Below, piece after piece: positions 1-64,000 of a stretch of DNA of 64,000 nt. The first letter of the stretch is position 1. Every line of letters begins with the position of its first letter. The notes under the pieces are model-generated. The model was given only the letters and a program-made list of their open reading frames with translations. It made no database searches and was not told the DNA's origin. A program made the position numbers and the translations under genes. The stretch comes from Candidatus Lustribacter sp. (lineage in GTDB: Bacteria; Vulcanimicrobiota; Vulcanimicrobiia; Vulcanimicrobiales; Vulcanimicrobiaceae): contig OZ255842.1 of assembly GCA_965277805.1 (NCBI GenBank), positions 4,768,001 to 4,832,000 on the forward strand, read 5' to 3'.

Positions 1-3
1 CGC

Positions 4-693
4 ATGCTGCGACAACTAGTAACCCTGAGCGTTCTCACCCTCGCACTCGGCGGTACTTCCGTCGCTCAGACGGCGCCCGCCGCGCCGAGCGCACCGCCGG
101 CCGCGCGTGCCGAACGCGCCGCATCGTTTGCGCTGCGGGGTGCGTACCGCACGATCGGCGACGCCGAAGTGCGCGGTGCATCGACGTATTTGGATGCCGC
201 GAAAGCGCACTACCGCGACGCGATCGCACGCCTCGGCCGGCACGACGCCGGCGCGGCGAGCGAAGCCATGGCCGCGGCCGCACTCGCGCGCGCTGCAATT
301 GCCGAACACCCGGCGCCCGCGCCGCGCGATATCCCGGCGCCGCCCGCGCTCGCCGCTGCCGGCGCGCCGATGGTGCCGCGCCCGCAGATGATGCGTGGCG
401 ATCGCGGATCGCGCGGCATGGGCGGGCGGTTCGACGCGACGCGGCTCGCGGCCGATTCGAAGCTCGCCAATACAGCCGAAGCGCGCGATCTCGCACAGAA
501 GGCCGTCGACGCGGACGTCGCACGCACGCACGCGGACTTCAGCGGTAACCACGAAGAAGCGATGCGTCAGGGCCGGATCGCGAGTTCGCTCGCGATGGCA
601 GTGCGGTCACTCGCAATGGCCGATCATCCCCGCGCCTTTCCGGGCCCGCGCCGCCGCCCGGCGGCGACCGTCGGTCTCGTTACGGACAACTAG
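4..693 (+). CDS. secreted Ala-rich hypothetical protein
   Basis: N-terminal signal peptide (MLRQLVTLSVLTLALGGTSVAQ); two helical Ala-rich halves separated by a Pro-rich linker. Confidence 0.7.
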   Translation: MLRQLVTLSVLTLALGGTSVAQTAPAAPSAPPAARAERAASFALRGAYRTIGDAEVRGASTYLDAAKAHYRDAIARLGRHDAGAASEAMAAAALARAAIAEHPAPAPRDIPAPPALAAAGAPMVPRPQMMRGDRGSRGMGGRFDATRLAADSKLANTAEARDLAQKAVDADVARTHADFSGNHEEAMRQGRIASSLAMAVRSLAMADHPRAFPGPRRRPAATVGLVTDN

Positions 694-732
694 CACGTAA
701 AGCGGCCGAGCAAACGGCCGTATGATTTCGAG

Positions 733-762
733 TTGACACGTTTGCTAGCTCGCACCTAGGAT
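733..762 (+). promoter_or_regulatory. sigma70-like promoter
   Basis: TTGACA (733-738), 18-nt spacer, TAGGAT (757-762) upstream of the LuxR-STAND gene. Confidence 0.45.
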
Positions 763-765
763 GGT

Positions 766-3576
766 GTGTCGTGTGCGATTCGCCGACACCGTGAGCTAGC
801 GATAGACATACGGACGGTACGGGAGGGCCTCAAGCCCCGCCTCATCGGGCGCGCTCGGGAGCGCGCGTCGTTCGACGCGCGAATCGACGACGCGCTGCGC
901 AGTGACGGTTCGCTGACGCTCCTGTTCGGAGCGGGCGGAATCGGCAAGAGCGCGCTGCTGCGCGTGTGGCTCGATGCCGCGCGCGCGCGTTCGTTCGCCG
1001 TCGCTTCGGTAGCGAATTTTCCGTTCGCGCGCGATCCGTATGCGCCGCTGGCCGAGGTCTGCCGGTCGTTCGCGCGGAGCTATCCGCGGGCGCTGCCGCG
1101 CGGCGAGAACCGCGCGCTTTTCATGCGTTTCCTCGATCTGCAGCCGGTCGAGCAGAACGGTGAAGCGGAACGGTGGCAGAAGCGCCGCCTTTTCGTTCTC
1201 GTGCGCGAATTTTTCGAACGGCTTGCATCGACGAGGCCGCTGGTCGTCGCCATCGACGATGCGCACTGGCTCGATCCAGAATCGCTCGAGCTCGTCGCTT
1301 ATTTGGCGCCGCATTTCAGCGAGTGGCGGGCGGCGCTGGTGTTAGCGGGCCGCGGAGCGAGTGGGGGCAGCGACTTCGAAGAGGTCAGCCTCGCGACGCT
1401 GGAACGCCACCCCTCGTGCTATCGGATCGTGCTGGGTCCCCTGCAAGCCGACGAGACGCGCGAACTGATCTATTCGCTCTTACCGCCGGGCCGGCGTTTC
1501 CCGCAGCGGACGATCGATGATATCTGCCGGCGCTGCGCGGACACGCCGCTGTTTGCGGAAACGCTCGTACGGAGCGCGCTGGAGGGGCATTCGGTGCTCG
1601 CGCTCCCGGCAAGCGTCGAGCAATCGGTCAACGATCATCTCGCGCAGCTCGAAGGTCCCGATGCCGCGTTGCTGGAGGCCGCGTCCGTCATCGGTTTGCG
1701 CATCGATTTGGAAACGCTCGAGCAAGCGTTCGCCGTTTCCGATGCCGATGCGCTGCGCGTGTTCCGCGTCGCTCGTGAGATGGGTCTCGTCGTCGACGGG
1801 CCATCGGGAGAGTTGCAATTCGGCCACGAGTTCATCCGTGAGGCAATCTATGCACGCTTGACCTCAATCGAGCGGCGGGCATACCACCGGCGCGTTGCAG
1901 GTCACCTCGAAGTGCGCCAGCCGCCGGCACCGGCCGCCGAGCGTTTCCGGCACGTTCAGGGAGCGAACAACCTCGCCGAGGCTTCGGCGCTCGCCGAACG
2001 TGCCGGCGACGATGCGATGGCGCGGTTCGCTTTCGCGACCGCGCGCAATTTCTACGATGCCGCGCTCGCGAATGACGTGCTCGATCCGCGCGCGACGGCA
2101 CGCGTGGCGGAGAAGCTCGGTGAGGCGCACGATCTTCTCGGAAGCCACGGCGAGGCGGCCGCATGTTTTGCGCGAGCCGATGCGTACGCTCGCGGCGCGA
2201 GCGACCGCGAGCATGAAGCCGCCATCGCGATTCGCTTAGCGTTGGCCGCGGGCCGAATGTCGGATCTCGAGGCGGAACTGCGGCATTGCGAACGCGCGCT
2301 GCAGTGCTCGGGAAATGCGGGCCGGAGCGCGTTTGCGGCGGAGGTGCTGCTCGCGCTGCATCATGTGAATCGCATCGATGCGGAACGCGCGGCGGTCCAT
2401 CTCGAGCGGGCCGACGCGCTGGCCGCACGACCCCGCGATAGCTTCGGCGTGCGGCACCTCGTCGCGCGCGCGGCCTTGGCGAATCTGCGGGGCGACGTCG
2501 CCGGCTGGCGCGCGGCGAGTTTCGATGCGGTCGCCGCGGCCGAGGAGTTCGGCGATCCCGCGATGCTCGCGAACGTCTGGAGCTACGTTGCCGACTATGC
2601 GCGTTTGCGCGGAGAGCCGGAACTCGCGCGGCGCGGTTTTACCGACGCCATCGCTGCGGCCGACCGCTACGGCCTGACGTTCACGGCCGCAAAGTCACGC
2701 CTGGCGGCCGCCGACATGGCATATTCCGAGGGCCGCGTCGCCGACGCGCATGCCTTCGTCCGCGAAGCTGCGGCCTTGCAAGTCGATGGTCCCTACGCGC
2801 GCATGCAGGCGTCGGCCGTGGGATTGCCCATCGCCATTGCCGCCGGCGACGCATTTCTCAGCGAGCGCCTCGATGACGCCGAACTCCTCGAGACCGTGCG
2901 GACCGGCGAGCTGCAGCCGCTGGCGATATCGTTCATCGCCGCCATGGCCGAACTGCGAGCTCGCCAAGGCGATCCGGAAGAAACCCGGCGGCTCATCGAG
3001 CGCACGTTGATGCGCGTTCGAAACGCCGCGCTGATCGACAGTGCCCTGCTGACGTTTGCACGGTACGGCGATGCAAAGAGCGCGCGGACGGCGGCGGACC
3101 TGCTGGAGTCGACCGCCGACCGCGACGATCCGATCGCGTGCGTTCACATTCCGCTGGCTGCCGCGATCGCGGCCGCGGCGGAGGGAAATCGCACGCGCAG
3201 CCTTGCCGAAGCGAAACTCGCGCGAGAACGCGCCGCCGCTGCAGCCACGCCGCTGCTCGATGCCCTGGCATGCGAAGTTGCGGGTGACGCGGACGCGGCG
3301 CAGCGCATCTACCTCGCCTGCGGCGCGCACGGCGACGTGCGGCGTTTGACCGGTTCGAACAAACCGGCCCGCGGGCCGTCCGATTTGACGCGGCGCGAGT
3401 CGGAAGTTGCCGCGTTGATCGCGGAGGGACTCTCGAACCGCGCGATTGCCGAACGATTATCCGTCAGCGAACGGACCGTCGAACATCACGTGGCGGCGAC
3501 GTTCGGCAAGCTTGGCCTTCGTTCTCGTGCTCAGCTCGCGGCGTTCATGTCGCGAGCGCCCCAAACGTCGCGGTAA
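766..3576 (+). CDS. large ATP-binding LuxR-family regulator (AAA/STAND ATPase + helical repeats + C-terminal LuxR HTH)
   Basis: Walker A GAGGIGKS, Walker B VVAIDDAHW, C-terminal LTRRESEVAALIAEGLSNRAIAERLSVSERTVEHHV; exact start uncertain. Confidence 0.9.
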   Translation: MSCAIRRHRELAIDIRTVREGLKPRLIGRARERASFDARIDDALRSDGSLTLLFGAGGIGKSALLRVWLDAARARSFAVASVANFPFARDPYAPLAEVCRSFARSYPRALPRGENRALFMRFLDLQPVEQNGEAERWQKRRLFVLVREFFERLASTRPLVVAIDDAHWLDPESLELVAYLAPHFSEWRAALVLAGRGASGGSDFEEVSLATLERHPSCYRIVLGPLQADETRELIYSLLPPGRRFPQRTIDDICRRCADTPLFAETLVRSALEGHSVLALPASVEQSVNDHLAQLEGPDAALLEAASVIGLRIDLETLEQAFAVSDADALRVFRVAREMGLVVDGPSGELQFGHEFIREAIYARLTSIERRAYHRRVAGHLEVRQPPAPAAERFRHVQGANNLAEASALAERAGDDAMARFAFATARNFYDAALANDVLDPRATARVAEKLGEAHDLLGSHGEAAACFARADAYARGASDREHEAAIAIRLALAAGRMSDLEAELRHCERALQCSGNAGRSAFAAEVLLALHHVNRIDAERAAVHLERADALAARPRDSFGVRHLVARAALANLRGDVAGWRAASFDAVAAAEEFGDPAMLANVWSYVADYARLRGEPELARRGFTDAIAAADRYGLTFTAAKSRLAAADMAYSEGRVADAHAFVREAAALQVDGPYARMQASAVGLPIAIAAGDAFLSERLDDAELLETVRTGELQPLAISFIAAMAELRARQGDPEETRRLIERTLMRVRNAALIDSALLTFARYGDAKSARTAADLLESTADRDDPIACVHIPLAAAIAAAAEGNRTRSLAEAKLARERAAAAATPLLDALACEVAGDADAAQRIYLACGAHGDVRRLTGSNKPARGPSDLTRRESEVAALIAEGLSNRAIAERLSVSERTVEHHVAATFGKLGLRSRAQLAAFMSRAPQTSR

Positions 3577-3964
3577 CCGTGCCGGTACCGATGGGCAAGG
3601 CGACGTACGTCGTCTCGCTTCCGTCGGCGCTCAGTAAGACGAGATCGCTTTCCGTTCGCGCGATCGCGTAGAGCACGGAGCCCGGCGTAAACGAGATCGA
3701 CGTGCCGGGGGCGCTTTCGCCGCTGATGGCGATCGTCTGCGCAGCGCCGTCGCAGCTGACGGCGATCGTGATGCCGGCGGCCGTGCTCTCGACTTGGTTG
3801 AGCGAGATCGATGAGGTGCCGAGCGCTTGCGCGAGCGCGACGGGTCCGATGATGGAATTCGGTTGGATCGTCAGTGTTTCGCCGGACTTTTTACGTCCGA
3901 GGGTGATCGGCCCGACGACGGACTGCGGCTGTGCCGTTCGGCCCGGGCTGGTATGGTCGCTCAT
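3545..3964 (-). CDS. hypothetical beta-rich protein (139 aa)
   Basis: ATG at 3964 overlaps the TGA of the upstream gene (ATGA); GGAG upstream; protein-like C-terminal part of track ORF 3545..4360. Confidence 0.6.
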   Translation of the reverse strand: MSDHTSPGRTAQPQSVVGPITLGRKKSGETLTIQPNSIIGPVALAQALGTSSISLNQVESTAAGITIAVSCDGAAQTIAISGESAPGTSISFTPGSVLYAIARTESDLVLLSADGSETTYVALPIGTGTVTATFGALAT

Positions 3965-4440
3965 AGTGGGTGTACTCCATGACGTGGGCGGCGCGAGGGG
4001 CCGTTCCGTGAGACGATGTGCAGAAAGAATGCCTTGGCGTAACCGTCGCCGTCGCGATCGAGCACCGACGCTTCGATCGCGTGCGCGTTGCGTCCGCAAA
4101 CGTTGAGTTGTGCGGCAGTCGTACCGGCATACGGGACGTCGTATTGAAGTTCGAGCGCCAGGTGCCCGGTGCGGCTTACGTAGCGTACGATGCCGCTGCA
4201 TCCCATGCCGGAATGAGCGCCTGTGCTCTGCGCCCCGAAGACGGCAAAGCACCACGGCATGATTTTCGGCGGGGGTTGCCCGGCCAATCCACCTCGACTG
4301 ACGTTCACCGAGCTGAGGCTCCAGGCGAGGCTGGTGCTGTTGGTAAGCACAACCACGCACGACCGGGACGACCGGAGAAGCCGCGCTGCACTGGCTGCGG
4401 CGGCATCGAGGCGGACTTGGTGCTGGGCTGGCCGATCCAT
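3961..4440 (-). CDS. aegerolysin / Cry34(Gpp34)-like protein
   Basis: Pattern RSxxVxxxNxT...PP.I...FGAQSxG...G.SGIVRY...YDVPYAG parallels Cry34/aegerolysin N-K-T...F.AES.G..TGTEG...FDNP.AG. Confidence 0.6.
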   Translation of the reverse strand: MDRPAQHQVRLDAAAASAARLLRSSRSCVVVLTNSTSLAWSLSSVNVSRGGLAGQPPPKIMPWCFAVFGAQSTGAHSGMGCSGIVRYVSRTGHLALELQYDVPYAGTTAAQLNVCGRNAHAIEASVLDRDGDGYAKAFFLHIVSRNGPSRRPRHGVHPL

Positions 4441-4592
4441 GACTGGAGCATAGTTATTCCAGGTGATGGCAGTATCAGTGTAAGTACCTATTTCGCAAAA
4501 CCTAGGTATCTTCCCCGATTCGGCGTCGCATCGCGCACCCTAGACTCAGGAGGTCCCCGGCGGCTAGCCGGGCGTCTCGGAGGACTACAAAC

Positions 4593-4880
4593 GTGACGAC
4601 CACCGTTTCCGACCCCGCCCAGATCGGGCAACTGCTCTTCCCGTACCTCTGGTTCGACGCCGAACTCAATCCCATCGGAGGCGGGCCGGCCAATGAATGG
4701 CCGGTTGCCGTCCTCACGGTGCTGCGGGCCTGCGTGCGCCGGGCGCTGGCGGAAAACCGCTCCAGCTTTCGGCCGTTCGGGATGGGCCCGACGTGGCACA
4801 TCGCCCGCGTCGAAGGCTCGCAGTCCACGCGGCTGGCGGTCTTCGTCGAGCAGCCCGGGAGCGCCGAGCGGTGCTGGTGA
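4593..4880 (+). CDS. small hypothetical protein resembling the N-terminal domain of the adjacent LuxR regulator
   Basis: GGAGG SD before GTG; secondary-structure pattern similar to the first ~100 aa of 5100..5636. Confidence 0.6.
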   Translation: MTTTVSDPAQIGQLLFPYLWFDAELNPIGGGPANEWPVAVLTVLRACVRRALAENRSSFRPFGMGPTWHIARVEGSQSTRLAVFVEQPGSAERCW

Positions 4881-5116
4881 CCTTAGACGTCTTCCGCGGC
4901 GTGATCGGCGTCGCGTGCAAGGCGTACCGGCGATTTGTCCCGGCGCGCACAGCGGAAGTCTCCCGCCTGGAGTGGTGCTGCGGTTGCGTTACCGGCACGC
5001 AGCACGTGCGCGGCACCGTCGTTTGGACCAGCGAGACGTGCTGTGCGGAACATCGGCGTACGCCGCTGCGCACCGTGAATCCGCCCTTGGGAGGCTCCGA
5101 TGGTTTTCTCGTGTGA
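4877..5116 (+). CDS. small Cys-rich hypothetical protein
   Basis: GTG overlaps previous stop (GTGA); WCCGC and CCAEH motifs; fills the gap to the LuxR gene. Confidence 0.5.
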   Translation: MTLDVFRGVIGVACKAYRRFVPARTAEVSRLEWCCGCVTGTQHVRGTVVWTSETCCAEHRRTPLRTVNPPLGGSDGFLV

Positions 5117-5636
5117 GCGGCCGGAAGCCGATTTGGAGCCCGCCCGCGTTGCCCACCGCCGTCAGCCGACGCCGATGGTCATCATCGACCGCAACTTGCA
5201 AACCATCGCGCAATCACTTCAATTCGAAGGTTCGGAAATTGCCGACCGCGTCCGCGGGACGGTCGAACGCCACATCGCGGAGAGCCGCCCGGAAAGCGCC
5301 CACGCCACCTTTGAAATGATCGACGCAGAAACGGCGCTGCGGGTGATCGATCTCGCCGCCGGCGACGGCGTTTGCTTTGCGGTCACGTTCGAACGCTTCG
5401 AGAACAAACGCGACGCGATCGAAGACGTCGCGACGGCGCACCGGCTTACCAACCGCGAACGCGAGGTGTTCCGGATGCTCTTGGCCGGTGCGACGGACGC
5501 GGAAGTGTCCGAGCGGCTCGTCATCGCCCGTACGACCGCAAGCGACCACGCGAAGAACATCTTGCGCAAGACCGGCGCCAACAAGCGCACCGAGCTGTTT
5601 GCTCAGGTCATAAAGTACGCCGGCCGCTTGCGCTAG
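5100..5636 (+). CDS. LuxR-family helix-turn-helix transcriptional regulator
   Basis: GGAGG SD; C-terminal LTNREREVFRMLLAG...LVIARTTASDHAKNILRKTG. Confidence 0.85.
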   Translation: MVFSCERPEADLEPARVAHRRQPTPMVIIDRNLQTIAQSLQFEGSEIADRVRGTVERHIAESRPESAHATFEMIDAETALRVIDLAAGDGVCFAVTFERFENKRDAIEDVATAHRLTNREREVFRMLLAGATDAEVSERLVIARTTASDHAKNILRKTGANKRTELFAQVIKYAGRLR

Positions 5637-5648
5637 CGTGCCGAGCGC

Positions 5649-6131
5649 TCACCAGTGGCGGTGGAAACCGCCGCCGAAGTGCAGACCGAGCGAGAATGAC
5701 GGGTACCCAAATCCGTAGACCGGGTACGGATACGGGTACACCGGATACACGTACGGTCCGTACGGATAAACCGGAATAGCGCCGTAGGACTGATACGGCG
5801 TGTCGATCACGTTGGCGGCGAACGCGGAACCGCGATTGACGCCGTGAATCGTTACCTGCATCCCCGGCGCGAGGCGAATGCCGGTCGGGTTGATGACGGT
5901 GCCTTGCCGCAGCTGCACGTTGTCGATGAAGCCGCGATCGTCGCGGACCTGCAGGCTGTAGGCGCCGTCGAACGACGACACGCGGCCGTGGATGACCTCA
6001 TCCGTCGAGCTGTAACTCGGTGGCGCCGCGTACGTGGGCGCGTCGGGTGGTGCCGTTTGCGCGGCAGCTCCGAGTGGGGCAAGGGCGATGAGAGCGGCGA
6101 GCGCCGCAAGAGTGCGAATGTGCAAAACCAT
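5649..6131 (-). CDS. secreted protein with small beta-barrel domain and Pro/Tyr-rich tail
   Basis: Signal peptide, IHGRVSSFDG...LAPGMQVTIHG, YPYGPYVYPVYPYPYP tail; AGGAG SD. Confidence 0.75.
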   Translation of the reverse strand: MVLHIRTLAALAALIALAPLGAAAQTAPPDAPTYAAPPSYSSTDEVIHGRVSSFDGAYSLQVRDDRGFIDNVQLRQGTVINPTGIRLAPGMQVTIHGVNRGSAFAANVIDTPYQSYGAIPVYPYGPYVYPVYPYPYPVYGFGYPSFSLGLHFGGGFHRHW

Positions 6132-6190
6132 GGCCGGGAGGCTCCTTTCCGCTGAAAGTATGCCGGACGTTGCTGTGGTAACTCTTAAAC

Positions 6191-7543
6191 ATGAAAACGC
6201 CGTTCCAAACGCAATGGATGCGCCGCACGTTGGCCGCCGCGCTGCTGGTGTTCGGCCTGACTGCGGCCGCGGCCGGCGCGCAGTCCGCGCCGACGCTCAT
6301 TTCGCTCGGTCCGGCAGAGGCTGCGCTCTACAAGCCCGACAGCGGACCGGCGCCGCACGTCGGCCTGATCGTCATTCACCGCACCGCCGATTTCATGCGC
6401 CACCCCGCCTGCACCGAACTCGCGCAGCGCGGCTTTTTAATGCTTTGCGTCAACACGCGCTTCACGAACAACGAAGGCCTCGTGCGCTTCGAGGACATCG
6501 CGCTCGACGTGAAAGCGGCGGTCCAATTCTTGCGCAAGCAGCCGGGCATTACGAAAGTGCTGCTGTTCGGTCATAGCGGCGGCGGTCCGACCGTGAGCTT
6601 CTATCAAGCCGTTGCGGAAAACGGCATCGCCTATTGCCAGAATCCGAAGCGGCTGACGAAGTGCACCGCGGAACTTGCGAACCTCCCGCCCGCCGACGGC
6701 ATCGTCTTCGCCGATTCGCATCCGGGCAATCCGGTCAACGTGCTGCGCGGCCTCAACCCGGCCGTGCTCAACGAGAAGAACCCGCCCGATCCCGGCTTCA
6801 ACGCCTCGCTCGACATGTTCGATCCGAAGAACGGCTACAACCCGAGCGGTAACTCGCATTACAGTGCGGAGTTTCAGAAGCGCTACTACGCCGCCCAATC
6901 CAAGCGCATGAACGACCTGATCGATCAGTCGCTGGCCAAACTGCAAGCGATGAAGAACGGTACGTACGGCTATCCGGACGACGACATCATCGTGATCCCG
7001 CGCGGCGGCAATCCCGGTTCCGGGCCGGGCGCGGCCGCTGCGCTGTTCGACACGGATCCTTCGATCGCGGGTGTGATGAGCACCGCTCGGCCGGAGAAGC
7101 TGCTGAAGAACGACGGCAGCATCGTGACGCAGGTCGTGCACAGCGTGTTCGTGCCCGATCCGAATCTCAAGAAGCTGCACATGACCTTTGATAACGGCAC
7201 GAAGATCTTGAATATCGAGTCGTTCCTCAGCGCAAACGCGGTGCGCTCGACGAATTCGCTCGACGGCATCGACGATTGCTCGAGCAACAATTCGACCACG
7301 TGCGCGGTGCAGTCGATCGCGGTGCCGGAGCTGTACGCCGCGATGGGCGCGCACTACTTCATCCGCGACGTCGAGCACGAATACGATGTTGCCAAGAGCA
7401 AAGACAAGGATTTCATCGTGATCGAGGGCGCCGTGCATCAGTTCACGCCGTGCACGCGCTGCGAGACGTTTCCCGGTCAGTACTCCAACACGATGAAGAA
7501 CCTAATGGACTACATTCGCGACTGGATCAACAAACGGTATTAG
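6191..7543 (+). CDS. secreted alpha/beta-fold hydrolase
   Basis: Signal peptide; GHSGGG nucleophile elbow; C-terminal EGAVH. Confidence 0.8.
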   Translation: MKTPFQTQWMRRTLAAALLVFGLTAAAAGAQSAPTLISLGPAEAALYKPDSGPAPHVGLIVIHRTADFMRHPACTELAQRGFLMLCVNTRFTNNEGLVRFEDIALDVKAAVQFLRKQPGITKVLLFGHSGGGPTVSFYQAVAENGIAYCQNPKRLTKCTAELANLPPADGIVFADSHPGNPVNVLRGLNPAVLNEKNPPDPGFNASLDMFDPKNGYNPSGNSHYSAEFQKRYYAAQSKRMNDLIDQSLAKLQAMKNGTYGYPDDDIIVIPRGGNPGSGPGAAAALFDTDPSIAGVMSTARPEKLLKNDGSIVTQVVHSVFVPDPNLKKLHMTFDNGTKILNIESFLSANAVRSTNSLDGIDDCSSNNSTTCAVQSIAVPELYAAMGAHYFIRDVEHEYDVAKSKDKDFIVIEGAVHQFTPCTRCETFPGQYSNTMKNLMDYIRDWINKRY

Positions 7544-8250
7544 ACGCCGAACGCTGCGGCTAGTTCGCCGTAGGTGTGGGCGATGACGTCCCAATCGTGC
7601 TCGGGGCCCGGCGGCGTGCGGCCGGGCCCGTTTTCATCCGGGCGGTAGATGAAGGCGGTACGTAATCCGCAGCGCCGTGCGGCGCCGAGATCGTTGTTGT
7701 GCGCGGCGACCAGGCACACTTCATCCGGCCGCATCGCGAGGATGTCGGCCGTGCGCAGATACGCTTCGGGCGAGGTCTTGTAAGCCTGCGCGACCTCGGC
7801 GCCGAGGATCGCATCCCACGGAATGCCGGCGCGTTTGGCCATGTCGAGCATCAAGATGATGTTGCCGTTCGACAGCGGTGCGATGATGTAGCGCGACTTC
7901 AGCCGCGTGAGCCCGGCGATCGCATCGGGCCACGGATCGAGGCGGTGCCAAGCGAGGTTGAGCTCGTCGAGTTCCGCCGCCGGTACGGCGGCGGGATCGA
8001 TGCCGAAGTCGGGCAGCACGGCGGCGAGGTTCTCGCGGTGCAGCACATCGAGCCGCACAAACGGGCGCCGTCCGCTGCGCACTTCCTCGAGCGCGGGCTG
8101 ATAACGTTTGCGCCACGCGTCGGCGAAGACGCCGGGATCTGTGCCGCTCGCGTAACGCGCGAGAAACGGCGCGGCTTCGCGGGCGACGCCGGAGCGCCAA
8201 TCGACGACGGTGCCGAACACGTCGAACACCAGCGCCCGCACGCCGTTCAT
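7540..8250 (-). CDS. haloacid dehalogenase type II
   Basis: FDVFGTVVDW, LSNGN, YKxxPEAY, VAAHNNDL motifs; true start is the ATG at 8250 overlapping the upstream stop. Confidence 0.9.
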   Translation of the reverse strand: MNGVRALVFDVFGTVVDWRSGVAREAAPFLARYASGTDPGVFADAWRKRYQPALEEVRSGRRPFVRLDVLHRENLAAVLPDFGIDPAAVPAAELDELNLAWHRLDPWPDAIAGLTRLKSRYIIAPLSNGNIILMLDMAKRAGIPWDAILGAEVAQAYKTSPEAYLRTADILAMRPDEVCLVAAHNNDLGAARRCGLRTAFIYRPDENGPGRTPPGPEHDWDVIAHTYGELAAAFGV

Positions 8251-9107
8251 CGGCCGGTGAGTTTGCGTCCGGCCTCGAGCGCGGCGTAGCTGCGCACCGG
8301 CGCCGCCATGAGAAAGCGGTAACCGGCTTTCACGATCCAGTCGACGTTCTTCGTATCGACGTGCGGATGGCCGACCGGGACGTTGTGCTGCTTGCAGGTC
8401 GCCACGACTTTGTTCATCCACTCGACGACCAGCGGGTGATCGTATTCGCGCGGATGACCGAGTTCCTGAGAGAGGTCGCCTTCGCCGATCAGGATCGCGC
8501 CGATGCCCGGAACTTGGCTGAGGATATCGGAGAGATTGGTGATGCCGCGCGTATCTTCCATCATCAGCATCACGAGGATCTCGCCCTTGGGGTTGAGCGG
8601 CCACACGTCGGCGCGCTCGTAGTACTCTTGCTGCGTGACGCCCCAGTAGCGCACCGCCGCTGTCGGACCGTCGCCGCGTATGCCCTGCGGTTCAAAGAGC
8701 GGCGCGCCGGAGAGACGCGGATAGCGGCACGCGGCCACGGCATTGTACGCTTCTTCGACCGTTGAGATGTGCGGCCAAATGATGCCGTACGCGCCGAGGT
8801 CGAGCGCTTGTTTTGCGAAGATCTGAGATTTCTCTGAACCGTTCGGCGGAATGCGCACCATCGGCGTGACCTGCGGCACGATCGATCCCGAACGCGCGAT
8901 CTGTCCGCGGTTGAGCAAATACTGAAGACCGTCGCGGAGCCCGCCCGCATCCCAGGGATTGTGCTCCATCTCGAACACGACGCCGTCGTAGTTCGCCGTG
9001 CTCATCGCGATCGCCGATTCGCGGTCGGCCGACGCAAAGGTGGTGAACGCGGTTTGGCCCGATTCGAGGGCGGCAATAATCCGGTTGAGGCGCGGCAACT
9101 CACTCAT
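8247..9107 (-). CDS. HpcH/HpaI aldolase family protein
   Basis: FEMEH, VRIP, KQALDLGAYG, MMEDTRG, IGEGDLS motifs. Confidence 0.88.
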   Translation of the reverse strand: MSELPRLNRIIAALESGQTAFTTFASADRESAIAMSTANYDGVVFEMEHNPWDAGGLRDGLQYLLNRGQIARSGSIVPQVTPMVRIPPNGSEKSQIFAKQALDLGAYGIIWPHISTVEEAYNAVAACRYPRLSGAPLFEPQGIRGDGPTAAVRYWGVTQQEYYERADVWPLNPKGEILVMLMMEDTRGITNLSDILSQVPGIGAILIGEGDLSQELGHPREYDHPLVVEWMNKVVATCKQHNVPVGHPHVDTKNVDWIVKAGYRFLMAAPVRSYAALEAGRKLTGR

Positions 9108-9168
9108 TTTTCATCTGTTAGCCGAGGGACGGCTGCGGAGCCTGCTGAAAATCTTGCTCGAGGTACTC

Positions 9169-10140
9169 ATGCGTCGCATTTCGTTTGTGTCCGTACTCTG
9201 CGCTCTCGTTGCGTTAGCCGGTTGCGGCGGCGGCGGCAACGACTATTCGCCTCCGGCCCAGTCGACGTACGTGCCGCCGTCGGGTGGATCGTACGTCTAT
9301 ATCACCGACGGCGGCGGCAGCGTGCTGCAATTGCTGCAGTCGGCGACGGGCAACGTCAACCCGCTTTCGGTCATCTCCGGGCCGAATACGCAATTGCAAG
9401 GTGCGGCCGGCATCGTGCGCGATTCGGCGGGCAACATCTACGTCGCCGATCAGACGTCCAACAACGTGACGGTCTACCCGCCCGCGATCGCCGGCAACGT
9501 GACGCCGAAGTTCCAGATCGCCGGCGCGTTGACGGGCCTGGCGTCGCCTCGCGGGCTCGCGATCGACGGCGCGGGCCGGCTCGTCGTGGTCAACACCAGC
9601 GGCAATTCGGTGACGATCTTCGCCGCCGCGGCGAACGGGAACGTCGCGCCCGCCGTCACGATCGCGGGAACGGCGACCGGCCTCAACACGCCCGCGGCCG
9701 TCGCGCTCGATGCGGCCGGCAACCTGTACGTCGCGAACGAGTCGGGGTCGATCACGGTCTTTGCGAGCGGTGCCAACGGCAACGTTGCGCCGATCCGCAC
9801 GATCACCGGTACCGCGACGGGGCTCAACGTGCCGAGCGGCGTGTGCCTCGATGCGAGCGGCAACCTCTACGTGACCAACGCGAACGGAAACAGCGTCACC
9901 GAATACGCCGCCGGTGCGAACGGCAACGCCGCGCCCACGCTGACGATCGCCGGATCGAGCACGCAGCTCGCCTTCCCGCAAGACATCGTCATCGGCAGCG
10001 GCGGCAACCTGTTCGTGACGAACTTCAGCGTGCCGGGCGTTCCCGGCATCTTGACCGTGTTCGCGCCCGGCGCCAACGGCAACGTCGCGCCGATCCAGAG
10101 CGTGACGCGCTTCGTCGGCCCGATCGGCATCAGCCTCTAG
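9169..10140 (+). CDS. NHL-repeat (beta-propeller) lipoprotein
   Basis: Lipobox LAGC; about six repeats of P.G.A.D..GNLYV.N...SVT.FA.GANGNVAP..TI.G. Confidence 0.85.
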   Translation: MRRISFVSVLCALVALAGCGGGGNDYSPPAQSTYVPPSGGSYVYITDGGGSVLQLLQSATGNVNPLSVISGPNTQLQGAAGIVRDSAGNIYVADQTSNNVTVYPPAIAGNVTPKFQIAGALTGLASPRGLAIDGAGRLVVVNTSGNSVTIFAAAANGNVAPAVTIAGTATGLNTPAAVALDAAGNLYVANESGSITVFASGANGNVAPIRTITGTATGLNVPSGVCLDASGNLYVTNANGNSVTEYAAGANGNAAPTLTIAGSSTQLAFPQDIVIGSGGNLFVTNFSVPGVPGILTVFAPGANGNVAPIQSVTRFVGPIGISL

Positions 10141-10144
10141 ACGA

Positions 10145-11623
10145 TTACTCGCAGCGAACGAGACCGCGCACGAGGAGCGCGACGAGTTCGCGCGCGGCAT
10201 CCGGTTCGGCGATGTCGCGCACGCGCAGGCCGCCGGCGGCGACGCGCATGAGTACCGCGAAGGCACCGCGTGAGACCGCGGTGTTTTCGTGAATCGACCG
10301 GGGGCCTGGGGCGGCGTAACACGACGTGCTCACGGTTCCATCGGGCGCCCGTTCCGCGATATCGACGAGCCGCAATTCGGGCGCGAGCGACAAGCGCGCA
10401 TCTTCGATGTTGCCGGCGAGCAAGCGGCGTTGATGCGCGAACCAGGCGCCGACGTCGGCCGAGATCGCGCTGTTGAGCATCGCGCCGGTGCGTTGCAGCA
10501 ATGCCGGTCCGGGCAGTCCGTCTTGGACGATGTAGCCGAAATCGAGCGTCTTGATGCCGGCACCATCGAAATGCTGCAAGAGCCGCACGGTCTCCGTTTG
10601 GCGCTCGCCCCCGGAGCGCCGGCGATGCGCGGCGTGCGACTCGGCGTACTCGAGCAAGTCGTAATGACGCTGCACGAGGACCAGCGTGCGTCGCGTTTCG
10701 CCTTGCCAGTGAGCGATCCGTTCCGCGAGCGATGCGACGTTGGTTAAATCGGCGACGATCGTGAGCGCACCGCCTGGTTCCAGCCGCGTGACGGCGCCCG
10801 CGAGAACTCGGCGCACGACGTCGTCGCCGGTCGCGCCGCCGCCGCGATAGAGCAGTTCGTCGTCGCCGGGCGGCCACGGGACGAACGGCGGGTTCGCCAC
10901 GATCGTGTCGAAGCGCGCGTTCCCGAGTGCTTCGTAGACGTCGCTGAGCACGAAGTCCGCACGCTCGATAGAGTTCGCCGCGGCGTTGAAACGGGCGAAG
11001 CGGAGTGCGCGCGGGTTGATGTCCACCCCGGTGACGTGCGTGCTGTACGCGGCCGCGGCCAGCGTCTGCGCGCCGGAGCCGCAACAGATGTCGAGCGCGG
11101 CCTTGCGCGGCGCGTGCGGAGCGACGCGCTCGAGTCCGACGGAGTCGCCGCCCGGCGGCATCACGTAGTCCGGAAACAGGTCGCGCGGCCAGAACGCGTT
11201 GTAGGCGCGCGCATCGGCGAAGATCAGCACCCCCGCAAACCACGACGCGCTGACGAGCGAGCGAAGCTGCCCGTCGACCTCAACCAGCGCCGCCATCTCG
11301 CGCAGCAGATCCACAGCCGCATCGCCCAGCCACGCGCGCAGTTCGGGCTCCGTCTGCGGTTCGTGCAACACGAAGAAGCGCGCGGCCGCCCCGGCTTCAT
11401 CCGGCGGCAACATCAGCGCATCGTAGAAGGCGGTTCGGGTCGCGCGCACGTCGGCGACATCGGCCAGTCCGAAAAGCGCGGCCGCGCGATCCGGTCCGAA
11501 GCCGGTGGCGATCAGCCGTTCGCGAAGCGCCGTCGCCGACTCGCGGTGAGCTTGATTGCGAGGATCGAATGCTGCGAAGGTAGCGGCGCCGAAATGGCGC
11601 GCGCTATATTCGTCAGCGTTCAC
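10145..11623 (-). CDS. class I SAM-dependent methyltransferase (NPPF type) with N- and C-terminal extensions
   Basis: LDICCGSG motif I, VDINPRA, FDTIVANPPF. Confidence 0.85.
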   Translation of the reverse strand: MNADEYSARHFGAATFAAFDPRNQAHRESATALRERLIATGFGPDRAAALFGLADVADVRATRTAFYDALMLPPDEAGAAARFFVLHEPQTEPELRAWLGDAAVDLLREMAALVEVDGQLRSLVSASWFAGVLIFADARAYNAFWPRDLFPDYVMPPGGDSVGLERVAPHAPRKAALDICCGSGAQTLAAAAYSTHVTGVDINPRALRFARFNAAANSIERADFVLSDVYEALGNARFDTIVANPPFVPWPPGDDELLYRGGGATGDDVVRRVLAGAVTRLEPGGALTIVADLTNVASLAERIAHWQGETRRTLVLVQRHYDLLEYAESHAAHRRRSGGERQTETVRLLQHFDGAGIKTLDFGYIVQDGLPGPALLQRTGAMLNSAISADVGAWFAHQRRLLAGNIEDARLSLAPELRLVDIAERAPDGTVSTSCYAAPGPRSIHENTAVSRGAFAVLMRVAAGGLRVRDIAEPDAARELVALLVRGLVRCE

Positions 11624-12894
11624 TAGAAGCGGGCGATGAGTTCCCGTTCGAGCAGTTCTTGCCAGCGGCTACCGCGCGGGATCTCCAAGTCGACCGGCCG
11701 CACTTGGCTGTAGTCGACCGGGTTCGTCCCCTTCGGCGCTTGGCCGCGTTCGACGGCGTCGAGCGCTTCGAACAGCAGTTGCCGCGCCGCGATGATGGCC
11801 CGGTCGCTCGTTCCGAGATGCTCGTGCGTGCGGTCGCAGATCGGCCCCATGCCTTCTTGCAACGCGTAGTCTTGCGTGTTGATGCCCTTGATGCCGGTGA
11901 ACGTCTTCGTGCGCTGCAGCTCGCGATCGATCAAGTAGTCGTTGTCGCGATTGCGTTTGAGGCGGTACGTGCCCGGGATGTAATCTTCGGGACCGCGGCC
12001 CGAATAGATCTCGTGGCCGATCGCGTGTTCCTCATCGAGCGGGATCGCCGGATCGTACGAGTAGATCCAGTTGTACGTGAACGTCGTCTCGTCGTCGATC
12101 GGAACCCACAGGTGACCGTGCAGCGTCGGGACTTCCTTTTTGCCGCCGGCCGATTCGGTCACGCCGCCGCGCAGTTGCTGCGCCGGCAGCACGTAGTGAT
12201 ACACGCGCGCGTAATCTTGGACTTCGTTGAGCCGCCGAATGCCCGCGTAGCGGAAGCCGTACGACGTTTTCTCGACTTCGATGTGGGGTGCGGTGTCGGC
12301 GTTGCGCAGCAGCTTCTTGTTGTTGATGTCCTGGTTGTGCACGAACGACGAGTGTGACGTATCGATGCCGCCTTCGAGCGCCTGCAGCCAGTTCGCTTGC
12401 TCGAACGTTTTCGAGACGTGCCGGTGCGTGTCGGGCGCGCGCAGCAATTCGTAATCGGGTGCGGGCGGCTGGAATTCTTCGGGCCCCAAGTAGGCCCACA
12501 CCATGCCGCCGCGTTCGCTGGTGGGATAGGCGCCGATGCGGACCTTCGTCTTGAACAGCGAATCCGGCGGTTCGCTCGGCATGTCGACGCACTCGCCGCT
12601 GCGATCGAACTTCCAGCCGTGGTACACGCAGCGCATGCCGCACTCTTCGTTGCGGCCGAAGAACATCGGCGCGCGGCGATGCGGGCAGAACGCATCGATC
12701 AAGCCGACGTCGCCGTTCGTATCGCGGAAGGCAACCAGATCTTCGCCTAGCAAGCGGACGCGGACCGGCGGGCCGTCGGGTTCGGGCACTTCCGAACTCA
12801 GGAGCGCCGGCTGCCAATAGCGGCGCATCAAATTGCCCATCGGCGTCCCCGGGCCGACTCGCGTTAGGCGGGCATTTTCTTCGGCTGTGAGCAT
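11623..12894 (-). CDS. Rieske oxygenase alpha subunit (phthalate 4,5-dioxygenase/LigX-like)
   Basis: LTRVGPGTPMG N-terminus; CPH...CVYHGW Rieske motif; EGGIDTSHSSFVH mononuclear iron site. Confidence 0.92.
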   Translation of the reverse strand: MLTAEENARLTRVGPGTPMGNLMRRYWQPALLSSEVPEPDGPPVRVRLLGEDLVAFRDTNGDVGLIDAFCPHRRAPMFFGRNEECGMRCVYHGWKFDRSGECVDMPSEPPDSLFKTKVRIGAYPTSERGGMVWAYLGPEEFQPPAPDYELLRAPDTHRHVSKTFEQANWLQALEGGIDTSHSSFVHNQDINNKKLLRNADTAPHIEVEKTSYGFRYAGIRRLNEVQDYARVYHYVLPAQQLRGGVTESAGGKKEVPTLHGHLWVPIDDETTFTYNWIYSYDPAIPLDEEHAIGHEIYSGRGPEDYIPGTYRLKRNRDNDYLIDRELQRTKTFTGIKGINTQDYALQEGMGPICDRTHEHLGTSDRAIIAARQLLFEALDAVERGQAPKGTNPVDYSQVRPVDLEIPRGSRWQELLERELIARF

Positions 12895-12910
12895 GGGGAA
12901 GGGTTCTCGG

Positions 12911-14269
12911 CTAGTCGGTCCGGCCCCCGCGCAGCCGCTCGAGCTGCGCCGTCAGATCGGCGATCTGTGCTTGCTGACGCGCATTTTCGGTGCGTAGGGT
13001 CGCCAGCTCGCCCGGCTCGCCCGGTTCGGCGACCGGCTCACCGCCCTCAGGCAAAACGCGGGTCCGCAGTGCCTCGGTCGCGTGTTCTTCCAGCCACTTG
13101 AACGCGAACGCGATGCCCAGCGAAATCGCGGCCGCGATCCAGCGTGACATCCGGAAGTCTTCCAGCAGCGTGCCGAAGAGGTAGTCGAGCAGCGCGAAGA
13201 TCGTGGCCAAGATCGTCGTAAGCACGACGAATACGAGCGCGCGCTCGATGACGACGCGAATCTCCAGCACGTGGTGGCGGATGACGGCATGCGCGACGGT
13301 CAGCGGCAGCAGCACGTTCAGCGAGGTCAGCGCAAGCACGACGCTGAGCGGCGCTGCGGTCGCGAGGATCGTGCTGAACACCAGCGTCGTCCCGATATAA
13401 TTGCAAAGCAAACCGAAGCCGAAGCCGGCCAGCACCCAGCGCACGCGTTCGCGCTCGGCAGGTTCGATGCGCCGGTAACTGTCGCATAACACGAGCATCG
13501 CCAGCACGTACACCGCGCCGAAAGCACCCTGCAGGACGCGGTTCTCGAATTGCGCGCCGCGCGCGAGCAGCAGGTTCGCGATGTCGGGATAGAGCGTCAT
13601 CGCCGCCAGCACGACGAACAGGACCGGCAGCAGCGCGCGAATGCGCGAGCGCCACGCGACGTCGAACGGGCGCGGAAAGTCGAGCGCAAACAGCACGAGA
13701 CCCGCGACGCCCGCGTTCTGAACGATGTCGTAGAAGACCGTTGCGGCCAAGGCCGCACCGGCGCTCGGCCACGGCAGCGCATACATCGCCGTCGGCAGCG
13801 TGAGCAAGCAGTAGAGGCCGAAGCCCCAGGTGGCGTAGCTCGGGCGCAGGAGCATCAACGTCGCGCCGACCGCGATGAAGACGAGCGACGCAGCGCACAG
13901 GAACAACAGCGCGACGCGCTCGGAGGCGTCGAGCGGCGCGGCGATGGCGATCAAGTGCGCGCTGCGGTTGATGCCGTCGTGCGTATAGGCGACGTCGACG
14001 GCCGTGCCGGGCGGCGGATTGGTGCCGGCGCCCGAAACGAAGCGCCGCTCTTCGAACGGTACGGCGTCGAGGCGAATGCGATCGCCGGCTGCGATGCCCG
14101 CGCGCGCAGCCGGACCGCCGGGGCTGACGGCGCGAACCGTCGCGCCGTAATCGCTCGCGAGGCCGATCGATCCGGGCGTTTGCCAAAACGTCGATGCGGC
14201 CGCGTAGACGCCCAGCAATGCATATGCAACCAGCAGCAAGACGGCGAAACGCAGGGCGAGTTGCCTCAC
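12911..14269 (-). CDS. PDZ-domain multi-pass membrane protein
   Basis: VSPGGPAARAGIAAGDRI PDZ motif, many TM helices, short coiled-coil tail; likely GTG start at 14269. Confidence 0.75.
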   Translation of the reverse strand: MRQLALRFAVLLLVAYALLGVYAAASTFWQTPGSIGLASDYGATVRAVSPGGPAARAGIAAGDRIRLDAVPFEERRFVSGAGTNPPPGTAVDVAYTHDGINRSAHLIAIAAPLDASERVALLFLCAASLVFIAVGATLMLLRPSYATWGFGLYCLLTLPTAMYALPWPSAGAALAATVFYDIVQNAGVAGLVLFALDFPRPFDVAWRSRIRALLPVLFVVLAAMTLYPDIANLLLARGAQFENRVLQGAFGAVYVLAMLVLCDSYRRIEPAERERVRWVLAGFGFGLLCNYIGTTLVFSTILATAAPLSVVLALTSLNVLLPLTVAHAVIRHHVLEIRVVIERALVFVVLTTILATIFALLDYLFGTLLEDFRMSRWIAAAISLGIAFAFKWLEEHATEALRTRVLPEGGEPVAEPGEPGELATLRTENARQQAQIADLTAQLERLRGGRTD

Positions 14270-14323
14270 GGGCTCGGCGTTTGCGAGAAGGTCCGGGACG
14301 CCTGCTCGCCTGAAGCTCGCGCG

Positions 14324-14872
14324 ATGACGCTGCCGGATCTGCTGCGCCGCGATCTCGACGTCGTCTTCGTCGGCATCAACCCGTCGGTGTACTCGGCCGA
14401 GCGCGGGCACTACTTCGCCCGCGGCAGCAATCGTTTTTGGCCCTGCATCTCGCGCTCGAGGCTCACGCAACGTGCGCGCGCGGGCCTCGGCGTCGAAGTG
14501 CTCGGCCCCGAGAACGACCGGGCGCTGCTACGCTACGGCATCGGCTTCACCGATCTGGTCAAGCGGCCCACGCCGAAGGCGAGCGATCTGTCGCGGGCGG
14601 AACTCGCCGCCGGCGTCGACGCGTTGCTGAAGAAGATCGCGCGCTATCGTCCGCGGATCGCGTGTTTTCACGGCGTGACCGGTTATCGCTTCGTGCACGC
14701 CCTGCTGACGGAAACGGCCGCAGCGGTAGAACTCGGCCTGCAAGAGGTGCGCGCCGGCACGACACGGCTGTATCTCGTGCCGAACCCGAGCGGTGCGAAC
14801 GCGCACTTCTCCCGGGCGGATCAAACGCGCTGGTACGACGCTTTGGCGGACGAGCTGGGTGGAATTCGGTAA
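14324..14872 (+). CDS. mug: G/U mismatch-specific DNA glycosylase
   Basis: LPDLL...VFVGINPS, HYFARGSNRFW, PNPSG motifs. Confidence 0.9.
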   Translation: MTLPDLLRRDLDVVFVGINPSVYSAERGHYFARGSNRFWPCISRSRLTQRARAGLGVEVLGPENDRALLRYGIGFTDLVKRPTPKASDLSRAELAAGVDALLKKIARYRPRIACFHGVTGYRFVHALLTETAAAVELGLQEVRAGTTRLYLVPNPSGANAHFSRADQTRWYDALADELGGIR

Positions 14873-14893
14873 CGTGCTGTCCAAGGCGGCGCC

Positions 14894-15214
14894 ATGAGCG
14901 TAGTTTTTCACGAGGCCGCCAAGGTCTCCGACGTGGCGCAGGATTCGGCGGTTCATCTCAAGGTCGCCGATCGCGAGATTGCGCTGATCAACTTGGCGGG
15001 TACGCTCTACGCGATCGGCGGAATCTGTACGCACGGTGCGGCGCGTCTGGCCGACGGTTACATCGAGGGCGAGCTGATCGAGTGTCCGCAGCACGCCGGA
15101 ACGTTTGAGATCAAGACGGGCAAAGCGGTCGATTACCCGTGCACGGTCAACGTGAAAAAGTACGACGTGCGCATCGACGGCGAAACCGTGATGATCGGAT
15201 GGGAGCCGCTGTAA
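14894..15214 (+). CDS. Rieske-type ferredoxin (dioxygenase ferredoxin subunit)
   Basis: CTHG...IECPQH motif, 106 aa. Confidence 0.9.
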   Translation: MSVVFHEAAKVSDVAQDSAVHLKVADREIALINLAGTLYAIGGICTHGAARLADGYIEGELIECPQHAGTFEIKTGKAVDYPCTVNVKKYDVRIDGETVMIGWEPL

Positions 15215-15217
15215 ACC

Positions 15218-15490
15218 ATGTGCCGCAACATTCGCACCCTGTTCAACTTCGAGCCGCCCGCGACCGACGATGAGGTGCGCGCGGCGTCGCTGCAGTTCGT
15301 GCGCAAGATCTCCGGCTTCACGAAGCCGTCAGCGGTCAACGAAGCCGCGTTCAATACGGCCGTGGACGAGGTGACGGCTGTCGCGCGCGAATTGCTCGGC
15401 AAGCTGGTCACGACCGCTGCGCCGCACGATCGCGACGTATGGATCGCGAAGGCCAAGGCGCGCGCGGCGGAGCGCTACGCCAAGACCTGA
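15218..15490 (+). CDS. DUF2277 family protein
   Basis: MCRNIRTLFNFEPPATDDEVRAASLQFVRKISG signature. Confidence 0.88.
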   Translation: MCRNIRTLFNFEPPATDDEVRAASLQFVRKISGFTKPSAVNEAAFNTAVDEVTAVARELLGKLVTTAAPHDRDVWIAKAKARAAERYAKT

Positions 15491-16515
15491 GTTTCGCGCG
15501 CCAGTAGCTTCTCGAGCACGCGCCGCATGTGTACGCGCGCGCCGTCGGCCACGATGTTGACGAGCCCGTCTTCGCCGAGTTCTTTCAAGCGCATTTGCTG
15601 TTGCTGCACGATGTATTGATCTTCGCGAAAGGCGGCTGAGACCTCGTCGAAGATCTTTTGCGTCGAGGCCGGGTCGTGCGGCGCGAAGCCGTTGAGCGTC
15701 GACCAGAAATAGTGACACGTCGTTTCGGTTTCGGGCGTGAGACCGTGGAAGATGCGCATCGAGAAGCCGCCGTCGCGTTTGCCCTGATCGTAGGCGCCGG
15801 TACCGGCGTTGGTTGCGCCGACCCATTGCAGCACGACGGCCGGTGCGACGAATTCGAACTCTTGCCAGCGGTCGATACGATCGGCCAGCGTGGGCACGGC
15901 CTTCTTGTACGTCGGCGGTGCGGGCGAATTGAGCATCCAGCGCGTGAACTTCAGGCCCGTTTCGGTAGGCTGCGTATCCATGATCGCGTCGACGTGCGAT
16001 TGCGGGTAGCCGCCGATCGTTCCGACGTGCACGTAGCCCAAGTGCGTGAGGTCCATCAGGTTGTCGACCATCAGGCTCGCGCTGCCCTCGATCGGGTACA
16101 TCGTGTGCTTGTGCGGCCAGTGTGCCGTATCGTTGTGAAACGGATAGCCGACGATCGTGCTCGGATCGGCCGCGGCCGGATCGCCGAGCCAGACCCACAG
16201 CAGCGCGTCCTTTTCCACCAGCGGAAAGCTCTTCACGCGGGCCTTCGCCGGTATGTGGACTTGCCCCGGAATGTGCACGCACGCGCCGTCGCCCGCATAC
16301 ACCATGCCGTGGTAGCCGCACTCGAGCCCGTTCGAGACGACCTTGCCGCAGCTCAGCGGCGCGCCGCGGTGACAGCACATGTCGAGCAGCGCTGCAGCTT
16401 TGCCCGCTTCGTCGCGGAACAGCACGACGGGTTCGTCGAGAATCCGCCGTGCTACCGGCTTATCGGTGACTTCATCGGCCCAGGCCGCAACGTACCACGC
16501 GTTCCTGATGAACAT
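15475..16515 (-). CDS. Rieske oxygenase, VanA (vanillate O-demethylase)-like
   Basis: RNAWYVAAW, CCHRG...CGYHG, DNLMDLTHLGYVH. Confidence 0.9.
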   Translation of the reverse strand: MFIRNAWYVAAWADEVTDKPVARRILDEPVVLFRDEAGKAAALLDMCCHRGAPLSCGKVVSNGLECGYHGMVYAGDGACVHIPGQVHIPAKARVKSFPLVEKDALLWVWLGDPAAADPSTIVGYPFHNDTAHWPHKHTMYPIEGSASLMVDNLMDLTHLGYVHVGTIGGYPQSHVDAIMDTQPTETGLKFTRWMLNSPAPPTYKKAVPTLADRIDRWQEFEFVAPAVVLQWVGATNAGTGAYDQGKRDGGFSMRIFHGLTPETETTCHYFWSTLNGFAPHDPASTQKIFDEVSAAFREDQYIVQQQQMRLKELGEDGLVNIVADGARVHMRRVLEKLLARETQVLA

Positions 16516-16536
16516 TAGACCCCTCCGCAGGAAGAG

Positions 16537-17145
16537 TTACCGGACGGATGGCGCTCGCAGATACCGCTCGATCGTTTCGTCGTTGAGCTCGACGCCGGGG
16601 TCAAACTCGGGCGCCGTTTCGATCTGTTCGAGATCGTTCAGACCGCAGTACTTGTAAATGCGATTGGTCGCGCTCACGAGCCGCGCCGGCTGCGCCGGAT
16701 CGGCATTGAAGTGCTGGCTGATCGTGTTGGGCGGGATGTAGATCATGTCGCCGGCTTCCCACTCGAAGCGCTTCTCTTCATCTTGCGGCGTCCAGTGGTA
16801 CGTGTCGGTGATCTCGACGTCGCAGTCGGTGTGCACGTCGTAGCCGCGGCCTTCGAGCACGTAGAGGCACTCTTCGGCGAGCTGACGGTGTTTGCCCGAG
16901 CGGCTGCCGGGCGGGATGATCTGCATGTAGATGTCGACCGTCTCGACGCGAGCGTTCATCTTGTCGTTGACGAGGTGCTTGATCAGCCCGTGGGGTGACA
17001 TCTCCCACGGCATCTCTTCGGGCGTGATGATCTTCTTGCGGGCCGCATCGCGAATGGGCCGCTCGGCCGCGTCCTTCAGCGCCTCTGCGTAAAAACTCGC
17101 TTTGCCTTTGCCGGCGCGCCAGCTCTTCGATTCTTGCCAAGCCAT
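16537..17145 (-). CDS. cupin domain protein
   Basis: IPPGSRSGKHRQLAEECLYVLEGRG...WEAGDMIYIPPNTISQHFN. Confidence 0.85.
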   Translation of the reverse strand: MAWQESKSWRAGKGKASFYAEALKDAAERPIRDAARKKIITPEEMPWEMSPHGLIKHLVNDKMNARVETVDIYMQIIPPGSRSGKHRQLAEECLYVLEGRGYDVHTDCDVEITDTYHWTPQDEEKRFEWEAGDMIYIPPNTISQHFNADPAQPARLVSATNRIYKYCGLNDLEQIETAPEFDPGVELNDETIERYLRAPSVR

Positions 17146-17155
17146 CGTCTGCTAC

Positions 17156-17761
17156 CTAATCGCCGTGCGCGTGGGAGTGCGAGTGCGAATGGTCGTGGTC
17201 ATGGTCATGGTCATGGTCGTGATTGTAGTCGACATCGTGACGCGGCTCGAAGTCGCCCTGCGTCGGGGTCGGCTCTTTCGGTCGGTCGGTGACCTTCTTC
17301 TGAAAGAGCATGTTCATGAACATGTACATCGGCTTCGTCTTGATGACGAGCGCGCGCGCCGGTTCGTGGGCATCGGCGTTATTGTGTTCGTGCACGCAGT
17401 TGTTGTGGACGATCGCGACGTCGCCGGCTTTCCAGGTGTACTTGATGCCGTCGTGGATCTCGAAACCCTTACCGTCGAGGATGTAGAAGATCGCTTCATT
17501 CACGTGCCCGTGCATCTGCGACTTGCCGCCCGGGGCGTATTCTTCGAGATGGATGTGCAGCGTCTGTCCGAGGCCGTCTTCGGGCTCCATGTAGTGCTTG
17601 GAAAACGCTTGCGGGCCGGACGCGAATTTGACCTCGCTGCCCTTTTGGACGCGCGGCAGGCTGCGCAGGCGCGTCAACTCGTGCTTGAGGCTGTACTCGC
17701 CGCTGATCTCGCGGACGAAGACGCGCTTATGCGTCGGATCGTAGTGCGATTTGTTGCCCAT
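17156..17761 (-). CDS. cupin domain protein with His-rich C-terminus
   Basis: HGHVNEAIFYILDGKG...WKAGDVAIVHNNCVHEH; tail HDHDHDHDHSHSHSHAHGD. Confidence 0.85.
   Translation of the reverse strand: MGNKSHYDPTHKRVFVREISGEYSLKHELTRLRSLPRVQKGSEVKFASGPQAFSKHYMEPEDGLGQTLHIHLEEYAPGGKSQMHGHVNEAIFYILDGKGFEIHDGIKYTWKAGDVAIVHNNCVHEHNNADAHEPARALVIKTKPMYMFMNMLFQKKVTDRPKEPTPTQGDFEPRHDVDYNHDHDHDHDHDHSHSHSHAHGD
17165..17222 (-). repeat. imperfect hexanucleotide tandem repeat encoding (His-Asp)n(His-Ser)n
   Basis: GGTCAT/GGTCGT and GAGTGC/GAGTGG units visible in the sequence. Confidence 0.7.
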
Positions 17762-17838
17762 ATACGGGCATTTCCGAGGATTTCGCGGCCTACCTGCGGC
17801 TGCCGGGTGCCAAAAAACCGGCAGCCTGAGCAGCTAGC

Positions 17839-19014
17839 CTATTTCAGCGGTGCGCCGCCCGGGAGGGTGAGCGGGATGCCGGCTTCGTTGACCGGGTCCC
17901 AACGGACCATGACCAGCGCGTCGTCGCCGATCCCGCGCTGCGGGTACTTCGTGAAGTCGTAGAGACCGTTGATGCCGGTCCAGCCGTGCAGGTTGTTCAC
18001 GTAATCGCGCACCTGCGCTGGCGTGGCGTCGAGCCCGAGCTTCTGCAGGGCGCCGACCATGATGAGGATCTGATCCCAGACTTGGCCTTCGCCGCTCGGA
18101 TGCGAGCCGGCGGCGCGAAAGAGATCGTAGTAGCGGGTGAGCGCGTCTCTGGCCGGGCCCTTCGGCAATTGGTCGGGCGCGAGGAACGAGCGCAGGTTCG
18201 GGAAGATCAGTTCCTTCGGCATGATCGTTTTGTACTGGCGCAATTGGACCGCAAGGGCGTTGGCTGGGGTCGAGATGACGGGCAGGTCGAGCCCGGCATC
18301 GCGCACGCCGCGCAAGATCGTGCCGAACGGCGCGCCGGTGGCCCAGCCGATGATCACTTGGGCCCCCGATGCGCGAAACTTCGCCATCTGCGGCGCCACG
18401 TTGGTGTCGGTGGGATTGAAGTGCTCGCGTTCGACGATACCGAGTGCGTGGTTCTCCGGCGCGGCGAACACGGCGTCGATCGCGCGATCGGCGTCTTGTC
18501 CGGTCGCATCGGTCGACGTGAGCACGGCCACCTTCGTCAGTCCGCGGTCGCGCATGTAGCGGGCGGCGACGCGCAAGAACGAGCCGGCGTCAACGCCGGA
18601 CGAATAGACGTACGTACCGGCGGCGGGACGAATCCCCGGCGAAAAGCAGTACTCGAGCGGACCGTCTTTGTTCAGCGACGCCATCGCGTTGCACGTTGCC
18701 GACAGACTCGAACCGAGCACGAACGGTACTTTCTTCACGATCAGCGCGTTGAACAGTTGCACGGCGACCGACGGGTCGGACTGATCGTCGGCGACGTTGA
18801 ACTTAATCTGCCGGCCGCGCACGCCGCCCGACTTGTTGACCATCGCTTCCGCAATGTTGAGCGCGTTGATCTCGACCGTCGATACGAAGGCACCGCCGCC
18901 GGTTACGGGCAGCACCACGTCGATTACGTAGGGATCGGCGGCCAGCGCCGGCGTTAACGGCAAGAGCGCGACGAGCAGCGCGAGCGCAGCGGCGAGGACG
19001 TTCGTTTTACGCAA
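17839..19014 (-). CDS. branched-chain amino acid-type ABC transporter substrate-binding protein
   Basis: Likely TTG start MRKTNVLAAALALL signal peptide; VNKSGGVRGRQI, DDQSDP motifs. Confidence 0.85.
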   Translation of the reverse strand: MRKTNVLAAALALLVALLPLTPALAADPYVIDVVLPVTGGGAFVSTVEINALNIAEAMVNKSGGVRGRQIKFNVADDQSDPSVAVQLFNALIVKKVPFVLGSSLSATCNAMASLNKDGPLEYCFSPGIRPAAGTYVYSSGVDAGSFLRVAARYMRDRGLTKVAVLTSTDATGQDADRAIDAVFAAPENHALGIVEREHFNPTDTNVAPQMAKFRASGAQVIIGWATGAPFGTILRGVRDAGLDLPVISTPANALAVQLRQYKTIMPKELIFPNLRSFLAPDQLPKGPARDALTRYYDLFRAAGSHPSGEGQVWDQILIMVGALQKLGLDATPAQVRDYVNNLHGWTGINGLYDFTKYPQRGIGDDALVMVRWDPVNEAGIPLTLPGGAPLK

Positions 19015-20008
19015 GATAGCCGGCCTCACGATAGTAGCGCTCGGCGCCGGGGTGCAGCGGAATCGGGGTGCGCGCGGCGAGGTATCCGTTGATCGGATAC
19101 GACACGGGGCTGCGTTCGGGCGGGATGTGTTTGTAGCCCAGTTCGAGCGTTTCGAAGCGTTCGACCGACGCCCACGCGAGCGCGTAGGCAACGTCGTCGG
19201 GCAGATCGGTCGTCGTCACCAGCACGAAGTGTGAGAAATCCATGAACTCCATCTCGCGGTCGATGCCGCGCAAGTAATCTTTGGGCAACGTGGCCGGCGA
19301 CCAGTCGAGATCGCGCTTGAGTTTGTCGCGCACGTCGGGCTCGATCTCCAAAAACGTGAGATCGACCTTGTCGGCCAACTCCGTCCAGTAGTACGTCATC
19401 ACGGCTTCCTGGATGATCGCGTCGGCGTTGCCGGCCAGCACTTGGCTCGTGCACGAACGCGGCTCTTCGAATTCGATGTACCGTCCGCCCCACGCTTCGA
19501 ACGCGTCGCGCGGGATGCCGGCGGCCGACATAATTTGCTGCGCCGCATAGCCGAGAAAGGTGACGCCGTCGTCGGGACCGGTCGTGATGCGCAGCTTCGG
19601 CTTCTTGTTGCGGATGTCGGCATACGAGGTGATGCCGAGATCGCTGCGCACCGCCATGATCATGCGGTCGTGCTGCGGCACGTGGCCGAGCGCGCGCAAG
19701 TGCGGGAAGCGCTCGCCTTTGGCGAGCCCCTTGCCTTCCATCGCGGCAGCGATGAAGTTCTCGGGCACCACCAGCGCGACGTCGATTTCGCCGCGCCCGA
19801 CGGCCTGAATGTTATCGAGCGCGCCGCGGCCCGTCCAAATACCCGTCTTCGAGTGCGGTCCCGCAAGTTTGTTGAACTCGAACGCCAAGCAGCCAAGCGC
19901 GCGATGCAGATTCGCCCGGCCCCAATCGCCCATCCAGTTCATCGTGATCGAGCGATCGAGTTTCGGCGCCGGTACGCGCTTAGCGGCGGGTTTGAGTTCA
20001 GTCTGCAA
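19007..20008 (-). CDS. TAXI-family solute-binding-fold protein without obvious signal peptide
   Basis: GALDNIQAVGRGEID, LPDDVAY, PIPLHPGAERYYREAGY. Confidence 0.85.
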   Translation of the reverse strand: MQTELKPAAKRVPAPKLDRSITMNWMGDWGRANLHRALGCLAFEFNKLAGPHSKTGIWTGRGALDNIQAVGRGEIDVALVVPENFIAAAMEGKGLAKGERFPHLRALGHVPQHDRMIMAVRSDLGITSYADIRNKKPKLRITTGPDDGVTFLGYAAQQIMSAAGIPRDAFEAWGGRYIEFEEPRSCTSQVLAGNADAIIQEAVMTYYWTELADKVDLTFLEIEPDVRDKLKRDLDWSPATLPKDYLRGIDREMEFMDFSHFVLVTTTDLPDDVAYALAWASVERFETLELGYKHIPPERSPVSYPINGYLAARTPIPLHPGAERYYREAGYLA

Positions 20009-21254
20009 TGGCGGCCTCTTTCATGAGCGATGCTTGACGCATGATCTCGCGCGCCTGCGCGACGACGCGCGTGCGGCGGCGGTATTCTTCCCAGCCCCAG
20101 TAATCGGATGCGAAGAAAGGCGGGTTGACGTGACCGCACTTGCGGCACGTGCGGGACGCTTCATCGGCGTTGATGTGGTCGCGGGCCACCGCGCTCTGTG
20201 AAGACGTCGGCAGGCCGATGAGCGGCCGGTCGACCTCGCCTTCGAGTTCGCCCGGAAACGTGTGCGCATCGAACTCGTATTCATAGAGCAGCTCGTCGCA
20301 CGCCTCGCAAACGAAGCCCAGCGCTTCTTTTTGCGGAATCCCGACGGACTGCCGCTGCGTGATCACGGCGAGGTTCATCAGCTTCGGATTTTCCTGGCCG
20401 GCCTTCTGGCCGACGCCGTGCCGGAACGGTCCGACGCCGCAGCCGCCGGGCAATTGATAGCCGTCGCGAGTGCCGAAGCTGATGTTCACCTCGTGCACGG
20501 TGTTGGTGTGGATGAAGTAGCCCATCGGATCGGTGCTCGAGAGTTCGTGCAGCGTCGTGCACGGCACGATCGAGCCCGGCTCCGTATACGGAAAGAGCGG
20601 GGTGAGTGCGCCGGTTGCGATGCGGGCGAACAGGTACACGTTGTTCTTGAGCGGCGGGCGCATCTCGTCGGCGGGGCCGATGGCCATCCGGGTGCTGCGT
20701 GGCGCAGCGGCGCTCGCGCCCTCGCCTTTGGCGTTTAAGCGCGTCAGCTCACCGGCTTCGGTTTCGCGGATCTCTGCTGCGACGGCCGCCCAGTTGAAGC
20801 GGCTGACGTCGATGCCGCGCGCGAGACACGCGCGCTGATAGGCTTCCTGCGGTAGCTCGGCCGCGCAGTCCCACGTGACGCGGTGGAGCTCTTTGCCGGA
20901 GCGTTCGTCGAACCACGTTACGGCCTCGAGGCCGGGGAAGCGGGCTTTATAGCGGAGCTGGATCGATTCGCTTTTCGGCACGATCCGGTGCGGCGTGCCG
21001 GCCGGGACGTACACGTAGTCGCCCAGCACCAAATGAAAAAAGTTGACCGGTGAATGACGAAACTCGACGCGCGCTTCACCGGATAACTGGGCCAGCACCG
21101 TGTCCTGCTCGCAGATCAAAAAGAACGGCTGCGGCACCGCGTTGCGGCTGAGATGAACTTGCGGATCGATCCCCAGTTCGAGCATCGGGAACTCATCGTA
21201 ATTCCCGCGCGACGGGGCTTCTTTGAAGGTATCGAAACGAGCCTTGCGCTTCAT
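19998..21254 (-). CDS. tandem cupin protein, 3-hydroxyanthranilate 3,4-dioxygenase-like with C-terminal rubredoxin-like Cys site
   Basis: GGAGG SD before MKRKARF; GDYVYVPAGTPHR; FIHTNTVHEV; CEACDELLYE...RTCRKCG. Confidence 0.7.
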   Translation of the reverse strand: MKRKARFDTFKEAPSRGNYDEFPMLELGIDPQVHLSRNAVPQPFFLICEQDTVLAQLSGEARVEFRHSPVNFFHLVLGDYVYVPAGTPHRIVPKSESIQLRYKARFPGLEAVTWFDERSGKELHRVTWDCAAELPQEAYQRACLARGIDVSRFNWAAVAAEIRETEAGELTRLNAKGEGASAAAPRSTRMAIGPADEMRPPLKNNVYLFARIATGALTPLFPYTEPGSIVPCTTLHELSSTDPMGYFIHTNTVHEVNISFGTRDGYQLPGGCGVGPFRHGVGQKAGQENPKLMNLAVITQRQSVGIPQKEALGFVCEACDELLYEYEFDAHTFPGELEGEVDRPLIGLPTSSQSAVARDHINADEASRTCRKCGHVNPPFFASDYWGWEEYRRRTRVVAQAREIMRQASLMKEAAIAD

Positions 21255-21300
21255 GATTCCTCCCTTACGGCGACGAGCGGCCTTAGTCTTTGCCGCTCCG

Positions 21301-21338
21301 TTGACGGCTGACGTTACGTGATCGTAGCATACTACGAT
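21301..21338 (+). promoter_or_regulatory. promoter with overlapping palindromic operator
   Basis: TTGACG-N18-TAGCAT ending 6 nt before the ATG; ATCGTAG-CATA-CTACGAT palindrome at 21321-21338. Confidence 0.55.
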
Positions 21339-22047
21339 GAACGACACGACCGAGACCGACGAGAGCCGGATCGCCGACCTCATCGCGGGCAACCATATCC
21401 TGGCAAACGAGGGCGTCCTCGACGGCTTCGGCCACGTCAGCGTGCGCTCGGTAACAAATCCGCGCCACTATTTCATGGCTCGCTCGCGAGCGCCGGGCCT
21501 CGTCAGCCGCGACGACGTCATGGAGTTCGACGAACACAGCGCGCCGGTCGACCAGCAGGGCCGCCGGATGTACGCCGAGCGTTTCATTCACGGCGAAGTT
21601 CTCGCCGCGCGGCCCGACGTGAACGCGGTCGTGCACAGTCACTCGCCCGAAGTACTGCCGTTCACCGTCACCAACGCGCCGTTCAAGGCGCTCATTCACA
21701 TGGCCGCGTTCTTGGGTGATACGCCCGCGCCGGTGTTCGAGATTCGCGACGTGCTCGGCGACGACAACAAGATGCTCGTAACGGAGTCGCGCACCGGCGC
21801 GGCGCTCGCAGCCGTCATGGGCAAGCGCGCGGTCGTGCTCATGCGCGGGCACGGTATGACGGTTGCCGCTGAAAGCGTCAAGCTCGTCGTCTTGCGCGCG
21901 ATCTACACGCAGCTCAACGCGCGCATCGAAGCGGCGGCGCTGCGGCTCGGCGAGCCGGTGTTCCTCAATGCGTTCGAAACCGACCGCGTCGATCCGGCCG
22001 ACCGACCGTGGGAGGCGTGGGCCGCGAACGCCGGTGAGAAGGCTTAG
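21337..22047 (+). CDS. class II aldolase/adducin family protein
   Basis: GFGHVSVR, ERFIHGE, VVHSHS, LMRGHG. Confidence 0.9.
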   Translation: MNDTTETDESRIADLIAGNHILANEGVLDGFGHVSVRSVTNPRHYFMARSRAPGLVSRDDVMEFDEHSAPVDQQGRRMYAERFIHGEVLAARPDVNAVVHSHSPEVLPFTVTNAPFKALIHMAAFLGDTPAPVFEIRDVLGDDNKMLVTESRTGAALAAVMGKRAVVLMRGHGMTVAAESVKLVVLRAIYTQLNARIEAAALRLGEPVFLNAFETDRVDPADRPWEAWAANAGEKA

Positions 22048-22697
22048 AACTCCGCGTCGAGTTCTTCCACCTCGTCGGGCTCCGCGTACGCAGCGGCCGT
22101 CCACTCGATCATCTCGGGCAGATTCAAGATTCGTTCTACGTACGCGCTGCACGTGGCATCGAGTTTGACGTCGTAGGTGCGAAAGCGCGTTGCGACCGGC
22201 GCGTACATCGCATCGGCAATCGTGCGTTCGCCGAAGAGGAACGGTCCGCCGTAGGCGGTCAGGCATTCATTCCAGATCGTCGTGATGCGATCGATATCGG
22301 CCTGTGCTCCCGGCCACACCTTGAAGCCCGGGTGCCGGCCCTTGAGGTTCATCGGCAGCGCCGACCGCAAATTGCTGAAACCGCCGTGCATTTCGCCGCA
22401 GATCGAGCGGCAATGGGCCGCGGCGGCGCGCTCCTTCGGCAAGAGATGTGCCCGTGGTTTGACGTCGTTGAGGTATTCTGCGATCGCGATCGTGTCCCAA
22501 ACGGCGATCGACTTGTGGGTCAAGCGCGGGACGAGAAAGGAGGGTGATAGAAGCAACAGCTCTGCGCGCATCGCCGGATCGTCACTCGGGATGATGGTTT
22601 CCTCGAACGCCAGACCGGCAAATTTGCACAGAAGCCATCCCCTCAGGGACCATGAAGAGTAGTTCTTGCTGCTGATCGTCAACGTAGCGTCCGCCAT
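22044..22697 (-). CDS. glutathione S-transferase family protein
   Basis: SKNYSSWSLRGWL, VWDTIAIAEYL, TIADAMYAPV; GGAGG SD. Confidence 0.9.
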   Translation of the reverse strand: MADATLTISSKNYSSWSLRGWLLCKFAGLAFEETIIPSDDPAMRAELLLLSPSFLVPRLTHKSIAVWDTIAIAEYLNDVKPRAHLLPKERAAAAHCRSICGEMHGGFSNLRSALPMNLKGRHPGFKVWPGAQADIDRITTIWNECLTAYGGPFLFGERTIADAMYAPVATRFRTYDVKLDATCSAYVERILNLPEMIEWTAAAYAEPDEVEELDAEF

Positions 22698-22766
22698 TGG
22701 TCGCACCTCCAGAGAGCAACGCGTTCGCCTCGAACGCTTGGGCTCCCAGCGGCCCAATGGTGGACG

Positions 22767-23984
22767 ATGATGTACCAAATGTATCAAGCGCAGGCCGATG
22801 CAGCAGAGCAAGTGCGTGTGTGGGCGCGCGCGACGAGCGCATTGCTTCATAATCCGTTCGCACAAGCGTTTGCGCCGTTTGGTATGGGCTACGTCACCGC
22901 CGGCTACGAAATGCTCGCCCGCGCCGGGTTTACGCACGAACGCACGCCCTTCGGTATCGACTCGGTCAAGATCGGGACCGACGACGTTCCGGTCACCGAA
23001 GAAATCGCCGCCGCCACGCCGTTTGCGACGTTGCTCCACTTCAAGAAGGCCTCCGCGGCTCATCTGCCGCGCGTGCTGCTCGTCGCGCCGATGTCGGGCC
23101 ACTTTGCAACCCTGCTGCGCGCGACCGTCAAGACGATGCTGCCCGAGCACGACGTGTATCTCACCGACTGGCACAACGCGCGCGACGTGAGCCTCGACGA
23201 CGGCCCGTTCGGGGTCGACGACTACGTCGCGCACGTGATCCAATTTCTCGAAACGATCGGCAGCGGCGCGCACGTCGTGGCCGTCTGCCAGCCGTGCGTT
23301 CCGGTCCTCGCCGCGGTTGCGGTCATGGCCGAGGCCGGAAACGAGGCGCAGCCGCGCACGATGACGCTGATGGCAGGCCCGGTCGATGCGCGCGTGAGCC
23401 CGACGCGGGTGAACGAACTCGCAATCAGCCATCCGATGGAGTGGTTCGAGCAGAATCTCATCGCGACGGTGCCGGCGAAATTTCGCGGCGCGAACCGCCG
23501 CGTTTACCCCGGCTTCATCCAGCTGCTCGCGTTCATCAGCATGAATCCCGAGCGCCACGTTGAGGCGCATTGGGATCTCTACAACGATTTTGCCACCGGC
23601 GAAGACGAAAAAGCGAAGACGATCGCAACGTTTTACGACGAGTACTTCTCAGTCGCCGATCTGCCGGCGGAATTCTATCTCGAAACGGTCAGGACCATCT
23701 TCCAAGAGTACGCGCTGGCGCGCGGCACGCTGACGTATCGTGGCCGCCTCGTCAACCCCGGGGCGATCGACCGCACCGCGCTGCTCACCGTCGAAGGCGA
23801 ACGCGACGACGTGTGCGGGATCGGTCAGACGCTCGCCGCACAGGATCTCTGCACCGGCATCCGGCCCTATCGCAAGCGTCATCATCTGCAGCCGGGCGTC
23901 GGACACTACGGCGTGTTCAGCGGCCGGCGCTGGTCGCAGAGCATCTACCCGATGCTGCGCAACCTCATCCTATCCATGGACTAG
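22767..23984 (+). CDS. phaZ: intracellular polyhydroxyalkanoate depolymerase
   Basis: VAPMSGHFATLLR, AVCQP catalytic Cys, VEGERDD, GHYGVFSG. Confidence 0.92.
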   Translation: MMYQMYQAQADAAEQVRVWARATSALLHNPFAQAFAPFGMGYVTAGYEMLARAGFTHERTPFGIDSVKIGTDDVPVTEEIAAATPFATLLHFKKASAAHLPRVLLVAPMSGHFATLLRATVKTMLPEHDVYLTDWHNARDVSLDDGPFGVDDYVAHVIQFLETIGSGAHVVAVCQPCVPVLAAVAVMAEAGNEAQPRTMTLMAGPVDARVSPTRVNELAISHPMEWFEQNLIATVPAKFRGANRRVYPGFIQLLAFISMNPERHVEAHWDLYNDFATGEDEKAKTIATFYDEYFSVADLPAEFYLETVRTIFQEYALARGTLTYRGRLVNPGAIDRTALLTVEGERDDVCGIGQTLAAQDLCTGIRPYRKRHHLQPGVGHYGVFSGRRWSQSIYPMLRNLILSMD

Positions 23985-23988
23985 CAGT

Positions 23989-25032
23989 CTACTGCAGCGA
24001 GACTTGGTTCGCGACGATCAGGAACGATGAGTCGGCCTTCGAGAGCGTTCCGCGAATCGTGATGTTTTTGCCGAGAAATGCGCCGAAGTCGATCTGCACC
24101 GTAGGTGCTTCCAGAACGAGCGCCGTTTCGCGGCCGGCGGCGTTCGCGAGGAAGTAGCCGTTCGGCCCCAGCTTCAACGTGCCGGAGAGTGAGGTGACGA
24201 ACTGCGGCTGCTCGAGCACGTTGGGGGTGATCGAGGCGACCTTGCGGTTCTGATTGGGGCCGCTGAAGTTCAGCAACGCGCTGATCTGCGCGATCCCTTT
24301 GACTTGCGGCGTCCAGATCGTGGTCACGCGCGTCGTCTGACCGGAGGTTGTCGGCGGTACGATGATGCGTGCCAGCTGCCCGCCGTTCGCGGTGATCGAG
24401 AGCGGCACGTTTTGTTCGGCGAACGTGCCGCTGTTCTGCACGGTCGCGACGATGACGGTGGCCGCGCCGACATAGGCCGGCGTGGTCAGCACGAGCGAGG
24501 TGATGCCCATATCGTGCACCGGCGTCGAGGAACCGCCGCCGCGCGCGAGATCGAGCGAAAAGCGCCCGATCGATGAGAAGATCGTCGACGCACCGGTCCC
24601 GATGATCGCGCGCACGCGCCAGTAATACACGCCGCCCGAAAGCGGGAGATTCGGCGGCTGCTGGCTGGTGAATCCGGAGCCCGGCAAGTTTTGGTTCTGG
24701 AACGTGAAGATCGTCGTCGGCGTATTGAGGTCGACGAGGATGTGGCTGCCGACGTCGGGTTGATCGGAGATCTGCAGTTCGTAGGTGACGGCGAGCGCAC
24801 CGGGCGCGACTTGCGGTTGGCGCCCGCGCGAGGTCAGCACGAAGTTGTAGACGTTGCCGGGGTTCACCGGCGTCCATTGGAACAGAATCGGAATGCCGAC
24901 GTTGAGCATCGGCGAGATCAGCGTCGGCGCCGGCACCTGCGGGATCGTCTGCGCGTGGGCCGTTGCGCCCGACGCTAAGGCGAGCGCAGCAGTGAGCGCG
25001 AGGCGTCGCGTGGTTCGAACGAGTGCGTGCAT
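23989..25032 (-). CDS. secreted multidomain beta-sandwich protein (FN3-like + CARDB-like)
   Basis: Signal peptide; FQW...YELQIS...YYWRVRA; VATVQNSGT. Confidence 0.7.
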   Translation of the reverse strand: MHALVRTTRRLALTAALALASGATAHAQTIPQVPAPTLISPMLNVGIPILFQWTPVNPGNVYNFVLTSRGRQPQVAPGALAVTYELQISDQPDVGSHILVDLNTPTTIFTFQNQNLPGSGFTSQQPPNLPLSGGVYYWRVRAIIGTGASTIFSSIGRFSLDLARGGGSSTPVHDMGITSLVLTTPAYVGAATVIVATVQNSGTFAEQNVPLSITANGGQLARIIVPPTTSGQTTRVTTIWTPQVKGIAQISALLNFSGPNQNRKVASITPNVLEQPQFVTSLSGTLKLGPNGYFLANAAGRETALVLEAPTVQIDFGAFLGKNITIRGTLSKADSSFLIVANQVSLQ

Positions 25033-26930
25033 CAGAATTGCCGATTGACGCTCAAGGCGCCGACGGACGTATTGATCATGCCGATGTTCTCCGTTACCGT
25101 AGCAGAAACCGAGTAGGGGCTATGCGGCGGCTTCACGGTCAAACCGTAGTTGTACGTGGTGGTCGGCGGGCTGACCACGCCGAAGGCAGGGAGCGTGAGC
25201 GCGTGATTGAGCTGCGTCGAGAGCGTAAAACTGCCGCGCGTCCAGGAGATCGATGCGGTCGCCGAATTGCTGACCGACGATTGGGTGTCGGAGCTGGCAT
25301 CGTTTTGGCTCAGATTGTATCCGCCCGAAATCGTGATGCCGGCGAACGGGGTGCGTGAGATCGTGATGCCGTCGGTCATGACGTGCAAGAGATCGCCGGT
25401 ATCGTCGCGCGTCTCCGTATCGGTGAGCGTGTATTGGATCGCGTACGGTCCGCGCCGCGTCGTATAGGCGAACGTCGTGCCGTCGTTGCCGCTGAAAGGC
25501 GCGACCGGCGTTCCCGTCTGATGCTGGATTCCGTTCACTCCCTGTAACGACAGCGTGTCCCCGTTCTTGAGCGGATAGGTGATGCCGATGTTCTCCGTCG
25601 AGTAGTGGGTTGTCTGTACAGCGGTCGAACCGGGAAGGTCGTTGCGATAGGCATTGAAGCCGAGTGTGACCTGCAGCACGCCCAACGGGAAGTTGACCGA
25701 GGCGCTCTCGTTCTCTTGATCGGGCGTGATCGACGGCGCGAGGCTGTTCGAAAACGCCGGCGTGGCGCGCACGTAGCTGAAGGCAAAGTGCGCCTTGCGG
25801 ATCGCGAAGCCGAACGACGTGTCGAACACCTGCCCGAACTGATCGGATCCGGTGATGTCGTCGAGATAGTACGACATGCCGTAGTGCAAGCCGTAGGTGA
25901 TCGTCGAGTTCCTCGCGGTCACGTCGTCGCCGAATCCGAAGAACGTGCCGTCGCGCATGAAATACGGTCCGCTGGCTTGCACGGGCCCATAGACGGTCTC
26001 GTAGGCACCCGTGACGGTGACCGACGTTCCGTGCAGCGGAAAGCCGTACTGCGCGGCCGATACTTCGAAGGGGTTCGTGGTGTCGTGATTGCCCGAGATG
26101 TAGGCGCCTTGCAAGTAGTTCGTCTGCGAGTATTGCTGCTTGAAGCCGAAGCCCGAACCGGTCGGGCCGGCGAGCACGTCGCGGTCGTAGGCGGGCGCGA
26201 ACGTGCCGATTTGCACGAGCGTGGTCGGTGTTTGGTAGCTGAAGATCGGCTTCGTTGCGCCCGGCGTGTTGGCGAGGCCGAGCGACGTCGTCACGCTCTG
26301 GTTGTTGGCGAATTTCCCGGTCATGTTCAAGGTGCCGCTCTGCGTTTGCTGCGCGGCGAAGCCCGCGTTGAGCGCGAGCGAACCGTTATAGCTTTGCGTC
26401 GGCACGTGCGGCGCGGGCGGGGCCTGCGGCTGCGCCGGGGCCGGGCTTTCGGCGACACCGGGCGCCGGAACTTGACCCGGCGGCGGCGATCCGGGCGGCA
26501 CGATCGTCGCGGCCCCTGCCGAACCGCCGACCACGATGCCGACCGGCGGTGACGTTTCGGATTCCTTACCGTGCGCAAGCTGCGCGCGCACGACGAGCGG
26601 CCCGGCATAACCCTGCGGCAGCGCGAGATCGGCGAAGACCATCGTGGTCTGCTGCGGCGTTGCGGCCTCGGTTGCCGTGAGCGGTGAACCGGTCACGACG
26701 ACGTTGCCGTTGGGATCGGTCGCCGTCAGCGTGAGCGAATACGAACTCGGGGCCCACACGAGGTTGTCGTCGGGCGAAACCGCGATTTGAAACGTCACCG
26801 TCCCGCCGACGTCGGGGGCGAGGTTTTTCGCGATGATTTCTTCGATCGCGTTGTCGGCCAGCGCGGCACGCGGCGCCGCTAACGCGAGGCCGACCAGCGC
26901 GGCAAGAGAAACGTGCCAGACGCGATTCAC
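25032..26930 (-). CDS. putative outer-membrane beta-barrel protein with N-terminal Ig-like domain
   Basis: GTG start with signal peptide, Pro-rich linker, ~450 aa of alternating beta strands, terminal Phe. Confidence 0.65.
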   Translation of the reverse strand: MNRVWHVSLAALVGLALAAPRAALADNAIEEIIAKNLAPDVGGTVTFQIAVSPDDNLVWAPSSYSLTLTATDPNGNVVVTGSPLTATEAATPQQTTMVFADLALPQGYAGPLVVRAQLAHGKESETSPPVGIVVGGSAGAATIVPPGSPPPGQVPAPGVAESPAPAQPQAPPAPHVPTQSYNGSLALNAGFAAQQTQSGTLNMTGKFANNQSVTTSLGLANTPGATKPIFSYQTPTTLVQIGTFAPAYDRDVLAGPTGSGFGFKQQYSQTNYLQGAYISGNHDTTNPFEVSAAQYGFPLHGTSVTVTGAYETVYGPVQASGPYFMRDGTFFGFGDDVTARNSTITYGLHYGMSYYLDDITGSDQFGQVFDTSFGFAIRKAHFAFSYVRATPAFSNSLAPSITPDQENESASVNFPLGVLQVTLGFNAYRNDLPGSTAVQTTHYSTENIGITYPLKNGDTLSLQGVNGIQHQTGTPVAPFSGNDGTTFAYTTRRGPYAIQYTLTDTETRDDTGDLLHVMTDGITISRTPFAGITISGGYNLSQNDASSDTQSSVSNSATASISWTRGSFTLSTQLNHALTLPAFGVVSPPTTTYNYGLTVKPPHSPYSVSATVTENIGMINTSVGALSVNRQF

Positions 26931-28093
26931 GGGCTTTGCCGCGTTTGTGCGTTGACGTTGAACTGGTTGTTGTTGACGTCGACGAAGATGCTCTTGCTCA
27001 CCGATCCGAACGTGCCGGTGAGCGTACACGCGTGGGCGACGTTGCTGCTGGGCGCGACGTTCCCGGTCACGTTCACCGTCGCCGGCGTTCCGGCCGGCAC
27101 GGACGTTTGCGAGAGCGAGATCGCGGCACCGCTCACGCACGTGTCGGTGAGCGCGACCGGTCCGGCTCCGCCGGTGAGCGTCACGGTGACCGGCGCGCTC
27201 GGACCGCCGACGGAAACGCTGACGTCGGCGGGCGTAATCGACAGCACCGGCGTGGCCGAGCCGGTGAACGCCGGGAAGGGCGCGGTGACCGTCTTATTGC
27301 CGATCTGCGCGGCCACGCTCGGATTGGCGGCGGGCGTGCCGTCGTACGTCACGGTGACGGGGGTACTGGGGCTGGTCACGGTGCCGGGTGAAAACGTGAA
27401 CCCGGGCGTCTGAGACACGAGAACGAGCGGCGTGCTGAACGGCACGGCGCCCGGGATCGGATTGCCGTCGGCATCGAGCGCGGTGAAGATCAGCGATGTG
27501 GTTCCCGGAACACCATTGGCGAGCGGCGCTCCTACGGCGAGTTGCACGCCGGCGGCCACGGGCTGCAGCGTTGCGTTCACATTAGCGACGCCGTCGACGG
27601 CCGGCGGTACCGGAACGGTGACGGTCGAGAGCAGATTGCCTTGCGAGTTGGGCTGATCGAAGAACTCGATGACGAAGTTCGTCGCGCTCGATTGCGCGAC
27701 GACCGAGATGTCGCACTCGGTCAAGCCGTTGACGACCGTGCAGTCCGGCGGCAATGGCGAGAGGTTCAACTGCGCGCCGATCGCGGTCGCCGTGCCGTAT
27801 TGGACATCGACCTCGAGCGATTGCGATGACGGTGAAATGTACGCCGCGTGCCGCACATTCGAACTCGTCGTGCGCGACGGGACGGCGAACGAAAAGCGCG
27901 CGGTCAATGCGGCGCTGCTCGTGGCGGGGGTGGCTCCCGGGCCGCTTGAGCCTCCGCCACCGCAGCCGGCGCACAACGCCAAACTCGAGACGAATATGAG
28001 CGCGCGGATGCCTCTCAAACGACGAAATCCCCTACCATGTAAAGTGTCCGACAGCTTTCTCAGCGTGCCGATGCCTGCCTGCGGCCTTACCAT
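26927..28093 (-). CDS. lipoprotein with Ig-like beta-sandwich domains
   Basis: LCAGCGGGGSS lipobox, YISPSSQSL; start may lie further downstream. Confidence 0.75.
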   Translation of the reverse strand: MVRPQAGIGTLRKLSDTLHGRGFRRLRGIRALIFVSSLALCAGCGGGGSSGPGATPATSSAALTARFSFAVPSRTTSSNVRHAAYISPSSQSLEVDVQYGTATAIGAQLNLSPLPPDCTVVNGLTECDISVVAQSSATNFVIEFFDQPNSQGNLLSTVTVPVPPAVDGVANVNATLQPVAAGVQLAVGAPLANGVPGTTSLIFTALDADGNPIPGAVPFSTPLVLVSQTPGFTFSPGTVTSPSTPVTVTYDGTPAANPSVAAQIGNKTVTAPFPAFTGSATPVLSITPADVSVSVGGPSAPVTVTLTGGAGPVALTDTCVSGAAISLSQTSVPAGTPATVNVTGNVAPSSNVAHACTLTGTFGSVSKSIFVDVNNNQFNVNAQTRQSP

Positions 28094-28201
28094 TCATTTG
28101 AACTTCGGCAATTGGGCGTCCAATTCGCACGGCCGCGGATCGCGGTTGCCTGGGAGGCCCACCCTCCCGATCCGCTAACGGATCGAGCCTTGGCCGCACG
28201 G

Positions 28202-29089
28202 ATGAATCCCGGCGCGTGGATCGCCGCCTACGTGCTGCAGCACGTTTCGCCGCTATTCTGGCGGCCGCGCAAAGAGCTGTACTTCGGCACCCGCCGCATT
28301 GCGCGGCCGGCTGAGGTTCGCGTTCCGACGCGCCACGGCGAGGTGCGCTGCCTCATATACCGTCCGCCGAACTCGGCGGCGCCGCCGCCCGTGCACGTGC
28401 TGATTCACGGCGGCGGCATGTTCGGCCGTTATCCTGAACAGGACGATCACATCGCTACGTATCTCGCATCGGAGACCGGCGCGGTCGTCGTCAGCATCGA
28501 TTACGACGTCACGCCGCAAGTGCAATATCCGGTGGCAGAGGAAGAATGCTATGACGTTGCGCTGTGGGTTCACGCGAACGCAGCGCCCGGCGGGTGGGAT
28601 CCGGATCGCATCTCGGTCGGCGGCGAGAGCGCCGGCGGCAAGCTCGCGATCAACGTGTGCCAACTCGCGTACGCGGGCGGTGTCTTTCGTCCGTGTGCGC
28701 TCGTCGCGGCATATGCGGTCGCCGACGTCACGCGCACCGATCGCACGTCGAGCAAACGCTTCGCGAAAATTTCGCCTGCGCTGCAGCGCGTGGTCAGCAA
28801 CACGTACTTTGCCGACGCAGGGCGGCGCCGCGAAGCGCTCGCGTCGCCGCTCTTCGATCCGCACTTGGCGCTCGCGCTTCCGGCGACGCTGATCCTGACC
28901 GGCGAGTACGATACGCTCGCTCCCGAGATGGATCGTCTCGCGCAGATGCTCGCTGCGGCCGGAGTACCCGTCGTTCACCGGCAGTTCGCGCGGATCGATC
29001 ACGGATTCACCCACGGACCGCCGGTGGCAACGGCGCGTGAAGCGATTGCTCTGACGGGCGCTCACCTGGCTGCTGCCTACGGGCGATGA
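28202..29089 (+). CDS. esterase/lipase (HSL family alpha/beta hydrolase)
   Basis: HGGG, GESAGG, GEYD, HGF motifs; start uncertain. Confidence 0.88.
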   Translation: MNPGAWIAAYVLQHVSPLFWRPRKELYFGTRRIARPAEVRVPTRHGEVRCLIYRPPNSAAPPPVHVLIHGGGMFGRYPEQDDHIATYLASETGAVVVSIDYDVTPQVQYPVAEEECYDVALWVHANAAPGGWDPDRISVGGESAGGKLAINVCQLAYAGGVFRPCALVAAYAVADVTRTDRTSSKRFAKISPALQRVVSNTYFADAGRRREALASPLFDPHLALALPATLILTGEYDTLAPEMDRLAQMLAAAGVPVVHRQFARIDHGFTHGPPVATAREAIALTGAHLAAAYGR

Positions 29090-29093
29090 CGAC

Positions 29094-29130
29094 GTACGGT
29101 ACCGTACAGGCTTAAAGTACCAAAGCGTAC
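29094..29130. promoter_or_regulatory. two tandem GTAC-N6-GTAC palindromic sites upstream of the desaturase
   Basis: GTACGGTACCGTAC (29094-29107) and GTACCAAAGCGTAC (29117-29130). Confidence 0.5.
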
Positions 29131-29179
29131 AAGAACGCAGGGTCGCGTTCCACACTGGCATCTTTCTAAGCCGGTCTTT

Positions 29180-30058
29180 TTGCAACAATTGAGCAGTGAA
29201 CCCACGGTGCCCGTCCGGATTCCGACGGACGGCAAAGGCACGGGCATCGGGTTACTCATCCTCCATGTGGGGACGCTGCTCGCATTGATTCCGGCGACGT
29301 TCTCGTGGTCGGGTGTCGTGGTGGCGATCGTGCTGTGCAACCTGACCGGCGGCGTCGGGCTCTCGCTCGGCTACCACCGCATGCTTACACACCAGAGTTT
29401 GCGCGTTCCACGCTGGCTCGCGTACACGATCGCGGCGATCGGCGTCCTGGGAATGGAAGGCGGTCCGATCACCTGGGTGGCGACGCATCGGCGCCATCAC
29501 GCAAATTCCGATAGTGCGGGCGATCCGCACAACGGCCGCCGCGGTTTGCGTTGGAGTCAGCTCCTGTGGCTCTATAAGCCCAACGACGCGCGACCGACGC
29601 AAGACGAAATGCTGCATCTCACGCCGGATCTGTCCGCCGATCCGTTCTACCGTTTTTTGGAACGCACGAACATCTTCTGGCAGATCGGCCTCGGCGCGCT
29701 GCTGCTGCTCTTCGGCGGCTGGTCGTGGGTGATCTGGGGCATGTTCGTGCGCGTCGTGTTTACCATCCACGTGACCGGACTCGTGAACAGCGTCGCGCAC
29801 ACCTTCGGCTATCAGACGTATCGCACGGGCGATCAGTCGAGAAACAACTGGTGGGTGGCGATGCTGACCTGGGGCGACGGCTGGCACAACAACCACCACG
29901 CGTTCCCGGCGAGCGCGCGGCACGGGCTGCGCTGGTTCGAACTCGACCCGACGTGGCTTGCGATTTGTTTATTGCGCCGGGTCGGGCTCGCGCGCGACGT
30001 CCATTTCCCGAGCGCGGTCGCAATGGCGCGCGGGCTGGTGAACGGACCGCTGCCCTAG
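29180..30058 (+). CDS. delta-9 type fatty acid desaturase
   Basis: His boxes HRMLTH, HRRHH, HNNHH. Confidence 0.92.
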   Translation: MQQLSSEPTVPVRIPTDGKGTGIGLLILHVGTLLALIPATFSWSGVVVAIVLCNLTGGVGLSLGYHRMLTHQSLRVPRWLAYTIAAIGVLGMEGGPITWVATHRRHHANSDSAGDPHNGRRGLRWSQLLWLYKPNDARPTQDEMLHLTPDLSADPFYRFLERTNIFWQIGLGALLLLFGGWSWVIWGMFVRVVFTIHVTGLVNSVAHTFGYQTYRTGDQSRNNWWVAMLTWGDGWHNNHHAFPASARHGLRWFELDPTWLAICLLRRVGLARDVHFPSAVAMARGLVNGPLP

Positions 30059-30071
30059 AAGCCCGAGCCGA

Positions 30072-31031
30072 ATGGCAATTCCGGTTTCGCGGCGGCTGGA
30101 TTTCTCCGAGATCCCGATCGTCGATGTTGGCGGCCTCGTGGCCGGTGAGGACGATGCGCTAGCGATCGCGCAACTCGGCCGCGCGTGCACCGACGTCGGC
30201 TTCGTGTACGTGAAGCACCACGGCGTTGCTCCGCGGCTCGTCGAGGACGTCGCAACGCAGGCGGCGCGCTTCTTCGCGCGGCCGATGGACGAGAAGCTGA
30301 CGATCACCGTCGACCCGCGCATGCGCGGCTATTTGCCGCTCAACTACACGAGCCTGATCGGTGAGCCCGGTGGCGGCGTGAGCCGGCAAGAGGGCTTTTG
30401 GATCGGCCGCGACGGCGAGCTCGACGCGGTCAATGCGCTCGCCGGACCGAACCGTTGGCTCGCGAGCGAACCGGGTCTCGCGCCCGCAATGTTCGCCTAT
30501 TTCGATGCCGTCGAAAAACTCGGCGATGCGCTGCTGCGCGGCTTCGCGCTCGCGCTGGGTCTGCAGCACGATTTCTTCGCGCCGCTGTTCGCCGCTCCGC
30601 AGTCGCGCTTGAAACTCAACCACTATCCGCCGCAGATGATCGCCGCCGACGAGGGCGACATCGGCGTCGTCGGGCATTCGGATTCGGGCGGCTTCACGAT
30701 CTTGTGGCAAGATGACAACGGCGGCCTCGAGGTACAGTCGCGGAACGGCGATTGGGTCGGCGCGCCGCCGATAGCGGATACGTTCGTGATCAATCTCGGC
30801 AACGTCATGCAGATTTGGACCGGCGGACGCTTTTCATCGACGCCGCACCGCGTCATCAACCGTAGCGGCAGCGACCGGTATTCCATACCGTTGTTCGTCA
30901 ATCCCAATTACGACGCGGCGATCGCGCCGCTCACCGGTGCACCGGATTCCGTGGCGGCGCCGAACTTTGCCGCCTACCAGACGGAAATTTGGCGCAAGAT
31001 CTTCCCCGTCGCGTACGCAGGCCGCTCGTGA
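30072..31031 (+). CDS. 2-oxoglutarate/Fe(II) oxygenase (isopenicillin N synthase family)
   Basis: IPIVD, HSD...STPHRV...RYS. Confidence 0.9.
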   Translation: MAIPVSRRLDFSEIPIVDVGGLVAGEDDALAIAQLGRACTDVGFVYVKHHGVAPRLVEDVATQAARFFARPMDEKLTITVDPRMRGYLPLNYTSLIGEPGGGVSRQEGFWIGRDGELDAVNALAGPNRWLASEPGLAPAMFAYFDAVEKLGDALLRGFALALGLQHDFFAPLFAAPQSRLKLNHYPPQMIAADEGDIGVVGHSDSGGFTILWQDDNGGLEVQSRNGDWVGAPPIADTFVINLGNVMQIWTGGRFSSTPHRVINRSGSDRYSIPLFVNPNYDAAIAPLTGAPDSVAAPNFAAYQTEIWRKIFPVAYAGRS

Positions 31032-31825
31032 ACGTGCACCTCGTCGACGGCACCTACGAATTGTTCCGCCACTTCTTCGCGCTGCCGTCGGCGCGCGACG
31101 CCGAAGGGCGCGAGATCGCGGCGGTGCGCGGGGTCGTTGCGTCGGTCCGGGCGATGGCACGGGAAGGCGCTACGCACATCGGGGTTGCGACCGACCACGT
31201 CATCGAGTCGTTTCGTAACGGCCTGTACGCCGGCTACAAAACCGGCGAGGGGATCGACGCCGATCTGTGGGCGCAGTTTCCGTTGCTCGAAGAAGCGCTG
31301 GCGGCCGCCGGCTTCGCCGTTTGGCCGATGGTGGAATTCGAGGCCGACGACGGTCTCGCCGCCGCGGCCGCCATCGCGAGCGCCGATCCACGCGTGGAAC
31401 GCGTCATCATCGCCACGCCCGACAAGGATCTCGCGCAGTGCGTACGCGGCACGCGCGTCGTGCAGTTGAATCGCCGTACGAACACGTACTTCGATGAAGC
31501 CGGCATCGTGGCGAAATTCGGCGTGCCGCCGGCGAGTATTCCCGACTACCTGGCGCTGGTCGGAGACGCCGCCGATGGTTTTCCAGGACTGCCCGGCTGG
31601 GGCGCCAAATCGGCCGCCCGCGTGCTCTTCCGATACGGACACATCGAAGCGATTCCGGCCGATCCGCGTGATTGGGACGTCACCGTCGCCGGTGCTGCCC
31701 GGCTGGCCCAAACGTTGCAGCGCGAGCGGCAGAACGCGCTGCTCTTTCGCACGCTGGCCACGCTGCGCACCGATATCCCGCTCTTCGACGACGTTGAATC
31801 GCTTCGCTGGCAGGGTGCGCAATGA
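31028..31825 (+). CDS. 5'-3' exonuclease / flap endonuclease
   Basis: LVDGTYELFR, EADD, DKDLAQ, LVGDAADGFPGLPGWGAK. Confidence 0.9.
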   Translation: MNVHLVDGTYELFRHFFALPSARDAEGREIAAVRGVVASVRAMAREGATHIGVATDHVIESFRNGLYAGYKTGEGIDADLWAQFPLLEEALAAAGFAVWPMVEFEADDGLAAAAAIASADPRVERVIIATPDKDLAQCVRGTRVVQLNRRTNTYFDEAGIVAKFGVPPASIPDYLALVGDAADGFPGLPGWGAKSAARVLFRYGHIEAIPADPRDWDVTVAGAARLAQTLQRERQNALLFRTLATLRTDIPLFDDVESLRWQGAQ

Positions 31826-33027
31826 CGATGCAGCGTCGCGTCCTAACGCTCCTGTGGGTCGAGTTCTTCACCGCGTATCTCGACCGGACGAATATCGCGG
31901 TCGCCGGGCCGACGCTGATGAAGTCGCTCGCGATCACGCCGCAACTCTTCGGCTACGTGCTGGCGGCCTTTACGGCCGGATATGCCGTGATGCAAGTGCC
32001 GGGCGGAATGTTGGCCGATCGCTTCGGCGTGCGCCGGGTGCTCGTCGCCGCACTGCTGGTGTGGTCGCTGTTCACCGGACTCACCGCCCTCGCCGCATCG
32101 GCCGGCGCGCTGATCCTGATCCGCTTTTGTTTCGGACTCGGCGAAGGCATCGAGAGCGGCGCGCACTTTCGCGCGCTCGGTGACACCTTCAATTCGCGCG
32201 AGCGCTCGACGGCCAGCGGAATCTTACACACCTCGCTCGCACTCGGGCCGGCGATTGCCGCACCGCTGGCAACTGCCATCATCGGTGCATACGGCTGGCA
32301 GGCGCTGTTCGTCTCGTTTGCGGTACCGGGCGTGATCGTGGCCGCACTCGTATGGGCGTTCTTCCCGAAGACGACGGGTCAACCGCGATCGCACGCCGTG
32401 AAGACGGGCGGCAACCCGCTGCAGCGCGGGCCGCGTTTGTGGTCGATGTTCGCAGCGTACATGTGCTTCAACGTGGCCTTCTGGGGATTGGCGGGCTGGA
32501 TGCCGTCGTATCTCTCGAGCGAGCGGCACATCGAACTCAAAGCGCTCGGCTTCGCTGCCTCGGTGCCGTATGTGTTCGGCTTCGCCGGGCTGCTCGTACT
32601 CGGCTGGGTGGCGCGTACCGTGCTTTACGAACGCCGCGCGCAACTCGTCGCGGGCGCATACGTCCTGGCCGGCATCAGCCTGTTCGTCGCATTTCGGGCC
32701 GGCGACGTCGTGATGTGCATCACGGGTCTTTCGGTCGCCGCGTTTTTCTTGTACGGCAGTTTCGCGCCGTTCTGGGCGGTTTCGCTCGATTTGGCGCCCG
32801 AGGGTTCGCACGGCGCGCTGAGCGGATTCGTCAATCTCGGCGGCCAGATCGGCGGCTTCTTCGCGCCGATCGCCGTCGGCGCGTTCGTCGGGGCGACCCA
32901 TTCGTATGCGGGCGGCTTCGCGCTGATGACGTGCGCGCTCATCGCCGGTGCGTGCGCGGTGTTGTTTGCGCAAGGTGCGTTGCGTTACAGCGATAGTGTG
33001 ACGCCCGCCATTACAATCGTGCAGTAA
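31822..33027 (+). CDS. MFS transporter (anion:cation symporter-like)
   Basis: YLDRTNI, GMLADRFG; about 12 TM helices. Confidence 0.9.
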   Translation: MTMQRRVLTLLWVEFFTAYLDRTNIAVAGPTLMKSLAITPQLFGYVLAAFTAGYAVMQVPGGMLADRFGVRRVLVAALLVWSLFTGLTALAASAGALILIRFCFGLGEGIESGAHFRALGDTFNSRERSTASGILHTSLALGPAIAAPLATAIIGAYGWQALFVSFAVPGVIVAALVWAFFPKTTGQPRSHAVKTGGNPLQRGPRLWSMFAAYMCFNVAFWGLAGWMPSYLSSERHIELKALGFAASVPYVFGFAGLLVLGWVARTVLYERRAQLVAGAYVLAGISLFVAFRAGDVVMCITGLSVAAFFLYGSFAPFWAVSLDLAPEGSHGALSGFVNLGGQIGGFFAPIAVGAFVGATHSYAGGFALMTCALIAGACAVLFAQGALRYSDSVTPAITIVQ

Positions 33028-33085
33028 CGTCGGTTCGTACCGGACGAATATTATCAGCCCTGAACGCATCGTCAGCGCAGACGAG

Positions 33086-33763
33086 GTGATCGATATGCTG
33101 AATTTCTTTGGCGCAAAACCGAAGCCCGACTCATCGAAACTGAGAGCGAAACTGCCCGCGACGCACGCCTTCGTGACGTTCGTCGTGCGGGGAACCGGCA
33201 TCGAGGGCCGGCTCTGTTTCGAAGGCGCGAGCTTGAAGACGTTCCGGACGACGAAGATCGCCGGGATGACGCCCGGCCAGAGCGGCGTGTTCACCTACAG
33301 CAATCAGTTCGGCAAGTTCATGTTTACGGCGCGTCTGGTCTCGCTGAGCGACGATCAAGCGGTGTTCAATCTTCCCGATGAGATCAAGACGGTAGCGAGC
33401 GCTCCGGTGCCGGACCGGCGTGCCGAGGCGCGCATCGATACGACCGTGAGCGCGGAGTGGCGCTTCAAGCCGGTCGGGAAGATCGTCACTTCTTGGAGCA
33501 AGGTCGTGATCAGCGACCTCAGCCGCATGAGCGCGAACATGACCGCCGAGCGCGAATTCAAAGCACAGGACGTCATAGAAGTCCGCATGACCCTGGACGC
33601 TGCGCAGCCGGTGACGATCGACGCGACGATCGTGCGCTCGGAACGGGCCGGGAGCAAGTACAAGGTCGCCCTTGCCTTCCGGCACGTCAACGAAGAAGAC
33701 TCACACCAGATTACGCGCTTCGTGAACAAGCGCATGACGGAGCTGCGCGCCCGCGGCCTCTAG
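33086..33763 (+). CDS. PilZ domain protein (YcgR-like)
   Basis: RRAEAR followed by DLSRMS; N-terminal beta domain. Confidence 0.75.
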   Translation: MIDMLNFFGAKPKPDSSKLRAKLPATHAFVTFVVRGTGIEGRLCFEGASLKTFRTTKIAGMTPGQSGVFTYSNQFGKFMFTARLVSLSDDQAVFNLPDEIKTVASAPVPDRRAEARIDTTVSAEWRFKPVGKIVTSWSKVVISDLSRMSANMTAEREFKAQDVIEVRMTLDAAQPVTIDATIVRSERAGSKYKVALAFRHVNEEDSHQITRFVNKRMTELRARGL

Positions 33764-33820
33764 CGTCCCGATCGTCCCGCAGGGGTAGCACGCCTAGGGC
33801 GCCTTGAATGAGCGCCTGTT

Positions 33821-35023
33821 ATGAAGTGGCGGACCACGCTTTTTATCATGGTGGGCATCCAGGTGCTCAGCGTCGGCTCGTTTTTCTTTGCGCTGCCTTT
33901 CATACCGTTCCAAGTCGAGCAGCTCGGCGTGCACGATCCGGCTGCCGTGGATCTCTGGTCCGGCATCATCTTTTCCATCAACGCGCTGACCGGCGCGCTG
34001 TTCGCGCCGCTGTGGGGCGATGTTGCAGATCGCGTCGGGCGCAAGGCGATGGTGGTTCGTTCGAGCATCTTCGGCGGGCTGACGGCCGCGATGATGGCCT
34101 TCTCCCCGAACGTCTGGCTGCTCACGACGTCACGCGCGCTGATGGGCGTCGCGGGCGGCTTCACCAGCGCTGCGACCGCGCTCGTCGGGTCGATCGTGCC
34201 CGAATCCGAACTCGGCTTCGCCCTGGGCTGGATGACGACGGGGCAAATCGTCGGCACGCTGCTCGGGCCGCTGGTCGGCGGCGTGATCATCGACCGTTCG
34301 CACGACTACCGGTCGATCTACTTGCTCACGACGCTCGGAACGTGGACGTGTGCCTTTCTCTGCTGGCGCTTCGTGCGGGAAGACTTCGTGCGCGCGGTTC
34401 CCTCGTCGGCGCCGCGGGTGCCGATCTGGCGGCAGTTCGCCGCGATCGTGCGCGCGCCGGAGATGATGCCGATGTTCGCAATGCTCGTGCTGGGACAGGT
34501 CGCGATCCTCTCGACGACACCGGTGATCGCGCTCTACGTGCGCCAGCTGGTCGGACCATCGCCGCTGATCGGCGCGTATGTCGGCGCATCCTTCGCCGTG
34601 ATGGGCATCGCCGATCTCTTGGCCTCGCCGTTTCTCGGCAAACGCAGCGACAAGATCGGGTATCGCCGCGTATTGCTCATCTCGGTTGCCGGCGCGGCGA
34701 TTTGCACGGTTCCGCAAGCGTTCGTGCACGACATCCGATGGTTCTTGGCGTTGCGCTTCGGCGTCGGGATCTTTCTCGGCGGGATCATTCCGACCGCGAT
34801 CGCGTGGATCGGCCGGCAGTTTCCGGCCGAGCAGCGCGGGCGCGTGTACGGCGTCACGTACAGCGCGATGTTCCTCGGCCAGTTCGTCGGCCCGGCGTTC
34901 GGCGGTGCGCTTGCAGCGCGCTTCGGGATCGCATCGGTGTTTATCGCGACGAGCGCGTTCATGGTGCTGAACTTTATATGGGTTGCGCGCGGGGTGCGGG
35001 AGCAGAAGCCTGCCGAGGCATAG
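33821..35023 (+). CDS. MFS transporter (MdtG-like)
   Basis: PLWGDVADRVGRK, LGKRSDKIG. Confidence 0.9.
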   Translation: MKWRTTLFIMVGIQVLSVGSFFFALPFIPFQVEQLGVHDPAAVDLWSGIIFSINALTGALFAPLWGDVADRVGRKAMVVRSSIFGGLTAAMMAFSPNVWLLTTSRALMGVAGGFTSAATALVGSIVPESELGFALGWMTTGQIVGTLLGPLVGGVIIDRSHDYRSIYLLTTLGTWTCAFLCWRFVREDFVRAVPSSAPRVPIWRQFAAIVRAPEMMPMFAMLVLGQVAILSTTPVIALYVRQLVGPSPLIGAYVGASFAVMGIADLLASPFLGKRSDKIGYRRVLLISVAGAAICTVPQAFVHDIRWFLALRFGVGIFLGGIIPTAIAWIGRQFPAEQRGRVYGVTYSAMFLGQFVGPAFGGALAARFGIASVFIATSAFMVLNFIWVARGVREQKPAEA

Positions 35024-35032
35024 AAGGTTCAA

Positions 35033-36034
35033 ATGATCAACGCGATTCGCATTCACCGCAACGGCGAACCGGACGAGATGCAATGGGAAGAGATCGAGCT
35101 TCCCGCGCCTTCGGCCGGCCAGGTACGCGTGCGACATACCGCAATCGCGCTCAACTACTCCGACGTCAACGTGCGGCGCGGCGGTTTCTACATCACCCCG
35201 CCGTCGGCGTTTCCGTTGATTCTTGGCAACGAGGCGGCGGGTGTCGTCGTATCCGTCGGCACCGGCGTCAGCACCGTCAAGCCCGGCGACCGGGTGGCGT
35301 ACGTCGGCGTCGGCGGGCCTTTTTACGAAGACACCGGGTCGTATGCGGAAGAGCGCAACGTGCCGGCTTCGTGCCTTATCAAGCTTCCGGCCGGGGTGAG
35401 CGAACATCAGGCGGCGGCCTTACTACTGAAGGGGCTGACCGCCTCGCTCGTGATCAATCGCATTCACCGGCCGAAGCCGGGCGAAACGATCCTCGTTCAC
35501 GCGGCGGCCAGCGGCGTCGGAACTCTCTTAACGCAGTGGGCGAAGCACCTCGGCGCCACCGTGATCGGCACGGTCGGCAGCAGCGAAAAAGCGGCGTTCG
35601 TGCGCGAGCATGGCTGCGACCACGCGATTCTCTATCGCGAGACCGACTTCGTTGCGGCGGTGAAGGCTATCGTTCCGGCCGGCGTGCACGCCGTGTTTGA
35701 CGGCGTGGGTAAAGACACGTTCATCGCGTCGTTCGACTGCACGCGGCCGTTCGGCATGCTCGTCAATTACGGGAATGCCTCCGGCCACGTTCCGCCGGTC
35801 GATCTGTTGCTGCTCGCCAAGAAGGGCTCGCTGTCGGTCTGCCGTCCGGCCTATAGTTCGCATGTTGCGGATCCGGACGACTATCGCGTTGCGTGCGATG
35901 AACTCTTCGATCTCGTGCAGCGCGGTGTGCTGCGCGTCGAAGCCGGCCGCAGCTACGCGCTGCGCGACGCCGCCGAGGCGCATCGCGATCTCGAAGCGCG
36001 CCGCACCGCCGGGTCAACCGTGCTCGTTCCCTAA
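35033..36034 (+). CDS. NADPH:quinone oxidoreductase (zeta-crystallin family)
   Basis: GNEAAG, HAAASGVG, FDGVGK, YGNASG. Confidence 0.9.
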   Translation: MINAIRIHRNGEPDEMQWEEIELPAPSAGQVRVRHTAIALNYSDVNVRRGGFYITPPSAFPLILGNEAAGVVVSVGTGVSTVKPGDRVAYVGVGGPFYEDTGSYAEERNVPASCLIKLPAGVSEHQAAALLLKGLTASLVINRIHRPKPGETILVHAAASGVGTLLTQWAKHLGATVIGTVGSSEKAAFVREHGCDHAILYRETDFVAAVKAIVPAGVHAVFDGVGKDTFIASFDCTRPFGMLVNYGNASGHVPPVDLLLLAKKGSLSVCRPAYSSHVADPDDYRVACDELFDLVQRGVLRVEAGRSYALRDAAEAHRDLEARRTAGSTVLVP

Positions 36035-36040
36035 CGCGCG

Positions 36041-36424
36041 TCATTTCGCGCGCACGCGGTTGTTTTTCGGCTTGTGCTCGAGCTCGACCAGGCCGAGCTT
36101 CTCGAGGACCGGCGGCACGTACATCGCAAACCGGCCGCGCAAGCCTTTCTTCAGGCCATACCAGCCGCCGGCGGGATTCTCCGGATCGCGGGCCCACGCT
36201 TCGAGCGTTCCGGGTGCCGCCGGCTTCTGTTCGTCGGCGCTGCCGAGTACGACCCAATCGCCGGCCGCCTTCAGGAACGCCGTTGCGTCCTCGATGCAGC
36301 GCAACTGATACCGCAGTTGCGTCTTCCCGACTTGCACGACCAGCGCCGGCGGATCGGCCTCGGCTTCGCGCCACGCCTCATATTCCGACGTGCCCGTGGG
36401 CGTTTTGAGCAGCCACTTGTCCAT
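36041..36424 (-). CDS. conserved hypothetical protein (DUF6855-like)
   Basis: WLLKTP.GTSEY, LGSADEQKPA, GWYGLKKGLRGRF. Confidence 0.75.
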   Translation of the reverse strand: MDKWLLKTPTGTSEYEAWREAEADPPALVVQVGKTQLRYQLRCIEDATAFLKAAGDWVVLGSADEQKPAAPGTLEAWARDPENPAGGWYGLKKGLRGRFAMYVPPVLEKLGLVELEHKPKNNRVRAK

Positions 36425-36433
36425 GGGGCAGAA

Positions 36434-36451
36434 GGTAACATAAATGTTACC
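36434..36451. promoter_or_regulatory. palindromic operator GGTAACAT-AA-ATGTTACC
   Basis: Perfect 8-bp inverted repeat about 10 nt upstream of the start codon at 36424. Confidence 0.65.
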
Positions 36452-36469
36452 AAGCCGCAATGGCCGCCA

Positions 36470-37414
36470 TTAGGTCGTAACGATGAGCTCGCTTGCGTCC
36501 ACGTGGCGCGTCAAGCCGCCGTACGTCAGCGCCGTGTCGAGCACGGGCTGGATCAACTGCGGTTCCAATGCGGTCGCGAAATTGACGCGGCGCATCTTGC
36601 GAATGAGCTCGACGTCGATCTTCGTGTACTTCGCGAGGATCGCCGCCGAGGCGTCGTGATGGCTGTTGGCCCAGCGCGCGGTCGTATAGATTGCGTCCGT
36701 CAGGCGTTTGGCAAGAGCCGGATTCGCGGTCAGCCAGCTGCGAGTTGAGAACCAGTCGCTGATCAGGAAGCGTTTGCCGACGGCGTCGTAGGGTGCCGCG
36801 AGCCGGCGCACTGCCGTTCCCGCGCTGCTTAAAAACGGTTCGCCGAAGTGCGCGCCCGCGACCGTGCCGCGCTCGAGCGCGGGCACCATTTGAATTGTCG
36901 GAAGTTCGATAAACGTGACCCGGGCGAGATTCGCGCCGTTCTTGACCAGCCAGGCCTTCACTGCCATGGCGCTCAGCGCCGTGATCGCAGGTACGGCGAT
37001 GGTTTGACCTTCGAAATCTTTGGCCACGCGGAAAGGAGCGTTGCCGGCGACGCAAAGCACCGTGCTCGGCGTCGCGGTTTCGTAGAGCCCACCGCCGGCG
37101 AAGACTGCCAACGGCAACCCGTGCACGACGGCATTGGCAAGTTCGGTCGCCTCGCCGAGCCCGACGTCGATTGCGCCGCCGATGCACGCCGCCGCTTGCG
37201 CGGCGCCATTCGGAAAGGTTTGAACTTTCGACGTTGAGTCCGGCGGCTGCAAACAGCCCGCCATCGACGCCGTATAAGCCCTCGCCGAACGTGTCGGCGA
37301 CGTTCTGACCGATCCGAATCGCCGGGCCCTGTTGCGCGCGCGCGAATCGTGGTGCAAGTGTGCCGGCGGCCGTGGCCGCAACAAACGCGAGCGACTGCCG
37401 GCGAGTAAGGCCAT
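36470..37414 (-). pseudogene. NitT/TauT-family substrate-binding protein, frameshifted
   Basis: Tat-like LTRRQSLAF and GLFAAAGLNVE in one frame, VQTFPNGAA...GAIDVG in another; switch at an A run (37226-37228); may be a sequencing error. Confidence 0.7.
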
Positions 37415-37835
37415 TGCCGGTAACCTTTGCTGCGAGCGCGGCGAGGACGAGATCCCACGAGCGTTCGTAGCCGCCGGCGTTCGCGTCGTACGCGGCTTGC
37501 GGCGCAGCACCGCCGCCGTGACTCACGGTCACGCGCGTGCCGCCGTCGACCGCTTCGAACTCCACCTCGACGAACGTCGGCTGGTCCGGCCCCGTGCCGG
37601 GATACCAATCCAGCGCGAGCCGATGCGGTGGCGCAAAGGCACGCACGCGTCCCAACTGCACTTCCGTGCCGTCGGCCGCGCGTTCGAAGAACGGTCCGTC
37701 CGGTTCGATGCGAATGATGCTTGCATCGTCATCGGTGTGCCGGCGTTCGCTCGGCCACCACTCGCCCGCGCGTTGGGTGAATAGCGTGAAGGCGCGCTGC
37801 GGCTCGCAGCGCAGCACGATGCTCTTAACGATCAT
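37415..37835 (-). CDS. SRPBCC/AHSA1 domain protein (no stop; reads into the SBP frame)
   Basis: AFTLFT...EWWP, GRVRAFAPPHRL, VEVEFEAVDGGTRVTVSH, SWDLVL. Confidence 0.75.
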
Positions 37836-38125
37836 TCGCCGGCCAGCGTCTCGAGCCGTGCCAGCGCGACGTCCCAGAAGCTGTCGATGTAATCGCGCAC
37901 CGCGCGGAACCCTTTGAGCCGCACGGCATAGACGTTTTGCGTTCCACGCTCTTCCGGCACGACGAGCCCGGCATCTTGAAGCACCCGTAAGTGGCGTGAG
38001 ATCGCCGGCCGGCTGACATCGAAATGCAGCGCGAGCTCGCCCACCGGCAGCGGCGAGCGGCGCAGTTCGTTGAGGATTTCGCGCCGCAGCGGGTTTCCGA
38101 GCGCGTCGAGCGCGTGAACGTCCAT
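37832..38125 (-). CDS. ArsR/SmtB family transcriptional regulator
   Basis: ALGNPLRREIL, VGELA, SRPAISRHLRVL. Confidence 0.9.
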   Translation of the reverse strand: MDVHALDALGNPLRREILNELRRSPLPVGELALHFDVSRPAISRHLRVLQDAGLVVPEERGTQNVYAVRLKGFRAVRDYIDSFWDVALARLETLAGE

Positions 38126-38135
38126 ACTACGCCAA

Positions 38136-38164
38136 ATCGTAACACTCGCGTTACCGAGTTGCAA
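38136..38164 (-). promoter_or_regulatory. sigma70-like promoter with GTAAC-N6-GTTAC operator
   Basis: Minus-strand TTGCAA-N17-TACGAT; GTAACACTCGCGTTAC at 38139-38154. Confidence 0.6.
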
Positions 38165-38244
38165 GGACGAGCCGGGTCTCGCGCGCCCGTCTTGAGGGCC
38201 TGTTCCGGCAGGACCGCTTTTAGGGTACCGGAACGGACCAGGCG

Positions 38245-39903
38245 ATGCTGCGCACTGGCGACCGGACGCAAGAGCGCCTCGCCCTGCTGGTTCGCGCGGG
38301 CGAGATGTTTCATCGTTCCCTCGAAGTCGAGGAAACGCTGGATAACGTCGCCCGGATGGCCGTCGAGTCGTTCTCCGACTTATGCTTGTTCGACTTGATC
38401 GACGAGCATTCAGACCGCCTCTACGTGACGGCCGGCGCCCACCGCGATCCCTCGATGGACGTGGTGCTCAAAAACGTCGGATCGTCGATTTTGTACGATA
38501 CGGAACTCGGCATCCATCCCGCCGTGCGGGTTTCGCAGTCGGGCAAGCCGTTCTTCGTTCCGGTGTTCGATGAGGCCGCGATCCATCAGCATGCAGCGTC
38601 GGGAAACCATGCCGCGTTCATGCGAAAAATGGGTTACCGGTCGAAGATCGTCGTCCCCGTCATCGCACAAGAACACATCTTCGGTGCGCTGAGCTTCGTG
38701 CGCACGGCCGACACCGTACCGTTCGACGAACAAGACGTCGATGCGGCGCAGGAACTCGGCCGGCGTGCCGGGCTGGCCGTCGCCAACGCGAAACAATTTC
38801 ATCGCGAACAGCACGTCGCCGCAACATTACAGCGTGCATTTCTGACGCAAGATTTTCCCGACCGCGAGAGGCTCGGTTTCCACGCCATCTACCGGCCGGG
38901 CAAAGGCGATGCCGAACTCGGCGGCGACTGGTACGACGCGTTCACCGTTGCCGACGGGTCCACGGTGATTACGATCGGCGACGTCACGGGTAAAGGCATC
39001 GAGGCCGCGCGCCTGATGGTGCAGTTACGGCAATCCGTGCGCGTGGGCGCATCGATCGACCCGGATCCCGGCGCCGTGTTACGGATCGTGAACGAGACGC
39101 TGCTGCTCGACCGCAGCCAAGCGATTGCGACGGCGTTTATCGGCTCGATCGCTCCCGGCGGCCGCACCGTGCGCTATGCCTCCGCCGGCCACCCGCCGGC
39201 ATTTTTGCGCCGCGACGACGGCACGCTGTTGCAGCTTTCCGGTTCCTCGCCGCCGGTGGGCATTCAAACCGGACTGACGTTCGATACAACGTCCCTGACG
39301 ATCGACGAACCCGCGACGCTGGTCTTGTACACGGACGGCGTAACCGAAGCGACGCGTGACGCGATCGCGGGCGAAGCCACGCTGCGCGCCGTCCTCGAGA
39401 GCAGTGCGTTCGGCGTTGCGGCCAATCCGGCGCGATTCGTCGAACGTGCCGTGGGCCGGAATCCATCGCAGGATGACGTCGCGATCATGACGGTTCGATT
39501 CGGAGATCGCCAGACGTTCTGCCAATGGGATTTTGCCGATCCCGCCGCGGCATACGCGATCAAAGGGAGCATCTTCGCGGCGCTCCGAGCGGTCGCGGAT
39601 TTTAGCGCCGAACAAGAACAAAATCTGCACGTGATCTTTAGCGAGCTCGTCGGCAATGCGGTGCGTCACGCACCCGGGGCCATGAGCCTTTCGATCTCGG
39701 CGCCGGGCGGGCGGCCGTGCTTGCACGTGATCGACGATGGGCCGGGATTCAGCCGGCGCCCGCAACTCCCGAACGACGTGTGGGCCGAGTCAGGGCGCGG
39801 ACTCTTTCTGATCTCGGCGCTGGCGGAAAAGCTGTCCATCGAACCGCTGGCAGGGTACGGTACGTACGTGAGCGTCGAATTGCGCTTTCAACCGCGTAGC
39901 TAA
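38245..39903 (+). CDS. GAF + SpoIIE/PP2C phosphatase + HATPase_c (anti-sigma kinase-like) protein
   Basis: GGDWYD, IGDVTGKG, SAGHPP, LYTDG, DDVA; ELVGNAVRH, DDGPG, ESGRGL. Confidence 0.92.
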   Translation: MLRTGDRTQERLALLVRAGEMFHRSLEVEETLDNVARMAVESFSDLCLFDLIDEHSDRLYVTAGAHRDPSMDVVLKNVGSSILYDTELGIHPAVRVSQSGKPFFVPVFDEAAIHQHAASGNHAAFMRKMGYRSKIVVPVIAQEHIFGALSFVRTADTVPFDEQDVDAAQELGRRAGLAVANAKQFHREQHVAATLQRAFLTQDFPDRERLGFHAIYRPGKGDAELGGDWYDAFTVADGSTVITIGDVTGKGIEAARLMVQLRQSVRVGASIDPDPGAVLRIVNETLLLDRSQAIATAFIGSIAPGGRTVRYASAGHPPAFLRRDDGTLLQLSGSSPPVGIQTGLTFDTTSLTIDEPATLVLYTDGVTEATRDAIAGEATLRAVLESSAFGVAANPARFVERAVGRNPSQDDVAIMTVRFGDRQTFCQWDFADPAAAYAIKGSIFAALRAVADFSAEQEQNLHVIFSELVGNAVRHAPGAMSLSISAPGGRPCLHVIDDGPGFSRRPQLPNDVWAESGRGLFLISALAEKLSIEPLAGYGTYVSVELRFQPRS

Positions 39904-39915
39904 AGGAGGCATATT

Positions 39916-40509
39916 TTGGATCGGGTGCTCCTCGTATGGTCGGACGTCGTTTGACCGTTTTGTTATCTCGGCTCGGTCTGGGTCGAAGAAGCGGCAAAGA
40001 AACTCGGCGTCACAACGCGGTGGCTGCCGTTCGAATTGCATCCTGAGGTGCCGCCCGAAGGCGCCGACAAGCCGTTTTCGGACGACGAGTGGCCAATGGT
40101 TCGCGCGCGGCTGATCGGTTTGGCGCAACGCGTCGGGCTGCCGATCGATCCGCCGCGGCGCAACGCCAATTCGCGGCTGGCGCTCGAGACGATGGAACTG
40201 GTGCGTTCGCGCGCCGGCGATGATGCGGCCGCCAGTTTCCATCACGCCGTTTCGCGCGCGTTCTTCGTCGAGGGCGCGAACGTTGCCGACATGGGCCTCA
40301 TCGCAGCCGAAGCGGCGGCATTCGGCATTGTGAAGGTCGACGTGGAGACGGCGTGGCAGCAGCATGACTTCGCCGGGGCCGTGGATGCGTCGATCGCGGC
40401 GTCGCGCGCGGCCGGCGTGCGGGGCGTGCCCGCCTACGGTTGGCCGGGGCAGCGCGCGATCAGCGGCATGATGGAGCCCGGCCAGATCATCGCAGCGCTG
40501 GGGGAATGA
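39916..40509 (+). CDS. DsbA/FrnE-family thiol-disulfide oxidoreductase, predicted selenoprotein (UPFC)
   Basis: AAGGAGG SD, TTG start, MDRVLLVWSDVV-TGA-PFCYLG...WLPFELHP in frame with track ORF 40036..40509; GVRGVP cis-Pro motif. Confidence 0.82.
39955..39994 (+). promoter_or_regulatory. bacterial SECIS-like hairpin
   Basis: Upper stem TCGGCTC/GGGTCGA with loop GGTCT (39975-39979); lower stem CCGTTTT/GAAGCGG; directly 3' of the TGA. Confidence 0.7.
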
Positions 40510-41531
40510 GGTGGGCGGCACTCGCGGTCGCTTCGGTGGGCGCCGGTTTTCTCGCGCAGGCCGGGCACGTTCCGGCAGCATGGCTGATCGGGCCGATGAT
40601 CGCCGCAATCGTTGCAGCAATCTCGGGATTCGGCCGAACGCTGCCGCGCTGGACGCTTGCCGCGCCGCAGGGCGTGATCGCGGTGACGATCGCACAGGTC
40701 TTCACGCTACCGGTGCTCGGTGAAGTCGCGCGCGACTGGCTGCCGATTCTCATCGTGGTCGTTGCAACGGTCGTCGCCGCCGGCACGGCGAGTTGGCTGC
40801 TCGCGCGCTACAGCCCGATCTCGGCGGCGACTGCCGCGTGGGGTTCATCGCCCGGCGCATCGGTGACGATGATCGCGCTCTCGGCCGAGTTCGGGGGCGA
40901 TCCGCGCGTGGTCGCGTTCATGCAGTATCTGCGCGTGACGCTGGTCGTGCTGTCGGCCTCGACGGTCGCGCATGTCGTGTTGGCGCATTCGCATGCGGTC
41001 GCCGCGCCGGCAGCGCCCGGGACGCAACCGTTCGCGCTCGTTCCGTTCGTTGCGACCTTCGCGTTTGCCGTCGCGGCTGCGTTCGCCGGGCGCATCTCGC
41101 GCGTTCCCGGTGCTCAGTTCATCTTTCCGCTGATCGCCGGCGGCGCGCTGCACGTCGCCGGGCTCTTGCCGATCGACGTGCCGTGGTGGCTGCTCGATGC
41201 GGCGTACCTCGCGGTGGGTTGGACGATCGGACTCGCGTACACGCGCGAGATCTTGCTGTTTGTCTGGAGCGTGCTGCCGACGCTGCTGCTCTCGACGCTG
41301 GTGTTGCTTGCAATGTGTGCGCTGGCGGGAGTGTTGCTGGTCGTGCTGGTGCACGTCGATCCGCTCACCGCGTATCTTGCGACGACGCCGGGCGGCCTCG
41401 ACTCGGTGTCGATCATCGCGCTCGGCAGCGGCAGCAACGTCGCGCTGATCCTCGCGATCCAAACGTTGCGGCTGTTCGCGGTCGTTGCCAGCGGCCCGCC
41501 CTTGGCAAAGCTGATCGGCCGCATCGCGTAA
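40506..41531 (+). CDS. AbrB family membrane protein (putative ammonia monooxygenase family)
   Basis: PAAWLIGPM, SPGAS, VAFMQYLR, TPGGLD; ATGA overlap with the upstream gene. Confidence 0.88.
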   Translation: MRWAALAVASVGAGFLAQAGHVPAAWLIGPMIAAIVAAISGFGRTLPRWTLAAPQGVIAVTIAQVFTLPVLGEVARDWLPILIVVVATVVAAGTASWLLARYSPISAATAAWGSSPGASVTMIALSAEFGGDPRVVAFMQYLRVTLVVLSASTVAHVVLAHSHAVAAPAAPGTQPFALVPFVATFAFAVAAAFAGRISRVPGAQFIFPLIAGGALHVAGLLPIDVPWWLLDAAYLAVGWTIGLAYTREILLFVWSVLPTLLLSTLVLLAMCALAGVLLVVLVHVDPLTAYLATTPGGLDSVSIIALGSGSNVALILAIQTLRLFAVVASGPPLAKLIGRIA

Positions 41532-41544
41532 CGAACCGCGAGGC

Positions 41545-42546
41545 ATGATCAACCGCCGCCGCGCAGTCGCTGCGCTCGCCGCACTTACCGCCGTGCCGTT
41601 TGCGCGCGCCGCATCGGCGGCCGACAAGATCACGATCTCGGTGCCGTCGACGAACGTGGACGATGCCGCGATCTTCGTTGCGTTGCAGAAGGGCTATTTC
41701 GCGGCCGCGGGACTCGACGCCGACCTCACCGTGATGGGCGGCGGCATCGCGACGCCCGGGCTGCTTTCGGGAAGCCTGCAAGCGAGTGCATCGCCGGCCG
41801 CGGCGCTGAGCGCGATCTTGCGCGGCGCCGACCTGCGCATCTTGCTCGTGTTCGGCACGAGCCCGCCCTACCAGTTGTGGGGCAACGATTCGATCCGGTC
41901 GCTCGCCGATTTGCCCGGCAAGACCGTCGGCATTCAGAGCCGCGGCGATACCTTCGAACTCGCCACGCGCATCGCGCTGCAGCAAGCCGGCGTCTCAGCC
42001 GATTCGGTCGGCTTCACGCCGCTGGGCGTCGGCGGAACGGTCGGCGGTGCCCTGACGAGCGGTGCGGTTCCGGCGATCTGCACCGCCGGCGTCGAAATCA
42101 ACGAATTGCGCGCGCACGGTCTGCTCAAGAACGCCCACCTCGTCATGAACTACTACGGCAAAATTCACATGCCGTTCAACGGTCTAGCGACCTCGCAGAA
42201 GCTCATCACCGAGAGCCCGCAAATCGTGCACGGCATCGTGACCGGAATCGTCAAAGCGGTGCGCTACGCGCGTGCGTTCAAGCCGCAGACTGTTGCGATG
42301 ACGGCGAAGTACGCAACCAACCCCAACCTGGTGGCGCTCGGCGAAGACTACGACGTGCTGATGGAGTACTTGACCCCATCGTTGACGGCGCGCCCCGACG
42401 TGCTGATCCCCGATCTTGCGGTGCGCGCGCAGTTGCTGAACATTCCGAAAGCGCAGATTCCGCCGATCGAAAAAGTCTACGACTTCACGATCGCGCAGGC
42501 GGTCGGGGCCGAACTCGATCGCGCTCGCTGGCGGCCGGTCGCGTAA
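41545..42546 (+). CDS. NitT/TauT-family ABC substrate-binding protein
   Basis: Tat-like NRRR signal, KGYFAAAGLD, SLADLPGKTVG. Confidence 0.85.
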   Translation: MINRRRAVAALAALTAVPFARAASAADKITISVPSTNVDDAAIFVALQKGYFAAAGLDADLTVMGGGIATPGLLSGSLQASASPAAALSAILRGADLRILLVFGTSPPYQLWGNDSIRSLADLPGKTVGIQSRGDTFELATRIALQQAGVSADSVGFTPLGVGGTVGGALTSGAVPAICTAGVEINELRAHGLLKNAHLVMNYYGKIHMPFNGLATSQKLITESPQIVHGIVTGIVKAVRYARAFKPQTVAMTAKYATNPNLVALGEDYDVLMEYLTPSLTARPDVLIPDLAVRAQLLNIPKAQIPPIEKVYDFTIAQAVGAELDRARWRPVA

Positions 42547-42571
42547 CGGGGCGTCCGCTGATCCCGCCTCA

Positions 42572-42591
42572 GGTTCGGCGCTGGCCGAACC
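42572..42591. promoter_or_regulatory. inverted repeat GGTTCGGC-N4-GCCGAACC (probable operator)
   Basis: Perfect 8-bp arms upstream of the MFS-ArsR pair. Confidence 0.5.
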
Positions 42592-42628
42592 GTCGTTTTG
42601 GCTCCGGTAAACGCGGTAGACTCGGGAG

Positions 42629-43979
42629 ATGAGCCTTCATCGATGGTGATTGCGGCCACAGCGCTCGGCTTCGTCCTCGTTCAGCTCGACGTGTCGATCG
42701 TGAACGTTGCGCTCCCCACGATGGGACGCGAGCTTCATTCCGGCGTCGCCGCTCTCCAGTGGGTTGTCGATGCGTACACCGTAACGTTCGCGGCGCTGCT
42801 GCTTTCGGGCGGAGCGTTGGGCGACCGGATCGGTGCGCGGCGTGCGTACGCCGGCGGTTTCGTCGTCTTCGTGTGCGCCTCGATCGCATGCGGTTTCGCA
42901 TCGACGGCCGATATGCTGATCGCCGCGCGCGTCGTGCAAGGCGCGGGCGCGGCGCTGCTCATTCCGTCTTCGCTGGCGCTGATCAATCACGCGTACGGGA
43001 ACGACGCGGGAGAGAGCGGGCCAAAGCGGTTGGTCTCTGGACTGCTGCCGGGAGCGTTGCGCTCGCAGCCGGACCGATCGCCGGCGGCGCACTGATCGAG
43101 AGCATCGGTTGGCGAAGCATTTTCTTCGTCAACGTGCCGCTGGGTGCAATCGGGCTGTGGCTTACCTGGCGCTGGGTCGCCGAGACGCCACCTGGAGAGC
43201 GCGCGTTTGATTTTCCGGGTCAAGTGCTTGCGGTCATCGCGCTCGGTCTCCTGATCGCAGACGTCATCGCCGCCGGCGCGACGGATTGGAACCCGCCGTT
43301 CGTTGTCCTGGGCCTTGCCGCAACGGTCGTTTTCGGCGCCGCGTTCATCTTTGCCGAAGCCCGTTCGCGCGCACCGATGCTGCCGCTCGATTTATTCCGG
43401 CGGGCCGGATTCAGCGCACCGGCGATCGTGGGCTTTGCGATCAACCTGACGTTGTATGGACAATTGTTCGTGCTGAGGCTTTTTTGGCAGCGCACGCAAG
43501 GCTACGGTCCGTTGCAGACGGGTCTAGCATTTCTGCCGTTCTGCGTAAGCCTGGGCTTCGCGAACGTCATCACCGGCCGGCTCGTTGCGAAGCACGGACC
43601 GCGATGGCCGATGATTGCGGGCTTGACGATTGCGATCGCCGGCTATCTGCTGCTATTGCCGATCGATGCGCACGTACCGTATGCAATGCTCTTGCCCGGC
43701 ACGATCGTGCTCCCGTTCGGAATCGGTCTGGCCGTGCCGGCAATGACGAGTGCGCTGCTCGCTGCGGTTGAAAAAGAGCGGTCCGGGATCGCTTCCGGTG
43801 TGCTGAACGCGGTGCGGCAAGCGGCCGGCGCGCTCGGCGTCGCCGTTCTCGGAGCAATTGCCGTCCACGGGGTACTCGGCGTTCGCATCGGACTGCTTCT
43901 TTCGGCTGCCCTCATCGCGCTTGCACTCCTCGTCGCGATCTTCGGACTGCGTGCGTCCGCGAAGGGAGCGTCGTCATAG
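42629..43979 (+). pseudogene. DHA2 (EmrB/QacA) MFS efflux transporter, frameshifted
   Basis: LDVSIVNVALP and LGDRIG in one frame, ERAKAVGLW...GWRSIFFVNVP in another; switch at GAGAGAG 43010-43016; may be a sequencing error. Confidence 0.8.
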
Positions 43980-44665
43980 CGAACGAGGGGCCGCGCATCG
44001 ATCAGGTTGCGCGGCTCGTCGGCGATCCATCGCGGGCAAGGATGCTCGACGTCCTCATGGACGGCCGCGCTTGGACGGGCCGCGAACTCGCGCGCGCCGC
44101 TCACGTCACGGCGTCGACCGCAAGCGAGCATTTGCAGCGTCTCGTGAACGGCGACTTGCTGTCCGTCGTTGCGCAGGGCCGGTTCCGCTACTACCGGCTG
44201 GCGTCGCCGGACGTCGCGTATGCGCTCGAAGCGCTGATGGTGCTGGCGCCGCGGGAAGCAACTGCAGCGCCGAAGCGCGCGGCCTTCGATCCGCTGTTGC
44301 GGCGCGGCCGCACGTGCTACGACCACTTAGCCGGCGAACTCGGCGTGGCGCTTGCGGAGGCGCTCGTCCGCCGCGGGGCCGTCGTATTCGGCTCGGACGG
44401 CGGCACGCTCACGCCTGAGGGCGTCGAGCTTTTCGAGCGGCTCGAGATTGCGATCGAGCCCGGCAATGCTCGCCGTCCGCTCTGCCGTCCGTGCATGGAT
44501 TGGAGCGAGCGGCGGTTGCATCTGGCCGGACGGGCCGGCACCGCGCTCGCGCGGCACGCGCTCGAACGCGGCTGGATCCGACGGCAAAAGGGCACCCGCG
44601 CCGTTCTCGTCACCGATGCCGGCGCCGCGGCCTTAGACGATCTCTTTGACGTGCGGCTCTCGTAA
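43976..44665 (+). CDS. ArsR-family regulator with C-terminal CYDHLAG/CxDWSER domain
   Basis: VGDPSRARML, STASEHL, RTCYDHLAG, CMDWSERRLHLAG; homology extends 5' of ATG 44042 to an ATA. Confidence 0.85.
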   Translation: MANEGPRIDQVARLVGDPSRARMLDVLMDGRAWTGRELARAAHVTASTASEHLQRLVNGDLLSVVAQGRFRYYRLASPDVAYALEALMVLAPREATAAPKRAAFDPLLRRGRTCYDHLAGELGVALAEALVRRGAVVFGSDGGTLTPEGVELFERLEIAIEPGNARRPLCRPCMDWSERRLHLAGRAGTALARHALERGWIRRQKGTRAVLVTDAGAAALDDLFDVRLS

Positions 44666-44708
44666 GCGCCAGGACTCCCTTCGTGCTTCCCGCATAAATT
44701 TCGGAGAG

Positions 44709-45641
44709 ATGGCTGAAGTCGTAGCGATTGGTGCGCTCTCGCACAGCCCGCTTCTGAACGGCGCGACGGCAGACGGCGTAACGCCGCCTGCGGGCGTCGC
44801 CGAATTTCGCGCCGCCGCACGGGCGCTTGGCGATCGCATCAAGGCGGCAAAGCCCGACGCGCTGCTGCTGATCGGCCCCGACCACTTCCGCTCACTGTTC
44901 TACGTGAATATGCCGGCGTTCTGCCTCGGCGTCGGTCGCGTAACCGGCTGGGGCGACTGGGAGACGCGCACGGGCGAGCTTCCGAGCCGGCCGGCGATCG
45001 CGCGCGCACTGCACCGCGCGCTACTCGAAGCCGACTTCGATCTTTCCGCTTCCTACGATCTGCCGATCGACCACGGCCTCACGCAACCGCTCGACCTGTG
45101 CGCGCTGCCGGCGGATCTGCCGATCGTGCCGTTGATCGTCAATGCGAATGCGCCGCCGCGGCCGTCGCTGCGCCGCTGTTTCGCGCTCGGCATTGCGTTG
45201 CGCAACGCGATCGGCGCGTTACCGCAGGCCGTGCGCGTGGCTGTCATTGCATCCGGCGGGCTTTCGCACACGCCGCCGGCCGGCGACATCGAAGCCGGCA
45301 GTGCGGAAACGGTGGAGCGGCTCATTCACGGTGCGGCGCGGGTGCACGACGACGAGGCTGCGCGCGAAGCACAGATTCTCGCCGCCGTACCGGTTCTCGC
45401 TACCGGCATCAATGCCGGCTGGGATCGCAAGCTGCTCGCGCGTTTGGAAGCGGGCGACGGTGCCGCTGTTGCGTTAGAGCTCACCGATGCCGCGATCGAC
45501 GCGGAAGGCGGCAACGGCGGCCACGAGGTCCGTTCGTGGATCATCGCTGCCGGCATCGCGGGTGAGTTGCCGTTTCACACGTTGTCGTACGCGCCGATTC
45601 CCGAACTGATCACGGGCATGTCGGTGGGAGCGTTCGGCTGA
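44709..45641 (+). CDS. extradiol ring-cleavage dioxygenase, LigB/MhpB family
   Basis: LSHSP, PDHF, IDHG, SGGLSH, GNGGHEVRSW. Confidence 0.88.
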   Translation: MAEVVAIGALSHSPLLNGATADGVTPPAGVAEFRAAARALGDRIKAAKPDALLLIGPDHFRSLFYVNMPAFCLGVGRVTGWGDWETRTGELPSRPAIARALHRALLEADFDLSASYDLPIDHGLTQPLDLCALPADLPIVPLIVNANAPPRPSLRRCFALGIALRNAIGALPQAVRVAVIASGGLSHTPPAGDIEAGSAETVERLIHGAARVHDDEAAREAQILAAVPVLATGINAGWDRKLLARLEAGDGAAVALELTDAAIDAEGGNGGHEVRSWIIAAGIAGELPFHTLSYAPIPELITGMSVGAFG

Positions 45642-46988
45642 ATGGATGCAGCCGAACTCGCCGGCCTCGTCGACGTTCGTAGCGGCACCGTCGATCCGCG
45701 CATCTACTTCGATCAAGACATCTACGACCTCGAACTCGAACGCGTCTTCGGGCGCTCGTGGCTCCTCCTCGGGCACGAATCCCAGATCCCGAAGCCGGGG
45801 GATTACGTCAGCACCTACATGGCGGAAGATCCGGTGCTGGTCGTGCGCCAGCCGGATCGCACGGTGCGCGCGTTCCTCAACGTCTGCCGTCATCGCGGCA
45901 TGCGCCTGTGCCCCTACGACCTCGGTAATGCAAAGGGATTCAGTTGTTCGTATCACGGTTGGTCGTACGATACGGCCGGCAAGTTGATCGGCGTGCCGCA
46001 CGCGCAGGACGGATACGGCGGCGAACTCGACCTTTCGCAGTGGCCGGCGCGCAGCGTCGAAAAACTCGAGATCTATCGCGGCTTGATCTTCGGCACCTGG
46101 AACGCCGATGCGCCCGACCTGCGCACCTATCTCGGACCGCTGGCGTGGTGGCTCGACGGCATGCTCGACCGATCACCGGCCGGATCGAAATTGATTCCGG
46201 GCGTCTCGAAGTGGACCGTGCCGTGCAATTGGAAGCTGCCGGCCGAACAGTTCACCAGCGACTTCTATCATTTCCCAATCACGCACTCGTCCGCGATCGC
46301 GGCGATGCGCCGTCCGACGGATCCGCCGATCGAGCGCGCGTTCAACAAGACGCCCGGATATCAAGTCACGAGCTCCTACGGACATGGCTTCGGTTCGTTC
46401 TGGTTCACCGAACCCGAACGCCGAGCATGGACGGAAGATGCGGCGTGGCGTCATCAGGTTGAGGAGTTTCCGGCCGTCAAGGAACGGCTCGGCACGCTGC
46501 ACGCGGCGCGCACGAGCGGTCATGGTGAGGTGTTTCCGAACTTTGCCACGCTGGCCGGACCCGGCCTATTGCGCATCTGGCATCCGCGCGGACCGAACTT
46601 GACCGACGTGTGGTCGTACTTGGTCGTGGAAGCCGATGCGCCCGACGACGTGGTCGAGGCCGTTCGCGTCGGCGGTGCGCGCAGCTTCGGGCCGAGCGGT
46701 TTGCTCGAACAAGACGATTCCGAGAACTGGATTCAGATCCAGCGCAATCTGCGCGGCTACGTCACCCGGCAAACGCCGTTCAACATGCAGATGGGTTTGC
46801 ACGGCACGCCGATCGAGACCGACGAAATTCCGGGCGTCGTGCGGCACGTGTTCTGCGAGAGCGCGGCGCGCGGAATGTACGAACGCTGGCACGAGCTGCT
46901 GCGCACGCCGACCGCGGTCGAAGCCGAGCGGCTACGCGTTGCGCGCGCGCCCGAGCGCGACCGCGCGTTCGTACCGGTGGTGCGATGA
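45642..46988 (+). CDS. aromatic ring-hydroxylating dioxygenase alpha subunit (HcaE/BphA-like)
   Basis: CRHRG...[21 protein letters not shown]...TH; EQDD. Confidence 0.93.
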
Positions 46989-47503
46989 GCGTTACCGATG
47001 AGATGGTGCGCTATTTCAGCGTTCAGAACTTCCTCTTCGACGAGGCCGCGCTGCTCGACGAGCGGCGCTTCGATGAATGGCTCGAGCTCTGCGCCCCCGA
47101 GATCCGCTATTGGATGCCGGCCCAGACGAACCGCGATCGCCGCGAGCGCGATCTCACCGTTGGAGGACCCCAAGATCTACCGATGTTCGAAGAAACGTGG
47201 GAGCATCTCCATCAACGCGTGCGACGGCTGGCGACGGGCCACGCCTGGGCCGAAGAGCCGCCGTCGCGCACGCGCCGCTTCGTCGCCAACCTGCGCGTTG
47301 CCGAACGCGGCGAAGGTGCCGTGCGCGCATCCAGCAGTCTGCTGCTTTACCGCACGCGACACGACGCCGACGTACAGTTCTTCGTCGCTTCCCGCCAAGA
47401 CGATCTGCGCCCGCATGAAACGCACCGCTGGCAAATCGTCGCTCGTACGATCGTGCTCGACGCGACGACGGTTCCGGGCCACAACTTGAGCGTGTTCTTC
47501 TGA
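46985..47503 (+). CDS. aromatic ring-hydroxylating dioxygenase beta subunit
   Basis: [31 protein letters not shown]. Confidence 0.93.
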
Positions 47504-48318
47504 TGAGCGGTCGTTTTGACGGTCGCGTCGTCTATCTCACCGGCGGCGGCTCGGGTCTCGGCCGCGCGCTGGTCGAACGCTTCATCGCTGAAGGCGCGAC
47601 GCTGACCGTGCTCGATCGCTCGGCGGAAAAGAATCGCGAGTTGCGTGAAGCATTCGGCGAGGCGGTCGTCACCACCACCGCCGATGTCCGCGACCCGAAG
47701 GCGCACGTGGCCGCGGTCGAAGCGGGCCTAGCCGCGTACGGCCGGCTGGACGTCTATATCGCGAACGCGGCGATCTGGGACGGAAACGTCTCGCTGCTGG
47801 ACCTGCCGCCCGAACGCATCGACGCGGCTTTTGAAGAAGTGTTCGGTGTCAACGTCAAAGGCGCGCTGCTCGGCGCAAAAGCCGCTGCGCCCGCGCTTGT
47901 CGAGAGTCGCGGAGCGATGATCTTCACGCTCTCGATTGCGGCGTTGCGGGCGGGCGGCGGCGGGCCGTTGTACACGAGTTCCAAAACGGCCGGGATCGGG
48001 CTCGTACGCGAGCTGGCGTTCGAACTCGCGCCGTTCGTGCGCGTCAACGGCGTTTGCCCCGGCGCGATGGCGACGGACTTGCGCGGCCCGGAATCGCTCG
48101 CGCTCGGCGACAAACCGCTGATGGCGAATATCGATCCGGACGTGATTCGCAGCGCCTACCCGCTCGACTTTTTTCCGCAGCCCGGCGACTACGTCGGGGC
48201 GTATCTGTTTCTTGCCTCGTCGGATTCATCGGTTACGACGGGTACGCTGATTGAAGCAGATCTCGGGATGAGCGCGCGCGGCATTCGCAAAATCGCCGGC
48301 CGCGCGGGTCAAGACTAA
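47503..48318 (+). CDS. cis-dihydrodiol dehydrogenase (HcaB/BphB-like SDR)
   Basis: TGGGSGLG, NAAIWD, GGPLYTSSK, ELAPFVRVNGV. Confidence 0.9.
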   Translation: MSGRFDGRVVYLTGGGSGLGRALVERFIAEGATLTVLDRSAEKNRELREAFGEAVVTTTADVRDPKAHVAAVEAGLAAYGRLDVYIANAAIWDGNVSLLDLPPERIDAAFEEVFGVNVKGALLGAKAAAPALVESRGAMIFTLSIAALRAGGGGPLYTSSKTAGIGLVRELAFELAPFVRVNGVCPGAMATDLRGPESLALGDKPLMANIDPDVIRSAYPLDFFPQPGDYVGAYLFLASSDSSVTTGTLIEADLGMSARGIRKIAGRAGQD

Positions 48319-49076
48319 GGCTGGAAGCCGGCGCTCTTCCAGACTGCCGCCCGGGCCGGACTCGTGGCGTCGGCAATGAACGCGCGCGCATCGTCGGGCG
48401 AGGTCGACCCCTTTGCTACCGCGACCGAGTACGTGATGTAATTCTGCAGCGCCGCCGGAAACGGTCCCGCAACGGCGACACCTTTCACGGGCACGATTTC
48501 GCTGATGTTCTGAACGCAAAGCGCGGCCTTACCGCTCGCGACGAGATCGCAAGAGAAGCCGCCCGGCACTAGGGTCTCCTTCGGGCGCACGGCGTCTGCG
48601 ATGCCCATCTTTTGCAACAGCCCCGCAAAGTAGATTCCGCTCGAGGCGCCCGCGGCCGGATCGGTCGTGGCGATCGACGGCGCGGCGAGGAGTGTCGCCT
48701 TGAGGGCATCAGGGGTCGACAGATCCGGTACGGCTGCGCCCGCGCGTATCCCGACGCCGATGCCGGTCCGGCCGAGATCGACGCGCGTGCCGGCAATGAT
48801 GCCGCCGTTCGTCGTTAGCGTGTCGAGCGCGGGAGCGGAAAGTACGACGACGTCGGCGTGTGCGCCGGCTGCAAGCTTGGCCGTTATTTGGCCGGCCGTT
48901 CCTTCGGTCACGACCACCGCGCGCCCGTGCGCACGTTCGAAGTCGTGGGCGAATTGTTCGATGACCGCCGAGGCTGCGCCGGCGCAAAGCACCGTGATCG
49001 GCTCCGCGGCGCGAGCGGTCAGCGCGGACGCGGTTGATGCAAGGGCGACGAGTGCAGCGATGATGGCGATGCGCAT
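48315..49076 (-). CDS. ModA-like substrate-binding protein, secreted
   Basis: Signal peptide MRIAIIAAL; LGRTGIGVG, GASSGIY, ISEI. Confidence 0.82.
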   Translation of the reverse strand: MRIAIIAALVALASTASALTARAAEPITVLCAGAASAVIEQFAHDFERAHGRAVVVTEGTAGQITAKLAAGAHADVVVLSAPALDTLTTNGGIIAGTRVDLGRTGIGVGIRAGAAVPDLSTPDALKATLLAAPSIATTDPAAGASSGIYFAGLLQKMGIADAVRPKETLVPGGFSCDLVASGKAALCVQNISEIVPVKGVAVAGPFPAALQNYITYSVAVAKGSTSPDDARAFIADATSPARAAVWKSAGFQP

Positions 49077-49138
49077 ATGGCGTGTGACCGGAGGGGCGCG
49101 CCGAGGAGTTGCGCTTTGCGGCAACGGAACTGCTCTGC

Positions 49139-49828
49139 ATGACGACGATAACCGCGATTTCATCGATGGCAACGCGCCAGCTTCTGAACGACCTTTCCCA
49201 TGCGTTCGAGCAGAACGCGCAGTGGAAAGTGGAGGTCGAATCGATGGGCGGCGTCGACGCGGCGCGCATCATACGCGAGGGCAAGCCGTTCGACGTCATC
49301 GTGCTCGCCTCGAACGTGATGGAGCAGCTGGAAAAGGACGGCTGGATCGTCCCCGGCTCGCGCGCTGATATCGCTCGCTCGGGCGTCGCCGTTGCCGTGC
49401 GTTCGGGCCTGCCGCATCCCGCAATCGCGAGCGAAGAAGACGTCAAGCAGGCGGTTCTGGGATCGAAGAAGATCAGCTACTCGAGTGGCCCGTCCGGTGA
49501 TCATCTGAAGCGACTCTTCGCCCGCTGGAACATTGCCGAACAAATGGCCGATCGCACGGTCGAAGCGAGACCGGGGATTCCCGTCGGCTCGCTCTTGGCG
49601 CGCGGAGATGCCGATCTCGGTTTCCAGCAACTGAGCGAATTTCTCGATCTGGACGGTATCGATATCGTCGGTCCGCTGCCGGAGGCGATCCAAACGATCA
49701 CGGTCTTCACTGCCGGCGTCGGCACGCGGTCCGCGCACCCGGACGGCGCGCGCGCTTACGTCCAGCACCTCATTTCGCCGGCGACCGCCGCGGCCAAAGA
49801 GAAGCTTGGTATGGAGGCCGCTGCGTAA
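49139..49828 (+). CDS. ModA-like substrate-binding-fold protein, no signal peptide
   Basis: ISSMATR, ESMGGVDA, SGPSG, GFQQLSE. Confidence 0.82.
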   Translation: MTTITAISSMATRQLLNDLSHAFEQNAQWKVEVESMGGVDAARIIREGKPFDVIVLASNVMEQLEKDGWIVPGSRADIARSGVAVAVRSGLPHPAIASEEDVKQAVLGSKKISYSSGPSGDHLKRLFARWNIAEQMADRTVEARPGIPVGSLLARGDADLGFQQLSEFLDLDGIDIVGPLPEAIQTITVFTAGVGTRSAHPDGARAYVQHLISPATAAAKEKLGMEAAA

Positions 49829-49838
49829 GTCGCCCGTC

Positions 49839-50942
49839 CTAGTGCACGTAGCCGCGCTCGCGGTAATATTTGAGCGCGCCGGGGGCCATCGGAATCACGG
49901 GGCTGACGGCGACTGAGTGGATGTCGTAATACCATGGGTCGCCGTACATCCGGAAGAGGTCCTGATGCTGGTCGAGCGCTTTGGCCACGGCATAGGTGAA
50001 GCTGTCGGGTGCGTCGGCACGCACGTAGATGACGTTCTCCGAGCGCGTGACGGTCGGTACCGGCCGTTCGACGCCGCGCAGCAATGCGATCGGTGCGTCG
50101 GCGCGCCGATAACTGCCTTGCGCGACGATCGTTGTGCGAAGCTGTTCCGGCATGTCAAAGAAAACGAGGTCATCGAGTTGGCTCGCTTCATACCACAGGC
50201 GCTGCTCCGGCGTGTCGGCGAGAAGTGCGCCGCCGATGAACAGGTCGGCCTGAGCGCGCCCTACGCGATCCCCGGTTTTCACAAAGCCTCCGCCGTGCGC
50301 TTTTAAGCCGTCCTCGGTGATCCCGTAGTAATCGAGGATGGCTTGCGTCGCTTGATCGCGCGGCGGGAAGGCGATCCAGGTCGGCGCCATGCGGTCCTTG
50401 ACTTGCGAGAGATCCGTGATGCCGGATTTCTTGGTTGCCGCCATCATCATGAAATTTGGTTGATGCACGACCGCGATGATGCGGTAGTTGTGGCGAGTCT
50501 TATGATCCTTCGCGTATGGTCCCGTTCCGTTCCAAGCGGCGATCAAATTGGTCAGGCTGGTCGCGCTGATATCGGGAACGGCGTCCGGCGGATTTTCAAT
50601 GTACGAACTCACTTGATCGTCGACGGGAATCGTCGGGAAAATCGGTTTGAGGCGATCGGCCATCTCACGTGGACCATATTCGGACCAGCAGACAAAGCAA
50701 ATTTTCACGTCATAATCGATCGGTTTCATCGCCGCTTGCGTGATGAGTGCGAGCACCCCCCACGGGCAGGCCTTGCACGCGCCGGCGAAGACCGGACGTT
50801 TGATCGCGATCCCCGTTGCACCGATATTGACGAGCTTCAACGGAACGGTTGCGGGCGCGGGCTCTTGCGCCTGTGAGAAGCTTTGCGTCGAGAGGAGAAA
50901 GCAGAGTGCAACGATGGTGGCCACCCAGGCGCCGAATCGCAT
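49839..50942 (-). CDS. TAXI-family solute-binding protein with two CxxC motifs
   Basis: Signal peptide; GACKACPWG, ICFVCW; IPMAPGALKYYRERGY. Confidence 0.8.
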   Translation of the reverse strand: MRFGAWVATIVALCFLLSTQSFSQAQEPAPATVPLKLVNIGATGIAIKRPVFAGACKACPWGVLALITQAAMKPIDYDVKICFVCWSEYGPREMADRLKPIFPTIPVDDQVSSYIENPPDAVPDISATSLTNLIAAWNGTGPYAKDHKTRHNYRIIAVVHQPNFMMMAATKKSGITDLSQVKDRMAPTWIAFPPRDQATQAILDYYGITEDGLKAHGGGFVKTGDRVGRAQADLFIGGALLADTPEQRLWYEASQLDDLVFFDMPEQLRTTIVAQGSYRRADAPIALLRGVERPVPTVTRSENVIYVRADAPDSFTYAVAKALDQHQDLFRMYGDPWYYDIHSVAVSPVIPMAPGALKYYRERGYVH

Positions 50943-51153
50943 ATGAGCCTCCCAGAAAAACCGTTTGCTCCCCGCTACTACCGCGAGCTCACACCTTTAG
51001 CCCTGCCTGACCGCGTGCGCGCGACGAAAGAATTGCCGGAACATGCTTGAGTGAGCGAACCTACACGGCGGATGAAAGACGCGGCTTCCGGTGTAAGTCT
51101 AAAAGCGAGCTTACTGGTCGGTGCAATGCGGAGAGCACTGGTTCACGTATTGT

Positions 51154-51470
51154 GTGTTCGGCAAGCCGCGGTATTGGCTGCTGGCCGGTGCGGTTTCGGT
51201 ACTCTTTTTCGTCGGATGTTTCGTGTTCGCGCATCTGCAACCGGCAATGCCGCTCTACAACGGCGGCGACTGCCAACCGCCAGCTGCGCTAAAACGGATG
51301 CGAAATCCACGATCGCGGCGACGACGTACCCGGCCAAGAAGATGCTCTGCGCCGCGCACATCAACCGTCAGGGCGGCATCAACTACACGACGTTCGATGC
51401 CACGTCCACTTGCCGCGAGCAGCAAAGCCTCAATCACATCGAAATCGTGGTCGCGCCACCCTCGCGCTAA
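51154..51470 (+). pseudogene. small membrane-anchored Cys-containing protein, apparently frameshifted
   Basis: TM helix YWLLAGAVSVLFFVGCFVF in one frame, TASCAK...HIEIVV in another; junction near 51275. Confidence 0.4.
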
Positions 51471-52039
51471 CGGGTGCCGGAGATGACCGCGAAACGGCTG
51501 ATCAGCTCCTGAGCTGACGACGCGCTGTCGACGAGCTTCTCCCGAGCGAACGCATCGACGGTTGTCTGGAGATCGCCGCAGTCAACGTAGCCCGCGTAGG
51601 CGTTATCACGAAGCGCTCTCGTGAAGCGCGCTATTGCGTAGTGCTTCGCTTCGAGCACGTGCGGCAACCCGACGTACCCGAAGTCCATCCCGTCTCTCAT
51701 CGCAACGAATTGTAACGGAAGCTGTTGCGCGTGTGCGCGAGCGGCGGTCAGCGTGTCGGTGAATGCTACATCCGCGGTGCCTTCGGAAATCGCGGCCACG
51801 GCCTCGGCAGCACCGGACAATGTCGCCGCCTGCACGTCCAACCCGTATTCCCGGAAAAGGCCGGCCGTGACGTCGTGGCTTAGCTTTTCCCAGCCTGCCA
51901 TCGGGAAGCCGGCGATGCGCAGCACGTGCAGACGCTGCTCTCGTGCGATGCGCGCCGTGAACGCGCCGCTGCAAAGAGAGGTCGTCGTCAGCACGATCGG
52001 CCGGCGCGCCGTCAGCGCTCTCATCGCATCGTTCAGCAT
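51467..52039 (-). CDS. truncated NitT/TauT-like substrate-binding protein
   Basis: GLFREYGLDV...AVAAISEGTADVAF; only 190 aa. Confidence 0.6.
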   Translation of the reverse strand: MLNDAMRALTARRPIVLTTTSLCSGAFTARIAREQRLHVLRIAGFPMAGWEKLSHDVTAGLFREYGLDVQAATLSGAAEAVAAISEGTADVAFTDTLTAARAHAQQLPLQFVAMRDGMDFGYVGLPHVLEAKHYAIARFTRALRDNAYAGYVDCGDLQTTVDAFAREKLVDSASSAQELISRFAVISGTR

Positions 52040-52051
52040 GCTATGCCTGCA

Positions 52052-52579
52052 TTACGGATAGAGCACATCGCTGGCGTCACGGACGATGAATTTGTCGGGC
52101 CGCGCGATGAAGTCGAGCACGATCGCAGCCACAGCCTCGACGCGGTCGCGATCGAGTGCGTGGCCGGCGGCGTAAATCATGATCGGATGCGCGCGCGGCA
52201 ACGCGGCACACAGCGCGGCCGCCGCGCTCGGCGGAACGCGCGTGTCATCCGTGCCGAGCAGCAGCAGAATCGGAATATCGGGAGCCGCTTGCGGTGCCGG
52301 CAGCGGCGCGAGTTCGGGCGCGAGCAACACGAGGGCCGCGCACGCCTCACCCATTGCGCCGGCGAGAGTTAGCGCGGCCGCGGCGCCGCTCGATTGACCG
52401 ATCAGCACGAACGGGCCGAGCGGTGGCGATACCGCCGCCACGGCGCGCGCGTCCGCCGTCGCTGCAGGCAGGCTAACCACGCGGTGATCCCGAGCAAGCC
52501 GATCGGCAAGCGGCGAAGCGCCGGCCGCGTCGGCGGACAGCAGCCAGAGGACGGCCCGGCTATTTTTATCGCTAGACAT
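52052..52579 (-). CDS. short alpha/beta hydrolase-fold protein
   Basis: LIGQSSGA, LLLGTDD, AGH. Confidence 0.7.
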   Translation of the reverse strand: MSSDKNSRAVLWLLSADAAGASPLADRLARDHRVVSLPAATADARAVAAVSPPLGPFVLIGQSSGAAAALTLAGAMGEACAALVLLAPELAPLPAPQAAPDIPILLLLGTDDTRVPPSAAAALCAALPRAHPIMIYAAGHALDRDRVEAVAAIVLDFIARPDKFIVRDASDVLYP

Positions 52580-53681
52580 CAGCAGTCTCTCGCAGTTGGG
52601 GCAACACCTTATTTGCGAACAGTGCCATCGAGTTGAGCGTCCGATCGCCGAGTTCGAATGCGGGGATCAGATCGAAGATACCGGCACCGAGTTGACGGCG
52701 GATGCGCTGTGCTTGCGCGAGCACGGTAGCGGGACTGCCGAGCATGATCTGACCGAGTTCGAGACGGTCCGCGAGTTCGAAGTGGCGGCGCACGCGGCCG
52801 CCCTGCCGCACGTGATCGGCGCCGTAATAGCCGGTGCCCGCGATCGTCGCCTCGAGCGCTTGATTTGCAAGAACCGGACTGCCGCGCTGGCGACGTGCGT
52901 GGCTCGCTTCGAAATCTGCGTTGGCTTGCTCGTCGGTATCGGCGACGTGAAATCCGAGGCGATACAAAACGTGATCGGGCGTGGGGGTCCAACCAACTTC
53001 GTTTGCTGCGGCGCGATAGCGGCCCGCGGCCTCCGTCGCAAGCGGCAGCGTCGTCACCGCGAGCCCAAGCGAAACGCGGTTTCGCCCTGCGAAGGCGGCC
53101 GATTCCGGGCTCGAGCCCGACATGAAAATCGGCGGATGCGGATGCTGAACGGGACGCGGCCAGATCGAGATCGCACGAAACTCGAAGAAGCGGCCCTGCC
53201 AGCCGAACGGCACCGGCTGCGTCCATGCCTCGCGGATGAGGAGCAGCGCCTCTTCGAAGCGCGCCCGTGATTCCGCCGGATTGGTATTGTAGGTAACGTT
53301 TTCGTTGGGCGTTCCGCGCAACATGCCGGCGATGATGCGGCCGTTGCTCATCGTGTCGAGCATCGCCACTTCCTCGGCGACGCGAACCGGGTTTAACATC
53401 GGCACGAGCGAGCCGAGGAGCGCGATCTTCGCGCGCTTTACGACCTGCGTCATCGCGCCGGCAAACACCGTCGGATTCGGGGTGAGCGAGAAGGGCCCGA
53501 AGTGATGCTCGGTAAGCCCGACCCAATCGTAACCCTGCTCGTCGGCCAATTTGAACTGCGCCAGCGAGTTGGACATCGAGCGATCAGCTTCCTCAGACAG
53601 ATAGCCGTCGATCGGGGTCGGCCAGCCGTCGGCGACGCCACCGCCGTAGAATACCGGGGAAGTGAATGAAGCCTGGAACAT
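52572..53681 (-). CDS. LLM-class flavin-dependent oxidoreductase
   Basis: TEHH, NPVRVAEEVAMLD, IWPRPVQHPHPP. Confidence 0.9.
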   Translation of the reverse strand: MFQASFTSPVFYGGGVADGWPTPIDGYLSEEADRSMSNSLAQFKLADEQGYDWVGLTEHHFGPFSLTPNPTVFAGAMTQVVKRAKIALLGSLVPMLNPVRVAEEVAMLDTMSNGRIIAGMLRGTPNENVTYNTNPAESRARFEEALLLIREAWTQPVPFGWQGRFFEFRAISIWPRPVQHPHPPIFMSGSSPESAAFAGRNRVSLGLAVTTLPLATEAAGRYRAAANEVGWTPTPDHVLYRLGFHVADTDEQANADFEASHARRQRGSPVLANQALEATIAGTGYYGADHVRQGGRVRRHFELADRLELGQIMLGSPATVLAQAQRIRRQLGAGIFDLIPAFELGDRTLNSMALFANKVLPQLRETADV

Positions 53682-53776
53682 GTCTTACGAATCTACTGCC
53701 AGATACGCACGATACCATTGTGCGCTCAAAGGCTGACCCGCGGAGCGGGCCGAAAATCTCCGCCGAGGTAACATCG

Positions 53777-54367
53777 ATGGCTGAAACATTCGAAACCCGC
53801 CGCGAACTGCAGCTCAACGTATCAGCCGATCAGGCGTGGGAATGGTTGTCGAACATCGGTAACGCGATGACGGTCAATCAATTCCACGTGGGGCTCGACT
53901 GCGATCCGGCCGATTTTCGTGACCCCAGCGTCGGGCTCGACGTGCCGATCGTACACGAGATCTACGGCAAGCGACACGTGCGCCTCGGCAAGATCACGCA
54001 GTACGGCGATTACGAAATTGCCTGGGGCGAACGTCTGCCCGATCCAAGCGTCAAGGATACGTTCCCGCACAGCGAAGGCTGGAAAGTGGAATCGCTCGGG
54101 CCCAGCTCGTGTGTTCTTCGCAACCGAATCCGCGGACGGCCGATGTACCCGCTGGTGGAGATTATCGGCAAGGAATTGTGGGACCAGCGCATGCCGTTGA
54201 TCCTAGACAACGACCTTCAAGATGTTGCGTTCACGCTGGGTGCGATCGAAAACAAACAGCACTTCGAACTACCACCGCTGGTTTCGGTGCTCCATCGGCT
54301 CGCTCAAGCGCGCGAGATCAACGGAATGGAAGCGAAAGAATTCTTCGACTCGCTCGCACAGCAGTAA
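53777..54367 (+). CDS. hypothetical protein, SRPBCC-like
   Basis: GAGG SD; VSADQAWEWL N-terminus. Confidence 0.6.
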   Translation: MAETFETRRELQLNVSADQAWEWLSNIGNAMTVNQFHVGLDCDPADFRDPSVGLDVPIVHEIYGKRHVRLGKITQYGDYEIAWGERLPDPSVKDTFPHSEGWKVESLGPSSCVLRNRIRGRPMYPLVEIIGKELWDQRMPLILDNDLQDVAFTLGAIENKQHFELPPLVSVLHRLAQAREINGMEAKEFFDSLAQQ

Positions 54368-54511
54368 CAATCTTATCGAAACCGTTATCCTTTCGCGGCA
54401 TAAACTTAACCGACACCGCCCGCGAAGGCGGGGTGCTCATGCGAGAGCAGAGGAAGCCTCGACGTAAGCGGCAGCTTTGCCGTTGTGTGGGCCCAGTGCC
54501 GGAGATGCTTT

Positions 54512-54907
54512 ATGCAGAAGACTATTGGACTTTTTTTGATGTTATTGTTGCTAAGCGCCACGAACGCGAACGCGGCGACGACGACGTGGTTTGACGGCGC
54601 GCAATTCCAGAATCATACGAACTCGCCGGTTTGGGTGACGATTTATGAGTCGCCGCTGCCGATCGTCGGGCCGTGGAAGATCGTCAAAGCTGCTTGCGTC
54701 GCGATGCAATCATTTGGCTCGTGGAACTACCTGCCGACGACGCAGTACATGAAAATCAGAGCGCAGGCGATCAAGGGACATGGCGACTGCAATGACGGCA
54801 CGTATTGGGACGGCAGCGTATCCGGCACGGCGAACATGAACGGCGGCTCGATGTCGGCACAGATCAATACGCTGCCCGGCGGCGCGTCGAAACTCACCTC
54901 GCCCTAA
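54512..54907 (+). CDS. small secreted beta-rich protein
   Basis: Signal peptide MQKTIGLFLMLLLLSATNANA; NHT..VWVTIY; two Cys. Confidence 0.65.
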   Translation: MQKTIGLFLMLLLLSATNANAATTTWFDGAQFQNHTNSPVWVTIYESPLPIVGPWKIVKAACVAMQSFGSWNYLPTTQYMKIRAQAIKGHGDCNDGTYWDGSVSGTANMNGGSMSAQINTLPGGASKLTSP

Positions 54908-54926
54908 GCGCGACCCCGAAACAACC

Positions 54927-54945
54927 GGCCGGGGTTAGTCCCGGC
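54927..54945. terminator. hairpin between convergent genes
   Basis: GCCGGG...CCCGGC stem; no clear U-tract. Confidence 0.3.
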
Positions 54946-55287
54946 TTAGTTGACGTAGCAGTTCTTGAAGTCTTTGTCCGCGGTAACGGTGTACGTGGCG
55001 CTGCCCGTTCTGTTTTTCGGCAGGCACGTGAGTGCGAATCCGGGACTCGTCGTAATGCTGGCGTACACCGTTTTGACGGTACAAAGACCGGGCTTGGCGG
55101 TGAACGTCGCACCCGGAACGAGTTGCATGCCGCGGTCGTCTTTGCAAAAATTCGTATGATACGTGATGGTAATCAAGGCCACTTTGGTCGTCTTGTTTAC
55201 GACTTGCAGCGACGCGGCCGAGGCCGGCTGAACCCAAGACATCGCGAGAAGCACACCGGCGAACGCGAGTAAATGCGCTTTTTTCAT
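54946..55287 (-). CDS. small secreted Cys-containing protein
   Basis: Signal peptide MKKAHLLAFAGVLLAMSWVQPASA; four Cys in the mature part. Confidence 0.7.
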   Translation of the reverse strand: MKKAHLLAFAGVLLAMSWVQPASAASLQVVNKTTKVALITITYHTNFCKDDRGMQLVPGATFTAKPGLCTVKTVYASITTSPGFALTCLPKNRTGSATYTVTADKDFKNCYVN

Positions 55288-55343
55288 GGCTACTAGGGCT
55301 ACGGCCGACAAGGGGTTTCCTGCTACGCCGGGCGGCCAACCGG

Positions 55344-55359
55344 CGTGATGCGCATCACG
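55344..55359. promoter_or_regulatory. CRP/FNR-family-like binding site
   Basis: Perfect palindrome CGTGA-TGCGCA-TCACG between divergent genes. Confidence 0.5.
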
Positions 55360-55473
55360 ATGGCAAAGCTGCGATTAGTTGCACAAAGATAGCGCTTGCT
55401 TTTCTGGTGGGGTTCTCGTCTTGGCAAGCTAAGCTTATTCACTTACCTTCCGACGATCCGATTGCGGGTGCTT

Positions 55474-56079
55474 GTGTCTATTACTCGCCTAGCGGCCCTG
55501 GCAGCTCTTTTCGTTGTGACTGCCGGTGCACCAACGATTGCCCAAACGCAAAGCCCACCGTCGCTTACGATCAAGACGCTAGCCTCGGTGAAGACCAGCG
55601 CCGTTCCGGCCGGCCCGCTTTTTTGGCGCCTCGAGACGTTCCCGACGTTGTCGCTCGCGCAATCGGCTGCCGGCCCTTCCGCGTTAGCGGTTCAATCCGG
55701 CGGACGAAACTGGTTGATCACCCTCGGACCTGCAGGTGGCGCATCGGCGGGAGGCACGAAGGTTGCCGAGGTCGGTCCGCTTCCAGCGGTTACGGCCACG
55801 AATTATATGTTGCAAGTGAACGAAGCGAGTGGACCGCCCGGTGCTATAACTCCGCAGCATTCGCACCCCGGCTCCGAAACGTTCTACGTCCTCAACGGCG
55901 AGACGACAAGTCGGACGCCGGACGGGGTGATGCATGTATCGGCAGGGCATGCCGAAATCGGGCACGTTGCCGGCACTCCGATGCAAGTTTCGAGTTCGGG
56001 CACAACGGATCTGCTGTCGCTCGTGATGTTCTTGGTTGACGCCGATCAGCCGTTTTCGACGCCGGCCAAACTTCCATAA
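55474..56079 (+). CDS. secreted cupin domain protein
   Basis: Signal peptide; HSHPGSETFYVL; start uncertain. Confidence 0.78.
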   Translation: MSITRLAALAALFVVTAGAPTIAQTQSPPSLTIKTLASVKTSAVPAGPLFWRLETFPTLSLAQSAAGPSALAVQSGGRNWLITLGPAGGASAGGTKVAEVGPLPAVTATNYMLQVNEASGPPGAITPQHSHPGSETFYVLNGETTSRTPDGVMHVSAGHAEIGHVAGTPMQVSSSGTTDLLSLVMFLVDADQPFSTPAKLP

Positions 56080-58526
56080 AAAAATACGAGCCACGCCTTG
56101 AAGGCGTCGAGTGGAAGTGGCCGGCAAATGCTAAAGCCCTGCGCGTAGCGGCACGACCGCTGGCGAAGCCAGTTGATCTGTTCGGGCTGTTCCGTTCCTT
56201 CGCCCAATGCGTCGAAGCCGAACGACTTTGAAATAGAGATGATCGTCTCGACGATCGCTTGATCGTGCGGATTGTCCAGAATGCCGGCGACGAAGCTCTG
56301 ATCGATCTTGACGATGTCGACCGGCAAGCGCTTCAGTGACGAGAGTGAGGAGTAGCCGGTCCCGAAATCGTCGATCGCGATCCGCACGTCCAAGCGCCGA
56401 AGCGCCCGGCAGACCCGGCGCGTCGCATCGACGTCACGCATCGCGTCGCTCTCCGTAATCTCGACGCCGATGCTGCCCAACGCCACGCCGCTGCGCGCCG
56501 CATTGGTAAACAAACGAATGATCTTCGCGTTTCCCGCCTGGCGTCCGGAGAGGTTAAAATACAGGCGAAAGCCGTCGCGCGACACAGTCATCAACTCCTT
56601 GGCCGCCGCGAAGGCATTGCGCATCACCCAAGCATCGATCTCGGCGATGAAGCCGGTTTGCTCCGCGAACGGGATAAACTGCTCGGGCCCGACGAGGCCT
56701 CGCGTCGGATGATGCCACCGAATTAAGGCTTCGCATCCGGCAACCGACCCGGTTGCGATCTCGACGTGGGGCTGGAAGTACAGTTCAAACTGATCGTGAG
56801 CCAGCGCAGCCATCAGATCGTTGCGAAGCGTCGCACGCCGTAGCGCGTCGCCTTCCATTCCCGATTCGTACACGACGATCGATCCGTGGCCTTTTCCTTT
56901 TGCGACCAGCAGCGCCGCGTCAGCGTGGGACAGGATCGCGTCGATGGTCGAACCGTCCTCCGGCGCCATCGCGACCCCGAAGCACGCGTTGAGCGCGATG
57001 AAGTTCTCACCTTCACGGTCGCCCGTCGAAAACGCGCGCGCGAACACCTCGGCGAAGTCAAGCGCTCGTGCGTGCGCGGCGCGCTTGGAGTCCGGATCGG
57101 GAATGAAAATAGCAAAGACGTCGCCGCCCACGCGACCGACGAGTTCGCTTGCCGATGCGCGTTGGCGCAGAGCACTGCCGACCTCGACCAGCAGTGCGTC
57201 GCCCGTCATATAGCCGTAAGATTCGTTGACTTCGCGCAACGCGTCGATGTCGACCAGCACGATGGCATGGCGTTCGCAGTTCCGCCCTGCCGCACGGGCC
57301 TGCGAGCGGAAATGCGAACGGTTCATCAGTCCGGTGAGGACGTCGTGAGACTGCTGGTACACGATACGGTCGAATTGCCAACGCTGCTGAACGTTGCCGG
57401 CAAAAAACGATGCCAGCACTTCGATATAGGCCTTGTCTTGCGGACCGAAGGGGTAGAGGCTGGGCATTGTGGAGGCAAACGAAAGGCCCCACGTCGTCCC
57501 GCCGGCCGTAAATGTCGTCGCGATCAGCGAGCGCGTTCCATTTTGCCGCGCCAACGGACTGGCCCACGGTCCGGGATGAAGATCGTCCCATGCGCGAGCC
57601 CCGCCGCCCGCGGCAAGGAGTTCGTTGACGACGCCGCTTTCGATCGGCACGATATCTCCGGCGCGCATCGTCAGCGCTCCGGTGACGGCAGGGAATGGGC
57701 CGGTTACCGCCTCGACGATCATCTCTGTGCCGTCGACGCGCCAGAGCGCTCCCTGAAAACCTTGACCGCTACGCATCGCGGATGCGGCTTCCCGAAGCAT
57801 TGCCGGCCAACGCTCTTCGTCCCGAAGCTGTGAGTCATTGACGATCCGCCACAGCGCCTCCAGACGCTCGGCGTGGTGCCGCGTGCGCTCCTCCTCGATG
57901 CGAAGCGAGGTCTCCAACTCGCTGAGTTGCAGTTGATTGGCGAACGAAGCCGCCAGGATTTCGATATACGAATAGTCCGGCGGACCGAACGGCACGGCCG
58001 AAGGCGCGGCGAGCGACGCAATCGTCAGAACGTGGGTCTTTCCGCACGCAACGAAGTTCGTCGCGATTTGGGCCCGAATGCCGAGCGCGCGGCGCTCGGC
58101 GCTGAGGTCCGGCAGGGTCTGAACGTCGTCCCAGGACCGCGTGCGCGTTACGCCGACATCGCGAGCGTGGATCGTTGCGCTCACCGGCACGCGCCGGCCG
58201 ACGCGGACCGCTGCTCGCAGCGGCGAATCGGCCCCGCCGAGTTCGCCGGCCGCTGCGTCGAAGATGTAATCCTTGCCCTCGACGTGACCGAGCACCGCGA
58301 AGTACGGCTCGCCGGGTCGCATCGCTGCCGCGGCTTCGCTGAGCATCGCCGAAATGAGCGCTTCACCGCCGAAGTTCGAGGTGTTGACGATTCGCCATAG
58401 CGCCTCGAGCCGCTCGGCGTGGTGCTGTGTGCGTTTCTCGGACGCCGGTACTCGCCTCAGTGCGTTGCGTAAGAGAGCGAGTCGTTTTCTCAGCACTTCG
58501 GCACCTCTCCCGATTGTGCTGAACAC
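56046..58526 (-). CDS. GAF-GAF-GGDEF-EAL protein
   Basis: HDVLTGLMNR, RVGGDVF, CEALIRW, DDFGTGYSSL. Confidence 0.92.
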   Translation of the reverse strand: MFSTIGRGAEVLRKRLALLRNALRRVPASEKRTQHHAERLEALWRIVNTSNFGGEALISAMLSEAAAAMRPGEPYFAVLGHVEGKDYIFDAAAGELGGADSPLRAAVRVGRRVPVSATIHARDVGVTRTRSWDDVQTLPDLSAERRALGIRAQIATNFVACGKTHVLTIASLAAPSAVPFGPPDYSYIEILAASFANQLQLSELETSLRIEEERTRHHAERLEALWRIVNDSQLRDEERWPAMLREAASAMRSGQGFQGALWRVDGTEMIVEAVTGPFPAVTGALTMRAGDIVPIESGVVNELLAAGGGARAWDDLHPGPWASPLARQNGTRSLIATTFTAGGTTWGLSFASTMPSLYPFGPQDKAYIEVLASFFAGNVQQRWQFDRIVYQQSHDVLTGLMNRSHFRSQARAAGRNCERHAIVLVDIDALREVNESYGYMTGDALLVEVGSALRQRASASELVGRVGGDVFAIFIPDPDSKRAAHARALDFAEVFARAFSTGDREGENFIALNACFGVAMAPEDGSTIDAILSHADAALLVAKGKGHGSIVVYESGMEGDALRRATLRNDLMAALAHDQFELYFQPHVEIATGSVAGCEALIRWHHPTRGLVGPEQFIPFAEQTGFIAEIDAWVMRNAFAAAKELMTVSRDGFRLYFNLSGRQAGNAKIIRLFTNAARSGVALGSIGVEITESDAMRDVDATRRVCRALRRLDVRIAIDDFGTGYSSLSSLKRLPVDIVKIDQSFVAGILDNPHDQAIVETIISISKSFGFDALGEGTEQPEQINWLRQRSCRYAQGFSICRPLPLDAFKAWLVFFYGSLAGVENG

Positions 58527-58560
58527 CGTGCAGCCATCGTATCAAGGTGCCCGGCCCGCG

Positions 58561-58584
58561 TCTGTGAACCGCGCACTTCACAGA
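58561..58584. promoter_or_regulatory. inverted repeat TCTGTGAA-N8-TTCACAGA
   Basis: Perfect 8-bp arms between the XRE-GAF gene and the GGDEF-EAL gene. Confidence 0.45.
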
Positions 58585-58595
58585 CAAGGACGCCC

Positions 58596-59474
58596 TCACG
58601 AGACCAGCTGCAATACGCTCGCTAGACTGTGCAGCATCTCAACTTCGCGCAACTCGATCCGGCGTGGTTCGCACCACGAGACGGCTATCGTCCCTCGATA
58701 GCCCTGGCGGTCCAGCAGAGGGACCGCGATGACGCTCCCCACGCCGAGATCGGCATTGAACTCGCGCCACACGTCGGCCGGGCACTCGTACTCGTAGTCA
58801 CCGTGCGCGGCGGACGGCGACTCGAAAGCCAGCCGGACTGACTGCTCACCGGCGCGCTCGTCGGCCGTGGGAACGTGCTCGCTCACCCCGACGCCACCGT
58901 GCCGGAGCGCGCGGTGAGCCTCGTGGACGACGCGATCGCACATCGGCTTCCAGAAGCGCGCCCGCCGGCCGGTCGCGCGACCGCGGATGCCGCCCGCATC
59001 TTCGAGATTGATGACGCCGACGCAATCCACCGCCAAGAGCCGGGCTCCCGTTTCCATCGCTTCCACCGCCGCATCGTCATAGCTCGCAGCCGCGGATACG
59101 CGCGTAACGTACTGTCGCATCTCGGCCAGGTTGAGGACCGGGTCGCCCTGGACGCAGTCTTCTATCTGGCGCGCAACGCGACGGTCGTAGAGCAACTGCG
59201 CGATCTTCGTCGCCAGCCCGGCCGTGATCGCTGCGCAGCGTCCGTTCTCAATCGCGCAGTACCATTCGCGGCTGATCGCCAGGGCCTCGGCTAGCTCTTC
59301 TTGAGTCACCGGCTGCCCGACTCGTCCCGGCCTCCGAACGTAATCGCCGACGACCTCAACTCGTGGTGAAATCGCTCGCCGCCGCTGCCTCATATCGCTC
59401 AGCAACTCGTGCGGAAATCTAGGCACCTCGTCTCCCCTCAAGCTGATCGTGGCAAACGAATCACGAGGCGTCAA
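58596..59474 (-). CDS. XRE-family HTH + GAF domain regulator
   Basis: VTQEELAEALAISREWYCAIENG; SVIAVPL...GTIAVSW. Confidence 0.8.
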   Translation of the reverse strand: MTPRDSFATISLRGDEVPRFPHELLSDMRQRRRAISPRVEVVGDYVRRPGRVGQPVTQEELAEALAISREWYCAIENGRCAAITAGLATKIAQLLYDRRVARQIEDCVQGDPVLNLAEMRQYVTRVSAAASYDDAAVEAMETGARLLAVDCVGVINLEDAGGIRGRATGRRARFWKPMCDRVVHEAHRALRHGGVGVSEHVPTADERAGEQSVRLAFESPSAAHGDYEYECPADVWREFNADLGVGSVIAVPLLDRQGYRGTIAVSWCEPRRIELREVEMLHSLASVLQLVS

Positions 59475-59485
59475 GGACTTTTAGT

Positions 59486-61168
59486 TCACGGCGTTTCGCT
59501 GCGCTCTAATAGGTAGTCCAAGCCACCGACGCGATACCAGCGGTAACCATACGGCTCCAACTCGATCGTGTGTTGCCCGTGGTTGCCGTGGCTGTGATCG
59601 TCGGAAAGCAGGTTGACCAGCTCATCGACGTTCCTGTTCGTGCCGGCTTTCGAACTTGTCCGAAGGTCCAAGTGAGCGGGATTCGTTTTGCCCGACAGAT
59701 TATGCACGATGAGGACGGCATTGTTTCGCCATTCGTATTGAAGTGCGAGAACGTCGGCAGCGTGGGTGTTGAGGATCGCAAAATCGCCCCAGCCGATCTC
59801 CGGCACTTCTTTGCGCATCCGGATGATGCGCTCCATCCAGTTGAGCAGCGAATTCGGATCGCGTCGCTGGCCGGCGACGTTGACGTTGTGGTAACTGAAC
59901 GGCCCCTCGGAAATCACGGGGAGAACCGGTTTGGCGTTTTTCGTAAATCCGGCAAGCGGTTCGGTCGACCATTGCATCGGCGTCCTGACGGCGTTCCGTT
60001 CCTCCAGGTTAAGATCGTCCCCCATCCCGATTTCATCGCCGTACTCGAGCACCGGCGTGCCGGGCAGCGTCATCATGAGGCTATAGGCGAGCTCGATGCG
60101 CGCTCGATTTCCGCCCAGCATCGGCGCAAGCCGGCGACGAATTCCCCGGTCGTAAAGTTGCATACGCTTCTCGGGTCCGAACGCAGCGAAGACCTGTTCG
60201 CGCTGCCGTTTCGTGAGTCGTCCGAGATCGAGTTCGTCGTGATTGCGCAAAAATATTCCCCACTGCGCAGTTGCCGGACGCGGCTTCGTCGTCTCGAGCG
60301 CCTTCACGAGCGGACCGGCGTCGGCGGTCGCGAGCGCGTAAAAGAGCGCCTGATTCACTTCAAAATTAAACAGCAGCTGGAGCCGTTCGCCCGTCTCGCC
60401 GAAATAATTCATGTCCTCATCGGGAAGGACGTTGGCTTCCGCAAGGACGATCGCTTCGCCGTCGCGCCATTGCAAGAATTCCCGAAAAGCGCGCAACATT
60501 TCGTATTGCTCTTTTGGTTTGGCGCCGGCGCGCGGGCCCTTTTCGGCGATGACGAACGGCACCGCGTCCATGCGAAAGCCCGACACGCCGAGCTGCAGCC
60601 AAAACCCCATGATCTTGAGAATCTCGGCGTGCACGCGTGGATTCGCGGTGTTGAGATCGGGCTGGAAATCATAGAACCGGTGAAAATACCACGCTTTGGC
60701 GCTCTCCTCATAGGTCCACGTCGTTTTTTGCACGCCCGGGAAGACGACGCCCTCATGTGAATTACGCGGCTCGTGATCGGACCAAATGTACCAGTCGCGA
60801 AACGGCGACGCCTCATCCGCGCATGCCGACGTGAACCACGGATGTTCGTTCGATGTGTGATTGACGACCAGGTCGATGATCAGGCGGATGCCACGCGCTT
60901 CGCAACCGCGCGCGACCTCGACGAAATCGCCGAGGGTTCCGTACCGCGGATCGACATTATAATAGTCGGTGATGTCGTAGCCGTCGTCGCGATTCGGCGA
61001 TGATTGGAACGGCATGAGCCAGAGCGTCGTTACGCCGAGCCCTTGCAGGTAATCGAGACGGCGCAAAACGCCCTCGAGGTCGCCGATTCCGTCGCCGTTC
61101 GAATCCATGAATGTGGCCACGGAGATCGCATAGACGACGGCGTTTTTGTACCACAGATCGCTGATCAC
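59486..61168 (-). CDS. GH13 trehalose synthase-like (maltose alpha-D-glucosyltransferase) protein
   Basis: WYKNAVVY, DLVVNHTS, GFRMDAVP, LAEAN, FLRNHDELDL. Confidence 0.9.
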   Translation of the reverse strand: MISDLWYKNAVVYAISVATFMDSNGDGIGDLEGVLRRLDYLQGLGVTTLWLMPFQSSPNRDDGYDITDYYNVDPRYGTLGDFVEVARGCEARGIRLIIDLVVNHTSNEHPWFTSACADEASPFRDWYIWSDHEPRNSHEGVVFPGVQKTTWTYEESAKAWYFHRFYDFQPDLNTANPRVHAEILKIMGFWLQLGVSGFRMDAVPFVIAEKGPRAGAKPKEQYEMLRAFREFLQWRDGEAIVLAEANVLPDEDMNYFGETGERLQLLFNFEVNQALFYALATADAGPLVKALETTKPRPATAQWGIFLRNHDELDLGRLTKRQREQVFAAFGPEKRMQLYDRGIRRRLAPMLGGNRARIELAYSLMMTLPGTPVLEYGDEIGMGDDLNLEERNAVRTPMQWSTEPLAGFTKNAKPVLPVISEGPFSYHNVNVAGQRRDPNSLLNWMERIIRMRKEVPEIGWGDFAILNTHAADVLALQYEWRNNAVLIVHNLSGKTNPAHLDLRTSSKAGTNRNVDELVNLLSDDHSHGNHGQHTIELEPYGYRWYRVGGLDYLLERSETP

Positions 61169-61216
61169 GACGTCCCTCTACCCATAATGTGGCTCGAGAT
61201 GGGCATAAGCGGGGCG

Positions 61217-62791
61217 ATGTGGTGGCAAGACGGGATCATATATGAGGTTTATCCGCGTTCGTTTTTTGACACGAACGGTGATGGGATCGGGGATCTGCCG
61301 GGCATTGCGGAACGGCTCGACTACCTGGAGCGGCTCGGGGTCGACGCCGTCTGGCTTTCGCCGGTCTATCCGTCGCCTATGGCCGATTTCGGCTACGATG
61401 TCGCGGATTATTGCAACATCGATCCGCTGTTCGGATCGCTTGCCGATTTCGACGCACTGCTCGCCGGGGTACATGCGCGCGGCATGCGCCTCATCCTGGA
61501 CTTCGTTCCGAACCACACCTCCGAACAGCATCCATGGTTTTTGGCGAGCCGCTCATCGCGTAGCGATCCGAAGCGTGATTGGTATTTGTGGCGCGACGCC
61601 GCGCCGGGCGGTGGACCCCCGAACAATTGGCAAAGTCAGTTCGGTGGAAGCGCGTGGGAATGGGATGCCGCAACCGGTCAATATTACTTGCACTCGTTTT
61701 TGAAAGAACAGCCCGATCTGAATTGGCGGAATGCCGGCGTTCGTGAGGCCATGTATGACGCGTTGCGTTTTTGGCTCGATCGCGGCGTCGATGGATTTCG
61801 CGTCGACGTCCTGTGGCTTTTGATCAAGGACGATCGCTTTCGGGACAACCCCGTCAATCCGGCATGGCAACCCGGCCAATCCACCTATGACCGCTTCGTG
61901 CCGTTGTATACGTCGGACCGGCCGGAAGTACAGGCGATCGTTGCGGCGATGCGATCCGTCCTGGATGCCTACACGGACCGCGTACTCATCGGGGAGATCT
62001 ATCTGCCCATCAAGCGGCTCGTCGCCTATTACGGACTGGATCTTCGCGGTGCGCAGCTGCCGTTCAACTTCGCCTTGATTCAGACCGCTTGGAACGCGGC
62101 CGCGATCGCAAGTATCGTACGCGAATATACGAGCGCCTTACCGCAGGGTGCGTGGCCGAACTGGGTGCTCGGAAATCACGACCAGTCGCGAATCGCGACG
62201 CGCGTCGGAACGGCGCAAGCCCGTGTGGCGGCATTGCTGCTGTTGACCTTATGGGGAACGCCGACGATGTACTACGGTGACGAACTCGGGATGGTCGATG
62301 TCGCGATCCCGCCCGGCGACGTGCGCGATCCGGCAGAATTGCGTCAACCCGGGATCGGCGCGGGACGGGATCCGGAACGTACGCCGATGGCATGGGATAC
62401 GTCGGTGAACGGCGGCTTCTCCCCGGCAACACCATGGCTGCCGCTCGGCAGTAACGAACGTCAGGCGAACGTCGCCGAACAAGAGCGCGACGGCACCTCG
62501 ATGCTCGCCTTCTATCGCAAACTCATCGCCCTGCGGCGCGGTAATAAAACTGTGCTTTGTTCCGGAAGTCTTGAGGACGTCGTCGTGACGGGCACCGTCC
62601 TTCGTTATGCGCGCCGGAGCCCCGAACGGACGATGGACGTCTTTCTCAACCTGGGGGCAGCGGATCAACGCGTCGACGGATGTGCCGGGACCATCGTGCT
62701 TTCGACGGCTCCGGAACGCGCGCTGGGCGCGGTTCCCGACGCCTTAACCCTTCATCCCAACGAAGGAGTCATCGTCGAGCAGCTCCGTTGA
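61217..62791 (+). CDS. GH13 alpha-glucosidase / oligo-1,6-glucosidase
   Basis: WWQDGIIYEVYPRSF, DFVPNHTS, GFRVDV, IGEIY, LGNHD. Confidence 0.92.
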   Translation: MWWQDGIIYEVYPRSFFDTNGDGIGDLPGIAERLDYLERLGVDAVWLSPVYPSPMADFGYDVADYCNIDPLFGSLADFDALLAGVHARGMRLILDFVPNHTSEQHPWFLASRSSRSDPKRDWYLWRDAAPGGGPPNNWQSQFGGSAWEWDAATGQYYLHSFLKEQPDLNWRNAGVREAMYDALRFWLDRGVDGFRVDVLWLLIKDDRFRDNPVNPAWQPGQSTYDRFVPLYTSDRPEVQAIVAAMRSVLDAYTDRVLIGEIYLPIKRLVAYYGLDLRGAQLPFNFALIQTAWNAAAIASIVREYTSALPQGAWPNWVLGNHDQSRIATRVGTAQARVAALLLLTLWGTPTMYYGDELGMVDVAIPPGDVRDPAELRQPGIGAGRDPERTPMAWDTSVNGGFSPATPWLPLGSNERQANVAEQERDGTSMLAFYRKLIALRRGNKTVLCSGSLEDVVVTGTVLRYARRSPERTMDVFLNLGAADQRVDGCAGTIVLSTAPERALGAVPDALTLHPNEGVIVEQLR

Positions 62792-63194
62792 GGCTATTCC
62801 GTGAGGCTCGCCTCGCGTTTCGGAAATCGGTCCGCGATCGTCGCAGTGACCGGCCCCGGACTGAGGCGATTTTCCCGCCTCAGCAATGTCTGACGCCGGC
62901 GCCAAAGCGTTCGGCTATACGAAACGTTCATGAGAAACAGCGCCCCATTGACCGCGCTCGCCGCAATCAGCCCGAGTGTCGCCGGACCGAGCTTCGCAAA
63001 AACGTGAGCCGCTGATGTCAGCATGCTCCATTAAACGTGACGGCGCTCGTTTCACGCATGTCAGCCGCGCATCCCTAATCTGTCTTTCATGGGGCCGAGC
63101 CGCGCCGGGGAGGGAGAGCAGCTAGGTAAGCCCTCACCAAGCTGAGGACCATCCGAATGTAGCTCCGGATCATCGGCGCCGATAGTATAGAGCT

Positions 63195-64000
63195 TTGCAA
63201 ACCCTTACTGATGTGTTCGCACCCGGCGCGCCGCCGCCGCCCGAGGGGCTCCGAACGCTGCACGTCTCTCCTAACGGGTACGTCGAGCCCGGACAGACGA
63301 TCCATGCGACGTTTGCGTTCCGAAATCTCGGCGGTGGCACCGCGACCGGATTTCGCGTTCGTTTCCGCCTTCCCGAAGGTCTGACGTACCTGGTCGGCAC
63401 CGCGCGCATCGATTCGACGCCCGCCGACGAGCAGGGCGGACTGACGGCGCTGCTTCACGGCTCGGGTGCCGACATCGGCGAAATTGCGCCCGGCGACGAG
63501 CGGCGGATCTCGCTCGATTATACCGTTGCTTCGACGATCGAGAACGGCACCCAGATCGCGATTCAAGCTGCGATTGCGTCGTTCGAAGTTCCCGTCATCG
63601 GTTCGAACGTCGTGCGCCTCGTGGTTCGCAGCAAGCCGCTCCTGCGCAACCCGAAGACCGTCCTCGCCGTCGCGCCCGTTCGTGAGGTGGCTCCGGGCGC
63701 AGAACTGCAACTGCGTGCGGTAATCCACAATGGGGGGCACTCGAGCGCGCACGACGTGATCGCGCTGCTGCCGCTTCCCAGCCACACCACCTACGTCGAG
63801 CGGAGCGCGCGCATCGATGGTCGCGAACTCGCCGGCTCTTCCGACGATCCTTTCGGCGTGGGCCGGCCTGCGATCGTCGCGCCGGCACTCGCTCCGGGCT
63901 CGACGATTGAGGTCGGCTATCGGGCGCGCATCGATCCCGTCATCGAGGACCAGACATCAATTGTCGTTCGCGGTGGAATCGGTTCCCTGGAAACCGCCGA
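63195..64000 (+). CDS. DUF11-repeat protein, 3' partial (absent from the ORF track because it has no stop in the window)
   Basis: Reads VEPGQTIHATFAFRNLGGGTATG...LPEGLTYLVGTARID, then a second unit VAPGAEL...NGGHSSA...LPSHTTYVERSARID. Confidence 0.8.
   Translation, partial: MQTLTDVFAPGAPPPPEGLRTLHVSPNGYVEPGQTIHATFAFRNLGGGTATGFRVRFRLPEGLTYLVGTARIDSTPADEQGGLTALLHGSGADIGEIAPGDERRISLDYTVASTIENGTQIAIQAAIASFEVPVIGSNVVRLVVRSKPLLRNPKTVLAVAPVREVAPGAELQLRAVIHNGGHSSAHDVIALLPLPSHTTYVERSARIDGRELAGSSDDPFGVGRPAIVAPALAPGSTIEVGYRARIDPVIEDQTSIVVRGGIGSLETA

Follow-up and report, generated by a model that had tools for sequence, protein, structure and literature searches.

Does the oxidoreductase gene at positions 39916-40509 of the window (the whole 64,000-nucleotide stretch of DNA analysed) carry a disabling stop codon, or is its in-frame TGA read as selenocysteine (Sec)? 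The table-11 ORF list starts this gene at 40036, as the initial annotation had pointed out. From the letters alone that annotation had followed the frame further upstream, through one TGA, to a hidden selenoprotein, and each element it had placed there was found in the sequence: the AAGGAGG, the TTG at 39916, the TGA at 39952-39954 in the context WSDVV-U-PFCYLG and the hairpin behind it. The features of the locus are as follows.

39903-39909, forward strand: Shine-Dalgarno-like AAGGAGG, read directly from the sequence, with a 6-nt spacer to the start codon
39916-40509, forward strand: full CDS of the predicted Sec-containing DsbA/FrnE-like oxidoreductase, 197 aa plus the TGA stop, translated with TGA as U
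39952-39954, forward strand: in-frame TGA, codon 13, predicted selenocysteine U13, first residue of the UPFC redox motif (39952-39963)
39960-39994, forward strand: putative bacterial SECIS hairpin, lower stem 39960-39964/39990-39994, upper stem 39966-39974/39980-39988
40036-40509, forward strand: shortened ORF of 157 aa with a TTG start, from the table-11 ORF list
40506-41531, forward strand: gene of an AbrB-family (PF05145) membrane protein, Pfam E 1.9e-82, directly downstream

The start codon is TTG (39916-39918), preceded by the AAGGAGG that overlaps the stop codon of the upstream gene (39901-39903). The same start position is found in orthologues, with ATG in L032 and L034 and GTG in L031. 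Codon 13 is the only in-frame TGA inside the CDS, and beyond it no stop interrupts the frame before the terminal TGA at 40507-40509. The Pfam domain DSBA (PF01323) was matched with an E-value of 8.1e-22 and 78.4 bits against a gathering cut-off of 25.6; because the alignment runs over residues 5-187, the domain match spans the TGA. No NCBIfam family was matched by the protein at E up to 0.01. The UxxC redox motif is U13-P-F-C16, which is invariant in the alignment, and C16 is the only Cys of the protein.

Conservation of the codon was followed across homologues. Matches were found in 20 of 61 related genomes, and 15 of these matches have exactly one TGA, at the same codon, with identities of 55-99%. 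At codon 13, 102 of the 108 fetched loci could be classified, yielding 97 TGA (54-99% identity), two TGT, two TGC and one misaligned locus; the loci are not all independent, comprising 66 distinct 54-nt sequences and 75 distinct CDS. The two TGC loci are distant CPWC paralogues. In a phylum sample of 401 species-representative genomes, an orthologue is present in 67, and all 66 matches that cover residue 13 carry TGA. Seven full-length proteins occur among the 120 database matches listed, all seven with Cys at residue 13; in L049, one of the seven, the codon is TGT at the DNA level. Cys and TGA thus alternate at exactly codon 13, an alternation for which the initial annotation had proposed to look. 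Residues W8, D10, V11, P14, F15, C16, Y17, L18 and G19 are invariant (n = 16 sequences), synonymous changes are seen at S9, V11, F15, C16 and Y17, and coding selection, as read from these codons, acts on both sides of the TGA.

These data bear on the reading of the TGA as a nonsense mutation or an assembly error in a pseudogene. A fresh pseudogene would show a single in-frame stop, as seen here, and gene callers act accordingly: 113 of the 120 database proteins among the matches listed are N-terminally shortened and cover only 69-89% of the protein, just as the initial annotation had expected of standard annotation. However, the same TGA recurs in the classified loci and in every covering match of the phylum sample, with conserved residues on either side of it, and since identities spread over 54-99% the homologous loci are not copies of one contaminating sequence. 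An assembly error is also opposed by the contig of run X1, which has 0 differences from the stretch, although X1 may be the source sample; no letters other than TGA were found at 39952-39954 among the rows listed for assembled contigs of four runs. The chance that the gene is a pseudogene, or its TGA an error, is practically negligible.

A structure model of the 197-aa protein has a pLDDT of 94.6, with strands at residues 4-9 and 33-38 and a helix at residues 14-30, whose N-terminus is capped by U13. Neither sequence nor model contains an N-terminal leader or signal peptide: no hydrophobic leader is present, and strand 1 begins at residue 4. The model also bears on the proposal that the true protein starts after the TGA, for example at 40036, with the upstream similarity as a decayed remnant and the hairpin as a by-product of conserved codons or a 5' regulatory structure. 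An in-frame TTG is indeed present at 40036, and public records begin at various downstream codons. However, these "starts" disagree from record to record (P0005, P0026, P0055, P0062), and the 157-aa ORF excludes strand 1, the active site with its redox motif, helix 1 and strand 2. Moreover, residues 8-19 are conserved with synonymous variation, and a strong Shine-Dalgarno sequence and a conserved start codon stand at 39916. We regard a start downstream of the TGA as extremely improbable.

Comparison of the full-length protein with the PDB identified FrnE (DR_0659) of Deinococcus radiodurans, a cytoplasmic disulfide oxidoreductase/isomerase, as the best sequence match (E 7.5e-10, residues 7-196 on 16-216 of FrnE) and, as entry 5cnw, as the best fold match (TMq 0.85, RMSD 2.7 Å). 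The first Cys of the FrnE CPWC motif aligns with U13 of UPFC, in agreement with the initial assignment of the TGA to the first Cys of a FrnE-type site. The identity between the two proteins is only about 25%, and the predicted Sec stands here in place of the first Cys. They differ further at the C-terminus: the FrnE chain has 260 residues and is aligned only to residue 216, whereas the protein here ends at residue 197. The C-terminal extension of FrnE carries a second Cys pair, and the title of its PDB entry reads "C239S mutant". Such an extension is absent here, because the protein stops at 197 with C16 as its sole Cys, and no second Cys pair in a C-terminal tail was found in the 197-aa protein. 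The protein would work like the FrnE core and is not a full FrnE. Periplasmic DsbA of the E. coli type belongs to the same Pfam family and overall fold class, but its PDB chains give a TMq of 0.5-0.6, much weaker matches than FrnE, SCO1869 or the HCCA-isomerase/kappa-GST group; it has a signal peptide and another active-site motif, whereas the protein here has no signal peptide.

Recoding of UGA as Sec depends on dedicated machinery, and selA, selB, selD and tRNA-Sec, the four genes for which the initial annotation had suggested a search, are all present in the genome, a single contig of 5.53 Mb. The tRNA-Sec scores 75.8 bits and is called SeC with anticodon tca by ARAGORN; selA scores 481.9 bits, selB, which adjoins selA and is in frame, 303.5 bits, and selD 379.8 bits. 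tRNA-Sec, SelA, SelB and SelD all lie above the curated cut-offs. Across the phylum sample, Sec machinery (selA-positive) occurs in 337 of 401 genomes. Four of the 67 TGA-form genomes have no selA match by a by-eye cross-check; all four are incomplete MAGs, 83-91% complete, and among them a clear tRNA-Sec was seen only in G270.

The genome contains a second selenoprotein gene, that of an FdnG-type formate dehydrogenase, FdhA, with a Sec TGA followed by the hairpin GGUGCCC-GGUCU-GGGUGCC, whose loop lies 18 nt after the UGA. A TGA with a GGTCT-loop hairpin occurs at 18 sites in the 5.53 Mb, five of which have ORF context, and the best coding signal among these five belongs to FdhA and the present oxidoreductase gene. 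A broader scan began with 21,709 TGA sites that have ORF context; 427 of them show coding-like GC3, and five of these also have a Cys close by and a hairpin. Besides the oxidoreductase gene and FdhA, the candidates at C1:1991083, 3521605 and 3420918 were rejected as selenoproteins, lying inside longer opposite-strand ORFs (590, 609 and 323 aa), and composition was the sole ground for dismissing those at C1:4749806 and 4648488. The scan is blind to unusual forms of SECIS and to Sec that lies near the C-terminus or has no Cys close by, and because such cases escape it the result is not a complete selenoproteome. The earlier suggestion that the selenoproteome of this lineage is under-reported is therefore borne out as mis-annotation of the DsbA-like family and not as many hidden genes, since this bounded scan gave one further gene, FdhA.

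The putative SECIS hairpin has a core of 7 bp (39968-39974/39980-39986), TCGGCTC-[GGTCT]-GGGTCGA, which appears in the MFE fold. Its apical loop GGUCU (39975-39979) has G among its first bases and begins 20 nt after the UGA. The hairpin of E. coli fdhF likewise lies inside the ORF just after the UGA, and its loop does contain GGUCU, as the initial annotation had stated; the loop was checked on NC_000913.3, where the UGA is codon 140. GGUCU starts at a distance of 18 nt from the UGA in both fdhF and the FdhA gene of this genome, and at 20 nt in the present gene. The stem sequences of fdhF and this gene are unrelated, and the fdhF SECIS has a bulged U, which is without an obvious counterpart here. 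The 20-nt spacing lies inside the range of 16-37 nt quoted for bacterial SECIS elements in PMC10778597. As the SECIS loop is common to E. coli fdhF, the native gene might be expressible in E. coli as a selenoprotein.

The significance of the hairpin derives from its conservation in homologues, reduced synonymous change and the same loop in the FdhA gene of the genome, not from folding energy, which is unremarkable (z = -0.9; equalled or surpassed in 39 of 200 shuffles). Pairing is kept in 90.4% of cells, versus 31-56% with slid partners, over the 66 distinct sequences, and relatives have retained the TGA together with the hairpin, the joint absence of which the initial annotation had named as contrary evidence. 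Much of the stem is fixed by the conserved residues YLGSVW. Synonymous diversity is lowest at the stem codons L18-V21 among 85 four-codon windows; the synonymous-site test is modest, with a one-sided Mann-Whitney p of 0.047 for 6 versus 77 codons from kin that are not independent. One C-G to U-A double change occurs in the stem (L069, L102), and covariation is not significant, with one pair double-changed in 2 cells, a result equalled by 116-337 of 500 shuffles on the covariation measures. In the window's own sequence, positions 39967 and 39987 face each other as a C-A mismatch. Of the Cys forms, L049 carries two changes in the 3' arm that break the stem, and L087 has an intact hairpin. An Rfam scan of 39800-40200 at E up to 10 matched no family. 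The support for the hairpin is thus conservation with reduced synonymous change, without significant covariation.

The UGA might also be read through other than as Sec, either because a near-cognate tRNA inserts Trp or Cys or because TGA has been reassigned across the lineage. The identity of the inserted residue is one that we infer, and three of the incomplete TGA-form MAGs are without clear Sec machinery. However, the genome has the complete machinery, U13 occupies the position of the catalytic Cys of homologues and of FrnE, and the apical loop is identical to the one behind the Sec codons of FdhA and E. coli fdhF. TGA also remains a stop in this genome, as the oxidoreductase gene itself ends in TGA. 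Read-through of this kind is very unlikely.

We conclude that 39916-40509 is, with high probability, one intact gene for a cytoplasmic FrnE-like DsbA-family protein whose nucleophilic residue is selenocysteine, introduced by UGA recoding. The machinery, the Sec/Cys alternation and the conserved TGA and hairpin uphold the recoding proposed at the outset, and the insertion of selenium at U13 is predicted from these genomic features. We propose that the UGA at codon 13 would be recoded during translation, with SelB carrying Sec-tRNA(Sec) binding the in-frame hairpin, which has its GGUCU loop 20 nt downstream, and delivering Sec to the ribosome. The product would have a thioredoxin fold into which a helical domain is inserted, and would present U13-x-x-C16 where helix 1 of this fold begins. 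Most likely, the protein cycles between the selenol/thiol and selenenylsulfide states, and this redox cycle would reduce or isomerise disulfides of cytoplasmic substrates, as FrnE does with two cysteines.

The ATG of the AbrB gene (40506-40508) overlaps the TGA stop of the oxidoreductase gene as ATGA, and the AbrB gene adjoins the oxidoreductase gene only in close relatives (a neighbour cluster of 8 loci, 87-99% identity). Clustering of the flanking ORFs of 99 loci revealed no conserved operon partner common to more than 8 close loci (87-99% identity); the antisense shadow of the AbrB gene makes up the largest cluster.

DsbA-like selenoproteins are a described family (PMC1088965, PMC13188914, PMC9312934), as the initial annotation had stated. 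Form 1 (PF01323/COG2761, UxxC) was first found in the Sargasso Sea metagenome, according to the text of PMC1088965. It has been catalogued since 2005, was later found in some Deltaproteobacteria and Clostridia, and is included in the tables of PMC1794560, PMC13188914 and PMC9312934. Set against these four sources, the gene here has in common with form 1 the Pfam family, a UxxC with Sec first, a SECIS (here putative) that lies inside the ORF and has G in its apical loop, and widespread Cys homologues, and its protein is likened to form 1 by family and motif; the host here is Ca. Eremiobacterota (Ca. Lustribacter and related genera). Since DsbA-like UxxC proteins are already catalogued, this kind of selenoprotein is not new: the one in Ca. 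Eremiobacterota is another member of the catalogued family. The finding leaves the knowledge of the Sec decoding mechanism and of the DsbA-like selenoprotein family unchanged.

What is corrected is a gene held in public records almost only as N-terminal truncations without the active site. Gene finders routinely cut such selenoprotein genes short, and the truncated records affect functional inference for many Eremiobacterota MAGs. The C-closed GGUCU loop 18-20 nt after the UGA is a lineage-specific signature that could help to annotate the selenoproteins of the phylum. The analysis also documents that an uncultured phylum uses Sec, with the machinery and no fewer than two selenoproteins; no published selenoproteome of this phylum was found, and a search over the full text of papers found none that relevantly pairs Ca. 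Eremiobacterota with selenocysteine or selenoproteins. We suggest, tentatively and at somewhat less than even chances, that, in this genome's class within Ca. Eremiobacterota, the FrnE-like clade is a near-obligate selenoenzyme. Selenium use would then be widespread, and hitherto undescribed, in an uncultured phylum that is dominant in soil and peat, and the Sec trait of this phylum would be kept, at the least, by FdhA together with a cytoplasmic selenenylsulfide oxidoreductase.

The reading frame proposed in the initial annotation, which crosses an in-frame TGA, was recovered with all of its elements by direct reading of the sequence.

39903-39909, + strand: AAGGAGG, followed by six bases and then the TTG start
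39916, + strand: start codon TTG
39952-39954, + strand: in-frame TGA
40507-40509, + strand: TGA stop codon ending the open frame

With the internal TGA read as U, the product has 197 residues and the N-terminus LDRVLLVWSDVV-U-PFCYLGSVW. The table-11 ORF list holds only a 157-residue piece starting from the TTG at 40036, the start already ascribed to standard calling, and a protein made from this piece would be missing the first two strands of the structural model together with helix 1 and the redox motif. Truncation by standard annotation, as had been anticipated, was also found in the public protein sets, where 113/120 database proteins among the matches listed are truncated at the N-terminus.

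The protein matches the Pfam family DSBA (PF01323) over residues 5-187 with an E-value of 8.1e-22, thus the domain spans the TGA; the NCBIfam search of the protein yielded no family match. In a sequence search against the PDB, the only relatives were entries for FrnE from Deinococcus radiodurans (E 7.5e-10), in which WSDIACPWCYIG aligns with WSDVV-U-PFCYLG of the selenoprotein. The AlphaFold2 model, built from a 16-sequence alignment, has a pLDDT of 94.6 and a pTM of 0.90. Its N-terminal part consists of a strand (residues 4-9), a helix (14-30) and a second strand (33-38), so that residue 13 caps helix 1, similar to what the active-site residue does in thioredoxin-fold oxidoreductases, as far as the predicted model indicates. 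The top Foldseek match is FrnE (5cnw; E 4.2e-11, TMq 0.85), followed by SCO1869 and, at lower ranks, by the HCCA-isomerase/kappa-GST group, YjbH and DsbM, whereas periplasmic DsbA chains match far more weakly. The selenoprotein has no leader, and Cys16 is its sole cysteine. In contrast to FrnE, it lacks the C-terminal extension, as the chain ends at residue 197.

A match was found in 20 of 61 related genomes; 15 of these matches, at 55-99% identity, hold exactly one TGA. In tblastn alignments the codon position of the TGA is shared by all 15, and two distant paralogues have CPWC there. We further fetched 108 loci from genomes and metagenome contigs, a partly redundant set (some contigs were fetched twice) with 66 distinct 54-nt sequences and 75 distinct coding sequences. 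Classification of 102 loci gave 97 with TGA, two with TGT (L049 and L087), two with TGC, which are the paralogues, and one misaligned (L118); the ratio of Sec to Cys is not a frequency, since one of the two scan patterns demanded a Cys codon. Together with the database proteins listed, seven of 120 of which cover 97-99% of the query and all seven of which have Cys at the TGA position, these loci bear out the expected alternation of Cys and TGA. In L049, a close orthologue with 86% identity on a metagenome contig, TGT replaces TGA near its codon 21. On either side of the TGA the residues do not vary, whereas synonymous changes occur in their codons; translation therefore crosses the TGA. In an even sample of 401 genomes of the phylum Ca. 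Eremiobacterota, the orthologue was found in 67 genomes (two of them, G254 and G366, unpublished) from 15 of 116 genera, three families and one class. All 66 matches covering residue 13 have TGA; two stop-free matches start at residues 15 and 35.

The initial annotation had named a lack of Sec machinery among the findings that would refute the selenoprotein reading. Instead, the complete set was found in the genome, a single 5.53-Mb contig (C1) with 95% completeness by marker genes.

C1:4941254-4941343: tRNA-Sec, 75.8 bits; called SeC, anticodon tca, by ARAGORN
C1:4921418-4922734: selA, 481.9 bits
C1:4921418-4924596: span of the selA-selB pair, with selB immediately after selA, 303.5 bits over the frame
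C1:3930552-3931469: selD, 379.8 bits, apart from selA and selB

The selA-selB pair lies about 90 kb past the end of the window, and tRNA-Sec about 17 kb beyond that. Another match to the tRNA-Sec model, at C1:2855678-2855765 on the - strand, scores 47.4 bits, just at the gathering score, and is probably a long-arm tRNA rather than a second tRNA-Sec.

The hairpin described initially, UCGGCUC-GGUCU-GGGUCGA, was located at 39968-39986 within the minimum-energy fold of 39946-40010. Its folding energy is ordinary for the composition (z -0.9; 39 of 200 shuffles as good or better), and the Rfam search gave no family match for the region; the hairpin has to be judged by comparative evidence, not energy. 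Over the 66 distinct sequences, standard pairs fill 90.4% of the cells in the 14-pair helix, versus 31-56% with the 3' partners slid by 1-3 columns. Covariation is weak: a single pair changes on both sides, from C-G to U-A, in L069 and L102, and shuffles do about as well in a covariation test over the hairpin, from which no support is claimed. Of the 85 four-codon windows in the gene, the one with the stem codons Leu18-Gly19-Ser20-Val21 ranks lowest in normalised codon entropy. Variability is lower in the six hairpin codons that could be tested than in the remaining 77 (0.45 vs 0.66), with a one-sided p of 0.047 that is only indicative, as the sequences are related. The variable bases of the hairpin sit in the loop, which has the main forms GGUCU and AGUUU. 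In the alignment of related loci, G to A at the first loop base (column 24; 39975) mostly occurs with C to U at the fourth (column 27; 39978), AGUCU in L033 being the exception; the A at column 24 could form an extra A-U pair closing a 3-nt loop. In the Cys form L049, the 3' arm (GGATCCAG) carries two changes that disrupt the pairing, as expected if a SECIS is free to decay after Sec replacement; the arm is intact in the second Cys form, L087. The 20-nt spacing from UGA to loop falls in the range of 16-37 nt that a passage of PMC10778597 gives for bacterial SECIS elements.

A further gene with these elements was found in the same genome.

C1:3158410-3161439, - strand: FdnG-type formate dehydrogenase alpha subunit (FdhA), 983 bits over the frame

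FdhA has one in-frame TGA at C1:3160986 (-) in the context ARI-U-HSATVPG; the hairpin GGUGCCC-GGUCU-GGGUGCC comes after it, and the distance from UGA to loop is 18 nt. On this sequence evidence, FdhA is the second predicted selenoprotein gene of the genome, and its hairpin shares the GGUCU loop with that of the oxidoreductase gene. The GGUCU noted initially for E. coli fdhF is indeed present in strain K-12, where it likewise begins 18 nt downstream of the UGA at codon 140. A whole-genome scan for TGA with a GGTCT-loop hairpin of at least 5 pairs, 12-29 nt downstream, gave only 18 sites, five with ORF context; FdhA and the oxidoreductase gene show the strongest two-sided coding signal among these five. 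No credible further Sec gene was found in a bounded scan of this genome, which has known blind spots.

Across the phylum sample, selA was found in 337/401 genomes and 99/116 genera (13 of the 337 genomes are unpublished), and in 63 of the 67 TGA-form genomes when the lists were compared by eye. The remaining four (G242, G270, G281 and G366) gave no selA even at a loose threshold. They are MAGs of 83-91% completeness; tRNA-Sec is clear in G270 (73.2 bits), borderline in G281 and just under the cut-off in G366, and nothing scored above the cut-off in G242. These gaps do not contradict the Sec reading. No selA was found in the 11 sampled genomes of genus g53 or the two of genus g5. Sec use looks nearly phylum-wide, with a few absences at clade level.

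The gene is flanked by the following neighbours.

38245-39903, + strand: upstream gene for a 552-residue protein with GAF, SpoIIE-type PP2C phosphatase and HATPase_c_2 (anti-sigma-kinase-like) domains, by domain search
40506-40509: ATGA, in which the oxidoreductase stop TGA overlaps the start codon ATG of the next gene downstream, which encodes an AbrB-family (PF05145) membrane protein
next after the AbrB-family gene: NMT1-type binding protein

The stop of the upstream gene overlaps the Shine-Dalgarno sequence of the selenoprotein gene. The ATGA overlap suggests translational coupling of the oxidoreductase and AbrB-family genes. The adjacency of the three neighbours is not conserved past close relatives, so it gives no functional clue.

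DsbA-like proteins (COG2761, UxxC) are presented as a new selenoprotein family in a passage of the Sargasso Sea study (PMC1088965), and as selenoproteins of a few sequenced Deltaproteobacteria and Clostridia in a passage of PMC1794560; recent reviews list 'DsbA-like protein (form 1), PF01323, UxxC' (PMC9312934, PMC13188914). In the full texts searched, Eremiobacter* was not found with selenocysteine, WPS-2 with selenoprotein gave only animal-microbiome work, judged from the listing, and the one paper examined for Eremiobacterota with selenium has selenium only in its references. Based on the strong comparative evidence, we propose that UGA would be recoded as Sec via SelB and the SECIS, and that the protein would then undergo a selenenylsulfide redox cycle in a cytoplasmic FrnE-like fold. 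The gene is very probably a genuine selenoprotein gene of the described DsbA-like family, which is newly placed in Ca. Eremiobacterota.
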